Source: an uncultured Candidatus Binatia bacterium (lineage in GTDB: Bacteria; Desulfobacterota; Binatia; UBA9968; JAJDTQ01). From it: a stretch of 64,000 nt of DNA. A model generated the notes under the pieces. It was not told where the DNA came from. It was given only the letters and a program-made list of their open reading frames with translations, and did not search any database. Made by a program: the position numbers and the translations under genes. Location: contig OZ219754.1 in assembly GCA_964291295.2 (NCBI GenBank), forward strand, positions 64,001-128,000, given 5' to 3'. Shown here piece after piece: positions 1 through 64,000 of this stretch (positions are counted from its first letter, which is position 1; the number at the start of each line of letters is the position of its first letter).

Positions 1-2
1 TG

Positions 3-2903
3 GAGGGGCTTCTCGGGCCAAGGACCGAGGCAACCGTGCTGGACAGCCTGTCCAAGGAACTGGAGATCAAGGGCACGTTGCGCGTTCTGCGCCACGGCTT
101 CAAATGCTACGGCAAGAACTTCCGCATGGCCTGGTTCCGCCCCAATACCCGCATGAACCCCGAGGCGGCGGAGAACTACGCCAACAACCGGCTGACGATC
201 ACGCGCCAGGTTGCCTTCACTTCAGCCATGAAAAGAGCCGACGACAAAAACCGCCGCTGCATCATCGACGTGACGCTTGCCGTCAACGGCATCCCCGTCG
301 TGACCGCAGAACTCAAGAACCCGCTGACCGGACAGCGCGCCGCCGATGCCATTCGCCAGTACCAGGACGAGCGTGACGGGCGCGATCTGCTCTTCGCTTT
401 CAGGCAGCGGGCGCTGGTCCACTTCGCCGTGGATCCGGACGAGGCGTGGATGACGACGCAGTTGAAGGGCAAGGAGACACTCTTTTTGCCCTTCAACCGG
501 GGCCACCATCACGGAGCGGGCAATCCGCCGGTCGCGGGGAACTGGAGGACCCATTACTTGTGGGACGAAGTGCTGCAGGCCAACAGCCTGCTGGAAATCC
601 TGCAACGCTTCATGCACCTCGAAGTGAAAGAAACGCAGATCAACACCGACAAGGGCGTGCGCACCGTGCGGACGGAGACGATGATCTTTCCGCGCTATCA
701 CCAACTCGACGCGGTTCGCGGACTCGTGGCCCACGCCAAGGCCAACGGCGCGGGCCGCAACTACCTGATCCAGCATTCCGCCGGCTCCGGCAAGTCGAAC
801 TCGATTGCCTGGCTGGCGCATCGGCTGTCCAGTCTCCATGACGAACACGACGAGAAGGTGTTCCACACCGTCATCGTCGTGACCGACCGGCGCGTACTCG
901 ATCAGCAATTGCAGGATACGATCTACCAGTTCGAGCACAAGACCGGCGTGGTGGAGAAGATCGACGAGAACACCCGGCAGCTTGCCCGGGCGTTGTCCCA
1001 GGGTACGCCCATCGTCATCACCACGATCCAGAAATTTCCCTTCATTTCGCAGGCGCTCTCAACCCTTGAAAAGAAGGGCACCGGCGTGAAGATCGACACG
1101 GCGGGAAAGCGCTTCGCGGTCATCGTCGACGAGGCGCACTCGTCGCAGAGCGGAGAGACCGCCACCGCTCTCAAGGGCATGTTGAACAAGGAAGGGATCG
1201 AAGCGGCCGTTGCCGCGCAGCTTTCGGACGAAGAGGACGACGACCTCTCCGACGAAGCGAAAGCGGCGGTGCTGCGCGACGCACTGCGACGCTCCAAGCA
1301 GCCGAACCTCAGCTTCTTCGCCTTCACGGCCACGCCGAAATTCAAGACGATGGCCCTGTTCGACGAGCCCGGCCCGTCAGGTGCGTCACCCTTCCACGTG
1401 TACTCCATGCGGCAAGCCATCGAGGAAGGCTACGTCATGGACGTGCTCCAGAACTACACCACCTACAAACGCTTCTTTGGCCTGATCAAGCAGGTGGCGG
1501 ATGATCCGAACGTGCCGCGCAGGGAGGCCGCCGCGGCCCTTGCCCGCTACCTTGAGCTTCATCCCGTCAACATCGAGCAGGTCGTTTCCGTCATCGTCGA
1601 GCATTTTCGTCTCCATGTGAGGAGCGAACTCGGCGGTCGCGCCAAGGCGATGGTTGTAACCGGCTCCCGCATCGCCGCGGTGAAATACAAGCTCGCCTTC
1701 GACCGCTACATCAGGGAGCAGGGCTATACCGGCATCCGTTCCCTGGTGGCATTCTCGGGGACGGTGGAAGACCCGGACGACCCCGGATCGTCCTGGACCG
1801 AAGTCGCAATGAACGACGGTCTTTCCGAAAGCGAACTCCCCAAGGCCTTCGGGGGCCGCGACTACCAGGTTCTGCTGGTCGCCGAGAAGTATCAGACCGG
1901 ATTCGATCAGCCTTTGTTGCAGACGATGTATGTGGTGAAGCGGCTGGCGGGTGTTCAGGCGGTTCAGACCCTCTCGAGGCTCAACCGGACCGCGCCCGGC
2001 AAGTCGCGCACCTTCGTACTCGATTTCGCCAACGAGGAAGAGGATATCTACAAGGCGTTCAAACCCTACTACGAGACCACCCCTGCCGGTGACAACGCCG
2101 ATCCACACCGCCTGTCGGAGCTGCAGCACCGCCTGCTCGAGTGGGCGATCTTCACGCCCGCCGACGTGGCCGCTTTCGCCGCAGTATGGTATCGCGGCAA
2201 GCGCGACCCCTCGGCGAGCGATCATCGCGCGATGAACGCCGTTCTCGACACGGTGGTCGAGCGCTTCCGGGATCGCGGGGAGGAAGAGCGGGAGGCCTTT
2301 CGCGGCCAGTTGAAGGGCTATCGAAGTCTCTACGCCTTTCTCTCACAGATCATTCCGTATCAGGACAGCGAGCTTGAACGGCTCTACGCTTTCGTGCGGA
2401 ATCTGCTGGCGAAGCTGCCGCCGCCGGGGGATGGCCGGGCCTTCGTTCTCGACGATGAGGTGGCGCTGCGGTTCTTCCGGCTTCAGCAGGTGCAACAAGG
2501 CTCCATCCACCTTGCGTATGGCGAGGCCGATCCGCTGAAGGGTCCCACCGACCTCGGCACTGCGGGAATCAAGGACGAAGAGGTGGCGCTTTCAAGCCTG
2601 ATCGACCGCCTCAACGAGCGTTTCGGCACCGCCTTCACCGAGGCGGACCAATTGTTCTTCGACCAGGTACGAGCTTCGGCTGAACGCGACCCGAACATCG
2701 TGGAGGCCGCTCGGGCCAATAACCTTCCGAACTTCACCGCCTGGCTGGATCAGATTCTGAATGCACTGTTCGTCGCGCGAATGGAGGGCAATGACGAGAT
2801 ATTTTCGAGGGTGATGACGGATTCCGAGTTCCGTTCAGCCGCGCGGGAGCATTTGGCGGAGGAGATCTTCCGACGGGTTCGCGAGACGCCCGCCGTGGCA
2901 TGA
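3..2903 (+). CDS. hsdR: Type I restriction endonuclease subunit R (5'-truncated by window edge)
   Basis: Frame is open from base 3. Nuclease motif D..VNGIP...ELK, Walker A QHSAGSGKS, DEAH box, FTATP, and QTGFDQP / QTLSRLNR helicase motifs. Confidence 0.93.
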   Translation, partial: EGLLGPRTEATVLDSLSKELEIKGTLRVLRHGFKCYGKNFRMAWFRPNTRMNPEAAENYANNRLTITRQVAFTSAMKRADDKNRRCIIDVTLAVNGIPVVTAELKNPLTGQRAADAIRQYQDERDGRDLLFAFRQRALVHFAVDPDEAWMTTQLKGKETLFLPFNRGHHHGAGNPPVAGNWRTHYLWDEVLQANSLLEILQRFMHLEVKETQINTDKGVRTVRTETMIFPRYHQLDAVRGLVAHAKANGAGRNYLIQHSAGSGKSNSIAWLAHRLSSLHDEHDEKVFHTVIVVTDRRVLDQQLQDTIYQFEHKTGVVEKIDENTRQLARALSQGTPIVITTIQKFPFISQALSTLEKKGTGVKIDTAGKRFAVIVDEAHSSQSGETATALKGMLNKEGIEAAVAAQLSDEEDDDLSDEAKAAVLRDALRRSKQPNLSFFAFTATPKFKTMALFDEPGPSGASPFHVYSMRQAIEEGYVMDVLQNYTTYKRFFGLIKQVADDPNVPRREAAAALARYLELHPVNIEQVVSVIVEHFRLHVRSELGGRAKAMVVTGSRIAAVKYKLAFDRYIREQGYTGIRSLVAFSGTVEDPDDPGSSWTEVAMNDGLSESELPKAFGGRDYQVLLVAEKYQTGFDQPLLQTMYVVKRLAGVQAVQTLSRLNRTAPGKSRTFVLDFANEEEDIYKAFKPYYETTPAGDNADPHRLSELQHRLLEWAIFTPADVAAFAAVWYRGKRDPSASDHRAMNAVLDTVVERFRDRGEEEREAFRGQLKGYRSLYAFLSQIIPYQDSELERLYAFVRNLLAKLPPPGDGRAFVLDDEVALRFFRLQQVQQGSIHLAYGEADPLKGPTDLGTAGIKDEEVALSSLIDRLNERFGTAFTEADQLFFDQVRASAERDPNIVEAARANNLPNFTAWLDQILNALFVARMEGNDEIFSRVMTDSEFRSAAREHLAEEIFRRVRETPAVA

Positions 2904-2908
2904 CCACC

Positions 2909-2932
2909 GACCGGACAGTCGGATGTCCGGTC
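2909..2932 (+). terminator. Hairpin just after the hsdR stop
   Basis: gaccggaca-gtcgga-tgtccggtc forms a 9-bp perfect stem; no U-tract. Confidence 0.35.
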
Positions 2933-3234
2933 GCCTCCTGGATGTCCGATCGCCCCTTCTCCGGCATGAACCCGCGACGGCAGCGCAATCCTCGCTGGCG
3001 TGGTTCCCCTCAACGTGCCCGATTCACGGCAGCCTCGAACCAGCGCGGTGGAAGCGGGCACGATCCCACCAAGTGGGCCGGGCCAGGTGACGGTGCCGGT
3101 GAGGGCGGCGTTTCAAGCCAGCGGCCTGTCCGGGCCGAGGCCGCAGGCCCACGGCTCGGCACAGTCGTTGCGGCGGGCGACGCCGAAAGCGCCGTATCGG
3201 AGCCGAAACCCCGCCCCTGCCTCTCCGGGACGCC

Positions 3235-4389
3235 TCAGGCCGTGCCGAGGATCAGCGTGGCATGCATGGCCAGGCTGCCGCCGTGACCGCTGATGATGCC
3301 GACTCTGGCGTCCGGCACCTGGCGTTCGGGCTCGACTTCGTTGCCCCGGAGTTGTCGGGCGCCCTCGGTGAGGTGCAGCATTCCCTCCAGGTGGGCCTGG
3401 GACAGCAGGCCGCCGTGGGTGTTGAGCGGGATGTCGCCGCCGATGCCGATGCGGCCCTCCTTGACGAAGTCCTTGCCCTCGCCCTTCTCGCAGAAACCGT
3501 AGTCCTCGAGGGTGATCAGCGCCGTGATGGTGAAACAGTCGTAGAGTTCGGCGAAGTCCATGTCCCCGGGATCAAGTCCCGCCATGTCATAGGCCGTGCG
3601 CGAAGACCGGCGGCCGCCCAGGGTGGTCAGCGTGGGCGCGTCCAGCAGGCTGAAGTGGGGGTGGTGCTGGCCCATGCCGAGGATCACCACCGGCGGCTTG
3701 GGAAAGTCCTGCGCGCGCTCCAGACCGGTGACCAGCACGGCGCCGCCGCCGTCGGACTCCAGCGAGCAGTCGAGCAGGTGCAGCGGATCGACGATCATGC
3801 GGGACTGCTGGTGGTCCTCCACCGTGATCGGCTGCTTCATGGTGGCGTTGGCGTTCAGGGACGCATGCCGGCGGGTGGATACGGCGATCTCCGCCAGATC
3901 CTCGCTGCGGGTGCCGAACTCGTGCATGTGGCGCCGGGCCGCCAGGGCGTGGCCGGCAGCCGCGGCGAAGTGCCCCCAGGGGCGCTCCCAGTGCTCGTCC
4001 CCCCGGCGAATGGGAAACCCGGGGGTGGCGTCGCCGGTGGAGCGCTTGCGCGCGTGCACGCACAGCACCGTGCGGCACATGCCGGCGTCGATGGCCATGA
4101 CCGCGTGCTGCACCATGGCGATGGGCGTGGCGCCCCCCAGGGCCAGGTCCGTGGCATAGGCCGGCGTGATGCCCGCCATGTGCGCCAGCCGCACCGCGTA
4201 GCTCCGGTGCGCGTCGTTGAGCGGCTGGTTGGTGAGAAAGCCGTCCACCGCATCGCCGCGGATGCCCGCGTCGTTGAGACACTCCCGGATCGCCTCCAGA
4301 TGCAGCGAATGGGTGGTGGCGTCGGGACGCTTGCCCACCAAGGTCTCGCCCACGCCGACGATGGCGTATTTTCCCCCGAGATTGGCCAT
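3235..4389 (-). CDS. Thiolase-superfamily protein (SCP2/Ltp2-like)
   Basis: AIVGVGET start, DGGGAVLV, ELYDCFT and NTHGGLLS motifs; GGAGG RBS before ATG 4389. Confidence 0.88.
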   Translation of the reverse strand: MANLGGKYAIVGVGETLVGKRPDATTHSLHLEAIRECLNDAGIRGDAVDGFLTNQPLNDAHRSYAVRLAHMAGITPAYATDLALGGATPIAMVQHAVMAIDAGMCRTVLCVHARKRSTGDATPGFPIRRGDEHWERPWGHFAAAAGHALAARRHMHEFGTRSEDLAEIAVSTRRHASLNANATMKQPITVEDHQQSRMIVDPLHLLDCSLESDGGGAVLVTGLERAQDFPKPPVVILGMGQHHPHFSLLDAPTLTTLGGRRSSRTAYDMAGLDPGDMDFAELYDCFTITALITLEDYGFCEKGEGKDFVKEGRIGIGGDIPLNTHGGLLSQAHLEGMLHLTEGARQLRGNEVEPERQVPDARVGIISGHGGSLAMHATLILGTA

Positions 4390-4470
4390 GGTTCCTCCCT
4401 GCCGGGGCCGCACTCCCCGGCTCCGAATCCGTAACAGCGAACGATCAACGGCGTCAAGACGCAAGCCGGG

Positions 4471-4616
4471 TTCCCGCCGGCGCGGGCCGGAGCTTGCCGC
4501 CGCGCCCCGGAGCTTTCTCCGTTTGCGAGACGGCTGAACACGCAACGTCAACAGCGGGCCGGTCGTTGCCGCCGCGTCCCGGAGCTTTCCCGTGGCCGCT
4601 CCCGCGCCGGCGGGAA
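4471..4616. repeat. 146-bp element with perfect 16-bp terminal inverted repeats and internal direct repeats (MITE/REP-like)
   Basis: ttcccgccggcgcggg (4471-4486) is the exact reverse complement of 4601-4616. ~36-bp direct repeats at 4482-4517 and 4554-4589. Confidence 0.6.
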
Positions 4617-4691
4617 TGGCCTGTCCGATATCGGCAGCGCCCGCCGGGCGTGATTGCGGCCCCCGGGCCTTTCTGTTACCCGTGCCGGATC

Positions 4692-6134
4692 ATGCGTTAC
4701 GAACCGGTCATCGGACTGGAAGTGCATGCGCAGCTCCTGACCGAGTCCAAGATATTCTGCGGCTGCTCCACGCGCTTCGGCGAGACCCCCAACCGCAACA
4801 CCTGCCCGGTCTGCATGGGTTTTCCCGGGGTGCTCCCGGTGCTCAACCACAAGGTGGTGGAACACACCATCCGCACCGGGTTGGCCACCCACTGCACCAT
4901 CGCCCGGCGCAGCCGCTGGGCGCGCAAGAACTACTTCTATCCCGATCTGCCCAAGGGTTACCAGATAAGCCAGTACGAGTTGCCCCTGTGCACCGGCGGC
5001 CACCTGGACGTGAGCGTGGACGGCGCCCCCCGACGGGTGCGGCTCACGCGCATCCACATGGAGGAGGACGCCGGCAAGAGCATCCACCACGTGGGCGGCG
5101 ACCACAGCCTGGTGGACCTCAACCGGGCGGGGGTGCCGCTCATGGAGATCGTGAGCGAGCCCGACCTGCGCAGCCCGGGCGAGGCCGGCGACTATCTCCG
5201 CACCCTGCGGTCGGTCCTCGAATACCTTGAGGTGTGCGACGGCAACATGGAGGAAGGCAGCTTCCGTTGCGACGCCAACGTCTCGCTGCGGCCCGAGGGA
5301 GAGGACCGGCTGGGCGTCAAGGTGGAGATCAAGAACCTGAACTCGTTCAAGGCGGTCGAGCGGGCGCTGGCGTACGAGATCCGGCGCCAGGGACAGCTGC
5401 TGTCGGACCGCGGCGCGGTCCTGCAGGAGACACGTCTGTGGGATCCCGACGCCGAAGTCACCCGCTCCATGCGCTCCAAGGAGCAGGCCCACGACTACCG
5501 CTACTTCCCCGACCCGGACCTGCTGCCGCTGGAGATCGACGACGCCTGGGTCGGCGAACTCCGCACCACGCTGCCCGAACTGGCTCGGGAACGCCGCAAC
5601 CGTTTCATGGAGGAGTACGGCCTCCCCGCCAGCGACGCCGACATCCTTGTGCAGCGGCGCGACGCGGCCGACTACTTCGAGGCCGCGGTGCGGACCCACG
5701 CCAATCCCAAGGCCATCGCCAACTGGCTCATGGGCGACCTCTTCCGCGTCCTCAAGGAGCACCGGCTCGACGCCGCGCGGCGCATCGACAACTGGCCCGT
5801 GGCGGCCCGGGATCTGGCCCGGATGGTGCAACTCGTGGACCAGGGAATCATCAGCGGCAAGCTCGCCAAGACCGTCTTCACGGAAATGCTGGAGAGCGGC
5901 CGGGGCCCGGACGCGGTGGTGAGGGAGAAGGGGCTGGAGCAGGTGTCCGACACGGGCGCGCTCGAAGCCGCGGTGGACGAAGTGCTGTCGGCGTGCGCGG
6001 CGCAGGTGGCGGAGTACCGCGCCGGCAGGGAGAAGGTCTTCGGCTTCCTGGTGGGTCAGGTGATGAAGGCCACCCGCGGCAAGGCCAATCCGCCGATGGT
6101 CAACGAGATCCTTCGCCGCAGATTGCAGAGCTGA
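4692..6134 (+). CDS. gatB: Asp-tRNA(Asn)/Glu-tRNA(Gln) amidotransferase subunit B
   Basis: YEPVIGLEVHAQL, RKNYFYPDLPKGYQISQ, DYRYFPDPDL, FLVGQVMK..RGKANP. Confidence 0.98.
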   Translation: MRYEPVIGLEVHAQLLTESKIFCGCSTRFGETPNRNTCPVCMGFPGVLPVLNHKVVEHTIRTGLATHCTIARRSRWARKNYFYPDLPKGYQISQYELPLCTGGHLDVSVDGAPRRVRLTRIHMEEDAGKSIHHVGGDHSLVDLNRAGVPLMEIVSEPDLRSPGEAGDYLRTLRSVLEYLEVCDGNMEEGSFRCDANVSLRPEGEDRLGVKVEIKNLNSFKAVERALAYEIRRQGQLLSDRGAVLQETRLWDPDAEVTRSMRSKEQAHDYRYFPDPDLLPLEIDDAWVGELRTTLPELARERRNRFMEEYGLPASDADILVQRRDAADYFEAAVRTHANPKAIANWLMGDLFRVLKEHRLDAARRIDNWPVAARDLARMVQLVDQGIISGKLAKTVFTEMLESGRGPDAVVREKGLEQVSDTGALEAAVDEVLSACAAQVAEYRAGREKVFGFLVGQVMKATRGKANPPMVNEILRRRLQS

Positions 6135-6171
6135 GGCCCGCGGCGGAACCCGGCGCCGCCCGCGGCCCGCC

Positions 6172-6225
6172 CCCTGCCGGAATCCCCCCGGCAGAATTCC
6201 CCTCGGCAGAATTCCCCCGGCAGGG
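6172..6225. repeat. Inverted repeat enclosing a 15-bp tandem repeat between convergent gatB and argJ
   Basis: ccctgccgg ... ccggcaggg arms; cggcagaattcccc twice (6189-6218). Confidence 0.55.
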
Positions 6226-6267
6226 TTTCGCGTTGGCGGGACCAGGGAACGCCGGGGACCGCGCCCG

Positions 6268-7454
6268 TCAGGTGCGGTAGTCGGAGTTGATGCGGACGTA
6301 CTCGTGGCCCAGGTCGGAGGTCCACACCGATGTCCGGGCCGGCCCCATGCCCAGGCTGATGCGCACGGTGAAGGCCGGACGCTGCATGACCGCGGCGGCG
6401 GCCGCCTCCCGGGTGCCCACGGCCACCCCGCGGCGCACCACCCTGACACCACCCAGGGCGATGTCGAGAGTCTCTTCCACCACCGGCACGCCGGCATTGC
6501 CGATGGCCATCATGAACCGGCCGACATTGGGATCCTCGCCGAAGAAGGCGGTCTTGACGAGCTTGGAGTTGGCCACGGTGAACGCCACCCGGCGGGCCTC
6601 GGCCTCGGTCCGGGCACCGTCCACCCGGATCTCCACGACCTTGCGGGTGCCCTCGCCGTCGGCCACGATCTTGAGTGCCAGTTCCTTCATCACCCGCGTC
6701 ACCGCCCGCTCCAGCAATTCCTCGCCGTCGCCGCCGCGGACAATGCGCGGATTGCCGGCGATGCCGTTGGCCAGGCACAGGACCGTGTCATTGGTGCTGG
6801 TGTCGCCGTCCACGGTGATGGCGTGGAACGTGTCATGGGCGGCGCGGCGCAGCATGGGGCGGAGTGCGGCCGGTGCGATGGCGGCGTCGGTGAGAACGTA
6901 GCACAGCATGGTGGCCATGTGCGGGGCGATCATGCCGGCCCCCTTGGCGATGCCGGCGACGTGTACCGCACGGCCGCCGATACGGCACCCGGCCGCGGCG
7001 GTCTTGGGGCCGTTGTCCGTGGTCCGGATGGCCTCGGCGGCATCCTCAAGGCCGTCCGCCGACAGCACCGCGGCTGCGGCCGCGATGCCGCGCGCGATCT
7101 TGTCCATGGGCAGCGGGACGCCGATGATGCCGGTGGAGGAAGGCAGGATCCGCTGCGCGTCGATGGCCAGGTGTCGCGCCGCCTCGGCGCAGGTCGCCTC
7201 GGCGGCCCGCCGCCCGCCCGGGCCGGTGCAGGCGTTGGCATTGCCGCTGTTCACCACGACGGCCTGGATCCGCCCCCGGCGCACATGTTGCGCGCCCGTG
7301 GTCACGCTGGGGCTCTTGATGCGGTTCCTGGTGAACAGGGCGGCGGCGGCCGCCGGGCACTCGGAGACGATCAGCGCCAAGTCCTTGCGCCCGCTCTCCT
7401 TGATGCCGCAGGCCACGCCGGCGAAGCGGAACCCGGGGACGCCCCGCAGGGGCT

Positions 7455-7470
<16 letters not shown>
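6268..7470 (-). CDS. argJ: Bifunctional glutamate N-acetyltransferase/ornithine acetyltransferase
   Basis: [30 protein letters not shown] (autocleavage site), [13 protein letters not shown]-terminal [10 protein letters not shown]. Start is ATG 7470 or GTG 7458, overlapping the secA stop. Confidence 0.97.
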
Positions 7471-10934
<3,464 letters not shown>

Positions 10935-10950
10935 GGAATCAGGATAACGA

Positions 10951-12174
10951 CTACCGGGGGGAGTTGCAATTTTTCGGCCCGCCGCCGCCGTCCTGACGCG
11001 CCAGGATTCCCGCGCTGGCGGGAAGGATGCCGCCGGGGGAACCGCCCGCCGCGTCCCTGCCGGCGGCGGGGTCCGGCACGCGGGGCCGGCCCCGGGGCTC
11101 CGCCCCCGCCAACTGGTTCCCCAGCTCCTTGCCGCAACTCGGGAAGTGGCCGAACACCTGGTCCCAGACCTCGCGGGTTTCCATGCAGAGGTAGATGGGC
11201 ACCAGCGGGGCGGCCTCGCGAATCCACTGCCGCATCTTGCGGTACATGGCCACGCGCAGGGGCTGGAAGTAGCGCATCTTGCCGTCGGGGCACGCCACCT
11301 GCTCGCCGGACAGTATCCGGGTGGCAGGGAAGCGCTGGCGCATCATGCGCTTGAGCGAAGGGGTGGTGCGCAGCACGCCCATGCTGGTCCATGCCATGCG
11401 GCGATGGTCCAGGCGGGTGAAGAGCCGGTGCAACAGGTCGCGGTATTCCTCCTGCCAGCCGGGGTACTCCACCATGGGGTCGAAGTGGAAGCCCAGCCGG
11501 TAGCCGGCCTGCTGGCACCGCCAGGCGGCCTCCAGCCGTTCCTCCAGCGACGCGGTCAGGCCCTCGTCGGCGTCGATGACGGACTGGGGATTCATCGACC
11601 ACGAGACCACCACCCGTTCCCTGGGGTCGAGGCCGAGGAGTCCTTCGACGTGGTCGCTCTTGGTCTTGAGTTCCAGCAGCACGTTGGGTTGCTCGGCGAA
11701 GAACGGCACCGCGGCCTCGGCAAAGCCGATGAGGGGCTCCAGCGCCAGGCTGTCGGTGATCTCGCCGGTGCCGATGCGGAAGAGAGAGCCCCGGTGCCTG
11801 GCCAGCAGTTCACGGGTTTCCGCCAGGAGGTCGTCGAGGTTGCTGAAAACCTTGAGGGCCGGGTTCTCGGCGAGGTAGTCCTGCAGATAACAGTAGCTGC
11901 AGTCCATGGGACAGTTGCTGGCGAAGTTGATGATGTAGTAGTTGCAGCACACTTGGCCGTCGCTGCCCGGACATGCCTTGAGGAACCTGCCCCGGTGGCG
12001 CGCCAGGACCAGGTCACGCTTGCCCCGGGCAACCGGGGCGGTGCGGTCCGCCCGTTGCAGGTCCGGCACGGGGACGAACGGCACGTCGGGCAGGGCGGCC
12101 TTGAGGTTGTCGAAGATCACCGACCCCTCGGAACCGCTCTCGACGAGAACCCGTTCAGGCCGATACGTCCGCAT
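10951..12174 (-). CDS. Spore-photoproduct-lyase-like radical SAM protein
   Basis: [10 protein letters not shown] radical SAM motif; ELKTKS, WSMNP, GFHFDP, GKMRY and YLCME motifs typical of the SplB-like family. Confidence 0.85.
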
Positions 12175-12706
12175 CCTCTTTCCCGTCCAGGAGCGCGAAC
12201 ACCTCTCGCGCCGTATCGTTCCCGGCCAGCGCCTCCACCTCCCGGGCGAGCCGCGCGAGCGACTCCGCCGCGCCGGCCCGCAACTCCACCTTGAGGCCGC
12301 CCTCGAGTCCCGGCGCCACGGTGATGCGGATGCGCGGATCGAGCTTCAGGCTGCGGAGTCGGCTCCGGATCTCGTCCTCGACGCGGGTCAGGCGAGGGTA
12401 ACGCAGCCGCCTGAGGGCCTCCTTGGCGTGCTTGAGCTTTTCGTTGCGTCCGAGACGGCGGTCCGACAGGGTCGGCGCCAACTCCTTCCGGTCCACGACC
12501 GCGGCGATGGAGCAGCCGTCCCGCAGCGATATCTCGACGCACCAGTCAAGGAAATCGTTGAAATGGTTGCCTCCGAGCCGGAGGCCGCGGGCGAGCACCA
12601 GCAGCGCCCGCCTGTCCGCCTCGTCCAGCGCCAGCCAGCGCTCCACGGCCAAGGCGTGAATCCCCCGCTCCCGGCCGTAGCCTGCAATCTCTTCCGACAG
12701 TGTCAC
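12155..12706 (-). CDS. Hypothetical helical protein, translationally coupled to both neighbours
   Basis: GTG start overlaps the GT2 stop (GTGA); stop overlaps the radical SAM start; natural composition with an LRRLRYP motif. Confidence 0.75.
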   Translation of the reverse strand: MTLSEEIAGYGRERGIHALAVERWLALDEADRRALLVLARGLRLGGNHFNDFLDWCVEISLRDGCSIAAVVDRKELAPTLSDRRLGRNEKLKHAKEALRRLRYPRLTRVEDEIRSRLRSLKLDPRIRITVAPGLEGGLKVELRAGAAESLARLAREVEALAGNDTAREVFALLDGKEDADVSA

Positions 12707-13545
12707 GCGCTCCGTACCCCGCGTGCCCGTGCACATGCCCGGCGCAGCCGCTCCTCGTATTCCTGCGCCTGGGCTTCATTGCCGCGCTTGCGAAACCCCC
12801 GGGCCAGGATCGTAACCTTTTTCGCCATGGCCTCCAAGGCCCATTCCGTCCTCTCCGCGTCCAGCCCCGCCTCGACGAGCCTGGCAAGGGAGAGGACGCG
12901 GAAGCGGTCGAATCCCCAAGTGGAGCGGGAAAGCTGGTCCGCGTGCCCGCCCCGCCGGGTGACCAGCGCCTCGGGGATCAGCGGCACCTCGGCATCCCGG
13001 GCGATACGCAGCCACAGGTCGTAGTCCTCGCACACGGGCAGCGACTCGTCGAACCCTCCGGTCCGCTCGAACAGCTCCCGCCGCATCATCACCGCCGAAG
13101 GGCTCACCAGACAAAGCTCCAGGCTCGCACGGAAGATGTCGCCCGAGGGCTTGCGGTGCCGGCGCCGGGGATTCACGCGCACGCCGTTGCGTATCCAGAT
13201 CTCTTCGGTCTGACAGATCTCGATCTCCGGGCGGCTTTCCATGAAATCGAGCTGGCGCTGGAGCTTGCGCGGATGCCAGAGATCGTCGGAGTCCAGGAAG
13301 GCGAGGTAATTTCCCGAGGCCCGGCCGGCTCCGAGGTTCCGGGCGGCGGCAACGCCCCGGCGGCGCTGGGTCAGCACCCGGAGTCGCGCGCCATGGTCCC
13401 GCAGCCGGCGCGGGGTCTCGTCCGTGGAGCCATCGTCCACGACGATCACCTCGCAGTCGGCCACGGTCTGCGCCAGGACCGAATCCACCGCTTCGCCGAG
13501 CATGGGCCAACGGTTGCAGGTGGGGATGATGACGCTGACGCGCAC
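12703..13545 (-). CDS. Glycosyltransferase family 2 (GT-A)
   Basis: VSVIIPT, VVDDGSTD, ARNLG, FLDSDD, CEDYDLWLR. Confidence 0.93.
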   Translation of the reverse strand: MRVSVIIPTCNRWPMLGEAVDSVLAQTVADCEVIVVDDGSTDETPRRLRDHGARLRVLTQRRRGVAAARNLGAGRASGNYLAFLDSDDLWHPRKLQRQLDFMESRPEIEICQTEEIWIRNGVRVNPRRRHRKPSGDIFRASLELCLVSPSAVMMRRELFERTGGFDESLPVCEDYDLWLRIARDAEVPLIPEALVTRRGGHADQLSRSTWGFDRFRVLSLARLVEAGLDAERTEWALEAMAKKVTILARGFRKRGNEAQAQEYEERLRRACARARGVRSA

Positions 13546-13753
13546 GGCCGGCCTTCAGGGATCAAATCAAGGATCAAACCGTGCGACAGGCGCCGTGTTG
13601 CCGGCGCCGCCGGCGCGCATCGACCCCGCAAGGCGCGATTCCGGCGGCGACGGACACGGACCGTTGGTATTCGGACCGGAGCATGTTCGGACCGGAGGGC
13701 GGCGTGAACATGCTGGCGGCGAGGTCCGCGGGTTTCAGGGCAACCCCCTGACC

Positions 13754-14188
13754 CTAGACGAACCCCTCCATCTTCTTGAAGAACTGGTCCACCATCATCT
13801 TGCCGACGCCGCCCAGCATGCGCTGCCCCACGCCGGCGATCAGGCCGCCGATCCTGGCGTCGGTGCTGTAGCGCAGGGTGGTGGCCGAATCGCCGTTCTC
13901 CTCGAGATCGATGACCAGGTCCCCCTGCATGAAACCCGGACCGCCCGAGCCCTGGCCGCTGAGCACATAGTGGCTGGGAGCCTGTTTCTCCTTGATGGCG
14001 ACCTTGGCCTTGTAGCTGCCCTTGACGGCGGCTATTCCCACCTTGACCGTGGCCTCGTACTGGTCCGGTCCGATCTCCTCCATCCTCTCGCAGCCGGGCA
14101 TGCACTTGGCCATGATCTGCGGATCCTGAAGGATCTCCCAGATCCGCTCGCGCGGGGCATTGAACTGATAGCTGCCTTCAATCTTCAT
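13754..14188 (-). CDS. coxG: CoxG-like SRPBCC (START) domain protein
   Basis: W..L.DP...AKCMPGC, GG.IAGVGQR, QFF motifs; AAGGAGG RBS. Confidence 0.82.
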   Translation of the reverse strand: MKIEGSYQFNAPRERIWEILQDPQIMAKCMPGCERMEEIGPDQYEATVKVGIAAVKGSYKAKVAIKEKQAPSHYVLSGQGSGGPGFMQGDLVIDLEENGDSATTLRYSTDARIGGLIAGVGQRMLGGVGKMMVDQFFKKMEGFV

Positions 14189-14345
14189 GCACTCCTCCTT
14201 TGGAATCCCGAACCGGGAAGGCCGGCGCCATCCGGCCTGCACCATCCGGCCTGCAACACCCGGCTGGCTGCAGAAAGGGGGCAAAGTCCCGGCGGACCTG
14301 CCCCCTTCAGTCCCCGCGTCGCAATGAACGTGTCGGAGAGACGCG

Positions 14346-15323
14346 CTACTTGAGGCTCTTCTCGAAGACCGCGGCGTTGTCCTGGATCAACTTGAACATG
14401 GTCTCCATCACCGGCAGCCAGTCGTCGCCGTAGACCCCTGCGGTCCTGGCCCTCATGCCCTTGAATGCGGCCTGGGTCTCGGCATCCTCGACGGACGCGC
14501 GGAACGCCTTGATGAGTACCGCCATGCGATCCTTGGGCATCTTCGGCGGCGCCGCCACGACGCGGTTTGCCGCCAGGACGCTCAACTGCGGAAACCCGAG
14601 TTCGCCCACGGTGGGGACGTCCGGATACCTGGGGTCGCGCTTGTCGAGGTAGACCCAGGTCGGGACCATGGAGCCGTCCTTGATGAACGCCATCTGACCC
14701 GGGGAATCCAGCCCCAGGGCGCGGGCGTGCCCCTCGCCGCGCACGATGGCCATGTTCGATGCCGGCGCACCGGCATAACCCATGATGAACTTGGGCTTGA
14801 AATTCATGGTGGCGGCGGTAAGCGCGGAATTGACCCAGCCGGTGGTGCCGTAACCCGACTCGGTTATGAGCACTTCCTTCGCCTTCTGAAAGTCCTCGAG
14901 CGTACGCAGCCCGTACTGCTTTCCCGCGGCATATATATAGGGCGCCGCGGAGATGCGGCCGATCCAGCTGAACTCCCGGAGGCGGTATTGCGTTTCCTTG
15001 AACAGTTGGCTGACGATGGCGCCGGGCAGATTGACGATGCCGATGGTGTAGCCGTCCGGCTTGGCTGCCGACAGCAGATTCCATGAGATAATGCCGCCCG
15101 CACCAGGGACGTTCCTGATGATGATGTTGACGCCGAGCTTCTTCCTCATGACCCGGGCCACGGCCCGGCTGTGCAGATCGAACCCGCCCCCGGGAGCGGC
15201 ATTGATGAGCCAGGTAATGGTCTTGACCGGATACTTGTCCTCCTCGGCGGCCAAGGCAATGTGGAACGCCGTCAGAACCAGAAACAGCCCGGCGAGCAAG
15301 GCGGACGAGAGGCGGCGCATCAT
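14346..15323 (-). CDS. Tripartite tricarboxylate transporter substrate-binding protein (TctC/Bug)
   Basis: Signal peptide; YP.K.I, PGGGFD...R, NVPGAGG, KPDGYT, PDVPTVGELG. Confidence 0.9.
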   Translation of the reverse strand: MMRRLSSALLAGLFLVLTAFHIALAAEEDKYPVKTITWLINAAPGGGFDLHSRAVARVMRKKLGVNIIIRNVPGAGGIISWNLLSAAKPDGYTIGIVNLPGAIVSQLFKETQYRLREFSWIGRISAAPYIYAAGKQYGLRTLEDFQKAKEVLITESGYGTTGWVNSALTAATMNFKPKFIMGYAGAPASNMAIVRGEGHARALGLDSPGQMAFIKDGSMVPTWVYLDKRDPRYPDVPTVGELGFPQLSVLAANRVVAAPPKMPKDRMAVLIKAFRASVEDAETQAAFKGMRARTAGVYGDDWLPVMETMFKLIQDNAAVFEKSLK

Positions 15324-15395
15324 GGAGACCTCCTGAGAATGGCTGGAGACAATGAATGCCTGGAAATGGAATGCCTGGTGAATGTCGGGAAAAAG

Positions 15396-15440
15396 TCTAC
15401 CTGAAAGCCGCCTGCCTGAAAGATCTCTGCCTGAAAGATG
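15396..15440. repeat. 3 x 15-bp tandem repeat (core cctgaaag) in the TctC 5' leader
   Basis: tctacctgaaagccg / cctgcctgaaagatc / tctgcctgaaagatg. Confidence 0.7.
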
Positions 15441-15508
15441 CCCGGGAATGGACCTGCCCTTGGAGAACCTGCCCTGAACCCGTGCGCTCCCGCACGCTGG
15501 AAGGCGCC

Positions 15509-15538
15509 AAGCTACCACACGGCTTCGCGCCGTGTCAA
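15509..15538 (-). promoter_or_regulatory. Sigma70-type promoter for TctC with an operator-like inverted repeat
   Basis: TTGACA-N18-TAGCTT with extended TG; ACACGGC-N5-GCCGTGT (15517-15535) overlaps the -35. Confidence 0.6.
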
Positions 15539-15748
15539 CGCCGAACAGCTTCATCCGCCGGAATCCATGACCGGCGGCGTTGCCAACCCCCGTCCCCTGT
15601 GTCACGCTTGCGCCCGAGTAACCTGCGGCACAGGCGGATACGTGTCGATTCGCCCTGAAACCGGCAGCCACCGGCCATTGCCCCGCGGTCCGGCACACAC
15701 GTCCGGACCCTTGGAGACCCTTGGAGACCGGATCTCTGGAGACCCCTT

Positions 15749-16783
15749 TTGCCGCCGTCTGCTGACAGTGCCCGGGACCGCTCCGCCGGCCCCGCGGCGG
15801 AAGACGCGGCGCGCCCGGTCACGACCGGCCGATGGCTGGCCTGCCGTGTGGGCGAGGGGCTGTGCCGCCTGCTGTTGCGGACACTGCGGGTGTTGCCGCC
15901 GGATCGGTTCAGGCGGCTCTTCGCGCCGCTCCTCGGCTGGCTGGTCGCCCGCGCCGTCCCGCACCGGCGCATCGTCGCCGCAATGGACGCGGCCTTCGGC
16001 GATTCCTACACCGCCGCCGCCAAGCGCGGGCTCGCCAGAGGCGTCCAGCAGCGCATGGCGGAGAACATCCTCGACTGCCTGGTGCAGGCGGGCTGTCCCG
16101 AACGCCTCCGGGAAGTTCTCGAGGTGCGCGGCCGCGAGCACCTCGACGCGGCCCTGGCCAAGGGGCACGGCGTCATCGCACTGGGCTTCCATCTCGGCAA
16201 CTTCGTGCTCCTGAGCGCCGCCATGGCGGTGGCCGGGTGTCCGGTCCACTCCCTGATCCGTTTTCTCGACGATGAGCGGCTCATGAACCTGGTGCTCCAC
16301 CACAGTCCGTCGTTCCATACCCGACTCATCCCTGCCCTGCCACGGCAGCAGGCCGTCAAGCGCATCCTGACCGCCCTTCGCGACAACGGCGCCGTCCTGA
16401 TGCTGGCAGACAACCTCAAGCGCGGTGAACTGGAGACCACCCTGTTCGGGCAGCCGGTTCGTACCGCCCGGGGTGTCGCGAGCCTGGCCCTCCGTACGCG
16501 CGCGGCGGTGTTGCCGGTCTATCTGGTGCGCGACTACTCCGGCGGGTTGCAACTGGTCATCGAACCGGAAATGGACATTACCCATACCGGCGAACCGGGA
16601 GCCGGCCTGATCGCGCACACGGACCGCATCATGAGACTGCTGGAACGGCTTGTGCGCCGCTATCCGGATCAGTGGTACTGGCTGACGGCGGGGCTGGGGC
16701 GGCCTCAACGGCGCCGGCGGGCAGGCCGCCGGCGCCACCGGACCTTGCTTGACACCCCGCAGCGCAGTGATAGATTCCACTAG
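15749..16783 (+). CDS. Lipid A biosynthesis (LpxL/HtrB-like) lysophospholipid acyltransferase
   Basis: G.EHL..AL.KG.GVI, HLGNF, FGQP, and E..VR.YPDQWYW C-terminal signature. Start codon uncertain. Confidence 0.8.
   Translation: MPPSADSARDRSAGPAAEDAARPVTTGRWLACRVGEGLCRLLLRTLRVLPPDRFRRLFAPLLGWLVARAVPHRRIVAAMDAAFGDSYTAAAKRGLARGVQQRMAENILDCLVQAGCPERLREVLEVRGREHLDAALAKGHGVIALGFHLGNFVLLSAAMAVAGCPVHSLIRFLDDERLMNLVLHHSPSFHTRLIPALPRQQAVKRILTALRDNGAVLMLADNLKRGELETTLFGQPVRTARGVASLALRTRAAVLPVYLVRDYSGGLQLVIEPEMDITHTGEPGAGLIAHTDRIMRLLERLVRRYPDQWYWLTAGLGRPQRRRRAGRRRHRTLLDTPQRSDRFH
16749..16776 (+). promoter_or_regulatory. Sigma70-type promoter upstream of hflKC
   Basis: TTGACA-N16-TAGATT with TGn extended -10. 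Confidence 0.65.
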
Positions 16784-16882
16784 GAAAGGTCTGAACAAGG
16801 CGACCGCGCGACACGGAGCTGCGCGCGACCTGTTGATCGTATCAATTCAGCCCCGGCGAACCTTGAACAGTTCAGCCCTTCC
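16783..16882 (+). ncRNA. Candidate structured RNA / 5' leader of hflK
   Basis: 5' ggaaaggtctgaac pairs with 3' gttcagcccttcc; aagg/cctt and ccg/cgg continue the stem; internal hairpins. Begins at the predicted TSS. No family recognised. Confidence 0.35.
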
Positions 16883-16928
16883 CGAGAGCCGGCCCACTGG
16901 TTCGGAACGCAAACAAAGGAGTTGATTC

Positions 16929-17966
16929 ATGCAAGGCGGACCCGAGGGACCTTGGGGGCGGCGGCAACAGAGCGGGCCGGACTGGGAGGATCTGCTCTCC
17001 CGCTTGCCCGAGTTGCCCGGCTTCCTGAAGTCCGGAGTGCCTTTCGTCATCGCCGGAGCGATCATCCTGATATGGCTGGCCAGCGGTTTCTACACCATCC
17101 AGCCGGGCGAGGAAGGGGTGGTGACACGCTTCGGCAAGGTGGCGCGCATCGCCACCGCCGGTCTCAACTACCATATCCCCTGGCCCATCGAGGAACTGCG
17201 CAAGGTCAACGTCGCGGAGATCCGGCGCCTGGAAGTGGGATTCCGCAGCAATCCGTTGCGCCCGAATCTGGTGCGCCTCATTCCGGCGGAGTCGCTGATG
17301 CTCACCGGTGACGAGAACATCGTCAGCGCCCAGCTCACCGTTCAATATCGGGTCAAGAATCCCGAGCAGTTCCTGTTCAAGCTCCGCGATCCGGTGAACA
17401 CGCTGCAGGCGGCCACGGAAGTGGCGCTGCGCAGCCGGGTCGGCAACACCACCATCGAGGAGGTGCTCACGGTGGGACGGGACCGGGTGCAGAACGAGAC
17501 CCAGCAGTTCCTGCAGCAACTCATGGACACCTACCAGTCGGGGATCCAGGTCACCGAGGTCAAGCTCCAGACCGTGGAGGCCCCCAGTCAGGTCAAGGAC
17601 GCCTTCGACGAGGTGGTGCGGGCGCGTGAGGACCGCGAGAAGCTCATCAACCAGGCGCGTGGTTACCGCGAGGACCTCATCCCCAAGGCCCGGGGCGAGG
17701 CCCAGGAGATCGTCCAGGCGGCCGAGGCCTACCGGGAGGAGCGGACGTTGAAGGCCAAGGGTGACGGGTCCCGGTTCAACGCGGTCCTGACCGAATACCG
17801 CAAGGCTCCCCGGGTGACCCGCGAGCGCATGCACCTGGAAGCCATCGAGCGGGTGCTGCCCGAGGTCGACAAGATAATCGTGGACGCGCAGGGGGCGAAA
17901 AACGTCGTACCGCTGCTCCCGCTCAAGGGCATGGCGGGATTTCCGGGAGTGGGAGGCAAGCAATGA
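16929..17966 (+). CDS. hflK: FtsH protease modulator HflK
   Basis: N-terminal PWG..PD, TM helix, SPFH domain MLTGDENIV, AFDEVVRAREDRE, P.VTRERM. Confidence 0.95.
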   Translation: MQGGPEGPWGRRQQSGPDWEDLLSRLPELPGFLKSGVPFVIAGAIILIWLASGFYTIQPGEEGVVTRFGKVARIATAGLNYHIPWPIEELRKVNVAEIRRLEVGFRSNPLRPNLVRLIPAESLMLTGDENIVSAQLTVQYRVKNPEQFLFKLRDPVNTLQAATEVALRSRVGNTTIEEVLTVGRDRVQNETQQFLQQLMDTYQSGIQVTEVKLQTVEAPSQVKDAFDEVVRAREDREKLINQARGYREDLIPKARGEAQEIVQAAEAYREERTLKAKGDGSRFNAVLTEYRKAPRVTRERMHLEAIERVLPEVDKIIVDAQGAKNVVPLLPLKGMAGFPGVGGKQ

Positions 17967-18904
17967 ACCGTTCCTACATCATCGGGATCATCGTCGCCGC
18001 CATCGTGCTGGTGCTGCTGTTCCCGCCCGTCCGACCGTTCTTCGTGGTGGGCGAGTGGCAGCAGTCCATCGTCACCCAGTTCGGAAAGTTCAAGCGCGCG
18101 GTGCGGGAGCCGGGACTCCACTGGAAGACGCCGGTGGTGGAAACCGTCACCATGTATGAAAGGCGCATCCTCGCCAGCGACGCGCAGCCCAGGGACTATC
18201 TGACCCTGGACAAGAAACGCGTGGTGGTGGACCACGTGACGCGGTGGCAGATCAGCGACCCCTTCCAGTTCTTCAAGACCGCCCTCACCGAGCAGCGCGG
18301 GCGGCTGCTGCTGGACGACATCGTGTTTTCGGAACTGCGCCAGGAGCTGGCGTCGCGAAACTTCGCCGACATCATCGCGGATCAGCGGGAAGCCGCCATG
18401 GAGGCCGTGGCCAAACGGTCCGCCGACAAGGCCCTGAGCGAGTACGGCGTCACCGTCGTGGACGTGCGTGTCAAACGCGCCGACCTTCCCTCCGAGGTCC
18501 AGATGAGCGTCTTCGAGCGCATGCGCGCGGAACGCGAGCGCATCGCCAAGCGCTATCGCTCCGAGGGCGAGGAGGAGTCCAAGAAGATCCGCGCGAGAAC
18601 CAACAAGGAGAAGACCATTCTGCTGGCGGAGGCGTACCGGCAGAGCCAGAAGCTTCGCGGCGAGGGCGACGGCGCGGCCACCGCCATCTACGCCTCCTCC
18701 TACGGCCAGGATCCCGAGTTCTACAGCTTCGTCCGGAGCCTGGAGGCCTACGAAAAGTTCCTGCCGGAAAAGAGCACCGCCATCCTGTCGGAAGAGTCGC
18801 GGCTGTTCCGGCACCTGGCCAGCGCCCAGATCGGTGATCCCCCGGAGACACCGCCCGCACCGGACGCCAAAGCCGGCGTGACCGCCACCGAGGCCGAACC
18901 GTGA
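17963..18904 (+). CDS. hflC: FtsH protease modulator HflC
   Basis: ATGA overlap with hflK; PGLHWK.P, RMRAERERIA..YRSEGEE, DPEFYSFVRSLEAY. Confidence 0.95.
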   Translation: MNRSYIIGIIVAAIVLVLLFPPVRPFFVVGEWQQSIVTQFGKFKRAVREPGLHWKTPVVETVTMYERRILASDAQPRDYLTLDKKRVVVDHVTRWQISDPFQFFKTALTEQRGRLLLDDIVFSELRQELASRNFADIIADQREAAMEAVAKRSADKALSEYGVTVVDVRVKRADLPSEVQMSVFERMRAERERIAKRYRSEGEEESKKIRARTNKEKTILLAEAYRQSQKLRGEGDGAATAIYASSYGQDPEFYSFVRSLEAYEKFLPEKSTAILSEESRLFRHLASAQIGDPPETPPAPDAKAGVTATEAEP

Positions 18905-19004
18905 TCCGGCGTCCTTCGACCTTGCCACGCTGGGGACGGCGCAGGCGGTTCTCCGCTGGTCCCGAGCTGCCGCCATTGAAGGAGCCCCTGCGCGGAGGAA
19001 CGCC

Positions 19005-20111
19005 ATGAAGATCGAGAGTCTTGGCAACTTCGAACGCGTCGACCGCAACGCCGAGGTGATGGACACGCCCTACGACCGCTGGGTGGCATCCCAGGGAGTG
19101 GACGTGGTCCGGGGCTACTTCGTCCAGGACCTCAAGGAAACGCCGATGAAGTGGTGGGACCGCAAGGGCGGCCACGGCGTCTACATCAATCTGGAAGGGG
19201 CCGGGTATCTCGACGACGCCTTCGTGGTGTCGATTCCCCCGGGCAAGAGCCTCAACCCGGAGAAGCACATCTACGACGAGCTGGTCTACGTGCTATCGGG
19301 CCGGGGCGCCACCACCCTCTGGCAGAGCGATGGCAAGGGCAAGGGGCAGAGCTTCGAATGGCAGGCGGGAAGCCTCTTCGCCATCCCGGTGAACGCCACC
19401 TACCAGCACTTCAATGGCTCCGGCGACCGGGAGGCCAGGCTTCTGGGGGTCACGAACGCGCCGCTGGTCTACAACATCTTCCACAACGAAGACTTCGTCA
19501 TGAACAACCCCTATGTCTTCCGGGACCGTTTCGACGAGGACCGGGACTTCCGGGGCCACGCGCGCCTGTACAACGACCGCGTTCTGGAGACCAACTTCAT
19601 CCCCGACGTGGCCGACATCGAGCCCATCGCCTGGGAAACACGCGGCAAGGGAAACAGGACCGTCTTCTTCGAACTGGTGGCAAGCCACATGGGCGCCCAT
19701 GTCTCCGAGTTCCCGGTAGGGCGCTACAAGAAGGCCCACCGCCACGGACCCGGGGCCCACGTGATGATCCTCTCCGGCGAGGGCTATTCGCTCATGTGGC
19801 CGGAGGGCAAGGAGAAACAGCAGTTCATCTGGAAGCCCGGTTCTCTGGTGGTGCCCCCCGAGGGCTGGTTCCACCAGCATTTCAACTCCGGTGCCCGGCC
19901 GGCCCGCTACCTCGCCCTCAAGATGATCAGCCGCATGTTCAAGCTGGTGCCCGGGCCGATCCAGTCGGACGTCCCCCTGAACCAGGGCGGCTGGCAGATC
20001 GAGCACGAGGACGAGGACGAGGACGTCATCCAGTTGTTCGTGGACGCCTGCGGCCGCTCCGGCGCCAAGGTGGACATGCCCCACATCCAGGAACGGCGAG
20101 GAACCGCCTGA
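19005..20111 (+). CDS. Bicupin protein (gentisate-dioxygenase-like fold)
   Basis: Two cupin units: HIYDELVYVLSG..YQHFN and AHRHGPGAH..G.GYS..WFHQHFN; GGAGG RBS. Confidence 0.85.
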   Translation: MKIESLGNFERVDRNAEVMDTPYDRWVASQGVDVVRGYFVQDLKETPMKWWDRKGGHGVYINLEGAGYLDDAFVVSIPPGKSLNPEKHIYDELVYVLSGRGATTLWQSDGKGKGQSFEWQAGSLFAIPVNATYQHFNGSGDREARLLGVTNAPLVYNIFHNEDFVMNNPYVFRDRFDEDRDFRGHARLYNDRVLETNFIPDVADIEPIAWETRGKGNRTVFFELVASHMGAHVSEFPVGRYKKAHRHGPGAHVMILSGEGYSLMWPEGKEKQQFIWKPGSLVVPPEGWFHQHFNSGARPARYLALKMISRMFKLVPGPIQSDVPLNQGGWQIEHEDEDEDVIQLFVDACGRSGAKVDMPHIQERRGTA

Positions 20112-20152
20112 ACGACGCCCGGCCGCGTCCGGCCAAGCCGGGATGAACGGCG

Positions 20153-20231
20153 GCGGGCGGATCGATCCGCCCGCGGGGCTGGCGGTTCGGGGGCGGACGG
20201 CCTCCACCGCCCGCTCCATGCGGTGGAGGCC
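20153..20231. terminator. Two GC-rich palindromes between convergent genes
   Basis: 22-bp perfect palindrome gcgggcggatcgatccgcccgc (20153-20174) and 12-bp stem ggcctccaccgc/gcggtggaggcc (20199-20231). Confidence 0.55.
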
Positions 20232-20232
20232 G

Positions 20233-21195
20233 CTACCGCGGCCGCAGCCGCTCAATGGTCGCGATGTAGTCCTTGATACCGGCTTCGAGGTCATAGGCCG
20301 GGGTGAAATCCAGATGCTCCCTGGCCTTGGCGATATCGAATACGCAGGAGCTCTGCTTCTCGGTCATGCGGAATTCCAGCCCCGAGCCGATCTCGATCCT
20401 GCTGTCCGGATAGAGCCCGCCCAGAATCCGCGCGAAGTCGTGGAGCGTGACGCCCACGCCAGTGCCGATATTGAACGTGCGCTCGGCCGGATCCCGGACC
20501 TGCAGCGCCAGGATGATGGAGCGGGCCACGTCGCCCACGTAGAGGGCCTCGTTGGACTGGTCCCCGCCGCTGCCCGAGAAGCCCTTTCCCGCCATGACGT
20601 TCTCGATCATCTGGCCGTAGAGGGACAGCGCGCCGTGGCGTACCTCCTTGCCGGGACCGTAGATGGAGCCGAAGCGCAGCGCCACCGAGCTTACCCCGTA
20701 CTTCTTCTGGTAGTAGGTGCACAGGGTCTCGCAGCATACCTTGATGGTGCCGTAAAGGTCCGCGGGATTCTGCGGATGATCCTCGCGCACCGGCACGTAC
20801 TCCGGATAGGCATGGCGGCCCGTGATCTCGCCGTACACCGCCTTGGAACTGGTGAACACCACCCGTTGGAGTCCCCGGTGCCGCGCGGTCTCCAGGACGT
20901 TGAGGGTGCCGTCGACCCCGACCTTGATGCCGAGGGCCGGATCCGCTTCCGCCGGACCGGGCATCAGCGCCGCCAGGTGGGCCACGTGGGTGATCCCGTG
21001 GTCAACGATGATTCGGTCCAGACCCGCCGCGTCCAGGATGTCCCCGGTCACCAGATCCACATCCTTCTCGATGTCCGAGATCAGTGACGTGTCCATCCGG
21101 TTGTCCATCAGCACCGGCCGCTCGCCCGCCCGGACCAGATGCCTCGCGGTGACCGCGCCGTTCACGCCCATGCCGCCGGTAATCAGAATCTTCAT
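20233..21195 (-). CDS. NAD-dependent epimerase/dehydratase (extended SDR)
   Basis: ILITGGMGVNG, HLAA, TSS.AVYG, YGTIK (YxxxK), FNIGTG. Confidence 0.92.
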   Translation of the reverse strand: MKILITGGMGVNGAVTARHLVRAGERPVLMDNRMDTSLISDIEKDVDLVTGDILDAAGLDRIIVDHGITHVAHLAALMPGPAEADPALGIKVGVDGTLNVLETARHRGLQRVVFTSSKAVYGEITGRHAYPEYVPVREDHPQNPADLYGTIKVCCETLCTYYQKKYGVSSVALRFGSIYGPGKEVRHGALSLYGQMIENVMAGKGFSGSGGDQSNEALYVGDVARSIILALQVRDPAERTFNIGTGVGVTLHDFARILGGLYPDSRIEIGSGLEFRMTEKQSSCVFDIAKAREHLDFTPAYDLEAGIKDYIATIERLRPR

Positions 21196-21309
21196 GCCGT
21201 ACCTCCGTATTCAGGTCATTCTTTCCATGCGTGTCCGCCCGGGCCTGTCCATCAAGGCGCCGGCCGCCACTGACCGGCCACCTCCCGAAGCGTCCTGCCC
21301 CGCACGCCC

Positions 21310-22500
21310 CTATCCCGCCGCGCTCCTCCGGTACTTCATCACGAAAAGCACGAAACCGCCGGTGCCCACCACCGTGGTGGCAAGGAACATGGCGGGATAG
21401 TTGTTGCCGGTATAGTGGAGCATGACGCCGGCCAGTACGCCACCCATGCCGATGGCGAGGTCGTAGAACAGGTGGTACTGGGCCATGCTGAGGCCCCACC
21501 GGTCGCGCGGCGCCAGGTCGATGGCCATGGTCATGAGCGCCGCATGGGCGGAGCCGTAACCGAAGCCGATGATGGCCGCGGAAACCAGCAGCATGGCGGG
21601 CGAGCGCGCCGCCACCAGCACCAGCATGCCCGCCAGGGCCAGGATATAACAGGGGATGATCACGAAGGGACGGCCCTTGCGGTCGGAGAGCGGACCGCAG
21701 ATGGGCCGGCCGGCCACCACCGCGATGGCGAATACACCGAACCAGATGCCCGGGTCCCCGCCCAACTCCAGGGCGTACAGCGAGAGAAAGGCGATGATGC
21801 TGCCGCGGGAGATTGCCAGAAGACCCATGCTCACCGCGGGCATGAGGGATTCAGGCAGGATGAAGGTCTCGAACCAGCGCCGGCTCCGGGCAACGGCCCT
21901 GGCCCGCACCGGCTCGGCAATCAGCACCGCCGCCAGCAGGGCCGCCGCCGACGCGGCCGCCGCGCTGAGAAACAACGCCGGGAAGCCCCGGACGCCCACT
22001 ATCCAGAACGCGAAGTACGGGCCGGCGGTGCCGGCCACGGTGCTCACCGCCCCGGAGTAGCTGATGAGGGTGCCGCGAAGGCGGTCCGGTGAGATATCCG
22101 CCACCAGCTTGCCCACCGACGTGGTGCATCCCGACCATCCGAAGCCGTGAAAGGTCCGCAGGAGCAGCGCCACCAGCACCGAGGCGGTCCAGATATAGCC
22201 GGTGGCGGCGGTGATGAAGATGACCAGCCCTCCCACCAGAAAGACCTTGCTGCCGAGCCGGTCGATGTAAGCCCCCACCAGCGGCCTCACCCAGGTAGCG
22301 CCGAGCGGGAAGGCGGCCATGACCAGGCCGATCATGAACGGGCTCGTCCCCATGTTCCTGAGGTAGAGGGGGAACACCGGCTCGATCTGGAACATTGCGA
22401 AGAAGAGCCCGAAGCGGGCGCCGGAGGTAAGAAGGAAGTCCCGGAACCAGCCTTTCGGCCGTTGTTCCACGAGGTGATTACGCCTGTCCCGATCCGTCAT
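21310..22500 (-). CDS. MFS transporter
   Basis: About 12 hydrophobic segments; G.YIDRLGSK and GPLSDRKGR motif A repeats. Confidence 0.9.
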   Translation of the reverse strand: MTDRDRRNHLVEQRPKGWFRDFLLTSGARFGLFFAMFQIEPVFPLYLRNMGTSPFMIGLVMAAFPLGATWVRPLVGAYIDRLGSKVFLVGGLVIFITAATGYIWTASVLVALLLRTFHGFGWSGCTTSVGKLVADISPDRLRGTLISYSGAVSTVAGTAGPYFAFWIVGVRGFPALFLSAAAASAAALLAAVLIAEPVRARAVARSRRWFETFILPESLMPAVSMGLLAISRGSIIAFLSLYALELGGDPGIWFGVFAIAVVAGRPICGPLSDRKGRPFVIIPCYILALAGMLVLVAARSPAMLLVSAAIIGFGYGSAHAALMTMAIDLAPRDRWGLSMAQYHLFYDLAIGMGGVLAGVMLHYTGNNYPAMFLATTVVGTGGFVLFVMKYRRSAAG

Positions 22501-22968
22501 CCCGATTCCGGGGTGAGATGCGGCGGCCGCGGGTTCCGACCCCGGCGGCTTCGGGCGGTGGGACGCTCGCCGCCGCGCCGTGGACTTGCCGGGCGGTGTC
22601 CGCGCCGGCGCACGCCGTCCGGCACCCTGGACGGCGCCATTTCCAAGGGGTTCTCTTGTCCGGTGCCCTCCAGGATGTGAAGGTGAACTCTCGGCTCTCG
22701 CTGCTCACGCTCGAAGCGCCGGTCCGGTGCATGTTGGGAGCAAGCTCCCTGGCGACCCGCGCAGTGGCCCGACCGGTCACCTTCCTTCGCACTGCATCCA
22801 TGACCCTCCTTCCGGACGACGACGTCCAGGATACGTCGTAGCACGACCCCGGAAGGCGGGCCACCGGCATCTGGACCGCACCGCCGTTTCGTAATGGAGT
22901 CGTGTGTCCGGGATGTGGCTCCGGAAAGGCTCCGGAAAAGGGTTCCCGCAACAGTGGAGGTCACGGTC

Positions 22969-23799
22969 ATGGCATCCAGCCAACGGTTCACCGCGGTCCT
23001 GTTCGCGCTGGCCGGAGCACTGCTGCTCTGCGGGAACGCGAGCCATGCCGCGGACGGCAGGCACGCCGGCATGATCCTCATCCCCGCCGGGGAGTTCACC
23101 ATGGGCCGCGAAGGCGGTCCGCCCGGAGAGGGGCCGGCCCACAAGGTCTTCCTGCCGGCGTTCTTCATCGACCGGAACCTGGTCACGATGAAGGACTACG
23201 CCAGCTTCATACGGGCCAAGGGACCCACCGGCCCCGGGGGCGAGATGTATCTGGACGTGGCGGATGATGACAACCGGATTCACCTTGTGAGCGATACCTG
23301 GCGGGTAGAGCCTGGCTGGGAAGACCACCCGGCCTCGGAAATGGCCTGGCACGGTGCCGCGGCGTATTGCGGCTGGCTGGAGAAGAGGCTCGTGAGCGAG
23401 GCGGAGTGGGAGAAGGCGGCGCGCGGAACCGACCGGCGGCTCTACCCGTGGGGCAACGGCCCGCCCACCCCGGAGTTGGCCTTCTTTGGCGGTCGGCGCG
23501 GCGAGTCCGTGCCCGTAGGCCGATATCCCGGCGGAGCCAGTCCCTACGGGGTGCTGGACATGGCCGGCCAAGTTGGGGAGTGGACTCGCTCCATCGCGAA
23601 GCCTTACCCCTACGACCCCGGGGACGGGAGAGAGGATCTGTCTTCCCCCTATCCGAGGGTGACCCGCGGCGGCAACGCCGCCAGCGGTCACGAGGGCCTA
23701 ACCGCCACCTCCCGGCACATCGTCGATCCTGGCCGGCAGGCGCGGGGACATGCGTATTACGGCTTTCGCTGCGCATCCAGGGTCGAGATGGTGTTCTGA
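22969..23799 (+). CDS. Secreted FGE-sulfatase (SUMF1/EgtB-type) domain protein
   Basis: Signal peptide; IPAGEFTMG, RL.SEAEWEKAARG, YPWG, GVLDMAG.V.EW, RGG, GFRC. Confidence 0.88.
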   Translation: MASSQRFTAVLFALAGALLLCGNASHAADGRHAGMILIPAGEFTMGREGGPPGEGPAHKVFLPAFFIDRNLVTMKDYASFIRAKGPTGPGGEMYLDVADDDNRIHLVSDTWRVEPGWEDHPASEMAWHGAAAYCGWLEKRLVSEAEWEKAARGTDRRLYPWGNGPPTPELAFFGGRRGESVPVGRYPGGASPYGVLDMAGQVGEWTRSIAKPYPYDPGDGREDLSSPYPRVTRGGNAASGHEGLTATSRHIVDPGRQARGHAYYGFRCASRVEMVF

Positions 23800-23832
23800 A
23801 GCCGGTTCGGTGCAGCGAGGTTCCGGACGCTG

Positions 23833-23872
23833 GTTTCCCCTACCTTGCGTTTCCCCTACCTTGCGTTTCCCC
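23833..23872. repeat. 2.5 x 16-bp perfect tandem repeat
   Basis: gtttcccctaccttgc twice plus gtttcccc. Confidence 0.8.
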
Positions 23873-23972
23873 GGCGAGCGGGCTATCTGAAAGCCTCGAA
23901 CCGGCAAACGGCCGTGTGTTTCCCCCCTGACCATGCCCGGGAGTTCCCGCGGCCGCCCACTTCGGAGGTGTC

Positions 23973-25091
23973 ATGGCGCTGTTTTTCCATTCGCAGGACG
24001 TGGATGAACTGGTTTCCTTTCCGGAGGCCGTTTCCATCACCGAAACGGCGCTCCGGCAGACCGTCACGCCCGAGGGTGTGAATGCTCCTCGCAAGCGTCT
24101 GAACCTGCACCGGAATGTGGGCGAGCCGCCCTTCGACACCGTGCTCAACATCTACGCCGGGGGGGCCGCGACCTACGGCGCCCTGGGCGCCCAGGTGGCG
24201 CTGCACCGCAAGGCCATCATCGGCGATCAGCAACGGCGGCCGCCATACAATCCCGACCAGACCGAACTGGCCGTGATCTACGACGCCGACTCCGGGACAC
24301 TGCTGGGAATCATGGCGCATCGCCCCAAGCACGCGGCCGGCGTCGCCGACCTGCGGACGCCGGCCACGAGCCTCGTGGGCCTGGACCGGCTCGCCAGGGC
24401 CGATGCCCGGAGGGTCGGGATCTATGGATCCGGCAACCAGGCCTACTCCACCTTCGTGGGATTGACCGAGCTCCGGGAGGTGGAGAGCGCCAAGGTGTTC
24501 AGCCCCACGCCATCGCACCGGGAGGCCTTTGCCAGGAAGATGACGGCCATCACCGGAGTACCGGTCCAGCCTGTGGCGGAAGCCCCCCGGGCCGCCCAGG
24601 ACGTGGACATCGTGCTGTGCATGACCAACACCAACGTTCCGGTCATCGACGGCTCGTGGCTGGAGCCGGGCCAGTACATCATTTCGGTCATCGGCAGCAA
24701 CATCGAGCTGGTGAAGAGCGGCAATCTCGACAAGCCCCGCCGCGAGATCGACGACGGGACCCTCAGACGGTGCGATTTCATCGTCGCCCTGTCCCGGGAA
24801 CAGGCGGTGGACTCGCAGCAGGGCGACATCTACTGGCCGGTCCAGGAAGGCGTCCTTTCCTGGGACAAAGTCGTTGATATCGCTGATATTCTGACCGGAA
24901 AGGCCCCCGGGCGCACGAACGACGACCAGATCCTGCTGTACAAGAACCAAGGCGGCCAGGGCATCGTCGATCTGGCCTTGGCCAAGAGACTTTACGACTT
25001 GGCGCGCGAGCACGGCAAGGGGTTCGAGCTCGCCATCCGGCCGCGGGAGAACTGGTGGGTTCAGGGCGGAAGGGAAGACTACTGGACGTGA
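23973..25091 (+). CDS. Ornithine cyclodeaminase/mu-crystallin family NAD(P)-dependent enzyme
   Basis: RT.ATS, GIYGSGNQA, TN..P, REID, G.APGR, YKNQGG.G..D. Confidence 0.87.
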   Translation: MALFFHSQDVDELVSFPEAVSITETALRQTVTPEGVNAPRKRLNLHRNVGEPPFDTVLNIYAGGAATYGALGAQVALHRKAIIGDQQRRPPYNPDQTELAVIYDADSGTLLGIMAHRPKHAAGVADLRTPATSLVGLDRLARADARRVGIYGSGNQAYSTFVGLTELREVESAKVFSPTPSHREAFARKMTAITGVPVQPVAEAPRAAQDVDIVLCMTNTNVPVIDGSWLEPGQYIISVIGSNIELVKSGNLDKPRREIDDGTLRRCDFIVALSREQAVDSQQGDIYWPVQEGVLSWDKVVDIADILTGKAPGRTNDDQILLYKNQGGQGIVDLALAKRLYDLAREHGKGFELAIRPRENWWVQGGREDYWT

Positions 25092-25135
25092 GCCGGCGCA
25101 CCCGGCCCGCCGTTTCTCGCCGTTTTTCTCGCCAT

Positions 25136-25164
25136 TTGTGTGAGGCAGGCCCCTGCGCTATAAG
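25136..25164 (+). promoter_or_regulatory. Putative sigma70 promoter for the Zn-ribbon gene and pckG
   Basis: TTGTGT-N17-TATAAG, followed by a 14-bp tandem repeat gggagttct(g/a)cacg at 25182-25209. Confidence 0.5.
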
Positions 25165-25234
25165 GTAACCCCGAGTCGGGAGGGAGTTCTGCACGGGGAG
25201 TTCTACACGGTTTCCTGACCTTCTGGGAATTCGG

Positions 25235-25570
25235 ATGGCCAAGACGGATGTACCCGAAACGGTTGTGTGCCCGAACTGTAACCACAACGTCGTTATCCAG
25301 CTCTACCAGGTAGACATCAGCATCAACAGCTCCCAAGGCCACTTCCACACGGTTCATCACCGCCGCGAGCCAGCCTATACCGTCTACTGCATCAACTGCG
25401 GACACTTCATCACCAACGATCCCAAGCCGCCGAAGCCGGCCAAGTCCGGCGCAGCCGCGGCGGCGGCCGAAACGCCCAAGGCCGAAAAGCGCGCCTCCGT
25501 GAAGCGGGAGACCGCACGGTCGGGCAGCCAGGATGCGGGCAAGGCCCCAAGGAAAAAACGGGAAAAATAG
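25235..25570 (+). CDS. Small Zn-ribbon protein with basic disordered tail
   Basis: CPNC...CINC pairs, His-rich linker, K/A/R-rich tail; ends 11 bp before pckG. Confidence 0.75.
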   Translation: MAKTDVPETVVCPNCNHNVVIQLYQVDISINSSQGHFHTVHHRREPAYTVYCINCGHFITNDPKPPKPAKSGAAAAAAETPKAEKRASVKRETARSGSQDAGKAPRKKREK

Positions 25571-25581
25571 AAGGGCAACGC

Positions 25582-27339
25582 ATGGTCGTGAACGAGTCGG
25601 TCCGGAAGTTCGTCATGGAGGCGGCCGCCATGTGTCGCCCGGATGATGTGGTGTGGTGCGACGGCTCGGAAGAGGAGAAGGAGCGGCTTGTCCAGGTGGC
25701 CGTCCGGGTCGGAGACCTCATCCCCCTGGATCAGAAGAAACTGCCCGGCTGCTACCTCCACCGCAGCGCCGCCAACGACGTGGCGCGCACCGAGCACCTG
25801 ACCTTCGTGTGCTCGCGCGAACAGAACGACGCCGGTCCCTCCAACAACTGGATGGCGCCGGACGAAGCCTACGACCGGCTCGGCCGACTCTACGACGGAT
25901 CCATGGCCGGTCGGACCATGTACGTCCTCCCCTTTCTCATGGGACCCCCCGGCTCTCCCTTCAGCAAGGTCGGCATCGAGGTCACCGACAGCGTCTATGT
26001 CGCCTTGAGCATGCGGGCCATGACCCGCATGGGCGACGTCGCCCTCAGCCACCTGGGCGACTCGGACGACTTCACCCGGGGACTTCACTCCAAGGCGGAC
26101 CTGCACATCGACCGGCGTTTCATCTGCCACTTTCCGGAAGCGAATACCATATGGAGCGTGGGGTCCGGGTACGGCGGGAACGCGTTGCTGGCCAAGAAGT
26201 GCATGGCGCTGCGGCTGGCCAGCGCCCTGGGGGCACGGGAAGGCTGGCTCGCCGAGCACATGATGATCGTCGGCATCCAGAGTCCGGAGGGCGAGACCAC
26301 CTACATCTGCGGCGCCCTGCCCAGCGCCTGCGGCAAGACCAACCTCGCCATGCTGGTGCCGCCCGAGTCCATGAAGGGCTGGCGGGTGTTCACGGTGGGC
26401 GACGACATCGCATGGCTGCGTGTGGGCGACGACGGTCGATTGTGGGCGGTGAATCCGGAAGCCGGGTTCTTCGGCGTGGTCCCCGGCACCAACTCCAGCA
26501 CCAATCCCAACGCCGTGCGCACGATCCGGAAGAACACCATCTTCACCAACGTCGGGCTCAAGCCCGACGGCGGCGTGTGGTGGGAGGGGCACGACGACCC
26601 GGTACCGGGAAGCGTCACCGACTGGCGCGGGCGCCCCTGGAACACCACCCGGGAGGGATCCGTCGCTCATCCCAACAGCCGGTTCACGGTCCCCGCCGGC
26701 GAGTGCCCGTCCATCGCCCCGGAGCGGGAGAATCCTGGCGGCGTCCCCATCAGCGCCATTCTGTTCGGCGCCCGGCGCCAGAAGCTCGTCCCCCTGGTGT
26801 ACGAAGCCTTCGACTGGTCCCACGGAACCTTCCTCGGCGCCACCCTGGCGTCCGAGACCACCGCAGCCGCCACCGGAGCGGTGGGAGTGGTGCGGCGCGA
26901 CCCCATGGCGATGCTCCCGTTCTGCGGCTACAACATGGGCGACTACTGGAATCACTGGCTCTCCATGGGCAGGCGGCTGACCCGTCCGCCCAGGATCTTC
27001 CGCGTGAACTGGTTCCAGAGAGATGACCAGGGCCGCTTCCTCTGGCCCGGCTTCGGTGAAAACCTGCGCGTGTTGCAGTGGATCATCGAACGTTCGCGGA
27101 ACGACGGAGCAGCGGACGAGACCCCCATCGGCTACCTTCCCAGGCCCACCGGCATCAACCGCAAGGGCACCGGCGTGCCGAGCGCGGCCATGAGCCGGTT
27201 GCTTCGCGTGGACCGTGACGGCTGGCGCAGGAACCTGCGGAGCCAGTCGGAGTTCTTCGAGAAATTCGGAGACCGGCTGCCGTCGGGCATCCGGGAGCAG
27301 CACGCCGGCCTCCGGCAAAGGCTCCGGGCGGCCAGATAA
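25582..27339 (+). CDS. pckG: Phosphoenolpyruvate carboxykinase (GTP)
   Basis: DVARTE..TF, GSGYGGNALL.KKC, WLAEHM, PSACGKTNLAM, GDDIAW, HPNSRF, DPMAMLPFCGYN. Confidence 0.98.
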   Translation: MVVNESVRKFVMEAAAMCRPDDVVWCDGSEEEKERLVQVAVRVGDLIPLDQKKLPGCYLHRSAANDVARTEHLTFVCSREQNDAGPSNNWMAPDEAYDRLGRLYDGSMAGRTMYVLPFLMGPPGSPFSKVGIEVTDSVYVALSMRAMTRMGDVALSHLGDSDDFTRGLHSKADLHIDRRFICHFPEANTIWSVGSGYGGNALLAKKCMALRLASALGAREGWLAEHMMIVGIQSPEGETTYICGALPSACGKTNLAMLVPPESMKGWRVFTVGDDIAWLRVGDDGRLWAVNPEAGFFGVVPGTNSSTNPNAVRTIRKNTIFTNVGLKPDGGVWWEGHDDPVPGSVTDWRGRPWNTTREGSVAHPNSRFTVPAGECPSIAPERENPGGVPISAILFGARRQKLVPLVYEAFDWSHGTFLGATLASETTAAATGAVGVVRRDPMAMLPFCGYNMGDYWNHWLSMGRRLTRPPRIFRVNWFQRDDQGRFLWPGFGENLRVLQWIIERSRNDGAADETPIGYLPRPTGINRKGTGVPSAAMSRLLRVDRDGWRRNLRSQSEFFEKFGDRLPSGIREQHAGLRQRLRAAR

Positions 27340-27363
27340 CCGGCACCCGTCACTGCCTCGCCG

Positions 27364-27420
27364 TTGCCTGCTTGTGGGGCAATTGCCTGCTTGTTGGGCA
27401 ATTGCCCGACTATTGGGCGG
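27364..27420. promoter_or_regulatory. Three tandem 19-bp palindromic units, candidate enhancer (bEBP/NtrC-like) sites
   Basis: ttgcctgcttgtggggcaa / ttgcctgcttgttgggcaa / ttgcccgactattgggcgg, 80-130 bp upstream of a sigma54 promoter. Confidence 0.6.
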
Positions 27421-27496
27421 CGCTGCGCGAGTCACCCAGGCGGCCTGCACCCACCAACATCCCGCCCCGTCAAGGGATACGCCCGGTACGAATACT

Positions 27497-27512
27497 TGGC
27501 ACGCACTTTGCT
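27497..27512 (+). promoter_or_regulatory. Sigma54 (-24/-12) promoter of amtB-glnK
   Basis: TGGCAC-GCACT-TTGCT matches the TGGCAC-N5-TTGCW consensus exactly. Confidence 0.88.
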
Positions 27513-27584
27513 TTGTCCCCTTCCCGTTGGCCGGCCTTGTACGGTGCCGGCGCGGAAAAACACTCTTTTCGATGGGGGGACAAA

Positions 27585-28814
27585 GTGGCGCAAATCAACA
27601 GCGGTGACACCGCCTGGATACTCATCTGTTCGGCTCTGGTCCTGATGATGACCCTTCCGGGGCTGTTTCTCTTCTACGGCGGCCTGGTGCGAAGCAAGAA
27701 CGTGCTGGGCACCATCATGCAGAGCTTCACGGCGGCAGGCCTGATCAGCATCATGTGGGTGCTCTGGGGCTATACCATGGCCTTTGGTCCGGACGTGGGC
27801 GGCATCGTCGGAAACCTCGACTGGTTCGCCCTCGACGGGGTGGGCGCCGAGCCCAATCCGGACCTCGTGGCCGGGGTTCCGCACCTGGCGTTCATGGTCT
27901 TCCAGATGATGTTCGCCATCATCACGCCGGCGCTGATCACCGGCGCATTCGCCGAGCGCGCCAAGTTCAGCACATTCATCGTGTTCGTGCTGTCGTGGAG
28001 CACCCTCATCTACGCGCCGCTGTGCCACTGGGTGTGGGGCGGCGGCTGGATGGGCGCCATGGGCGCCCTGGATTTCGCCGGCGGCACCGTGGTCCATATC
28101 AGTTCGGGAGTCTCCGCACTCGCCGCCGCCATGGTCTACGGCGCACGCAAGGGTTACGGACGGGACGCGCTGGTGCCCCACAACCTGCCGTTCGCCGTCA
28201 TCGGCGCATCGCTCCTGTGGGTGGGGTGGTTCGGCTTCAACGCCGGCAGCGCGCTGGCCGCCGACGGCCTGGCGGCCACCGCGTTCGTCACCACCAACAC
28301 CGCGGCGGCGGCGGCGGCGCTGACCTGGATGTTCACGGAATGGGCCAGCGGGGGCAAGCCGACCCTGCTTGGAGCGGCCACCGGCGCGGTGGCCGGGCTC
28401 GTCTCCATCACGCCGGCGGCCGGTTTCGTGAGTCCGGTTTCCGCCATCATCATCGGCGCGGGCGGCGGCGTCCTGTGCTACGCGGCCTGCAACCTCAAGG
28501 CCCGCATGGGCTACGACGATTCGCTGGACGTGGTGGGCGTGCATGGCGTGGGCGGGATCTGGGGCGCCTTGGCCACCGGCCTGTTCGCCTCCACGGTGGT
28601 GAACTCCGGCGGTGCCGACGGGCTTTTTTTCGGCAACCCCGGGCAACTCTGGATCCAGTTCGTCGGCGTGGCGGCCACCATGATCTTCGCTTTCGTGGGC
28701 ACCTTGATCATTCTCGGTGTTCTGAATGCAACCATGGGCCTTCGCGTGTCCGACGACGAAGAGCAGATGGGCCTGGATTTGAGTCAGCACGAGGAGCGGG
28801 GGTATAGCTGGTAG
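27585..28814 (+). CDS. amtB: Ammonium transporter
   Basis: GDTAW, FYGGLVRSKN, FQMMFAIITPAL, DFAGGTVVH, GWFGFNAGS, DDSLDV..VHG; GTG start. Confidence 0.97.
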   Translation: MAQINSGDTAWILICSALVLMMTLPGLFLFYGGLVRSKNVLGTIMQSFTAAGLISIMWVLWGYTMAFGPDVGGIVGNLDWFALDGVGAEPNPDLVAGVPHLAFMVFQMMFAIITPALITGAFAERAKFSTFIVFVLSWSTLIYAPLCHWVWGGGWMGAMGALDFAGGTVVHISSGVSALAAAMVYGARKGYGRDALVPHNLPFAVIGASLLWVGWFGFNAGSALAADGLAATAFVTTNTAAAAAALTWMFTEWASGGKPTLLGAATGAVAGLVSITPAAGFVSPVSAIIIGAGGGVLCYAACNLKARMGYDDSLDVVGVHGVGGIWGALATGLFASTVVNSGGADGLFFGNPGQLWIQFVGVAATMIFAFVGTLIILGVLNATMGLRVSDDEEQMGLDLSQHEERGYSW

Positions 28815-29192
<378 letters not shown>

Positions 29193-29223
29193 CGCCGGAA
29201 GGAGCGGACTTCGGAGTTCCCCG

Positions 29224-30099
29224 ATGTTGCTGCGTTTCATCACTTTCGGAGAGAACCCCGCCGTCGTCATCGGACGAGGGCGGGGGCTCTTCGCCTCCCG
29301 CGGCCTGGAGGTGGAAACCACCCTCACGCGCAGTTCCACGGAGCAGATGCGCGGCCTGAGCGACGGGACCTGGGACATCGCATCCACCGCCTTCGACAAC
29401 GTGCTTGCCTGGTCCGGGCGCGAGGGCGCCGACATCCACGCCGTCGCGCAGGCGTCCCGGCGCATGTCCTTGCCGGTGTACGTACGCCCCGAGATCGCCG
29501 TTTGGGAGGATCTGCGGGGACGAACGCTGGCGGTGGACGCGGTGGACACGGCCTACGCCCTGGTGTTGCGGAAGATACTGCTGGCCCACGACCTGGACCT
29601 GGACCGGGGCGACTACCGACTCGACGGCGTCGGCGCCACCGGGCCGCGCTTCGAGTCCATGACCGGCGGCAAGACCTTTGCCGGCATCCTCAACCCCCCT
29701 TGGGACAAGCGGGCCGAAGAGGCGGGCCTGAAACGGATGGCGGACTACCGCGAGGTGTTGCCCGACTATCCGGGCGGGGTGTTCGCCGTAACCACCCGGT
29801 GGGCGGAGGCCCGCCGGCCCGACCTCGTGGCCTTTCTCAAGTGCCTCAGGGAAGCTGCGGACTGGGGCAACGATCCCGCCAACCGCGCTGGCGCGCTGGC
29901 ATTGCTGCGCGACGGCCAGGGCATCGACGACGCACGGGCGGCCGGGGAGCTGGCCTCGCTGCCGGCAACCACGGCGCTCGATCCGGGCGGTCTTCACGTG
30001 CCCCTGGAACTCCGGGTGTCGTTCGGCATGGCTCCCGGGAAAGGCACGGACCTGACCACCTACTACGACCTTCAGTACCACGCCGAGGCCGCTGGCTGA
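29224..30099 (+). CDS. ABC transporter substrate-binding protein (NMT1/SsuA-like)
   Basis: GLF..RGLEVE, DLRG.TLAVD, GAT..R and PP motifs. No obvious signal peptide. Confidence 0.75.
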   Translation: MLLRFITFGENPAVVIGRGRGLFASRGLEVETTLTRSSTEQMRGLSDGTWDIASTAFDNVLAWSGREGADIHAVAQASRRMSLPVYVRPEIAVWEDLRGRTLAVDAVDTAYALVLRKILLAHDLDLDRGDYRLDGVGATGPRFESMTGGKTFAGILNPPWDKRAEEAGLKRMADYREVLPDYPGGVFAVTTRWAEARRPDLVAFLKCLREAADWGNDPANRAGALALLRDGQGIDDARAAGELASLPATTALDPGGLHVPLELRVSFGMAPGKGTDLTTYYDLQYHAEAAG

Positions 30100-30169
30100 C
30101 GCGGTCCGCGGCCGGGCTGCGTATTTGAAGCGCCGCCCGATTTGTAGTAGCTATTCGGTCTCCGTTGCC

Positions 30170-32284
30170 ATGCCGAGACACAGCAGCCAGAAACCGGCGC
30201 CGCCGCTGCGCAACAAGGAGATCAGCTGGCTGGCGTTCAACGGGCGCGTCCTTCAGGAGGCAGCCGACACGTCGGTGCCACTACTGGAACGGCTGAGCTT
30301 CCTCGGCATCTTCTCGTCCAACCTCGACGAGTTCTTTCGCGTCCGGGTGGCCCACCTCCGGCGTCTTGAATCGTTCGGCCCGGGTGCCCGGAAGCTCGTG
30401 GGCGACGACCCGCCGGCGGTCCTGAAAGAGATCCACGCCGTCGTCCTGAAGCAGCAGGCGCTGTTCGAAAGCACCTATCGAAGCATCCTCGGGGAGCTCC
30501 ACCAACATGGCATCTCCATCATCGGGGAGAACGACCTCAATCCCGCCCAGGAAGCCTTCATCAGGGATTTCTACCGGCAGCGGCTGCGGCCAAGCCTGAT
30601 TCCCCTGATGGTCAATCATCTTGAGAAATTTCCGCAGTTGAAGGACCAGGCGATCTATCTGGCCATCTCCCTGTACAGCAGCAAGTCGCGCCGGTCGGAA
30701 TACGCGTTGATCGAGATTCCCACCGACGTGTTGTCGCGCTTCGTCATCCTGCCCAGGGTCGGCAACCGGGAGTACGTGATCCTGCTGGACGACGTCATCC
30801 GGTACTGTCTGAAGGAGATCTTCTCGATCTTTCCCTTCGACCAGTTCGAGGCCTACACCATCAAGCTCACGCGGGACGCGCAACTCGACCTCGACGACGA
30901 CCTCTACGGGAGCTACATCGAGAAGATCTCCAAGGGCCTCAAGCAGAGAAAGTCCGGGGCTCCGGTGCGGTTCATCTACGACAACCAGATCCCCCGGCGG
31001 CTGCTGAAGCTGCTCCAGCACAAGATGGGCCTCAACACCGGGTCCGGCCCGTTCATCCCCGGCGGGCGCTACCACAACTTCAAGGATTTCATGGGCTTCC
31101 CGCGCATCGGGCCGAAGCAGTTGTCGGCACCGCCGGTGCTGCCGCTGGGCCACGCCGACGTCGACGCGGCGCCCACGTTCTTCAAGGCCGTCCGCCGCCG
31201 GGACATCCTGCTGCACTATCCGTATCAGACCTTCGACTACCTCATCGAGTTCCTGCGGCAGGCCGCCATCGACCCCAAGGTCCGTTCCATCAAGATGACG
31301 CTGTACCGGGTGGCCCGCAACTCGAAGGTGGTCAACGCCCTGATCAACGCCAGCCGCAACGGCAAGCGAGTCACGGTGGTCATGGAGTTGCAGGCGCGCT
31401 TCGACGAGGCCGACAACGTCTACTGGTCGGAGCGGCTTCAGGAAGAAGGGGTTCGGGTCATCAACGGCGTGCCGGGACTCAAGGTCCATGCCAAGCTGAT
31501 CCTCATCACCCGCGTGTCGCATCGAAAGACCGTGCTCTATGCCAACATCGGCACCGGCAACTTCAACGAGACCACCGCGCGGGTCTATACCGATGACAGC
31601 CTGTTCACCGCCGACGAGCGCATCACCGTGGAGGTGAGCCGGGTGTTCGGCTTTCTCGAGAGCAACTACCGGCGCACCAACTTCAAGCACCTGCTGGTCT
31701 CGCCCTACGACACCCGCCGCAAGCTCACGAAGCTCATCGACACCGAGATCAAGAACGCCCGCAAGGGCCGGCCGGCCCATATCATCCTCAAGGTCAACAA
31801 CCTTGAGGACGCGGGCCTGATCCGGAAGCTCTACGAGGCCCATGAAGCGGGGGTCGCGTTGAGGCTCATGGTGCGCGGGATGTTCTCGCTGATCCCGGGC
31901 GTGAAGAACTTCAGCGAGGGCATCGAGGCCACGGCCATCCTCGACCGCTTCCTCGAACACTCCCGGGTGATGGCTTTCGCCAACGGCGGCGACGAGAAAC
32001 TGTACATCGCCTCCGGTGACTGGATGACCCGCAACGTGGACCACCGCGTGGAGGTGGCCTGCCCCGTCCATGACCCGGCCCTGAAGAAACAGCTCCGGGA
32101 CGTGCTGGACATCGTGTGGAACGACAACGTCAAGGCACGGGTGCTGGACAAGGACCTCGGGAACCGCTACCGGACCGCGGCCGGCGGCAAGAGAATCCGC
32201 GCCCAGGAAGCCATCCACACCTGCCTGAAGGAACTGCACCCGCCGAGGCCGGCGGCCAACGAGTCGCTGCGGCTGGCCCGGTGA
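30170..32284 (+). CDS. ppk1: Polyphosphate kinase 1
   Basis: EISWLAFN.RVLQEA, SNLDEFFRVRVA, DILLHYPY, EL.ARFDE, LKVHAK, GTGNFN, RFLEHSR. Confidence 0.98.
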   Translation: MPRHSSQKPAPPLRNKEISWLAFNGRVLQEAADTSVPLLERLSFLGIFSSNLDEFFRVRVAHLRRLESFGPGARKLVGDDPPAVLKEIHAVVLKQQALFESTYRSILGELHQHGISIIGENDLNPAQEAFIRDFYRQRLRPSLIPLMVNHLEKFPQLKDQAIYLAISLYSSKSRRSEYALIEIPTDVLSRFVILPRVGNREYVILLDDVIRYCLKEIFSIFPFDQFEAYTIKLTRDAQLDLDDDLYGSYIEKISKGLKQRKSGAPVRFIYDNQIPRRLLKLLQHKMGLNTGSGPFIPGGRYHNFKDFMGFPRIGPKQLSAPPVLPLGHADVDAAPTFFKAVRRRDILLHYPYQTFDYLIEFLRQAAIDPKVRSIKMTLYRVARNSKVVNALINASRNGKRVTVVMELQARFDEADNVYWSERLQEEGVRVINGVPGLKVHAKLILITRVSHRKTVLYANIGTGNFNETTARVYTDDSLFTADERITVEVSRVFGFLESNYRRTNFKHLLVSPYDTRRKLTKLIDTEIKNARKGRPAHIILKVNNLEDAGLIRKLYEAHEAGVALRLMVRGMFSLIPGVKNFSEGIEATAILDRFLEHSRVMAFANGGDEKLYIASGDWMTRNVDHRVEVACPVHDPALKKQLRDVLDIVWNDNVKARVLDKDLGNRYRTAAGGKRIRAQEAIHTCLKELHPPRPAANESLRLAR

Positions 32285-32396
32285 GGCGCTGCCGGTCCCA
32301 TCCATACGGTGGGAGACATTCCGGTTGCCGCCGAACCGCGGGCTCGAGGCGAACGTCCGATTCGGTACCGCGGAACAGGGAGGGAAGACCAGGAAG

Positions 32397-34397
32397 ATGA
32401 AGAAGCTGCCATTGGGAGCCGTGGAGCCGTTTGCATGGCGCTCCTGGGGTGAGGGTTTCGTCAACGTCAACGACGCCGGCCACCTGGAGATCCTCACCGA
32501 TCCGGCGACCCGGGGCAGGGTCGATCTCAACGCTCTCGTGACCCGGTTGCAGCGGCAGCGGACTCGCCCGCCGGTGCTGGTGCGCTTTCCGCAACTCATC
32601 GACCGGCAGATGGAGAACCTCCAGCGGGCGTTCCGGACGGCCATCGAGACCTTCGACTACCGCGGCACCTACACCTCCGTCTACCCGCTCAAGGTCAACA
32701 GCCGCAAGGCCACGGTAGCGCGGATCTGCGAGGCCGGGCGCCCCTACGGCGTCGGCCTGGAAGTGGGCAGCAAGGCGGAGTTGTGCATCGCCCTGTCGAT
32801 GCTCGGCAACAGCCGCGGCCCGATCATCTGCAACGGCTACAAGGACACCGACTCGGTGGAGCTGGCGGCGGCCGCCAGCGAGGCCGGCTACAACATCGTG
32901 GTGGTGTTCGAGCGGCCGCGCGAGTACGAACTGGTCAGCGAGCTGCGCGCCAAGGGACTCCCCTGCCCCACGCTGGGTGCGCGGGTGAAGCTCAACGCCT
33001 GCGGCATGGGCCGCTGGGAGGAATCGTCCGGAGACCTGTCCAAGTTCGGCCTCAACGCTTCCGACCTGCTGGAAGCCATCCGGCTGCTGAAGGATTGCAA
33101 GCTGCTCCACCGGCTGCGCCTGCTCCACTTCCACCTGGGCTCCCAGATCACCAACATCCGGAACTTCAAGCAGGCGCTTCAGGAGGCGTTGCGGTTCTAC
33201 GTCGAACTCAGGGAACTGGGGGTTCCCCTGGACACGCTGGACGTGGGCGGCGGGCTGGGCGTCGACTACGACGGCAGCAACAGTTCCGCGGATTCCAGCG
33301 TGAACTACAACGTTCAGGAATATGCCAACGACATCATCTACACCACGAAGGAAGTGTTGGACCGTGCGCGTATCACGGAACCGCGCATCATCACCGAAGC
33401 CGGCCGATTCCTGGTGACGCACCATGTCGCCCTGCTCGTGGACCCCCTTGAGCAGCCGCGGCTGACCCCGAAGCCGGCCCGCGCCCGGGCCCGGTCCTCC
33501 AACGTGGACGCCGTCAACGAGCTGGACGACATGGTGGTGGAGATCAACAGCAAGAACTGGCGCGAGTACCTGCACGATGCCTACCAGAAAAAGGACGAGA
33601 TGCTCTCGGCCTTCTCCCTCGGCTTCCTTTCACTGAAGCAAAGGGCCCAGGCGGAATCGGCATTTGCCCGAATCGTGGAACGGGCCAGCCGTTTCTCGCG
33701 TCACGGACGCTTCGACGGCGAGGACAAGGCGGCCCTGGAGCGCATCGCCGCCCGGTTGCACGCCTTCAACTTCTCGATCTTCCGGTCCTTGCCGGACAGT
33801 TGGATCCTGGACATGCTGTTTCCCATCCTGCCCACTAGCCGGCTCAAGGAGAAGCCCGCCATCAAGGCCGTCCTGGCGGACCTCACCTGTGACTCGGACG
33901 GCGTCATCAACAAGTTTTCGGACCCCCACGAGCCCCGCTCCACCTTCGAACTCCACGCCATGCCCTGGAATGACTCCTACACCCTGGCGATCCTGTTCCT
34001 GGGCGCCTATCAGGAGGCCCTCAGTACCGACCACAACCTCTTCGGACGGCCCGCGGAGGTCACGGTGGAAACCGACGGCAGCGGCGGCATGGAGATCCTC
34101 GACGCGCGCGCCCCCGACACCTGTGCCGACATGCTGACCCGGTGGGGGTTCGACGACCTCGTGCAGGGCCATCTTCCGCGGGACCTCCACGCCGTGCCCC
34201 CGGCGGCACAACCCGACTCGCCTGCCGCCCGCCTGGAGAGGATCATGGCCCGGGTCCTGACCGGCGGCACCTACCTGGACCGGCAGGACGGCCCGGCGGT
34301 GACGGCTGCCGCCGGAGAAGCCGGCGCGCCCAAGGAAAGGCCCCATGCCGTGACGGCCCGGGACAAGAGGCGGGCACATTCGGCCAGCGGTTCCTGA
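32397..34397 (+). CDS. speA: Biosynthetic arginine decarboxylase
   Basis: YPLKVN (PLP Lys), GLEVGSKAEL, CNGYKD, HFHLGSQI, DVGGGLGVDYDG, DLTCDSDG, GAYQE...HNLFG. Confidence 0.93.
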   Translation: MKKLPLGAVEPFAWRSWGEGFVNVNDAGHLEILTDPATRGRVDLNALVTRLQRQRTRPPVLVRFPQLIDRQMENLQRAFRTAIETFDYRGTYTSVYPLKVNSRKATVARICEAGRPYGVGLEVGSKAELCIALSMLGNSRGPIICNGYKDTDSVELAAAASEAGYNIVVVFERPREYELVSELRAKGLPCPTLGARVKLNACGMGRWEESSGDLSKFGLNASDLLEAIRLLKDCKLLHRLRLLHFHLGSQITNIRNFKQALQEALRFYVELRELGVPLDTLDVGGGLGVDYDGSNSSADSSVNYNVQEYANDIIYTTKEVLDRARITEPRIITEAGRFLVTHHVALLVDPLEQPRLTPKPARARARSSNVDAVNELDDMVVEINSKNWREYLHDAYQKKDEMLSAFSLGFLSLKQRAQAESAFARIVERASRFSRHGRFDGEDKAALERIAARLHAFNFSIFRSLPDSWILDMLFPILPTSRLKEKPAIKAVLADLTCDSDGVINKFSDPHEPRSTFELHAMPWNDSYTLAILFLGAYQEALSTDHNLFGRPAEVTVETDGSGGMEILDARAPDTCADMLTRWGFDDLVQGHLPRDLHAVPPAAQPDSPAARLERIMARVLTGGTYLDRQDGPAVTAAAGEAGAPKERPHAVTARDKRRAHSASGS

Positions 34398-34489
34398 AAA
34401 GTTCCCATACTCGAATATTCCTGATTTGAGCCCCAGGAATTCCTGTGCTAGGCTCTGCACCGGTGCGCCGCCGGCGGCGGCACCCGCGG

Positions 34490-36217
34490 ATGCAGGAAAT
34501 GCAGACAAGCCCGGCAAGCGCGGCGCCCAGGGTTCCGCCCGTCCCCGCAATATCGGCCCTCTGGCGATGGCCCCGAGTGGACGGCTGGACCGCCGCTGTC
34601 CTGGCGGCGGCGGCGCTGTTCGCCAGCCCGCTCCTGGCGGTCCTGGGCATCGCCCTGGAAGGCAGCGGCGACGCTTGGGGACACCTTGGCTCGACCGTTC
34701 TCGCCAGCTATCTCCTTCAGACCCTGGGGCTCATCATCGGCGTCGGCGCCGGGGTTCTCGTCATCGGCGTCACCACGGCGTGGCTCGTCACCCGGTTCGA
34801 GTTCCCCGGACGCCCCGTGCTGCAGTGGGCGCTGTTGCTGCCGCTGGCCATGCCCGCGTACATCGCGGCGTACACCTACACCGACCTGCTCGAGTTCGCC
34901 GGTCCGGTGCAGACCGGCCTGCGCCAGTTGTTCGGGTGGCGAGGCCCGAGCGACTACTGGTTCCCGGAGGTTCGCTCCCTGGGCGGTGCCGTGACCTTCA
35001 TGTCCCTGGTGCTCTACCCCTACGTCTACCTGCTCGCCCGTGCGGCTTTCGTCGAACAGTCCCGGAATCTGTGGGACGCCGCGCGCGGGCTCGGACTCCG
35101 GCCCTGGCCATGCTTCCTGCGAGTGGGACTGCCGTTGGCGCGGCCGGCCATCGTCGCCGGCGTGCTGCTGGCCCTGATGGAAACCCTGAACGATTTCGGC
35201 ACCGTGGACTACTTCGCGGTACAGACGCTGACCATCGGCGTCTACCGGGTCTGGTTCGGCATGAACAACGCGCCCGCCGCCGCGCAGTTGGCGTCCCTGG
35301 TGCTGGTTCTGGTGCTGGTGATGTCCACCCTGGAGCGCACCGCCCGGGGCCGGCGGCGCTACCCGTTCAACCACAAGCCACGCCATCCCCTGGCAAGGCT
35401 GCGCGGCATCCGCGGGATGCTGGCGTTGCTCACCTGCGCGGCGCCGCTGACCCTGGGCTTCGTGGTGCCGGCGCTGCTGATGGCGGTGTCCGCGGCCGGC
35501 GGCGCCGGCTCCTTCACCGGCGTCGACACGCTGACCCTGGCCTTCAACAGCGTGGCCGTGGCCACCCTGGCAGCCTTGGCCTGCCTGTGCGCAGGTCTCT
35601 TCCTGGCCTACGGCGCGCGTCTGTCCGGGACCGCCCTGGTCCGCTGCGCGACCCGTGTGGCGAGCGTCGGCTATGCCGTGCCGGGAGTGGTACTGGCGGT
35701 CGGCGTCCTCACGACGGCGGCAGCGCTGGACAATGCCATCGACGGGTTCATGCGAACCCACTTCCAGGTCTCCACGGGGTTGATCCTCAGCGGCACGCTG
35801 TGCGCCCTGGTCTTCGCCTGCACGGTGCGGTTTCTGGCCCTGTCCTCCGGCTCGCTGGAAGCGGGGTTGACCCGGATCACGCCCAACATGGACGCCGCCG
35901 CGCGATCCCTGGGACAGCGTCCCGGCGGGATCCTGAGACGGGTCCACTTTCCGCTGCTGCGGGGCAGCCTCCTGACCGGCGCCATGCTGGTTTTTGTCGA
36001 CGCCATGAAGGAGTTGCCCATGACGCTGCTCCTGCGTCCATTCAACTTCAACACGCTGGCCACCCACGTCTACGAGTATGCCTCTTACGAAGCCTTCGAT
36101 CAGGCCGTGATCGCGGCCCTCGCCATCGTGGTCACCGGGCTGGCCCCGGTCATCGTTCTCAGCCTGCGCCTGGACGGCGCCGGACGACTCTCCCCGACCG
36201 CGAGACCGGCGTCGTGA
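34490..36217 (+). CDS. Fe3+ ABC transporter permease (FbpB/SfuB type)
   Basis: LPLAMPAYI.AY.YTD, YPYVYLLARAAF, METL.DFGTV, two EAA-like loops, MKELP.TL.LRPFNF.TLAT. Confidence 0.92.
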   Translation: MQEMQTSPASAAPRVPPVPAISALWRWPRVDGWTAAVLAAAALFASPLLAVLGIALEGSGDAWGHLGSTVLASYLLQTLGLIIGVGAGVLVIGVTTAWLVTRFEFPGRPVLQWALLLPLAMPAYIAAYTYTDLLEFAGPVQTGLRQLFGWRGPSDYWFPEVRSLGGAVTFMSLVLYPYVYLLARAAFVEQSRNLWDAARGLGLRPWPCFLRVGLPLARPAIVAGVLLALMETLNDFGTVDYFAVQTLTIGVYRVWFGMNNAPAAAQLASLVLVLVLVMSTLERTARGRRRYPFNHKPRHPLARLRGIRGMLALLTCAAPLTLGFVVPALLMAVSAAGGAGSFTGVDTLTLAFNSVAVATLAALACLCAGLFLAYGARLSGTALVRCATRVASVGYAVPGVVLAVGVLTTAAALDNAIDGFMRTHFQVSTGLILSGTLCALVFACTVRFLALSSGSLEAGLTRITPNMDAAARSLGQRPGGILRRVHFPLLRGSLLTGAMLVFVDAMKELPMTLLLRPFNFNTLATHVYEYASYEAFDQAVIAALAIVVTGLAPVIVLSLRLDGAGRLSPTARPAS

Positions 36218-36316
36218 GGCGGCGACAGCGCCCCGGGCGCCGGCTCCCGGCGGGCCGGTGGCGCGGGCTCCCGCGACGATTCGTGGACGCGGACAGGCTG
36301 GCCCTGGTTCGTCGTC

Positions 36317-38287
36317 TCAGACAGGCTGCCCGTTTTTCTCATCCAGGGCCGGCGCGGTGAGAAGCTGCACCGCACGGTCCAGGTCCGCATGGCTCCCCAG
36401 GAGCACCAGGATGTCCTGCGGCCTCAGTTGGCAGTCCATGGGCGGGCTCTCCACCGAGACGCCTTCCCGCACCAGCGCCAGGACGCTGGTGCGGCCCTCG
36501 AAGTGCGCCTTCAGCTCCCCGAGGGTATGGCCCGCCGCGGGCGCATCCTGCTCCACCAGGAGCGTATCGGCGGTGGCGCCGGTGAGAAACTGGCTGAACC
36601 GAGCCAGACTCTTGCCCTCCAGCCTCTGGCCGCGCAACATGCTGTAGCCCTCCCTGCGCACCATCTGCACCTGCAGATTGATGACGTTGCGCGGGACGTG
36701 GTACTCCCGCAGCACCCGCGCGAAGATCTCCACCGAGGTCTCGAACTCCTCGGGGATCACCTCATTGGCGCCCAAGGACATCAACCGCGGGATCTCGGCC
36801 ACGTACCGCGTCCGCACGATGATGTAGAGGTCGGGATTCAACCGCCGCGCGTGCCAGACGATACGCGACGTCGCCTGGGGATCGCTGATGGCCACCACCA
36901 GAACACGCGCGCGCGCCACGCCCATGGCCGCCAGCACCGCCGGACGCGTGCCGTCGCCGAACCGGACCCTCTCACCTTCGTCGCGCGCCGCCTCCGGGTT
37001 GAGGTCGAGTATCCGGTGAGGAATGGCCACCTCGCGCAAGACCCGGGCCAGGTTCCGCCCGTTGAGCCCATAGCCCACGATGAGGACGTGTCCGGCCGCG
37101 TCGTCCGCCGGCGCCCCGGCCTCGGCGTCGCCGCGGTGCAGCACGAAGCCCAGACGGCTTCCGCCCAGGACCAGCAGCGGGGTGGCCAGCATGCTGAGAA
37201 TCGCGGTGGCGAGAAAGATCTGCTCCTCGCCTGGCGAGAGGAGACGGAAGGCGCCGCCCATCCGGGCAAGGATGAGCGAGAACTCCCCGACCTGAGCCAG
37301 CGTCAGACCCAACGCCAGACCAAGCCGCAGCGATCGCTGGAGAAAGGAGAAGATGGCGGTGACAAGGCCGCCCTTGAGCATCACCAGCAGCAGCCAAGAG
37401 GCGGCCACGAGGACAAACTCCTGGCCGATGAAGTCGAGATCCACCTGCGTGCCGATGGAGATGAAGAAGATGCCGGCGAAACTGTCCCTCAGCGGAAGGA
37501 CGTCGGCCACCACCTGGTGGCTGTATTCCGAATCGGAAATGAGGAGTCCGGCAATGAACGAACCCAGGGCCAGGGAGATGCCGGACTGAAAGGCCAGCCA
37601 GGCGGTGCCCAGGCAGATGAGCAGCACGAACAGGACAAAGACCTCCTGGCTCCGAAGCCGCGCCACCTGGTGGAGGAGCCACGGCACCAGGAAACGCGAG
37701 GAGGTGAAGATGATGGCCACGGCGAGAACGGATTTGCCCAGCGTGACGGCCACCACCTGGAGGGACAACGCCGCGGTCTCCCCCAGCACCGGCACCGACA
37801 GCATCATGGGCACGGCGATGATGTCCTGGAGCAGCAGGACGCCCACCGCCAACCGCCCGTGAAGGGTCGAAAGCTCGTCCCGGTCGCTGTAGATCTTGAG
37901 CACGATGGCGGTGCTGCTGAGGGCGGCGAGCAGACCGAAGAAAAAGCTGATGCGCGGGGCGTAGCCCAGGTGAAGACCCACCGCCATGACCCCCAGGACG
38001 GTCAAGGCCACCTGCAGGAGGCCGCCCGTGAGGATCAACCCTTTCAGGGCGAGAAAACGCTCGAAGGAGAATTCGAGGCCGATGGAGAAGAGCAGCAGCA
38101 CGATGCCGATCTCCGCCAGGAGATCGAGTTCGGCGCCGTGGCCGATGACGTCGAAGCCATGCGGCCCCATGACCACGCCCACCGCAAGAAAACCGATGAC
38201 CGTGGGGAGCCGCAGCTTGTGGAAGGTGAAGACCGTGGCCACGGTGAGGGCCAGGACGGTCACCAGACTCGTGAGCACGTCAAGCAT
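36317..38287 (-). CDS. CPA2/Kef-type cation:proton antiporter with TrkA-N and TrkA-C domains
   Basis: AEIGIVLLLFSIGLE, LSSTAIVLK, QD, QVGEFS, then VGYG.NG Rossmann fold and an RCK-C tail. Confidence 0.92.
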   Translation of the reverse strand: MLDVLTSLVTVLALTVATVFTFHKLRLPTVIGFLAVGVVMGPHGFDVIGHGAELDLLAEIGIVLLLFSIGLEFSFERFLALKGLILTGGLLQVALTVLGVMAVGLHLGYAPRISFFFGLLAALSSTAIVLKIYSDRDELSTLHGRLAVGVLLLQDIIAVPMMLSVPVLGETAALSLQVVAVTLGKSVLAVAIIFTSSRFLVPWLLHQVARLRSQEVFVLFVLLICLGTAWLAFQSGISLALGSFIAGLLISDSEYSHQVVADVLPLRDSFAGIFFISIGTQVDLDFIGQEFVLVAASWLLLVMLKGGLVTAIFSFLQRSLRLGLALGLTLAQVGEFSLILARMGGAFRLLSPGEEQIFLATAILSMLATPLLVLGGSRLGFVLHRGDAEAGAPADDAAGHVLIVGYGLNGRNLARVLREVAIPHRILDLNPEAARDEGERVRFGDGTRPAVLAAMGVARARVLVVAISDPQATSRIVWHARRLNPDLYIIVRTRYVAEIPRLMSLGANEVIPEEFETSVEIFARVLREYHVPRNVINLQVQMVRREGYSMLRGQRLEGKSLARFSQFLTGATADTLLVEQDAPAAGHTLGELKAHFEGRTSVLALVREGVSVESPPMDCQLRPQDILVLLGSHADLDRAVQLLTAPALDEKNGQPV

Positions 38288-38457
38288 GACTGGTTCGGAA
38301 CGGGAGTCCGAAGATCCCGGCTCTCCGTCACTCCCGCGGAAGCGAGTGTCCCGGAAGCGCGGGGCGGGGACCGCGGCACCGGTCGGGTGTTGAATTCCAC
38401 ATGCGCTTCGGTGAGGATAGACGATTTGCGGCCCCAGGAACAGCAACCGAGGAGACG

Positions 38458-39207
38458 ATGGACGAAAACGACAAGGTCATGGGCATCGACATCGGCGGCA
38501 CCGGAGTCAAGGCGGCGCTGGTGGACACCCGGAGCGGCGCAATGACGACGGAACGCGTACGGCTGCCCACGCCCCAACCGGCGACACCAGCGGCTGTCAT
38601 GGAAGCCATTGAAAGCCTGCGGCGGCAACTGCAATGGCGGGGGACGGTGGGCTGCGGCTTTCCGGGTCTGGTCAAGAAGGGCCGGGTCGAGCGGGCCCCG
38701 AACCTCGACTCATCCTGGGTCGGCTATGATCTGGCCCGACAGCTTCAGGCGCAACTGGCGGTGCCGCGAGTCGCCATCGGCAACGACGCCGATGCCGCCG
38801 GACTGGCGGAGTTCCGGTTCGGCGCCGGCCGGAACGTGAACGGGACCGTGATGATCGTCACCCTGGGAACCGGCATCGGCTCGGCCGTCTTTCGCGACGG
38901 CGTGCTCTTGCCCGACACCGAACTGGGCCATCTCGAAATGCACGGCAAGGTGGCGGAAAAGTGGGCCGCCGCCAGCGTCCGCGCAAACCGGAACCTGAGC
39001 TGGAAGAAATGGGCCCGGCGACTCAACGAATATCTGGTCCACGCGGAGTACCTCCTGGGCGTCGACCTGTTCATCATCGGCGGAGGGGTCAGCAAGAAGC
39101 CCGAGAAGTTCTTCCCTTACCTCCAGGGCGTGGGCTGCCGGGTGGAAGCCGCGTGTCTCGGAAACGCCGCCGGTGTCATCGGCGCCGCCCTGTTCCCCCT
39201 GCGCTAG
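38458..39207 (+). CDS. ppgK: Polyphosphate glucokinase (ROK family)
   Basis: GIDIGGTGVK.A.VD, R.PTPQPATP, NDADAAGLAE, TLGTGIGSA, TELGH, IIGGGVSK. Confidence 0.9.
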   Translation: MDENDKVMGIDIGGTGVKAALVDTRSGAMTTERVRLPTPQPATPAAVMEAIESLRRQLQWRGTVGCGFPGLVKKGRVERAPNLDSSWVGYDLARQLQAQLAVPRVAIGNDADAAGLAEFRFGAGRNVNGTVMIVTLGTGIGSAVFRDGVLLPDTELGHLEMHGKVAEKWAAASVRANRNLSWKKWARRLNEYLVHAEYLLGVDLFIIGGGVSKKPEKFFPYLQGVGCRVEAACLGNAAGVIGAALFPLR

Positions 39208-40771
39208 TCGTCCGGTGCCGGATACGCGGCAGCCAGGGCAGCAGCAACGTGTACGGGGGCTCGGTTTCGCGGAGGCTCCGACCGAACCGGGCCAACAGAT
39301 CCGGAACCTTCGCGCATGCCAGTTCCCGCTCCACCCGCATGCGCGACGACAGCACCTCGGCGGCCGGGCACGCACGGCTGGCCCCGGCCCGGGACAGGAC
39401 GGCGGCGAAGTCCCGGGTGCGGGCCTCGTGCACCGTGAGATCCTGGATCCGGCCCAACGCGTCCTGGAGTTTTTTCAGGCGCGGCACCACATCCCGCGCC
39501 TCGGGCATCAACTCCCCGAGCATCTCCAGAAGATAGCGCAGCTGCTTGCATTCGATCCGAAGGGCGTGGAAGGAAGCGGCATCCGTCGGCTCCCGGAGGC
39601 GCGCCCCCTGTTCCAGCATGTTCCGGCACTTCCTCGCCACGCGCGCTGCCGCCAGCGGCAGGATGGGCTTCGTACCCCGTGGTCCCGTTCCGAGGACGCC
39701 GGCGTCCTGCACGGATGAGCGCCAGCACCGCAACGCGGCGTGCCAGTCGTCCGAACCCATGACTTCCACCAGCCGGCGGTGGGCCGCCGCCCGCTCGCGC
39801 GCGGCAAACTCGAACAGCGGGGTGAGGTCTTGCGCCAGGGGCGGCGCGAGCATGCCCCGGTAGGCGGTCTGCCGCTCCAGGTACACGTCCAGGTCTCTCA
39901 GCGCGTTGGTGGACTTGCCCAGCCAGGACAGCGTCTTCCTGAGCCTGTCCACGGGCTCAGGGGAAAAGACGCCCCGGAGCTGTCCCAGACAGGATCGGGC
40001 ACGGCGCACGGCCACCCGGAAATCATGCAGGAACTCCGTGTCGGTATCGTGGAGCATGCCTTCCTGGTTGGCGCGAACCACCGGGTACTGATCACGAATC
40101 ACGGCGCCCAGGGCCTCGGCGGCAGTCATGGAGGCGTCGAGCCGGGTCCGGGCGGCGGTGGCCGTGCCCAGGGGATCCAGGGACAGGGCCTCCAGTGCCC
40201 GCCGGTAGCGGGAGCCGCTTCCGGCGCGCACCCCGCGCTTTTCCCACCACTCGCATACCTCCCGGAAGATATTCCTGTAGCCCCGTACCTGCCGGACCAC
40301 GACCGAGTCCGCCAGCCGCGCACTCCGCCTCCCGTCCGCCACTTCGTCCTGGTTCAACAAGACGCGCAGGACCGTCTTCTGATCGTGGTTCCACCGGTAC
40401 CAGATGCGCACTCGTGAGCGCACCGAAAACAGCCGGAGCAGGGCCCGGTTCCGGGTCAGCGGCGCCAACTCGTCCCGCAACGCGCCAGGCGGCAGGCCGG
40501 CGGCGAATTCCGGAAGGCCGTCGAACTCCATGCGGCTCCGCGGGTCCGACCCATCCAGGCTCCCCAGGTGCAGCACACCCCCGGAACTCCACAGGGCGCG
40601 CGAATGGGCGAAGAGCCGCCCGTCGTGAGTGTCGAGGTACACGGCCTCGCGGACCAGGCGCGGCCCCTGGCGCAACGCGTACTGATGGCGCAGCTCGCGC
40701 AGCAATCGTGGCCCGGACCGGCCCCGGGGAATATCGAACGTCCGCTCCGAGACTGTGCCGGACAGTGTCAC
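39176..40771 (-). CDS. CYTH-like + CHAD domain protein (polyphosphate-binding)
   Basis: N-terminal YLDT.D.RL; CHAD motifs EFLHDFRVAVRR.RS, RDLDV, H.LRI.CK.LRYLLE, LQD.LG..QD. GTG start overlaps the ParA stop. Confidence 0.88.
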   Translation of the reverse strand: MTLSGTVSERTFDIPRGRSGPRLLRELRHQYALRQGPRLVREAVYLDTHDGRLFAHSRALWSSGGVLHLGSLDGSDPRSRMEFDGLPEFAAGLPPGALRDELAPLTRNRALLRLFSVRSRVRIWYRWNHDQKTVLRVLLNQDEVADGRRSARLADSVVVRQVRGYRNIFREVCEWWEKRGVRAGSGSRYRRALEALSLDPLGTATAARTRLDASMTAAEALGAVIRDQYPVVRANQEGMLHDTDTEFLHDFRVAVRRARSCLGQLRGVFSPEPVDRLRKTLSWLGKSTNALRDLDVYLERQTAYRGMLAPPLAQDLTPLFEFAARERAAAHRRLVEVMGSDDWHAALRCWRSSVQDAGVLGTGPRGTKPILPLAAARVARKCRNMLEQGARLREPTDAASFHALRIECKQLRYLLEMLGELMPEARDVVPRLKKLQDALGRIQDLTVHEARTRDFAAVLSRAGASRACPAAEVLSSRMRVERELACAKVPDLLARFGRSLRETEPPYTLLLPWLPRIRHRTTSAGGTGRRR

Positions 40772-41559
40772 CCTCCCCGTGCGGGAACCGGAATAAACCG
40801 CAACAGGGCGGCCAACTCCTCCCAAAGCTCCCGATAGCGCTTCGTTGCCGTGCCGGAGGGCCGGAAGGCCGGCAACGGCGCCCGCACCAGGCCCATGCTC
40901 TCGACATCCGCGGCATAGGGAATCACGGCCGTCAGCCAATTCCGGGACTCCTCCCTCATGGCCGCCATGGTCGCCCGGTGCATCCTCTTGCGCGCCTCCA
41001 CCATGGAGAAGAAAGCCCGCATCCGGTTCTCGTCATGACCTTTGCGCCGGATGAAGGCCCGCAGGATGGAGTAGGCCCGAACGGCCAGCGTTGACGGGAC
41101 CACCGGGACCACCAGCAGGTCCGCCGCCATGAAGATGCCCTCGGCCAGCAGGGAGGCGGTGGCGGGGCTGTCCAGCACGATCAGGTCGTACTCGGCCCGG
41201 AACGGATCGAGTATCTCCCGCAGGCGTTTCCTGGAACGTCTGACCCGCCCGAGTGCCGCATCCAGATGCCGGTGGGACCAGTCCGCCGGCAGCAGATCCA
41301 GCCGCTCGTAGTCGGTTCCCTTGATGTTGTCGGAAAACTTCGTCCGCCCTTCAAGATAGACCGTTCCGGCCTTCCTGAGCCTGGGCTTGATACGAAAGTA
41401 GTAGGTGGTCGAACTCTGCGGATCAAGATCGCAAACGAGCGTCCGGAGTCCGGATTCGGCACTGAGGTAGGCCAGATTCACGGCGGTGGCGGTCTTTCCG
41501 ACACCACCCTTCAGGTGATAGACGGCCATGACCCTGCCCGGTCCGGACTTGCCCCGCAT
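40768..41559 (-). CDS. ParA/MinD-family ATPase
   Basis: Deviant Walker A KGGVGKT, DLDPQ, YD.IVLDSP; no parB adjacent. Confidence 0.92.
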   Translation of the reverse strand: MRGKSGPGRVMAVYHLKGGVGKTATAVNLAYLSAESGLRTLVCDLDPQSSTTYYFRIKPRLRKAGTVYLEGRTKFSDNIKGTDYERLDLLPADWSHRHLDAALGRVRRSRKRLREILDPFRAEYDLIVLDSPATASLLAEGIFMAADLLVVPVVPSTLAVRAYSILRAFIRRKGHDENRMRAFFSMVEARKRMHRATMAAMREESRNWLTAVIPYAADVESMGLVRAPLPAFRPSGTATKRYRELWEELAALLRFIPVPARGG

Positions 41560-41639
41560 CGTCAAGGATCCAGCCAGGTCCGGCGGACCGCCGTGGCGGT
41601 TGGTGGCCACGCCCCCGGTGGCCACCAACCATGCGCGCT

Positions 41640-41948
41640 TCAGCTTCGGGGTTTTCTGGGCGGGACGATGGCGTCCTTGCAGGCTTTCGCAACGCGAAAC
41701 TTGACGACTCTTTTTGCCGGTATCTTGATCGCTTGCCCCGTCGCCGGATTGCGCCCCATGCGCGCCTTCCTGTTTGTCTTCACGAGCCGTCCGAGGCCCG
41801 GCACGATGAAAACCCCGTTCTTCTTGACCTCCTTGACCGCCAGCGTCGCCAAGTTGTCGAGGAAGTCCTTTGCGACCCGTTTGTTCAGGTCGCACTTGGC
41901 CGCCAAATCGGTCACTATCTGTGCCTGCGTCATCTTCGTAGCTGCCAT
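41640..41948 (-). CDS. hup: HU family histone-like DNA-binding protein
   Basis: PGLG...RKARMGRNPATGQAIKIPAK.VVKF. Confidence 0.93.
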   Translation of the reverse strand: MAATKMTQAQIVTDLAAKCDLNKRVAKDFLDNLATLAVKEVKKNGVFIVPGLGRLVKTNRKARMGRNPATGQAIKIPAKRVVKFRVAKACKDAIVPPRKPRS

Positions 41949-42001
41949 GCCTCTCCCTTCCATGTCCTCCGAACCACCGAAGGCAAATCAAAATGAGCCG
42001 T

Positions 42002-42030
42002 AATATACGCGCATTTGCTCGAACTGTAAA
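42002..42030 (-). promoter_or_regulatory. Sigma70 promoter for HU-ParA-CHAD
   Basis: TTTACA-N17-TATATT. Confidence 0.65.
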
Positions 42031-42092
42031 GAATACGAGGAAAACGCAACGAGCAAATGTCGGCGGCGGTCCGCCGACAGGCCCCCCCCTTG

Positions 42093-43598
42093 CTACGGAA
42101 TACTCGCCCGCCAGTCGGGCAAGCGCGGGTGCGGGCGGCGGAACCCGTGGATGATATCGCTGTGGGCGAGGTCGTCATACCGGAACGAAGGCGGGTCCGA
42201 GTTGATCCGGGAGTGATACCGCATCAGTGTCAGATACCGTTTGACCAACTCGGGCAGCAGGAAGTTTCGGCGCACGTGCTCCCGTCCCTGCCGGCCGAGA
42301 GCGGCCGCCGCCTCGCCGTCATCCAGCACCGTTGCCATGTGCGAAGCGATGGCATCCACGTCCAGCGGCTCCACCAGGTAACCTGTCACGCCGTCGACGA
42401 TCTGCCGCTTGATGCCGCCCACCCGGGAACCGATCACCGGCGTCCCGTGCCAGAGTGCTTCTGTCACGACCAGCCCGAACCCTTCCCGGGTGGACACATG
42501 CACGAAGCCCCGCGCGATGCGCATCAGGGCGCCCACCACCCGGTCGTTGTCCTCGACGTTGACCCAGAACCGCACATCCGGGTGGCCGTCCGCCTGCCGC
42601 TTCAGGTCGTTCAGCACCCCCTCGCCCTCGGGGTCGTCGGACGCGGTGTTCCCGATGAAGAGGAGGCAGGGCTTCGGGTCCCGGCGCCGCCCCTCGCAAA
42701 GGCGCTGGAAGGCCTTCAGTATCGTGCCCTGGTTCTTGTGAACGTCGTAACGGGAAATGGCCGCGAGCAGGGGCCGTTCGGGGTCCACGCCGTGGGCCTG
42801 GAACAGGGGTTGCAGAATGTCCAGGGCTTCCGTCCGGGTATGGTGCCGGTTCTTCTCCGCCAGGGGGTCGATGCAGGGCATGATCTCGTACACCGGAATC
42901 TTGAGCCCCGGGCCCACGAACTCGTGCATGGTGAAGACGGCGCCGTCACAGTGGTTGACGTAGGGCAACAGGAAGCGCCAGACGGTCCGGTCGGGAGCCG
43001 AGGTATCGATGTGGCAGCGCCAGATGACGTTGCCGAGAATCGGCGCGTTCATGATCATGGCCGCCGGCTGCGGATCGTGGATGACGGTGAGATCCGACGC
43101 GATGAAGGTATTGCAGGCGTTCTCGTCGATGGTGTCGAGGTAGGCGCCGAAGATCTCCTCCAGGGAGATGGGCGGCCCCGCTCCCTGCAGCAGGTTGTGA
43201 AACTTCTTGGTGACCTGGAAGAACTCACGGTTGCCGCGAATGGTGCACCACCGGGCATCGACACCCAGCAGCCGGGCCAGGGGAACGGCGCTGCGAAGCA
43301 TCTCGGCCACTCCGCCGCCCACGGCCGTGGAGTTGACGTTCACCCAGCCGTGCCCTGTCAACGGCTCCGCAAGACGCCTGAGCTCGTCCAGCCCGGCCCT
43401 GCCGATGACCGCCTCATAGTCGGCGAGGCCGAAGGCTTGCTCCGGCCGATGTTCCTCCAGGCCGGCAACGGTCTCGTCCCTGTGGGCTTCGGGCGGCGGT
43501 GGGGGCGCGGGGAACCCCGGAGCGCCGGTGGTTTCGTTCAAGAACGTCAAGGCCTGCCCTCCTGTGCCATGAGAATGGGCAACGATTTGCCCGACCAT
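42093..43598 (-). CDS. treT: GT4 glycosyltransferase, trehalose synthase TreT-like
   Basis: NST..GGGVAEML, TKKFHNLLQG, IHDPQP, WRCHID, REGFGLVVTEALW. Start uncertain. Confidence 0.8.
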   Translation of the reverse strand: MVGQIVAHSHGTGGQALTFLNETTGAPGFPAPPPPPEAHRDETVAGLEEHRPEQAFGLADYEAVIGRAGLDELRRLAEPLTGHGWVNVNSTAVGGGVAEMLRSAVPLARLLGVDARWCTIRGNREFFQVTKKFHNLLQGAGPPISLEEIFGAYLDTIDENACNTFIASDLTVIHDPQPAAMIMNAPILGNVIWRCHIDTSAPDRTVWRFLLPYVNHCDGAVFTMHEFVGPGLKIPVYEIMPCIDPLAEKNRHHTRTEALDILQPLFQAHGVDPERPLLAAISRYDVHKNQGTILKAFQRLCEGRRRDPKPCLLFIGNTASDDPEGEGVLNDLKRQADGHPDVRFWVNVEDNDRVVGALMRIARGFVHVSTREGFGLVVTEALWHGTPVIGSRVGGIKRQIVDGVTGYLVEPLDVDAIASHMATVLDDGEAAAALGRQGREHVRRNFLLPELVKRYLTLMRYHSRINSDPPSFRYDDLAHSDIIHGFRRPHPRLPDWRASIP

Positions 43599-43650
43599 TA
43601 AAAGAGTTACGGACGAATGTCAACCGCCGTGGCGGGAACGAAAAGAGTTC

Positions 43651-43679
43651 TTGCCAGAGGGCCGGGGTTGAAGTATCCT
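43651..43679 (+). promoter_or_regulatory. Putative sigma70 promoter for the DUF502 gene
   Basis: TTGCCA-N17-TATCCT. Confidence 0.5.
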
Positions 43680-43712
43680 CTCACCACTTCGTTCACTCGA
43701 CCGACTCCCAGC

Positions 43713-44390
43713 ATGCATGCCAGAAAGCCCCATTTTCTGCGAAATACGATGATCACCGGGATCCTGATCCTGATCCCGCTGTTCGTCACCTACATCCTCA
43801 TCGCGTTCCTGTTCAACCTGCTGGGTAACGCGGGCGCGCCGATCATCCGCGGCTTCCTGGCCTTCCTCGACCTGGGCGAGATTCGTTGGTTGACGCCACT
43901 GGTTCCGTTCATCAACCTGGTCATCGTCCTGTCGCTGATCTTCTTCATCGGGCTGGTGGGCACCAACATCGTCGGCCGGCGCATCCTGGCGACGCTCAAC
44001 CAGGTGGTCATGCGTCTCCCTCTGGTGAGCACCGTCTACGGCGCGGTCAAGCAGGTGGTGGAGACCCTCCAGGGTCCTCACCGCAGCTTCCAGCGGGTGG
44101 TGCTGCTGGAGTATCCCAAACAGGGGGTGTGGATGATGGGGCTCGTGGCCACCCGCAGAACCGACACCTTCAACGTCTCCCCCGCCGAGACCCTGCTGGC
44201 CGTCTTCGTGCCGACGACGCCGAACCCCACCTCCGGCTTTCTCGTACTGGTGCCCGAGGAAGAGGTTGTCGAAACCGACTACACCGTCGAGGAAGCCTTC
44301 AAGTTCATCGTCTCGTCCGGCATCGTCGGCAGAGAGTTTGCGCCGCCGGAACGGGTGCCCGAGCGGGTAACGGAGGCCGTTCCGGAATAG
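43713..44390 (+). CDS. DUF502 membrane protein
   Basis: Two TM segments; P.V..VY..VKQ, VL.EYP..G, VFVPTTPNPTSGFL, EEA.K.I.S.G. Confidence 0.92.
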   Translation: MHARKPHFLRNTMITGILILIPLFVTYILIAFLFNLLGNAGAPIIRGFLAFLDLGEIRWLTPLVPFINLVIVLSLIFFIGLVGTNIVGRRILATLNQVVMRLPLVSTVYGAVKQVVETLQGPHRSFQRVVLLEYPKQGVWMMGLVATRRTDTFNVSPAETLLAVFVPTTPNPTSGFLVLVPEEEVVETDYTVEEAFKFIVSSGIVGREFAPPERVPERVTEAVPE

Positions 44391-44405
44391 CGCCGGGAGC
44401 TCTCC

Positions 44406-45893
44406 TCACGCCGGCATCCCGGCGGAAGGTTCGTTGGGTGGCGGCGCGGGCTCCGGGGTCCCACCGGGGTCGGCGAAGCGGTCGTTGAGGGTCTGCACGT
44501 AGCCGTTGGCTTCGGTGATGACCTGAGAGAGTTGCCGACGGGTGCTCTGGCTCCAGCCGTACGGGCGGACGGTGAAGGTGGCCCGGAACAGGCGGGTGCT
44601 CTTGCGGAAACCGGCGGCAAGAGCATCCAGCACCGTCCCGTCGCGGCCGCTGTCCAGTTCCGCTCCGAGCCGCTTGAGCAGGCGGCGGGTGACAAGCCGC
44701 CGGAAGGTATGATGGATATAGCCGGCGGCCCCGGCCACCACCGCCAGCGCCGCCCAGGCCCACCCTGATTCGGTCCACAGAGCGGTCCAGAAGGGATGCG
44801 AGAACCGCAGGCCGTTCCATTCTCCGGTCCACAGGGTCCAGATCAGGGCGATGACGACAAGCCCCGCGAAGGCGATGCCGTCCAGCCAGCGGACCCGCCG
44901 CCGCCATTCCGTGATCATCGCCTGCAGGCGCGGCACCAGACGCAACTCGATATCACGGGCGCCCTGCTCGAGCACTCCCATGACGCGGTAGGCCCGGTCC
45001 ACCTCCACCTGCCGGATGCGCCGGTGGATCTCGACCAGGTCGACGTCGCGCTTCTGCTCGAAGCGCGCGCGCAGCCCCTCGTCCTCGATGGAGATGGCCG
45101 CGCCGGGACTGTAGATGCAATAGAACCGCCCCGCGGTAAGCCCCTTCTGCGCCAGCGCCCGCTGCCACGAGCCCACGATGTCCTCCGGGTTGTTCTCGCG
45201 GGCCGTGTGGTCCATCTGGTTCAGCACATACAGGAACTTGCTCGAATCGGTCCGGTGAATCGTCTCCGCCACCAGGTGCTGGAGGGTGTCCTGCATGGTG
45301 CCGGGTTCCGGATGCCTGGCGTCGAAGAACACCAGCACGAGATCCGCAAGGTCCATGATGTGGTCGGTGACGCGCAAGGTTTCCGTCCGCTGCTGGTCGG
45401 CGTCGAACCCCGGCGAGTCGATGATGATCTTGCCCCGAAGCACCTCGCTCGGGCAGGTCTTGAGCTGGAGATAGGCATCGATACGGCTTCCTTCGCCCGC
45501 GCTGGTCTCCTCGATGGCCCGGCTCATCTTGTAGAACGGAAACCGGGGGTCGGCGTCCAGCGCCACCCCCGGCAGCACCCGGACACCTTCCTCCCTGCCG
45601 AAGCACAGCACCGTAAACCGGTCGTCCACCGCCTGGTTGCCGGTGGGCTGCACCGGCTGGGCCAGGAAATCGTTGATGAACGTCGACTTGCCGGACGAGT
45701 AGGTGCCCAGGACGGCCACCAGCGGCCACCACGGAATGCGCGTGGCATGGGACTCGTCGGGGCCAAGAAACCCCAACCGGCGCGAGATGGCGTCGAGCTT
45801 GCGGAAACTCCGAACCGCGCTCAGAAGAATCGGGTTCTCCGTGCGCAGGTGATTCTCCAGGCTTTCCAGCCTCGCTTCCAGTTCAGCCGGCAC
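44406..45893 (-). CDS. Dynamin-superfamily (EHD-like) NTPase with two TM helices
   Basis: G1 GTYSSGKST, G3 DSPG, G4-like NQMD; two hydrophobic segments near the C-terminus. Confidence 0.82.
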   Translation of the reverse strand: MPAELEARLESLENHLRTENPILLSAVRSFRKLDAISRRLGFLGPDESHATRIPWWPLVAVLGTYSSGKSTFINDFLAQPVQPTGNQAVDDRFTVLCFGREEGVRVLPGVALDADPRFPFYKMSRAIEETSAGEGSRIDAYLQLKTCPSEVLRGKIIIDSPGFDADQQRTETLRVTDHIMDLADLVLVFFDARHPEPGTMQDTLQHLVAETIHRTDSSKFLYVLNQMDHTARENNPEDIVGSWQRALAQKGLTAGRFYCIYSPGAAISIEDEGLRARFEQKRDVDLVEIHRRIRQVEVDRAYRVMGVLEQGARDIELRLVPRLQAMITEWRRRVRWLDGIAFAGLVVIALIWTLWTGEWNGLRFSHPFWTALWTESGWAWAALAVVAGAAGYIHHTFRRLVTRRLLKRLGAELDSGRDGTVLDALAAGFRKSTRLFRATFTVRPYGWSQSTRRQLSQVITEANGYVQTLNDRFADPGGTPEPAPPPNEPSAGMPA

Positions 45894-45911
45894 GGCCCCC
45901 CCTTCGTTCGT

Positions 45912-46928
45912 CTACGCGTCCGGGCCGCCGACCGCCGCGCCGGCGGTCGCCAGCCGCTGCAACGCGCGCGCGACATAAACGCGGGTCATGCGCTTTCGAT
46001 ACCAGTAATCCATGTCCGCATTGTCCAGCGGATGGGATACGCGCATGGCCCGTTCCGCAGCTTCGGCGATGGCGGCACCGTCCAACGGCTTGCCGCACAG
46101 AACTTCGGGCGCGGCTTCCACCACCTTGGGCGCGGAAGCCACCGCGGTCAGCACGATCCTGGCCTGCGCGCAGATCCCCGAACCATCGACCCGCAGGGCC
46201 GCCGCCACGCCCAGCACGGGGAAGTCGAAGGAGCCTCTGCGACGCAGCTTGAGGTAGACGTTGCGCCATCCGAACGACTCCTCCGGGATCCACACCCCCT
46301 GCAACAACTCGTCCGGCTGCTTGGCCAGATAGTGGATGCCGTCGTCCCGGTACAGGCTGCCCAGCAGCACCTGGCGGCGGCCTCCGGCGCCCACGAGAAC
46401 GGCCTCGGCGCCGAGACTGCCGAGCACCGGCGCGGTGTCCGAGGAGCAGATGGCGAGGCAGACGCGGCTCCCCGGCGCCACCAGACAGATGTCTCCGTCC
46501 TTCTTCAGGCAGAAACCCACGGCCTGACGCCAGAAGAACGACTGGTCATAGTAGTTGCAGCGCGTGTCCACGAACAGATTGCCGCCGATGGTGCCGGCGT
46601 TGCGCAGCTGAAGCGTCGAGACCAGGCCGGCCGCGTCCGCCAGCGCCGGAAAGGCGCGGCGCACCGTCGCATGGCCGGACACCGCGCTCAAGGTTTCCCC
46701 GGCGCCGACCCACAGCCCGCGCCCCTCTTCCCGGCGGATGCCCCGATGTTCTTCCACCCGGCTCAGCGAAACCAGGTAGCGCGGCGTGAACTGCCCCCGC
46801 TTCATCTTGGGATAGACGTCGGTACCGGCGGCCACGGCCATGGCCGCCGGCCCCAGCTCCCTCAGCGCACGCGACGCCTCCGCCAGGGTCCGGGGCCTGA
46901 TATAGGTGAAGTCGGGAAGTCGCAGCAC
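45912..46928 (-). CDS. hcrB: 4-hydroxybenzoyl-CoA reductase-like FAD/[4Fe-4S] subunit
   Basis: AAGTD, RNAGTIGGNL, Cys insert RCNYY..C.KK.G..C.....C, SD.AP, Y.K.R.R.SFDFP. Confidence 0.75.
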   Translation of the reverse strand: MLRLPDFTYIRPRTLAEASRALRELGPAAMAVAAGTDVYPKMKRGQFTPRYLVSLSRVEEHRGIRREEGRGLWVGAGETLSAVSGHATVRRAFPALADAAGLVSTLQLRNAGTIGGNLFVDTRCNYYDQSFFWRQAVGFCLKKDGDICLVAPGSRVCLAICSSDTAPVLGSLGAEAVLVGAGGRRQVLLGSLYRDDGIHYLAKQPDELLQGVWIPEESFGWRNVYLKLRRRGSFDFPVLGVAAALRVDGSGICAQARIVLTAVASAPKVVEAAPEVLCGKPLDGAAIAEAAERAMRVSHPLDNADMDYWYRKRMTRVYVARALQRLATAGAAVGGPDA

Positions 46929-46932
46929 GGCA

Positions 46933-49326
46933 TCAACTCTTCTGCGGCACCTCGACGCCCTGCCCCGGGGCCCAGCGAATGGGCGCGGGGAACGCGAAGT
47001 CGGGCACCGTGGGGGCCTTGAGCCGGTGGTCCAGGGCCCGCAGGATCTTGTCCGGGGTCACGGGTATCTCATGCAGGCGCACCCCCACGGCGTCATGAAC
47101 GGCATTGGCCACGGCCGGGATCACCGGCAGCAACGGACCCTGGCCCGCCTCCTTGGCGCCGAAGGGACCCTCGGGATCGTCGGTCTCCACCAGGATGGTC
47201 TCGATGGGCGGCGTTTCCAGCGTTGTCGGGCTTTTGTATTCGAGGATCGATGGAATCTTGTGCACACCGGATTTCCGGAACACCTGCTCCTCCATCAGCA
47301 CCTCGCCCAGGGCCATGTAGACGCTGCCCTCCACCTGTCCCTGCACCCACAGCGGGTTGAAGGCGCGGCCGCAGTCGTGGGCGATCCACACCTTGTCGAT
47401 GTGGAGCGCGCCGGTGGCACTGTCGCAGTGGAGCTCCACGACCGCGGCGGAGTAGCTGTAGGCCGGGGTGGGGCCGACCCCCGCCCCCTTGTAGTCGCCC
47501 GGATGGCGGGGCGGCCGGTAGCTGCCGGTGGCGCCCAGCGTGCCGAACCGGCTCTCCGTCCGCTCGACGCATTCGGCAAAACCCAGCGCCCGGTCGGGCA
47601 GGCTGCGGCTCCGCACCCGGCCCTCCGCCATCTCCAGGTCGTCGGCGGGCACCTCCAGGAGTTCGGCGGCGACCTGGAACAGGCGCTCCCTGAGGTTGCC
47701 GCAGGCCTGGATGGCGGCGTTGCCGGTCATCACCGTGACCCGGCTGGAATAGCTTCCCAGGTCCACCGGTGTGAGGTCGGTATCGGCGGTCACCACCCGC
47801 ACGTCCGCCGGCTGAAGCCCCAACTCTTCCGCCACCGCAAAGGCCAGGACGGAATCGGAGCCCTGGCCGATCTCCGTGGAGCCGCAGAAGACGGTGACGC
47901 CGCCGCCCCGGTCGGCGCGGAGCTGGACCCCCGAGTGGGGCATGTCGTTCCAGTAGATGGGCAGGCCGGCGCCGCTGATGTAGGAGCTGGCGGCGAAGCC
48001 GACGCCGTGTCCCCAGGGCAGCGAACGATGCTTCGCCTTCCAGCCTGAGCGCTCGGCCACCTTCTCGATGCACTCCCGCAGCCCGATGGTGCTGACCCGC
48101 AGGCCGTTCACCGTAACGGTGCCGGGCTCCACCACCTGCTTGAGCCGCAACTCCACCGGATCCATGCCCAGCTTCTCCGCGATCTCGTCGAGCTGCACCT
48201 CCATGGCGAACCGGGGCTGGGGCGTGCCGTGGCCGCGCTTGGGGCCGCAGGGCGGCTTGTTGGTGAACACCCGCGCGCCTTCGAACTTGTAGGCCGGCAG
48301 ACGGTAGGTCACGGTCTGCAACGCCCCGGTGTAGTAGACCGTGGCCAGTCCGTAGCTGCTGTAGCCGCCGCCGTCGAGAAAAGACCGGAACCACATGGCC
48401 TTGAGCGTGCCGTCACGCTTGACCCCGGTCCGCATCCACATCTTCACCGGGTGGCGCCCCCGGTGGACATAGAAAGACTCTTCCCGGCTGAGCGTGATCT
48501 TCACCGGTCGGCCGGTGATCATGGCCAGCCTGGCCACCGCGATCTCGTGGGAGAACGGGTCGCTCTTGCCGCCGAAGCCGCCGCCCACCGGCGTGGCGAC
48601 GACCCGGATGCGGCCCATGGGCAGGTCCAGAACCCGGGAAAGGGCCCGGTGCACGTAATGGGGCGTCTGGGTCGAAGACCATAGCGTCAGCTTGCCGTCC
48701 GGGGTGAAGGTCGCCAGCGCGCAGTACTGTTCCATCGGCAAGTGGGTGTTGCCCTGGAAGAAATACGTGCCCTCGACGATCTCGTCCGCCTCCTCGAAAC
48801 CGGCGTCGACGTCGCCGAACTCGAAGGAGACCGCCTTCTGGACGTTGGCTTGCCGGTTCCAGGTGTGGATGCGGCGGTCTGCCGCCCGGAGGGCCTCTTC
48901 GATGGAAAGAACGGGGTCGAGCACCTCGTAGTCGACATCGATGAGGCGCAACGCCTCCTCCGCCGCGTCCTCGCTGGCGGCGGCCACGGCCGCCACCGGG
49001 TCGCCGACGTAGCGGACCTTGTCCACCGCCAGCGCCTCCTCATCCTGGGTCGACGGCATGATGCCGAACTTCGTGGGCACGTCCTCGCCGGTGATGACCG
49101 CGTGGACTCCGGGCAGTTCTCGTGCCCGCCGCACCGACACGCCGTGAATCAGCGCATGCGGATGCGGGCTGCGCAACAGCCGGGAGAAGAGCATGCGCGG
49201 CATCGCCAGGTCGTCCGCATAACGTGTGCCGCCCGCACACTTGGCCGGCCCGTCGATGCGCGGCAACGGCTTGCCGATGACGGAGAAACCCTTCTTCTTC
49301 ATGGCCTTCCCGCTCACCCTTGCCAT
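46933..49326 (-). CDS. hcrA: Xanthine-oxidase-family Mo subunit, 4-hydroxybenzoyl-CoA reductase alpha-like
   Basis: LRSPHPHA, STQ.PH, GGGFGGK, RGHG.PQ, EIGQG, GSYSSRVT, GQVEGS, GPFGAKE. Start 49326 or 49302. Confidence 0.75.
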   Translation of the reverse strand: MARVSGKAMKKKGFSVIGKPLPRIDGPAKCAGGTRYADDLAMPRMLFSRLLRSPHPHALIHGVSVRRARELPGVHAVITGEDVPTKFGIMPSTQDEEALAVDKVRYVGDPVAAVAAASEDAAEEALRLIDVDYEVLDPVLSIEEALRAADRRIHTWNRQANVQKAVSFEFGDVDAGFEEADEIVEGTYFFQGNTHLPMEQYCALATFTPDGKLTLWSSTQTPHYVHRALSRVLDLPMGRIRVVATPVGGGFGGKSDPFSHEIAVARLAMITGRPVKITLSREESFYVHRGRHPVKMWMRTGVKRDGTLKAMWFRSFLDGGGYSSYGLATVYYTGALQTVTYRLPAYKFEGARVFTNKPPCGPKRGHGTPQPRFAMEVQLDEIAEKLGMDPVELRLKQVVEPGTVTVNGLRVSTIGLRECIEKVAERSGWKAKHRSLPWGHGVGFAASSYISGAGLPIYWNDMPHSGVQLRADRGGGVTVFCGSTEIGQGSDSVLAFAVAEELGLQPADVRVVTADTDLTPVDLGSYSSRVTVMTGNAAIQACGNLRERLFQVAAELLEVPADDLEMAEGRVRSRSLPDRALGFAECVERTESRFGTLGATGSYRPPRHPGDYKGAGVGPTPAYSYSAAVVELHCDSATGALHIDKVWIAHDCGRAFNPLWVQGQVEGSVYMALGEVLMEEQVFRKSGVHKIPSILEYKSPTTLETPPIETILVETDDPEGPFGAKEAGQGPLLPVIPAVANAVHDAVGVRLHEIPVTPDKILRALDHRLKAPTVPDFAFPAPIRWAPGQGVEVPQKS

Positions 49327-49799
49327 CCGTCCGTTTCCTTGACCGCCCGCTCCACCGCCTCGATGATCTTGGTATAGCCGGTGCAGCGGCACAGATTGCC
49401 CGACAACGCCTCCTCGATGTCGGCGCGCGCCGGGTCGGGCCGCTTGTCCAGGAGCGCCTTGGCCGCCAGCAGGATGCCGGGAATGCAGTAGCCGCACTGG
49501 GCCGCGCCCAGGTCGGCGAACGCCCGCTGCAGGGGATGAGGCCGGCCCGCGCGGGCAAGGCCCTCCACCGTGGTGATCTCCGGCCCCTCGGCCTCCACCG
49601 CCAGCACGAGGCACGAATAGACGGGCTCCCCGCCCACGAGCACCGTGCAGGTGCCGCACTCCCCCAGCTCGCAGCCGTGCTTGGTGCCGGTGAGTCCCAT
49701 CTCCTCCCGCAGCACCTCCAGCAGGCTGTGGGTGACGTGGCCCGCCACCTCGCAAAGCTCGCCATTGACCCGCAGGCGCAACAGGCGCATTCCCGCCAT
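49314..49799 (-). CDS. hcrC: 2x[2Fe-2S] small subunit of the Mo-hydroxylase
   Basis: GTK.GCE.GECG.CTV, SC, QCGYC.PG, GNLCRCTGY. Confidence 0.8.
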   Translation of the reverse strand: MAGMRLLRLRVNGELCEVAGHVTHSLLEVLREEMGLTGTKHGCELGECGTCTVLVGGEPVYSCLVLAVEAEGPEITTVEGLARAGRPHPLQRAFADLGAAQCGYCIPGILLAAKALLDKRPDPARADIEEALSGNLCRCTGYTKIIEAVERAVKETDGWQG

Positions 49800-49825
49800 C
49801 GTCTCGATGCTGGAAGGATTGTCGC

Positions 49826-51076
49826 TCAATTCCGGAAGAACCTCCTGGCCTTGAGTTCGAAACGGGGCAGCGTCCCCGGCGCCACCACCTCCACCACCGG
49901 GCGGAGGTGCAGGCCGTGCCGAATGGATTCGGTCACGCCCTCCTGGAGCCCCGCCGCACCCGCCGCCGTGGCCGGCTCCACCGTGATCTTGAGTTCGGCC
50001 AGACCATCGCTCTCCCGCACCTCGACGCGGAACTCCTCGATCTCGGGAAACCGCCGCAGGACGCCTTCCACCGCGCTCGGGAAAACGTTGACGCCCCGCA
50101 CCACCCACATGTCATCGACGCGCCCGAGAACGCCCCCCTTCAACACCAGCGAGCCGCGCCCGCAGGCGCAGCGGCCGCGGCGGGGCTCCACCAGGTCGCC
50201 GGTGCGGTAGCGGATGACCGGGCTCCCCACCCGGCCCAGATTCGTCAGCACCAACTCGCCCCGACCGCCGTCCGGCACCGGCTCGCCCCTCTCCGGGTCC
50301 ACCACCTCGGCGACGAACTCATCCTCGTTGACATGCACGCCCCCCGCCGGCACCCCGCAGGCGAAGCCGAAGGCGCCCACCTCGGTGGCCCCGGTGTGGT
50401 CGAAGCAGCGGGCGCCCCACGCCTCCTCGATGCGCTGCTTCGTCGCGGCGATGCTGGCCCCGGGTTCCCCCGCGTGGACGGTGATGCGGACAGCGGAGTC
50501 CCGGGCCGGGTCCATGCCCGCCCGGCGCGCCTCCGCCGCCATGTGCAGGGCATACGTCGGGGTGCAGACCAACACGGTGGCGCCGTAGTCCAGCAGGCTC
50601 CTGAGCCGCTGCCGCGTGGTCTGCGCCGCGCCGGAAATGGCCAGCGCGCCGACCTTGCGGGCGCCTTCCCAACCGCTCCAGAAGCCCACGAACGGCCCGA
50701 AGGAAAACGGGAAGAAGATCCGGTCCCCGGCTTCGACCCCGGCCGCCTCCAGCACCGCCCTCCAGCACTCGCCCCACCAGTCCCAGGATGCCTCGGTGTC
50801 CAGCCAGTACATGGGCCGTCCGGTGGTGCCCGAGGTCTGATGCACGCGAATGTACCGCTCCAGCGGATACGTCAGGTCACTGCCGAAGGGTGGATGCCGG
50901 ATCTGATCGTCCACCAGCTCCTGCTTGGTGGTAAACGGCAGGCGGGACAGCGGTTCCCGTCCCCGCAGAGGCGGCACCGCGCACCCCGCGAGCTTGCGAC
51001 GATAGAACCCGTTGGTCCGGAGCACCTCGCCGAGCATGTCGTTGAGCCTGTCCAGCCGGGCGCGTTCCATGTCCAT
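49826..51076 (-). CDS. Phenylacetate-CoA ligase family (aryl-CoA ligase)
   Basis: LPFTTK, TSGTTGRP, TPTYA, AGEPG, G.TE, IRYRTGD, GRVDDM..VRGVNVFPS. Confidence 0.9.
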   Translation of the reverse strand: MDMERARLDRLNDMLGEVLRTNGFYRRKLAGCAVPPLRGREPLSRLPFTTKQELVDDQIRHPPFGSDLTYPLERYIRVHQTSGTTGRPMYWLDTEASWDWWGECWRAVLEAAGVEAGDRIFFPFSFGPFVGFWSGWEGARKVGALAISGAAQTTRQRLRSLLDYGATVLVCTPTYALHMAAEARRAGMDPARDSAVRITVHAGEPGASIAATKQRIEEAWGARCFDHTGATEVGAFGFACGVPAGGVHVNEDEFVAEVVDPERGEPVPDGGRGELVLTNLGRVGSPVIRYRTGDLVEPRRGRCACGRGSLVLKGGVLGRVDDMWVVRGVNVFPSAVEGVLRRFPEIEEFRVEVRESDGLAELKITVEPATAAGAAGLQEGVTESIRHGLHLRPVVEVVAPGTLPRFELKARRFFRN

Positions 51077-51133
51077 TCAACCTTGACACGGAACGCCGGC
51101 GGGGCTCAAGCTTTCCCGCCACGGCGCGGCCGG

Positions 51134-52048
51134 TCAGCCCAGGCGCTGGCCGGGACGAATGCCGGCCGCGCCGGCGTATTCCGCGGCGGCCACCTTGTGC
51201 CGCCGGTCGTGGGGCCTCACCCGCTGCACCACCACGCTCGCACCGCCGGCGGCCACCGCCATGCCGGCGCCGGAAATATCCAGAACCTCTCCGTGGGTTC
51301 CCGTCCCGGTTCCCAACCGGCTGCCATACAGCTTCAACCTGTTCCCGCGGGCGGTGGTCCAGGCCCCGGGTTGAGGGTCGGTGCCGCAAATGAGGCGATG
51401 GACCTCTTCCGCCGGCCTGGACCAGTCGACTTCGGCATCCGCCTCGCGGCACCAGCCCTCGTAGGTGGCGCGGCCGTGGTCCTGGGCGATGCGCGGCGCC
51501 TTCCCGACGCGCACCAACTCCACCGCCTCCGCCATGGCATTGATGCCCATGGGAAAAAGCTTGTCGAAGTAGAGGCTGCCCACGGTATCGTCCCGGGCGA
51601 TGGCCACCTCCTTCTGCAACAGGATCGGGCCCTCGTCCAATCCTTCGTCGGGCCAGAAGATGGTAAGGCCGGTCTTGTCGTCCCCCATGATACGCGCCCA
51701 GTTGATGGAGCTGGGGCCGCGGTGCCGCGGCAGCAGCGACGGGTGATACTGGATGGTGCCCAGCCTCGGCGCATCCAGCACCCGTTGCGGCACCATCAGG
51801 GTGACGTAGGCCATGACGCACAGGTCGGCGTGAAAGGACTTCACGAACTCGAACGCCGGGTCCGTCTTCCAGGTCGTGGGCTGGTGCACCGGCAACCCCC
51901 GCTCCCGGGCCGCCTGCTTGAGCGGGTCCGGGGGCCGGCCCTCGCGGTCCGGCGGACAGAAGACCCCCGCCACCTCGTCCGGCACCGCCGCCAGCCGTTC
52001 CAGCACCGCCTTGCCGAACGCCTGCTGCCCGTGGATCAGAATCCGCAT
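51134..52048 (-). CDS. Methionyl-tRNA formyltransferase-like 10-formyl-THF-binding protein
   Basis: YHPSLLPRHRGPSSINW, DEGLD.G.ILLQ, C-terminal DP.PGAW domain. Confidence 0.85.
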   Translation of the reverse strand: MRILIHGQQAFGKAVLERLAAVPDEVAGVFCPPDREGRPPDPLKQAARERGLPVHQPTTWKTDPAFEFVKSFHADLCVMAYVTLMVPQRVLDAPRLGTIQYHPSLLPRHRGPSSINWARIMGDDKTGLTIFWPDEGLDEGPILLQKEVAIARDDTVGSLYFDKLFPMGINAMAEAVELVRVGKAPRIAQDHGRATYEGWCREADAEVDWSRPAEEVHRLICGTDPQPGAWTTARGNRLKLYGSRLGTGTGTHGEVLDISGAGMAVAAGGASVVVQRVRPHDRRHKVAAAEYAGAAGIRPGQRLG

Positions 52049-52137
52049 CGGACTCCTCCGCACCCCGCGGCACTGACGCGCGGATGAACTTCATGGGCGC
52101 GGGTCATGCGCCGCGTCACGCCGTTCCGGGAACTTCG

Positions 52138-52166
52138 ATCATACCAACACGATCCGGCACTGACAA
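52138..52166 (-). promoter_or_regulatory. Sigma70 promoter for the formyltransferase-ligase-hcr operon
   Basis: TTGTCA-N17-TATGAT with extended TG. Confidence 0.7.
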
Positions 52167-52238
52167 TTTTCGCGACGGCTTTCGCAACGGACTCCGCAAG
52201 CGAATTTTCGCGACCGAATTCGTCACGGACCGCAACAG
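52167..52238. repeat. Degenerate ~12-bp tandem array abutting the -35
   Basis: ttttcgcgacgg / ctttcgcaacgg / actccgcaagcg / ttttcgcgaccg / aattcgtcacgg. Confidence 0.55.
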
Positions 52239-52331
52239 GCGGACCGTCACCGACCATTCGGGGCCGGCGCCACCCATCGGGCACGGTGGCCGCCGGCGGG
52301 TGGGCGGCAGGTCCCCGGGGGCACCGCGGGC

Positions 52332-53885
52332 TCAGACTGTCTTGGTCAGCGTCAGGTGGTTGAAGCCGTCCTCCCGGCGGTATCCGATGTCGTCCGCGAA
52401 CTTGAGCACCAGCTGGATACCGATGCCGCTCCCCTCGACCCGATCCGCCAGAAACGCCTCGAAGTCCGGCTCCAGGTTGTCGGCAAGCGGGTCGTACTCA
52501 CGGGCGTCGTCGACAATGTGCACGACCAGGGTCCGGGTCTCTTCGTGAAACTGCAGGTCCACCTCGATCTCGTGTTCGGCCGCGTCGTTGTACCCGTAGT
52601 TGATGGTGTTCATGACCCATTCCTCAAGGGCCAACTGCAACTGGAACCGCGCCTCGTACGGGAACGCGTGGCGTCCGGCGAACTCCTCGACTTGCTGAGC
52701 GAGACGTCCGAGCTCGGCACTGTCGTTCTTGAGCATGAGGCTCAGGGCCTTCTCCGGATCGGTAACGGCGAGTTCCGTCGGACGTCTGGACGGGGCGACC
52801 GGCGGGAGCGCATCCGCGACGATGGCCTTCAACGCGGCGACATCGATGACCGCCTTCACCGAGTACTTGGCACTCCTGGGCGGCCAGGGCTCGGCGGGGT
52901 CCTTGAGAATGAGCTGCCTGATCTGATCGAACAGGTCCGCCACCAACGGCACGCGGCGGACCGCGTCAAAGGCCCGCTCCTTCTCCCGCAGCCGCATGTG
53001 GCGGTAGAAGGTCGTGTACGCCACGGAGTGGTTGTGGCCCAGGTCGAGCACGTCCATCAGCGAATCCGGCCCGTCGAGCGGCAGCTTCGCCGCACGGTGC
53101 AGTTCCGCCAGCGGTTCAGGTCCGATGCGGTCCTCATCAAGCCCCTTCCGGAAACGGCAAAGCGCTCCCAGCACGGCGAAATAGTCCGGTCTCGGCGGCT
53201 GGGTGAAGGTCCACAATGGCCGCACCGGGTCGTTCAGATATCGCGGCTCCCCGGCCTTGTGCTCACGTCCCAGAATGGCGTTCCGGTGGGGAAAGCGGCC
53301 GAAGACCAACAGCGCGTCGGAGTGCTCGATGGAGGCCTTGATGAACGACCAGCTGATGAACTGGTTGATCCTGCGGCGGCCCGACGCCACCACCCCCGCC
53401 AGATCCTTGCTCCAGCGCACGTACTTGTCGACGCACAGTTCCTGAAGCGCCAATTCTTCCGCGTGGGAAAGCGGCACATACACCCACATTCGCTCCAGGA
53501 TGTTGAACTCGGTCATGTCCCAGGCCGTCGTGCACAGATGCTCGGCCATGCGTACGGTAACGGAGTCGTTGGCGTACGCCACCGGGGTGCCCCGGTAGAC
53601 GCTGCGCGGGAACTGGTCGAGCACGATGAGTTTCGCCAACACGCCCTTGGGAGTCTCCCATGCGGGATCGGAAAAGAATGCGTCCACCCCTTCCTTGTGG
53701 ATCTGCTCGCACCAGTCCCGCTGGGCGTCGAAGAACTCCTTGTTCTCGGCGCTGCGGGCAAAGGGACCGAGGCGCCACATCAACATCCGGTCGCGCCAGT
53801 TGTCCCGGCTGGCGTCGCCAACCGAGCGCATCCCGCCCAACCAGAAACTGAGAACCCCCTCAGGGGTTCGCGAAGAAATCGTCAT
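52332..53885 (-). CDS. DUF924 domain fused to an RsbW-like HATPase (anti-sigma/Ser kinase) domain
   Basis: LDQFPR..YRGT..AYA.D, P..H.E and FGRFPHRN..LGR (DUF924); C-terminal LALEE...N...YGY, D....DP, G.GI.LV..F.D...Y.R....N.L (HATPase_c_2). Confidence 0.8.
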   Translation of the reverse strand: MTISSRTPEGVLSFWLGGMRSVGDASRDNWRDRMLMWRLGPFARSAENKEFFDAQRDWCEQIHKEGVDAFFSDPAWETPKGVLAKLIVLDQFPRSVYRGTPVAYANDSVTVRMAEHLCTTAWDMTEFNILERMWVYVPLSHAEELALQELCVDKYVRWSKDLAGVVASGRRRINQFISWSFIKASIEHSDALLVFGRFPHRNAILGREHKAGEPRYLNDPVRPLWTFTQPPRPDYFAVLGALCRFRKGLDEDRIGPEPLAELHRAAKLPLDGPDSLMDVLDLGHNHSVAYTTFYRHMRLREKERAFDAVRRVPLVADLFDQIRQLILKDPAEPWPPRSAKYSVKAVIDVAALKAIVADALPPVAPSRRPTELAVTDPEKALSLMLKNDSAELGRLAQQVEEFAGRHAFPYEARFQLQLALEEWVMNTINYGYNDAAEHEIEVDLQFHEETRTLVVHIVDDAREYDPLADNLEPDFEAFLADRVEGSGIGIQLVLKFADDIGYRREDGFNHLTLTKTV

Positions 53886-53925
53886 GTCCGTCCTGTCTCC
53901 AAAAAAAACTCGGGCAACCCTCGGG

Positions 53926-53982
53926 TTGAATCACCGGTTCCCATATCATACAGTTTGGAAACAATTAATGACAATCATGGTA
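53926..53982. promoter_or_regulatory. Overlapping divergent sigma70 promoters plus a Fur-like box
   Basis: + strand TTGAAT-N17-TACAGT (53926-53954); - strand TTGTCA-N18-TATGAT (53974-53945); attaatgacaatcatggta (53964-53982) matches 13/19 of GATAATGATAATCATTATC. Confidence 0.55.
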
Positions 53983-54214
53983 ATGAAGAGAGCAAATGAG
54001 AGATCAAAGAACAGGTTGTAAAAGAACAGATTGATGAAAAATGCAACGAAGGATGAACGGAGAGTCATGGGACAGGTTGCATGAGATCTGTTGAACTGCG
54101 TTTTGCACAAACCGCGGCCGGGCATGGAGGGCCTGTCGGCGTCCGCCGGCAATCGTGCGAGTCGGGCCTGGGGCGCGCACGAAGTCGGTGGCGGCAGTCA
54201 GTCGAGGTCAACGC

Positions 54215-56011
54215 ATGATCTTCCCGATTCCAGGAAAAAACGCCAGCCGCTGGCTTCTTGTCCCATGTCTGTTGGTGCTCGCGGCGGCGTCCGCGGCCGC
54301 ACGGCCCGCCGCCCCCGAGACCCCCATCGATTCCGAGGCCGCCCACCGGCCGCTTTTCCTGGAAGAACGATTTCCCTCTGCGGCCACATGCAGGACATGC
54401 CACGAGGATCATTACCGCGAGTGGTCGGTGTCGCCGCATGCCTATTCCCAGATGAGCCCCGTCTTCAACGCGTTGCACGGCGTCAGCCTTCAGCGAACCA
54501 ACGGAACCATCGGCGACTTTTGCATCCGCTGCCACTCACCCGTGGCCATGGGCCTTGGAGAGCCCTTGTTCATGAGCACCGCGGATCGGCATGTGGGTGC
54601 TCGTGAAGGCACCACCTGCATTGTCTGCCACCGTGTCAACCGCGCCTACGGGAAGGAAAGCGGCCGGATCAAGATCCTTGAGGGCGATCTCTTCGACACG
54701 GTCTACGGCACCGCCGGCAATGAGGAACTCCAGCGTGTGATCGCGAGCGAGGCCTACCAGGTCAACGCCGAGCGGGGCGAGCCGGGCAGGGCCATCCACG
54801 CCGAGGCGGAGCCGTTCTTCCAACTGGTCACTCCAGGGTTCTGCGGCACGTGTCACGATGTCAACTCACCCAATGGATTCCGTCTCGAGGAAGCCTTCAG
54901 CGAGTACAAGGCATCGCCGGCCGCAAGGCAGGGGATATCCTGTCAGGACTGCCACATGGGAACGGAGCCGGGGCGGCCGTCGGGATACGCCCGGGAGCCG
55001 GCGGCCCGCATCGGCGGTGTGGAGACCCGGCCGCGAAAGCGCACCAACCACATGTTCCCGGGACCGGACCATTCGGTGATCCATCCGGGTATCTTTCCAC
55101 ACAACCCCGAGGCCGCGGAACTGGCCACCATCCGTGAGTGGCTGGCGTTCGACCACAAGGCCGGATGGGGCACGGACGGATTCGAGGACAATGTCCCCGA
55201 GGGCGCCGTCTTTCCCGCACGCTGGAATTCCGTGGATGACCGGTATGACGCGCGCGAGATACTGGACCGGCAGATGGCGCTCCTGGACGAGTACATGGCC
55301 CAGCGAAAGCGGGTGTTGCAGGAGGGCTTCACGCTCGGCGCGGTGGTGACCGAACGGGCGGATGAGCGGGGGATCCGTTTCAGGGTGGAGGTGCGCAACA
55401 ACACTTCCGGCCACGGAGTGCCCACCGGCTTCGATGCGGAACGACTGGTCTACCTGCAGGTCACGGTGACGGACCGGGATGGCCAGGTCCTCTTCCGGTC
55501 CGGTGACCTGGATCCCAACGGCGACCTCCGCGACGGTCATTCCCGGTACGTTCATGACGGCGAACTGCCTCGGGATCCCCACCTGTTCAACCTTCAGTCC
55601 AAGTTCCTCATTCGCAACTTCCGCGGCAGCGAGAGCGAACGGGTCATACCGGTCAACGCCTCCTCCGACCCCTTGCCTTTCCTGCGTCCGTTGACGCAGT
55701 CGGGCATCCTCCTGGCACGTCCGGTGGGCTTGCGGAAGCACCGGAAGAACATCGAGCCTGGCGGGAATCGCTGGGGAACCTACGAGATCCCGGGCCGCCG
55801 GCTGACCGGAAAGGCCCCGTACACCGCCCATATCCGATTGATCTTCGGCATGGTTCCGGTCCATCTCGTGGACGAGATCAAGGGCGTGGGGTTCGACTAT
55901 GGCATGAGTGCCCGGGAGGTGGCGGAAGGGGTACTCGCCGGCCATGTCACGCTGCGGGAGCGCGACGTGGAATTCAACGTGCCCGCACGGAACGGCCGCG
56001 ACGTTCGATGA
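54215..56011 (+). CDS. Secreted pentaheme c-type cytochrome (c554/c552-like) with beta-rich C-terminal domain
   Basis: Signal peptide; CRTCH, CIRCH, CIVCH, CGTCH, CQDCH; GH..PTG...R motif. Confidence 0.88.
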   Translation: MIFPIPGKNASRWLLVPCLLVLAAASAAARPAAPETPIDSEAAHRPLFLEERFPSAATCRTCHEDHYREWSVSPHAYSQMSPVFNALHGVSLQRTNGTIGDFCIRCHSPVAMGLGEPLFMSTADRHVGAREGTTCIVCHRVNRAYGKESGRIKILEGDLFDTVYGTAGNEELQRVIASEAYQVNAERGEPGRAIHAEAEPFFQLVTPGFCGTCHDVNSPNGFRLEEAFSEYKASPAARQGISCQDCHMGTEPGRPSGYAREPAARIGGVETRPRKRTNHMFPGPDHSVIHPGIFPHNPEAAELATIREWLAFDHKAGWGTDGFEDNVPEGAVFPARWNSVDDRYDAREILDRQMALLDEYMAQRKRVLQEGFTLGAVVTERADERGIRFRVEVRNNTSGHGVPTGFDAERLVYLQVTVTDRDGQVLFRSGDLDPNGDLRDGHSRYVHDGELPRDPHLFNLQSKFLIRNFRGSESERVIPVNASSDPLPFLRPLTQSGILLARPVGLRKHRKNIEPGGNRWGTYEIPGRRLTGKAPYTAHIRLIFGMVPVHLVDEIKGVGFDYGMSAREVAEGVLAGHVTLRERDVEFNVPARNGRDVR

Positions 56012-56015
56012 GATC

Positions 56016-57506
56016 ATGACCGATTCGGGTCCGACACGCCTGATGGGCGGGAAGAATGGGCGGGCATGCATGCCTGCCGCCATCGTGATGGCGCTGGCGT
56101 TGCTTGGAGCGGCGCCAGCGGCGTCCCCCGACACCGGGAACGAATCGCCGGAGCCTCCCCGAACGGCGGAGCCCGGGAGCCGCCTGTCGGACCAGCCGCT
56201 CCCGCTGCAGGTCGAGAAGGTACCCGACCGCCCGGCGCTGCTGCTGGAACTGGGGGAGCCCTTTCTTGGAACCGGTCCGCTGGGTCGGGAGTTCCAGCTG
56301 CCGACGGGGGCGGTGTGGCGGCCCGCGCTCTGGCTCTTCGGAACCTATCGGACCGCGATACAGACCTTCGACAACGACACCACCGCGTTGCGGACTCCCG
56401 ACTACCAAGGAACGCCCATTACGGAGTGGTCGCACCGCGTCGATCTTTTCGCCAATCTCAAGCTGTCGGCCACGGAACGCTTCCTCATCGGACTACGGCC
56501 CGTCGACCGCGGGATCGAGTTCACCCGCCTGTCCTTCCAGCCGCAGAGCGAGTTCACGACCTCGTTCAACTCGGTGGTCCGCACCCTGTTCCTCGAGGGC
56601 GATTTCGGCGAGATCTTTCCGAACCTCGACGTGGAAGACAGGCGAATGCTCGACTTCGGTTTCTCGGTCGGCCGGCAGCCCATGCTCTTCCAGGACGGAT
56701 TCCTGATCGACAGCGGGCAGATCTGTCATCCCGACGCCGTGACCCTGGTGCGCAACAACCTCCCGTTGCCGGGCGCGTCCAATCTGCGGGCTGCCCTCGT
56801 CTATGCCTGGGGCAACAATTTCCGGGACAACAACCGGTACGATCCGTACGCCAGGTTCTACGGCTTTTTCACGGAAGCGGACTTTGCCCTGACGACGGTG
56901 GACGTGGACTTCGTCTGGCTCGAATCCAAGGCCACGGGCAACGCCTTCCATGCCGGGATCCGGGGGGTTCAGCGCCTCGGGCCGTTCAACACCACGTTCG
57001 CCCTCAATACCTCGCACCCGCTGGAGCGCGAAACACCGGCGACAGGCCGCGGTACGCTGTTGTTCCAGGAAACCTCCTGGACCCCGCCGCACACCGACAA
57101 CGTCCTCTATCTCACCACGTTCTGGGCCATCGAGGAGTTCGCCTCGGCCTTCCGTGGTCCCGACATGGGCGGGTCACTGGGGCGGGCCGGGATTCTGTTC
57201 CAGGCACAACAGCTGGACCGCTACCGGGGAGCGTTGGACAGTCAGGCCCACAATGTCGTCGGGGGCAGTCTCGGGTATCAGATGTTCTTCGACGGTACGC
57301 GGCGGCAGCTCATCCTCGAACTGGGAGGGCGCAGGAACACGAAACGGACGGACGGGGCGGCCGGGGCGGATGAACTCGCCGCGGGCCTGCGATTCCAGCA
57401 GGCTTTCGGCCGACACTTTGTCGCGCAGGTGGATACCTTCAGTACCCTTCGGGAAGGAAGGAACCTCGCCTACGGAGCACGTTTCGAATGGCGAACGCAA
57501 TTCTGA
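56016..57506 (+). CDS. Putative outer-membrane beta-barrel protein
   Basis: Signal peptide (MPAAIVMALALLGAAPAA; alternative start 56070), amphipathic strands rich in F/Y/W/G, C-terminal beta-signal YGARFEWRTQF. Confidence 0.7.
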   Translation: MTDSGPTRLMGGKNGRACMPAAIVMALALLGAAPAASPDTGNESPEPPRTAEPGSRLSDQPLPLQVEKVPDRPALLLELGEPFLGTGPLGREFQLPTGAVWRPALWLFGTYRTAIQTFDNDTTALRTPDYQGTPITEWSHRVDLFANLKLSATERFLIGLRPVDRGIEFTRLSFQPQSEFTTSFNSVVRTLFLEGDFGEIFPNLDVEDRRMLDFGFSVGRQPMLFQDGFLIDSGQICHPDAVTLVRNNLPLPGASNLRAALVYAWGNNFRDNNRYDPYARFYGFFTEADFALTTVDVDFVWLESKATGNAFHAGIRGVQRLGPFNTTFALNTSHPLERETPATGRGTLLFQETSWTPPHTDNVLYLTTFWAIEEFASAFRGPDMGGSLGRAGILFQAQQLDRYRGALDSQAHNVVGGSLGYQMFFDGTRRQLILELGGRRNTKRTDGAAGADELAAGLRFQQAFGRHFVAQVDTFSTLREGRNLAYGARFEWRTQF

Positions 57507-57696
57507 ACAACTGGGCGGGTGCGCCGAGGGACGCTTCGGGATGCGGTCGGCGGGGGTGCTTTCATGGCTCTCCGTCCAAGGTGCCGGCAATCTGTTGCCT
57601 TGCCCCGTATCCGGCACGAGTTCGGGCACGAACCGGGGCTCTGGCCGACCCCTGTCCCACAAGGGTCTTCGGCGGCGCCGACTGCCGGGCTTCAAG

Positions 57697-58959
57697 ATGA
57701 TGGAAACGTGGCTGACAGCCGCGGTCCTGGTGGCCGTGGCGGCATGGGTCGCCGCCGCGGCGGCGGATGCCTGGTCCCGGGTGCGCTGGCGGCGTCGGCG
57801 TCTGGCCCTCGACGTGGAACGCTACTCGGCGCTGGCGAACCTCCTGGCCAGGCGCGACGAGGCCATCGTCCGGAACCTTGCCCGGACCTGGAGCGGCTAC
57901 CGGAACTTTCGCGTCATCTCCAGGGTTGACGAGGCGGAAGACATCGTGTCCTTCTACCTGCGCCCGCATGACGGACGGGCCGTCCCCGAGTTCCTTCCCG
58001 GCCAGTTCCTCACCTTCCGTCTCCATCACGAGGCCGGAGGGGAGCCGACGGTGCGCTGCTACTCGCTGTCCCGCGCCCATGCCCGGGACCGCGACTACCG
58101 CATCACCATCAAGCGGCTGGCGGCCCCGGAAGGCGCCGCACCGGGAACGCCCGGCGGCAAGGCGTCGTCCTGGTTCCACCATCGCATTGCCGAAGGCAGC
58201 GTGGTGGAGGTGGCCCCGCCCGCGGGTCGATTCACGCTGGACCTGGCCGGCGGGCGGGCGGTCGTGTTCATCGCCGCCGGCATCGGCATCACCCCTTTCC
58301 TTCCAATGGTGGAACAACTGGCGGAGCGCGAACCCGATCGGGAGGCATGGTTGTTCCACGGTGCAAGGAACCGGAAACAGCAGATGGGCGCCGACCTCCT
58401 GCAGTGTTGCGCCGAGAACCCCCGCTTCCATTTCATCAGTTGCTACAGCCGTCCCGCGGAACCCGACCTGCTCCCGGAAGGATCCGGCGACAGGGAACGG
58501 GGATGGGTCACTCCCGACCTCCTGCGGCGGCGGCTTCCCTCCTCGAATTACGAATTCTATGTATGCGGTCCGCCGCCGATGATGACGGCGGTCACGCAGG
58601 GGCTCCGTGACTGGGGAGTTCCACCCGGTTCCATCCACACGGAGGCCTTCTCTTCCGGCACGGTGCGCGAGATGGGCCGGGCCAGCCTGAACGCCGGGCA
58701 GACCGCAGCTTGCGACGTCTCCTTCCGCGGAAGCGGCAAGAAGCTGCGCTGGCAGGCGAATTCGGGCACCCTGCTGGACCTTGCGGAAAGGAACGCCGTC
58801 TTCCTGCCTTCGGGGTGCCGGGCCGGCAACTGCGGTACCTGCGCCACGCCCGTGCTTTCGGGAAACTTCACCTACCTTTCCAGGCCCGATGCGCGGGTCG
58901 ACGAGGGAAACTGCCTGGTCTGCATTTCGGTGCCGGCCGGAGACATGGAGCTCGCATGA
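57697..58959 (+). CDS. Membrane-anchored FAD/NAD(P)H oxidoreductase with C-terminal [2Fe-2S] domain
   Basis: N-terminal TM helix; PGQF, RCYSL, AAGIGITPF, YVCGP..MM, EAF, CRAGNCGTC...C. Confidence 0.9.
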   Translation: MMETWLTAAVLVAVAAWVAAAAADAWSRVRWRRRRLALDVERYSALANLLARRDEAIVRNLARTWSGYRNFRVISRVDEAEDIVSFYLRPHDGRAVPEFLPGQFLTFRLHHEAGGEPTVRCYSLSRAHARDRDYRITIKRLAAPEGAAPGTPGGKASSWFHHRIAEGSVVEVAPPAGRFTLDLAGGRAVVFIAAGIGITPFLPMVEQLAEREPDREAWLFHGARNRKQQMGADLLQCCAENPRFHFISCYSRPAEPDLLPEGSGDRERGWVTPDLLRRRLPSSNYEFYVCGPPPMMTAVTQGLRDWGVPPGSIHTEAFSSGTVREMGRASLNAGQTAACDVSFRGSGKKLRWQANSGTLLDLAERNAVFLPSGCRAGNCGTCATPVLSGNFTYLSRPDARVDEGNCLVCISVPAGDMELA

Positions 58960-60005
58960 AAGTGACGCCCCGCAACCCGCTCCGGGATTGGCGGCCGTAC
59001 GCGCCGGCGTTCCTTGCGGTGGTGTTCCCGCTGCTCCTGGGCGCACCCGCGGCGGCCCAGGACGCCGCCGCGCGCACGCCGGGGCCGGGGCTTGATGTGA
59101 CGGCCGTTCAGGGGCCCAACGCCTGCGGCGAGTGCCACAAGAGGACCGCCCAAGTCTGGAAGAAGACCGTCCACCATGGCGTATTCAAGGAGACCCACCG
59201 CTCCCGCACGGGCCGGGCCTTCGCCAAGAGTCTGGGGATCCGACGCATCAAGGACCCCGAAGGGCTGTGCGCCACCTGCCACTACACGGTCCGGGCGGGA
59301 AAGAAACGCGCAAGGGCCATCGCCGGCATCTCGTGCGAGTCCTGCCACGGCGAGGGCCGTGACTGGATCCGGCTCCACAGCGCGTACAGCGGCAAGAACA
59401 GGGAGACCGAGTCCCCTCAGGAGGCCGCGTCCCGCTGGATGCGATCCGAGAAGGCCGGCATGGTCCGGCCCCGCAACCTCTACGCCATGGCGCGGAACTG
59501 CTACGCCTGCCATGCCGCCGCCCACGAGGATCTTGTCAACATCGCCGGGCACCCGCCGGGCCGCGGTTTCGAAATGTTGTCCTGGACCATGGGCGAGGTT
59601 CGGCACAATGTCTGGTACACGCCGGCCAACGATGAAGCCTCGCCGGCACGCAGGCGCATGCTCTATCTGGCGGGCCTTTCGCTCTCGCTGGAGACTTCCC
59701 TGGAGGCGCTCTCCAGGGCCCGCACGGCCGGCGGCGCCTATGCCGCGAACCTGAGCGCCCGAATCGACCAGGCCCGGGATGGGCTCGCGAAGGTGGCCGG
59801 GCGGCTGGCCGACCTGGAGGAGATCAAGGCCATGGTGGCCGTGGTGCCGCGCCAGGAGGCGACGGCGGAACAGTTGAAGGCGGCAGCCGCCGCGGTGGCC
59901 GAACAGGCGCGGCGGCTGTTGCAGCGCGACGGCACGGGCATGGAAGCCATCGACGACATGCTCCCCGGCCCCGCGGACTACGTCGGCAAGGTGGCGCGGC
60001 CTTGA
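58956..60005 (+). CDS. Secreted tetraheme c-type cytochrome (c554-like)
   Basis: ATGA overlap with the reductase; signal peptide; CGECH, CATCH, CESCH, CYACH; helical C-terminus. Confidence 0.88.
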   Translation: MKVTPRNPLRDWRPYAPAFLAVVFPLLLGAPAAAQDAAARTPGPGLDVTAVQGPNACGECHKRTAQVWKKTVHHGVFKETHRSRTGRAFAKSLGIRRIKDPEGLCATCHYTVRAGKKRARAIAGISCESCHGEGRDWIRLHSAYSGKNRETESPQEAASRWMRSEKAGMVRPRNLYAMARNCYACHAAAHEDLVNIAGHPPGRGFEMLSWTMGEVRHNVWYTPANDEASPARRRMLYLAGLSLSLETSLEALSRARTAGGAYAANLSARIDQARDGLAKVAGRLADLEEIKAMVAVVPRQEATAEQLKAAAAAVAEQARRLLQRDGTGMEAIDDMLPGPADYVGKVARP

Positions 60006-60029
60006 ACGCCCGCCGCCGTCTGGAGCCAC

Positions 60030-61679
60030 ATGTTCAAGCAACTATCGGCCGCCGAGCGGGAGGAGGTTCGCCGTGGGGTGGCGCAGTCCCCTCTGCTTTC
60101 GAGCATCGCCGCAGACCCCTTCATGGAAACGCGGTTCGAAGAGTTCCTGGCTCAGTACACCCGGCCGGTCCATTTCGACACGGGGGAAGTCGTCTGCCGC
60201 AAGGGTGACTACGGCAGCCTGCTCTACTTCGTCCTGGAAGGGTCGCTCCGGGTGGTGCGCGAAGACCCGGAAGGCGTGGTGGGACTGTCCGATCCCCCCG
60301 GCCTGGTCTCCATCGGACCCGGACGCCGCTTCTGGAACTTCTGGAAGCGGTCCGAGGACGAGGAGATCCTGGTGGTGGACGTCAACTACCGCCGAAGGAT
60401 CACGAACATTGACGAAGTCCTGGAGGCCTGCGAGACGGCACGGCTCGCACCGGCGCGCGCAAGCGCCGGCGCGCCGGCCGCCGCCGCGAACGAGGCCATC
60501 GCCGGCGCCTTCGCCGTGCTGACCCGGTCCGCGTTCCAGCGCACCGTCTTCGCCGAAACGCCGGTCCGCGCACTGGCCGTGCACTGGCGCGGAATGCGTG
60601 ACATGGCCACCCTGCACGACCCCGCACGCAACGCCATCAACCACCACTGCCAAGCCGAGATCACCGACCTGGTATGCTCCGGCGGGTTCGAGATCCCCAT
60701 CTTCTCCTCGCTGCCGGAAAACGCCCTGGCCGCCCTCATGGCAGCCGGGGACTTCCGGTTCGCGGGCAAGGCCGCTTCGGAGTTCACCGCGGTCCGCCAA
60801 GGCGAGCCGCTGCGGGAGGTGTTCGTCGTGGTCTCCGGGTTCGGCCGGGTCCGCCATCTCTCGGCCGGCCAAAGCCGCAGCGTCGGTTTCGTCCGCCGGG
60901 GAGACGTGTTCGGACTGGCGGCGCTGGCGGCGGGCGGGCAAGGGGCCGTGAGCAGGACTTCCCTGGAACTGCTGGGCGACGCCAGCCTGCTGGCGTTGCC
61001 GGCGGCGGCGCTGCTGGAGGACTGCTTGCCGTTCCTTTCCGAAGAGGACATCTCGCAAACCGATCCCGCGACCCTCGTGGAACTCGGGGATCCGGACGCC
61101 GTGAGCCCCGAAGCGCTGCGCAACCGATCCCGGGAGGCCTCGCTCGTGGATTTCCTGGTTGACAACAGTTTTGTCCGGGGACGGCAGGCGATGGTCATCG
61201 ACCAGACCCGCTGCGTGGGCTGTGATGCCTGCGTCCAGGGCTGTGCGGACACCCACGGCGGCGTCCCCCGCTTCGTGCGGCAGGGTCCGTCAGCGGGCGG
61301 CTACGCCGTGGCCAACGCCTGCATGCATTGCGAGGAGGCGCCGTGCCTGGTCAACTGCCCCACCGAAGCCGTGCTGCGCAAATCCAGCGGCGAGGTGGTG
61401 GTGTCGGAGATCCTGTGCGTCGGCTGCGGCACCTGCACCGCCGCTTGTCCCTACGACAACATTCGCCTGGTGGAAATGGGGCTCAACGCGGAGCAGAAGG
61501 AACAGTCCATCCCGGTCGCCACCAAGTGCGACCTCTGCATCGGCCAGGAGGCAGGCCCCGCCTGCGTGCGCGCCTGCCCGCACGACGCCATCGCCCGCGT
61601 GGACCTCACGGACCATGCGCTGGTGCCGCGGTTGGCCGCCGGAGCGCCGCTGCGCACTTTGCAAACGAAGGGACGATGA
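60030..61679 (+). CDS. Tandem cNMP-binding-like domains fused to a DmsB/NrfC-type four-[4Fe-4S] domain
   Basis: GEVVCRKGD.G..LYFVLEG and RQGE....VFVV.SG...GDVFG cNMP-fold motifs; 16 Cys in CxxCxxCxxxC, CxxCxxxxCxxxCP, CxxCxxCxxxCP and CxxC..CxxxCP groups. Confidence 0.87.
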   Translation: MFKQLSAAEREEVRRGVAQSPLLSSIAADPFMETRFEEFLAQYTRPVHFDTGEVVCRKGDYGSLLYFVLEGSLRVVREDPEGVVGLSDPPGLVSIGPGRRFWNFWKRSEDEEILVVDVNYRRRITNIDEVLEACETARLAPARASAGAPAAAANEAIAGAFAVLTRSAFQRTVFAETPVRALAVHWRGMRDMATLHDPARNAINHHCQAEITDLVCSGGFEIPIFSSLPENALAALMAAGDFRFAGKAASEFTAVRQGEPLREVFVVVSGFGRVRHLSAGQSRSVGFVRRGDVFGLAALAAGGQGAVSRTSLELLGDASLLALPAAALLEDCLPFLSEEDISQTDPATLVELGDPDAVSPEALRNRSREASLVDFLVDNSFVRGRQAMVIDQTRCVGCDACVQGCADTHGGVPRFVRQGPSAGGYAVANACMHCEEAPCLVNCPTEAVLRKSSGEVVVSEILCVGCGTCTAACPYDNIRLVEMGLNAEQKEQSIPVATKCDLCIGQEAGPACVRACPHDAIARVDLTDHALVPRLAAGAPLRTLQTKGR

Positions 61680-61734
61680 AGCTGCGGCGGGGCAGGGAGC
61701 CGCGGCCGGCACGGTCCATCCGCGGGCGGGCCGC

Positions 61735-62526
61735 ATGACGGCGCGGAACGCCATTGGATGGCTGACGGCCGGACTGGCGGTGCTGGCGGGCACGGTGCTT
61801 TACCGGGTCGCGGACACCGCCCTGCTTCCGACCGCCCACTGGAGCGGCTGGACCCTCGCCCTGGCCTTCCTGCTGCTGGGAGTGCACGGTGTGCACGGGA
61901 TAAAGCGGCGGTGGCCGGGACCGGTGCGGCTGCTGGTGCACCTCCATCTGGGATGGATCGCCGCCCTGCTGTTCCTGGTCCACGGCACTCTGCCCGGTTT
62001 CTCCCAAGGCGCCTTCCACGGAATCCTGTCGCTCTCCTTCGCCGCGGCGCTGGCGTCCGGCGCGGCGGGGTTGTGCCTTGAACGGTTCTGCACGCACCGG
62101 CAGCGGGACTGGGACGCGCTGCCCTGGCCACGCATCGCGCAAGAGCGCGGCGTGCTGGCCGCACAGGCCGGCGCAGCCTTTCACGAGATCGTGAAGCGGG
62201 GCTGTCCACCCCTCCTGGCGCGGCTCTACGCCCAGCGCCTGCTGCCGTTTCTGTCACGCCCGGCACATCTGTGGCAACACTGTATCGGGCACCGGCGCCC
62301 GCTTGAGGATCTCCTGCAGGAACTGTCCCATGCCGGCCGCCCGTTGGCGGACCACGAGGACTTCCTGCGCATCAGGGACATCGTGGTGCGAAAGGACCAT
62401 CTCGACCAGCGTCGGGCGCTCTACTGGCTCCAACGGGGCTGGCTCTTCGTGCACCTGCCCGCGGCCGCGGTGGCGGCGGTGTTCGCGGTCTTTCACGTGA
62501 TCTTCGTGTACTCGTTCGGCGGCTGA
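61735..62526 (+). CDS. Integral membrane protein with His in TM helices (putative heme b)
   Basis: About 5 hydrophobic segments carrying VHLHLG..LVHG and WLFVHLP..VFHV. Confidence 0.75.
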   Translation: MTARNAIGWLTAGLAVLAGTVLYRVADTALLPTAHWSGWTLALAFLLLGVHGVHGIKRRWPGPVRLLVHLHLGWIAALLFLVHGTLPGFSQGAFHGILSLSFAAALASGAAGLCLERFCTHRQRDWDALPWPRIAQERGVLAAQAGAAFHEIVKRGCPPLLARLYAQRLLPFLSRPAHLWQHCIGHRRPLEDLLQELSHAGRPLADHEDFLRIRDIVVRKDHLDQRRALYWLQRGWLFVHLPAAAVAAVFAVFHVIFVYSFGG

Positions 62527-62537
62527 GGATCGAGTCC

Positions 62538-64000
62538 ATGGAACCGCGCACCCGGCACCCCGCCGACGCGTTCATCTTCGCCCACGCCGACTGGGAGTGC
62601 GGACGGGAGGGTGTCCCCTGCCACTTCGGACCGGAGGCTTCGGGACAGTGCTCGGCGCGCGCGGAATGCGTTCCCCGACGGGACGGTGACCGCTGGCTGT
62701 GCCGGCGGCCGCTGGCCCGCGGGGGAGCCTGTGAGAAGGGTCCGCAGCCCCACGGCGCGTGCTGCTTCCCGCCAGCCGCATGCGTGCCCCGGGCGACCGT
62801 GCGGCGGCGGCTCCGGACCGCCTGGCGTCTGGCCGCCCTGTGCGCGCTGGCGGCGGCGCTGGCGCTGCTCACCAGCCGCTCCATGATCCTGCCGGGACCG
62901 GTGCTTTCGACACACGCGGCCTTCGAGCAGGACTGCGGCCAGTGTCACGTCGGCGTGGCCGAGCCGTGGCGGGTGTGGGCGGGAGAGGTCTTTCGCGCCG
63001 GCCTGTCCGGCCGGGAACGGCGACTGGCCAACGCCGCCCGCTGCCTCTCCTGTCATGACTTCGGTGCCGGCGCCATGGCCGCGCACACCGCGGGGCCGGC
63101 GGCGTTCCCGCAGGCCGGCGGCGGGGAACGGGACCGCCGGCGGCCGCCCGGGCCGTCTCCGGCCACCGCGGCGATGCTGCCGGAGGACCACCGGCCGGGG
63201 GGACCGGGCGAAAGCCGCGGGAACATCCCCTGCACCGTCTGTCACCGCGAGCACGAAGGCCGCGACTTCGTCGCCACCCGCATGACCGATGCCCGCTGCC
63301 AGACCTGCCACCGGGAGGTCTTCGCGGGCTTTCCCGCACACCCGCCCTTCACCGGCTATCCCCATCATGCGCTCTCCGCCATCGCCTTCGACCACGGCCG
63401 TCACTTCAGCCGACACTTTGCCGCCGCCGTCAAGGACGGCGTCTCCCCGCCCGAAAACTGCGCCTCGTGCCACGTCCAGGAGACCATGGCTCTCCGCGGT
63501 TTTGGCACGTGCGCCGCCTGCCACGACCAGGAGATCACGCGCGCATCCACCGATCTGGAGTTCCTGGCTCCGCCCGGCCTCGACCTGGAGACCCTGGCGG
63601 ACAGGCCCATCGGCGACTGGCCGCTGGATGCCGAGGCGGAGCCCAACGCGTTCCTGCGGCTGATGCTCGAGGCCGGCGGCTATCTGAACACAGAGGAATT
63701 GAAGACCGTCACCGAGATCGACCTGCTGGACCTGAGCAACGCCGGCAAGGCCGAAAAGGAGGCGGCCGCGGGACTGGCCTGGGCGTTCAAGAAGCTGATC
63801 CGGGACCTTGTGCGGAACGGCCCCTCGGTTTTCGTGGAAGTGGCCCAGGGACTTCCCGGCGGCGCTTCGGTCCCGGCCGATCTGGCCGGCTCGCTGTCGT
63901 TCGAGGTGGCGAGCCATGCGGCCAGCCAATGGTTCCCGGAACTGGAGCGCGAACTGGAGCGGCACGAACAGGGTGAAGCGGTGGCCACCCGCGCCGTCGA
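62538..64000 (+). CDS. Membrane-anchored multiheme cytochrome c with Cys-rich N-terminal domain (3'-truncated; absent from ORF track)
   Basis: Manual translation from ATG 62538 is open to the window end: 9 Cys in the first ~82 aa, a TM helix, then CGQCH, CLSCH, CTVCH, CQTCH, CASCH, CAACH. Confidence 0.85.
   Translation, partial: MEPRTRHPADAFIFAHADWECGREGVPCHFGPEASGQCSARAECVPRRDGDRWLCRRPLARGGACEKGPQPHGACCFPPAACVPRATVRRRLRTAWRLAALCALAAALALLTSRSMILPGPVLSTHAAFEQDCGQCHVGVAEPWRVWAGEVFRAGLSGRERRLANAARCLSCHDFGAGAMAAHTAGPAAFPQAGGGERDRRRPPGPSPATAAMLPEDHRPGGPGESRGNIPCTVCHREHEGRDFVATRMTDARCQTCHREVFAGFPAHPPFTGYPHHALSAIAFDHGRHFSRHFAAAVKDGVSPPENCASCHVQETMALRGFGTCAACHDQEITRASTDLEFLAPPGLDLETLADRPIGDWPLDAEAEPNAFLRLMLEAGGYLNTEELKTVTEIDLLDLSNAGKAEKEAAAGLAWAFKKLIRDLVRNGPSVFVEVAQGLPGGASVPADLAGSLSFEVASHAASQWFPELERELERHEQGEAVATRAV

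Follow-up and report, generated by a model that had tools for sequence, protein, structure and literature searches.

A gene for a ParA-type ATPase is joined to a gene for a CYTH-like/CHAD protein in a 64,000-nucleotide stretch of DNA from an uncultured Candidatus Binatia bacterium (the window), and this ParA-CHAD linkage is real and old and recurs in distant phyla. It is an even proposition that the two proteins form a McdAB-like ParA/adaptor module acting on polyphosphate granules. As to how bacteria space these granules and pass them on, a review on polyphosphate and chromatin from 2025 names ParA/MinD ATPases for other cargos only, the word polyphosphate is absent from a ParA/MinD family review of 2024, and according to a preprint of 2026 the way in which polyphosphate is localised "remains undefined" in the model species. 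A ParA paired with a polyphosphate-binding protein is a concrete and testable two-gene candidate for granule organisation. If the candidate is correct, CHAD proteins would gain a cellular function.

The genes, domains and sites of the locus are as follows.
30125–32284, plus strand: ppk1, polyphosphate kinase 1 (PP_kinase_N, middle, C_1 and C domains)
38401–39207, plus strand: polyphosphate-glucose phosphotransferase (PPGK; ROK family, NF045942 equivalog)
39176–40771, minus strand: CYTH-like plus CHAD protein, 531 aa (PF05235, 166.7 bits)
39266–40123, minus strand: CHAD helical-bundle domain, aa 217–502, predicted polyphosphate-binding module (PF05235, Foldseek)
40187–40747, minus strand: CYTH/TTM-like N-terminal β-barrel domain, aa 9–195 (predicted model, Foldseek)
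40768–41529, minus strand: orphan ParA/Soj-like ATPase, 253 aa (AAA_31 E 3e-29, CbiA, MipZ)
41544–41582, minus strand: conserved inverted repeat in the ParA leader, ahead of the start codon (aligned intergenic sequences, by eye)
41598–41630, minus strand: conserved G+C-rich hairpin immediately past the HU stop codon (fold; 21/21 genus loci)
41640–41948, minus strand: HU/IHF-family gene, 102 aa from the ATG at 41948 (PF00216, 77.5 bits; the ORF is open to 41963)
42002–42030, minus strand: sigma-70-like promoter match TTTACA-17-TATATT, 5' of the HU-like gene (10/12 consensus positions)

Several features described in the earlier note are present. The CHAD GTG (40771–40769) overlaps the ParA TGA (40770–40768), the two codons together reading GTGA at 40771–40768, and this start is backed by genus relatives, in which the reading frame reaches barely beyond M(M)TLS on its 5' side. 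The CHAD gene and the polyphosphate glucokinase gene are convergent, their 3' ends overlapping by 32 nt; the latter scores 293.9 bits against the NF045942 cut-off of 250 and stays beside CHAD in genus loci. The ppk1 gene, said to lie about 7 kb away, is 6.9 kb from the ParA-CHAD locus and encodes all four PPK1 domains.

By sequence, the window ParA is a member of the deviant-Walker-A ParA/MinD family. Pfam AAA_31 and CbiA both score above their cut-offs, and among proteins of known structure the closest are of the ParA/Soj type (8ray, E 2e-17; 6iub, 6e-16; 1wcv, 2e-15), with MinD 1ion at 3e-8. The deviant Walker A motif L-K7-GGVG-K12-T13 is intact and, signature lysine included, invariant in 21/21 clade sequences. 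The columns K7, G8–T13, D34 and D36 (DLDPQ) and D120 (LIVLD) do not vary over the 21 clade members; we take D34 and D36 to be the Walker A'/switch aspartates and D120 the Walker B aspartate. R180 is likewise invariant in the clade and aligns with the arginine of the Thermus Soj 'YDGR' stretch, presumably a DNA-binding residue in Soj. The arginines of Soj 'IPRNVR' are not kept, the window ParA reading 'IPYAADVE', and across the clade the C-terminal half of the protein has many conserved basic residues: R151, R180, K181, H184 and R216. We infer that the window ParA binds DNA.

The description of this ATPase as a ParA without parB holds: no parB adjoins it, and the genome's two ParB_N matches are both far from the locus, at contig positions 1,052,774 (adjoining a Soj-like ParA) and 776,523. 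The clade to which it belongs is distinct, with a long stem and SH-aLRT support of 100, and clade profile scores in 401 genomes are bimodal (at least 307 bits or at most 161 bits). The window protein resembles the type Ib ParA of ParABS (Soj-Spo0J) in fold family, length (~250 aa), ATPase motifs and the invariant 'YDGR'-aligned arginine, but the locus has no ParB or parS, the genome's Soj-ParB pair is elsewhere and the clade is a separate one. Assignment as a ParABS partition ParA was rejected on the missing adjacent parB and a score of 86.5 bits against the 180-bit cut-off of the NCBIfam ParA_partition equivalog.

The partner protein matches the CHAD profile PF05235 over residues 224–451 with 166.7 bits against a gathering threshold of 25.6. 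In the predicted model (pLDDT 85.8), Foldseek aligns the CHAD domain with the C. tepidum CHAD-polyphosphate complex 6qva (E 2e-14, target-normalised TM 0.89, 32% identity), and the CHAD columns H249, R252, R256, R257, R259, R292, H402, R405, K409 and R412 are invariant. Other CHAD proteins bind polyphosphate and localise to granules, according to the accessible parts of two papers (PMC6537752, PMC9239181), and the window protein is likewise expected to bind the polymer.

The N-terminal domain is, in the model, an eight-stranded CYTH/TTM-like tunnel fold. Its Foldseek matches, TTM enzymes among them, are 5a60 (YgiF), 7ns8, 2gfg and 3tvl (E 2e-9 to 1e-3). The motif that defines the CYTH family, ExExK, is degenerate in the window protein, whose first strand reads E9-R-T-F-D13, and in 10 of the 11 aligned CHAD partners, so the CYTH-like domain is unlikely to be an enzyme. 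The Pfam CYTH profile has no match in the window protein and is found in one of those 11 partners. Compared with the CHAD phosins and CYTH-CHAD proteins of known structure (6qva, E. coli YgiF 5a60, Streptomyces PptA 6rn5), the window protein has a bundle that resembles 6qva and the two-domain CYTH plus CHAD architecture of YgiF; its subgroup differs in having lost ExExK and in being encoded with its own ParA ATPase. Other ParAs are stimulated by an N-terminal basic peptide of the partner, an element absent from the sequence and alignment of the window CHAD protein. The partner in the distant locus L035 has a Lys/Ala/Pro-rich, H1-like tail, a hint that the module can come with a DNA-binding element.

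A synteny survey bore out the linkage: it is conserved far outside the genus in three arrangements with frequent stop/start overlaps, and polyphosphate-related genes recur alongside. CHAD adjoins ParA in 19 of the 20 orthologous genus loci and adjoins the clade ParA in 8 of the 13 loci that come closest outside the genus, compared with 0/67 ordinary ParA loci. Among about 400 genomes drawn from the host phylum, 16 of 18 clade ParAs are CHAD-adjacent versus none of 11 ordinary ones, and the ordinary ParA loci of all comparisons together give 0/78. The window ParA falls in a 30-member subclade with 29 CHAD-adjacent members. The ParA gene precedes CHAD in this genus, CHAD precedes ParA in most loci, often with an ATGA or GTGA overlap, and the two converge at locus L136. 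These three arrangements argue for selection on the pairing. Nearly every deep branch of the clade carries CHAD-adjacent members, and the groups without CHAD adjacency are nested within it; the pairing thus appears to be ancestral.

Adjacency depends on lineage. It holds for 12 of 23 clade ParAs in Actinomycetota and for only 8 of 80 in the Pseudomonadota draw. Seven of the 11 Actinomycetota clade ParAs that have no adjacent CHAD follow a class-V aminotransferase gene, five of the other Pseudomonadota ParAs stand directly behind a two-domain PPK2, with CHAD not in that place, and a large gammaproteobacterial group lies beside RnfH/TruA genes. Two genomes of the window's own genus have a CHAD-only gene at the locus, without ParA, and a third has ~24 kb between the two genes. 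Because the clade ParA is often not beside CHAD, its tie to CHAD is not universal, and the ATPase may serve a broader function. A CHAD gene occurs somewhere in 67 of the 78 Pseudomonadota genomes with the ParA clade compared with 115 of 323 without it (odds ratio 11), the significance of which is overstated because the genomes are kin and not independent.

The neighbours that recur with the pair are a SixA-like phosphatase (7 loci), a stand-alone CYTH protein (5), a Nudix protein (1) and PPK2 (1). The proximity of ppk1, pointed out in the earlier note, is a weak signal, a PPK1 match not being found in the 8 out-of-genus CHAD-ParA loci. The CHAD and polyphosphate literature searched yielded no discussion of ParA and CHAD as a functional pair. 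The only published mention of parA with CHAD that was found, in the text available to us, is the Acidithiobacillus folD-ppk-parA-CHAD cluster, in which parA-CHAD is conserved beside ppk in one genus (PMC10892726). In the accessible part of that paper the ParA is taken for a plasmid-partition protein and no function is put forward for the two together, and neither the breadth across phyla nor the distinct ParA clade nor the granule-positioning idea appears there.

The proposed module would work as follows. The CHAD helical bundle would coat polyphosphate granules, and ParA dimers carrying ATP would attach to the nucleoid without sequence specificity. On meeting ParA, the granule-bound CHAD protein would stimulate its ATP hydrolysis and so release it, and granules would climb the resulting ParA gradients, become evenly spaced and be inherited by both daughters. 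The pair would thereby affect granule position. The likeness to McdA/McdB lies in a small orphan ParA-type ATPase encoded beside a cargo-bound partner that is not ParB, in a cargo that would be a nucleoid-associated cytoplasmic inclusion, and in the proposed nucleoid ParA gradients with a cargo-bound stimulator. The differences are that the CHAD protein is not homologous to McdB, that McdA 6non/6noo match the window ParA less closely (E 1e-8) than Soj-type proteins do (E 2e-17 to 2e-15), that the window ParA retains the deviant Walker A signature lysine, and that a granule of inorganic polymer would be the cargo. Membership in the McdA/McdB system itself was rejected: the partner is a CHAD protein, the McdA structures are weak matches and the ORFs scanned around the locus include no carboxysome genes.

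The points counted for the module are the intact family signatures, the distinct ParA clade, a pair that is conserved, rearranged, adjacent and often translationally coupled, and the clustering of polyphosphate genes. Counted against it are the lineage-dependent adjacency, the CHAD-only genes, the lack of a basic N-terminal peptide and the loss of the 'IPRNVR' arginines. The broader proposal, of an ancient, phylum-spanning ParA clade dedicated to polyphosphate granules through exchanged granule-bound adaptors (mostly CYTH-like/CHAD proteins, with PPK2 in some Pseudomonadota), is plausible but falls just short of an even call; if right, it would give polyphosphate granules their first known ATP-driven system. 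According to the accessible part of a preprint of 2026, Synechococcus spaces its granules independently of its only ParA-family protein, so ParA is not universally needed. In Pseudomonas aeruginosa the histone H1-like protein AlgP helps to space polyphosphate granules (PMC9239181). As described in the portion of that paper available, AlgP addresses the same problem, the even spacing of nucleoid-associated granules, but is a passive DNA/polyP binder without an ATPase and has no sequence relation to the ParA or CHAD gene.

Other readings of the pair account for parts of these data. The recurrent neighbours are polyphosphate enzymes and not DNA-binding proteins (SixA-like 7, CYTH 5, PPK2, Nudix, PPGK), some clade ParAs are paired directly with an enzyme, PPK2, and the CHAD partner bears a CYTH-like domain related to triphosphatases. 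All of this would suit a pair that controls granule biogenesis or turnover and not position, with ParA as an ATP-dependent switch that acts through the CHAD/CYTH-like protein to gate nucleation, size or the access of enzymes (PPK, PPGK, PPK2, SixA-like, Nudix) to the polymer. This role is unlikely in view of the degenerate ExExK of 10/11 partners, the invariance of the 'YDGR'-aligned R180 and the fact that characterised ParA/MinD proteins are, in the accessible literature, mainly spatial organisers. The conserved basic residues in the C-terminal half of the clade ParAs and the replacement of the 'IPRNVR' arginines, together with the nucleoid association of granules that accessible reports describe in several species, would also fit polyphosphate as the binding matrix of ParA, replacing or competing with DNA; in that case the pair would arrange some other component with respect to granules, or link the nucleoid state to polyphosphate. 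That is improbable: no direct observation supports it, and a second polyphosphate binder in ParA would be redundant because the CHAD partner already supplies a dedicated binding domain. A lack of any direct coupling, with ParA serving DNA segregation or another process and the CHAD adjacency reflecting co-regulation or chance conservation, draws on the 72/80 Pseudomonadota and 11/23 Actinomycetota clade ParAs that are not beside CHAD and on the CHAD-only genes that persist without ParA. It is very hard to reconcile with adjacency in three phyla and three gene orders with frequent 4-nt overlaps against 0/78 ordinary loci, with CHAD adjacency on nearly all deep branches, and with an alternative partner, PPK2, that is another polyphosphate protein.

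The earlier note had gone further than the ParA-CHAD module and placed HU, ParA and CHAD in one operon under one promoter. In its full form this model would have HU tie granules and ParA to the nucleoid. The HU-like gene lies 110 nt upstream of ParA on the same strand, a promoter-like site precedes it, the order TreT-HU-ParA-CHAD is retained in 19/20 genus loci, and the H1-like tail of the L035 partner could be taken in the same sense. The promoter part stood to the extent that a sigma-70-like site is present 5' of HU, such sites numbering 3 in the region versus 0.5 expected from shuffles by consensus match alone. The single transcription unit is called into question by the hairpin that separates HU from ParA in 21/21 genus loci with compensatory stem changes; its 13-bp stem is G+C-rich and has no U tract, and we read it as terminator-like or RNA-stabilising. 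By its sequence the HU-like gene is a divergent paralogue of the HU/IHF family, with PF00216 at 77.5 bits (gathering 22.4) and scores under every NCBIfam HU/IHF equivalog cut-off (best 57.2 versus 111), and ranks third of the genome's 4 PF00216 matches. As a component of the module HU did not hold up. In the sample of the order, the paralogue is confined to the genus, being present in 26 of its 27 other genomes and in 1 of 33 from other genera. It persists at 93% identity in the genus member G013, which has neither ParA nor CHAD, and has no match in the 8 out-of-genus CHAD-ParA loci with flanks of up to 4 kb. Identity among genus loci is 83–96% for HU, 68–80% for ParA and 56–72% for CHAD; HU is thus far better conserved than the other two, as expected for a gene under separate constraint. 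The HU-like gene is thus probably a separate, genus-specific neighbour outside the ParA-CHAD module, and the full three-gene model is most doubtful. In the leader before ParA, inspection of the alignment of 21 intergenic sequences by eye showed a conserved inverted repeat, GGACTTG ... CAAGTCC in relatives.

The region has a G+C content of 62-70%, so long spurious open reading frames are plentiful, and the real genes were distinguished from them by profile searches. These searches place the following genes in the window:

42093-43598, minus strand, TreT-like GT4 glycosyltransferase (profile search)
41640-41948, minus strand, HU/IHF-family gene (PF00216, 77.5 bits)
40768-41529, minus strand, ParA-type ATPase of 253 aa (AAA_31, E = 3e-29; also CbiA and MipZ)
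39176-40771, minus strand, CHAD protein of 531 aa (PF05235, 166.7 bits at residues 224-451)
38401-39207, plus strand, polyphosphate-glucose phosphotransferase (PPGK) gene (NCBIfam equivalog, 293.9 bits versus a cut-off of 250)
30125-32284, plus strand, ppk1

The GTG start of the CHAD gene is shared with the TGA stop of ParA in a GTGA overlap, and this start is supported because the open frame of genus relatives begins just a few codons ahead of M(M)TLS. The 3' ends of the PPGK and CHAD genes overlap by 32 nt. The CHAD gene is the only one in the genome, ppx and ppk2 lie megabases away, and the two ParB_N matches of the genome are far from the locus, one of them beside a Soj-like ParA. The gene-level observation of the earlier note, which had described HU, a ParA lacking a parB, CHAD, PPGK, and ppk1, is therefore correct.

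Within the genus, a ParA ortholog with 68-80% identity is found in 20 of the 24 other genomes, and the TreT-HU-ParA-CHAD order is preserved in 19 of these 20. The spacing of the two genes, measured from ParA stop to CHAD start, ranges from a 4-nt overlap to a few tens of nucleotides. In genome G020 (loci L008 and L113) CHAD and PPGK are located ~24 kb from ParA, a gap that is probably an insertion. Two genomes, G009 (L118) and G023 (L117), have no ParA and show the arrangement TreT-HU-CHAD-PPGK. Their CHAD genes match the window protein only at residues 213-517, the CHAD-only part; therefore, both ParA and the CYTH-like N-terminal half of that gene are absent together, probably as the result of a single deletion. 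The leftover CHAD-only frame is still open (358 aa in G023 and 487 aa in G009). This joint loss, although probably one event, is suggestive as to the part of the CHAD protein that would touch ParA. Sixteen genomes from other genera of the order contain only ordinary ParAs with 26-36% identity.

A pattern scan with the genus ParA alignment, using one genome per species, returned 80 loci, none from the window's own genus. The best 13 of the 80 (34-49% identity) are spread over Thermodesulfobacteriota, Actinomycetota, Alpha- and Gammaproteobacteria, and Acidobacteriota. In 8 of these 13, the co-directional gene just upstream encodes a full-length homolog of the window CHAD protein, and in several of the eight the CHAD stop and ParA start overlap as ATGA or GTGA. 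The other five lack an upstream CHAD, including L043, which offers only 374 nt of upstream sequence. CHAD was not found within ~4 kb in any of the 67 remaining loci, which encode ordinary ParAs. A tree of 100 ParAs groups the window ParA with the 13 loci in one clade (SH-aLRT 100), whose stem measures 1.6 changes per site. Scores of the profile built from the clade alignment (A3) are bimodal across 400 genomes drawn evenly from the window's phylum: 18 other genomes reach 307 bits or more, and the best match after these has 161 bits. CHAD is adjacent in 16 of these 18 clade members (15 in the CHAD-to-ParA order and one convergent) and in 0 of 11 ordinary ParA loci from the same draw. The synteny survey that the earlier note had suggested as a check thus shows ParA-CHAD linkage to be conserved well outside the genus.

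The share of clade ParAs next to CHAD varies strongly with lineage. At E ≤ 1e-60, the clade is present in 23 of 401 Actinomycetota genomes, 12 of which have it adjoining CHAD, and in 78 of 401 Pseudomonadota genomes, where 8 of all 80 genes adjoin CHAD. In the Pseudomonadota draw, CHAD occurs anywhere in the genome in 67 of 78 genomes with a clade ParA versus 115 of 323 without (odds ratio 11; the tally includes one unpublished genome, G1251), a co-occurrence for which the Fisher p-value overstates the significance because kin are not independent. CHAD-adjacent members occupy nearly all deep branches of a rooted tree of 105 sequences. Groups adjoining an aminotransferase, RnfH/TruA, or PPK2 are nested inside the ParA clade, and the CHAD pairing consequently appears to be the ancestral state, from which some groups later departed by loss or a change of partner. 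The window falls within a 30-sequence subclade (SH-aLRT 96) in which 29 members are CHAD-adjacent.

A class-V aminotransferase gene precedes ParA in 7 of the 11 Actinomycetota loci without an adjacent CHAD (L165, L168, L169, L170, L172, L173, and L177), and its 3' end either runs into the start of ParA or lies flush with it. At least three of the seven loci have an AraC-type regulator gene nearby, and a link of this context to polyphosphate is not evident. A two-domain PPK2 (~490-500 aa) lies directly ahead of ParA, in the place of CHAD, at five further Pseudomonadota loci (L189, L190, L191, L192, and L195), and a CHAD gene is present elsewhere in these genomes. RnfH and/or TruA flank seven Pseudomonadota clade ParAs (L201, L203, L207-L210, and L213), and many of the loci L215-L256 probably belong to the same subgroup. 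This subgroup is large and gammaproteobacterial, scores ~280-315 bits, and has no CHAD within 2 kb; a CHAD-only protein of ~315 aa is encoded elsewhere in most of its genomes. Long open frames at some loci suggested CHAD-ParA or aminotransferase-ParA fusions, which were rejected as high-G+C artifacts because the upstream gene and ParA are in different frames.

The predicted structure of the CHAD protein is confident (pLDDT 85.8). Residues 217-502 match the Chlorobium tepidum CHAD-polyphosphate complex 6qva (E = 2e-14, target-normalized TM 0.89, 32% identity), and residues 9-195 match triphosphate-tunnel (CYTH) folds, among them full-length E. coli YgiF. The ExExK motif is degenerate in the window protein (E9-R-T-F-D13), and just 1 of 11 aligned partners keeps the motif and matches Pfam CYTH. 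An N-terminal basic peptide that might stimulate ParA was considered and dropped: Arg/Lys-rich stretches open the longest frames of some distant loci, whose start codons are putative, and no such stretch occurs in the genus of the window. The ParA-linked CHAD protein of Rhodothalassium salexigens (L035:2160-3992) carries a Lys/Ala/Pro-rich tail of ~70 residues that resembles histone H1 or AlgP. Stand-alone CYTH genes directly follow ParA in five loci (L035, L036, L121, L122, and L134) and SixA-like histidine phosphatase genes in seven (L032, L041, L120, L122, L126, L127, and L130). Further polyphosphate-related neighbors are a Nudix gene in L120 and an adjacent PPK2 in L130.

Several features argue for a functional ParA-CHAD coupling: adjacency that persists through three gene orders, translational coupling in many loci, a ParA clade of its own, and the polyphosphate-related neighbors. 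On these genomic comparisons the two proteins are very likely coupled in the window's subclade. The rival reading, in which ParA and CHAD have no direct coupling, would accommodate the clade members that adjoin other genes and the CHAD-only genes that persist in G009 and G023 in the absence of ParA; the adjacency in three phyla and the frequent 4-nt overlaps speak against it. If the pair works like known ParA-adaptor systems, for example the carboxysome-positioning McdA/McdB, the CHAD protein would mark polyphosphate granules and ParA would distribute the marked granules on the nucleoid. In the reading that the earlier note had put forward, the ParA-CHAD pairing is well supported by comparative genomics, and granule positioning is its proposed function. 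The pair might alternatively control granule biogenesis or turnover, a role with which the SixA-like, Nudix, and PPK2 neighbors would also be consistent; the likeness to positioning systems lies in the pairing of a ParA-type ATPase with an adjacent candidate adaptor.

The ATPase signatures of the ParA protein are complete, with K7, G8-T13, D34, D36, and D120 invariant in 21 sequences. It scores below every NCBIfam family cut-off, and its best solved relatives are Soj/ParA proteins. In the alignment, the invariant R180 pairs with the 'YDGR' Arg of Thermus Soj, a DNA-binding residue in that protein. The Soj 'IPRNVR' stretch reads 'IPYAADVE' in the window ParA. A further rival holds that polyphosphate, not DNA, is the binding matrix of ParA; the altered stretch would suit it, and the invariant R180 is consistent with DNA as the matrix in the positioning reading.

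No paper proposing ParA for polyphosphate granules was found in the parts covered of the literature on these granules with CHAD and ParA, supplements aside. A conserved folD-ppk-parA-CHAD cluster of Acidithiobacillus is in print, and the portion consulted reads its ParA as a plasmid-partition protein (PMC10892726). ParA/MinD proteins are named for other cargos only in the accessible part of a 2025 review, a term search of a 2024 ParA/MinD review did not return the word polyphosphate in its text, supplements aside, and how polyphosphate is localized is described as undefined in the available part of a 2026 preprint.

HU was not upheld as a component of the system. The genome has four PF00216 matches, of which the HU gene is the third; it falls below every NCBIfam HU/IHF equivalog cut-off. 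Among 60 genomes drawn from the order (E ≤ 1e-15), the paralog is present in 26 of 27 further genus members and in 1 of 33 genomes from other genera. It persists at 93% identity in genome G013, which has no ParA ortholog and no CHAD match, and no HU match was found in eight CHAD-ParA loci of other lineages with flanks of up to 4 kb. HU is read from these distributions as a genus-specific neighbor of the ParA-CHAD pair. The proposed HU-ParA-CHAD operon is sound in its gene identities and order; the single transcription unit is putative, and a conserved hairpin stands between HU and ParA.

This 13-bp G+C-rich hairpin lies directly 3' of the HU stop (41598-41630, minus strand) and is kept with compensatory changes in 21 of 21 genus loci. 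Its support is conservation and not energy because the fold z-score of the HU-ParA spacer is only -0.9, which is not significant in G+C-rich sequence. A sigma-70-like site is located upstream of the HU gene. A conserved inverted repeat just 5' of the ParA start (41544-41582, minus strand; GGACTTG...CAAGTCC in relatives) may serve as a regulator site or form a structure in the leader. A sigma-54 site (TGGCAC-N5-TTGC), searched for by eye in the ParA leader, was discarded as a partial match in the window that relatives do not keep. Elsewhere in the window, two long open reading frames (644 and 539 aa) overlap each other on opposite strands at 34426-36360 and have no Pfam match at E ≤ 1e-4, and a DUF502 membrane protein gene (43617-44390, plus strand) adjoins a dynamin-family GTPase gene (44406-45893, minus strand).
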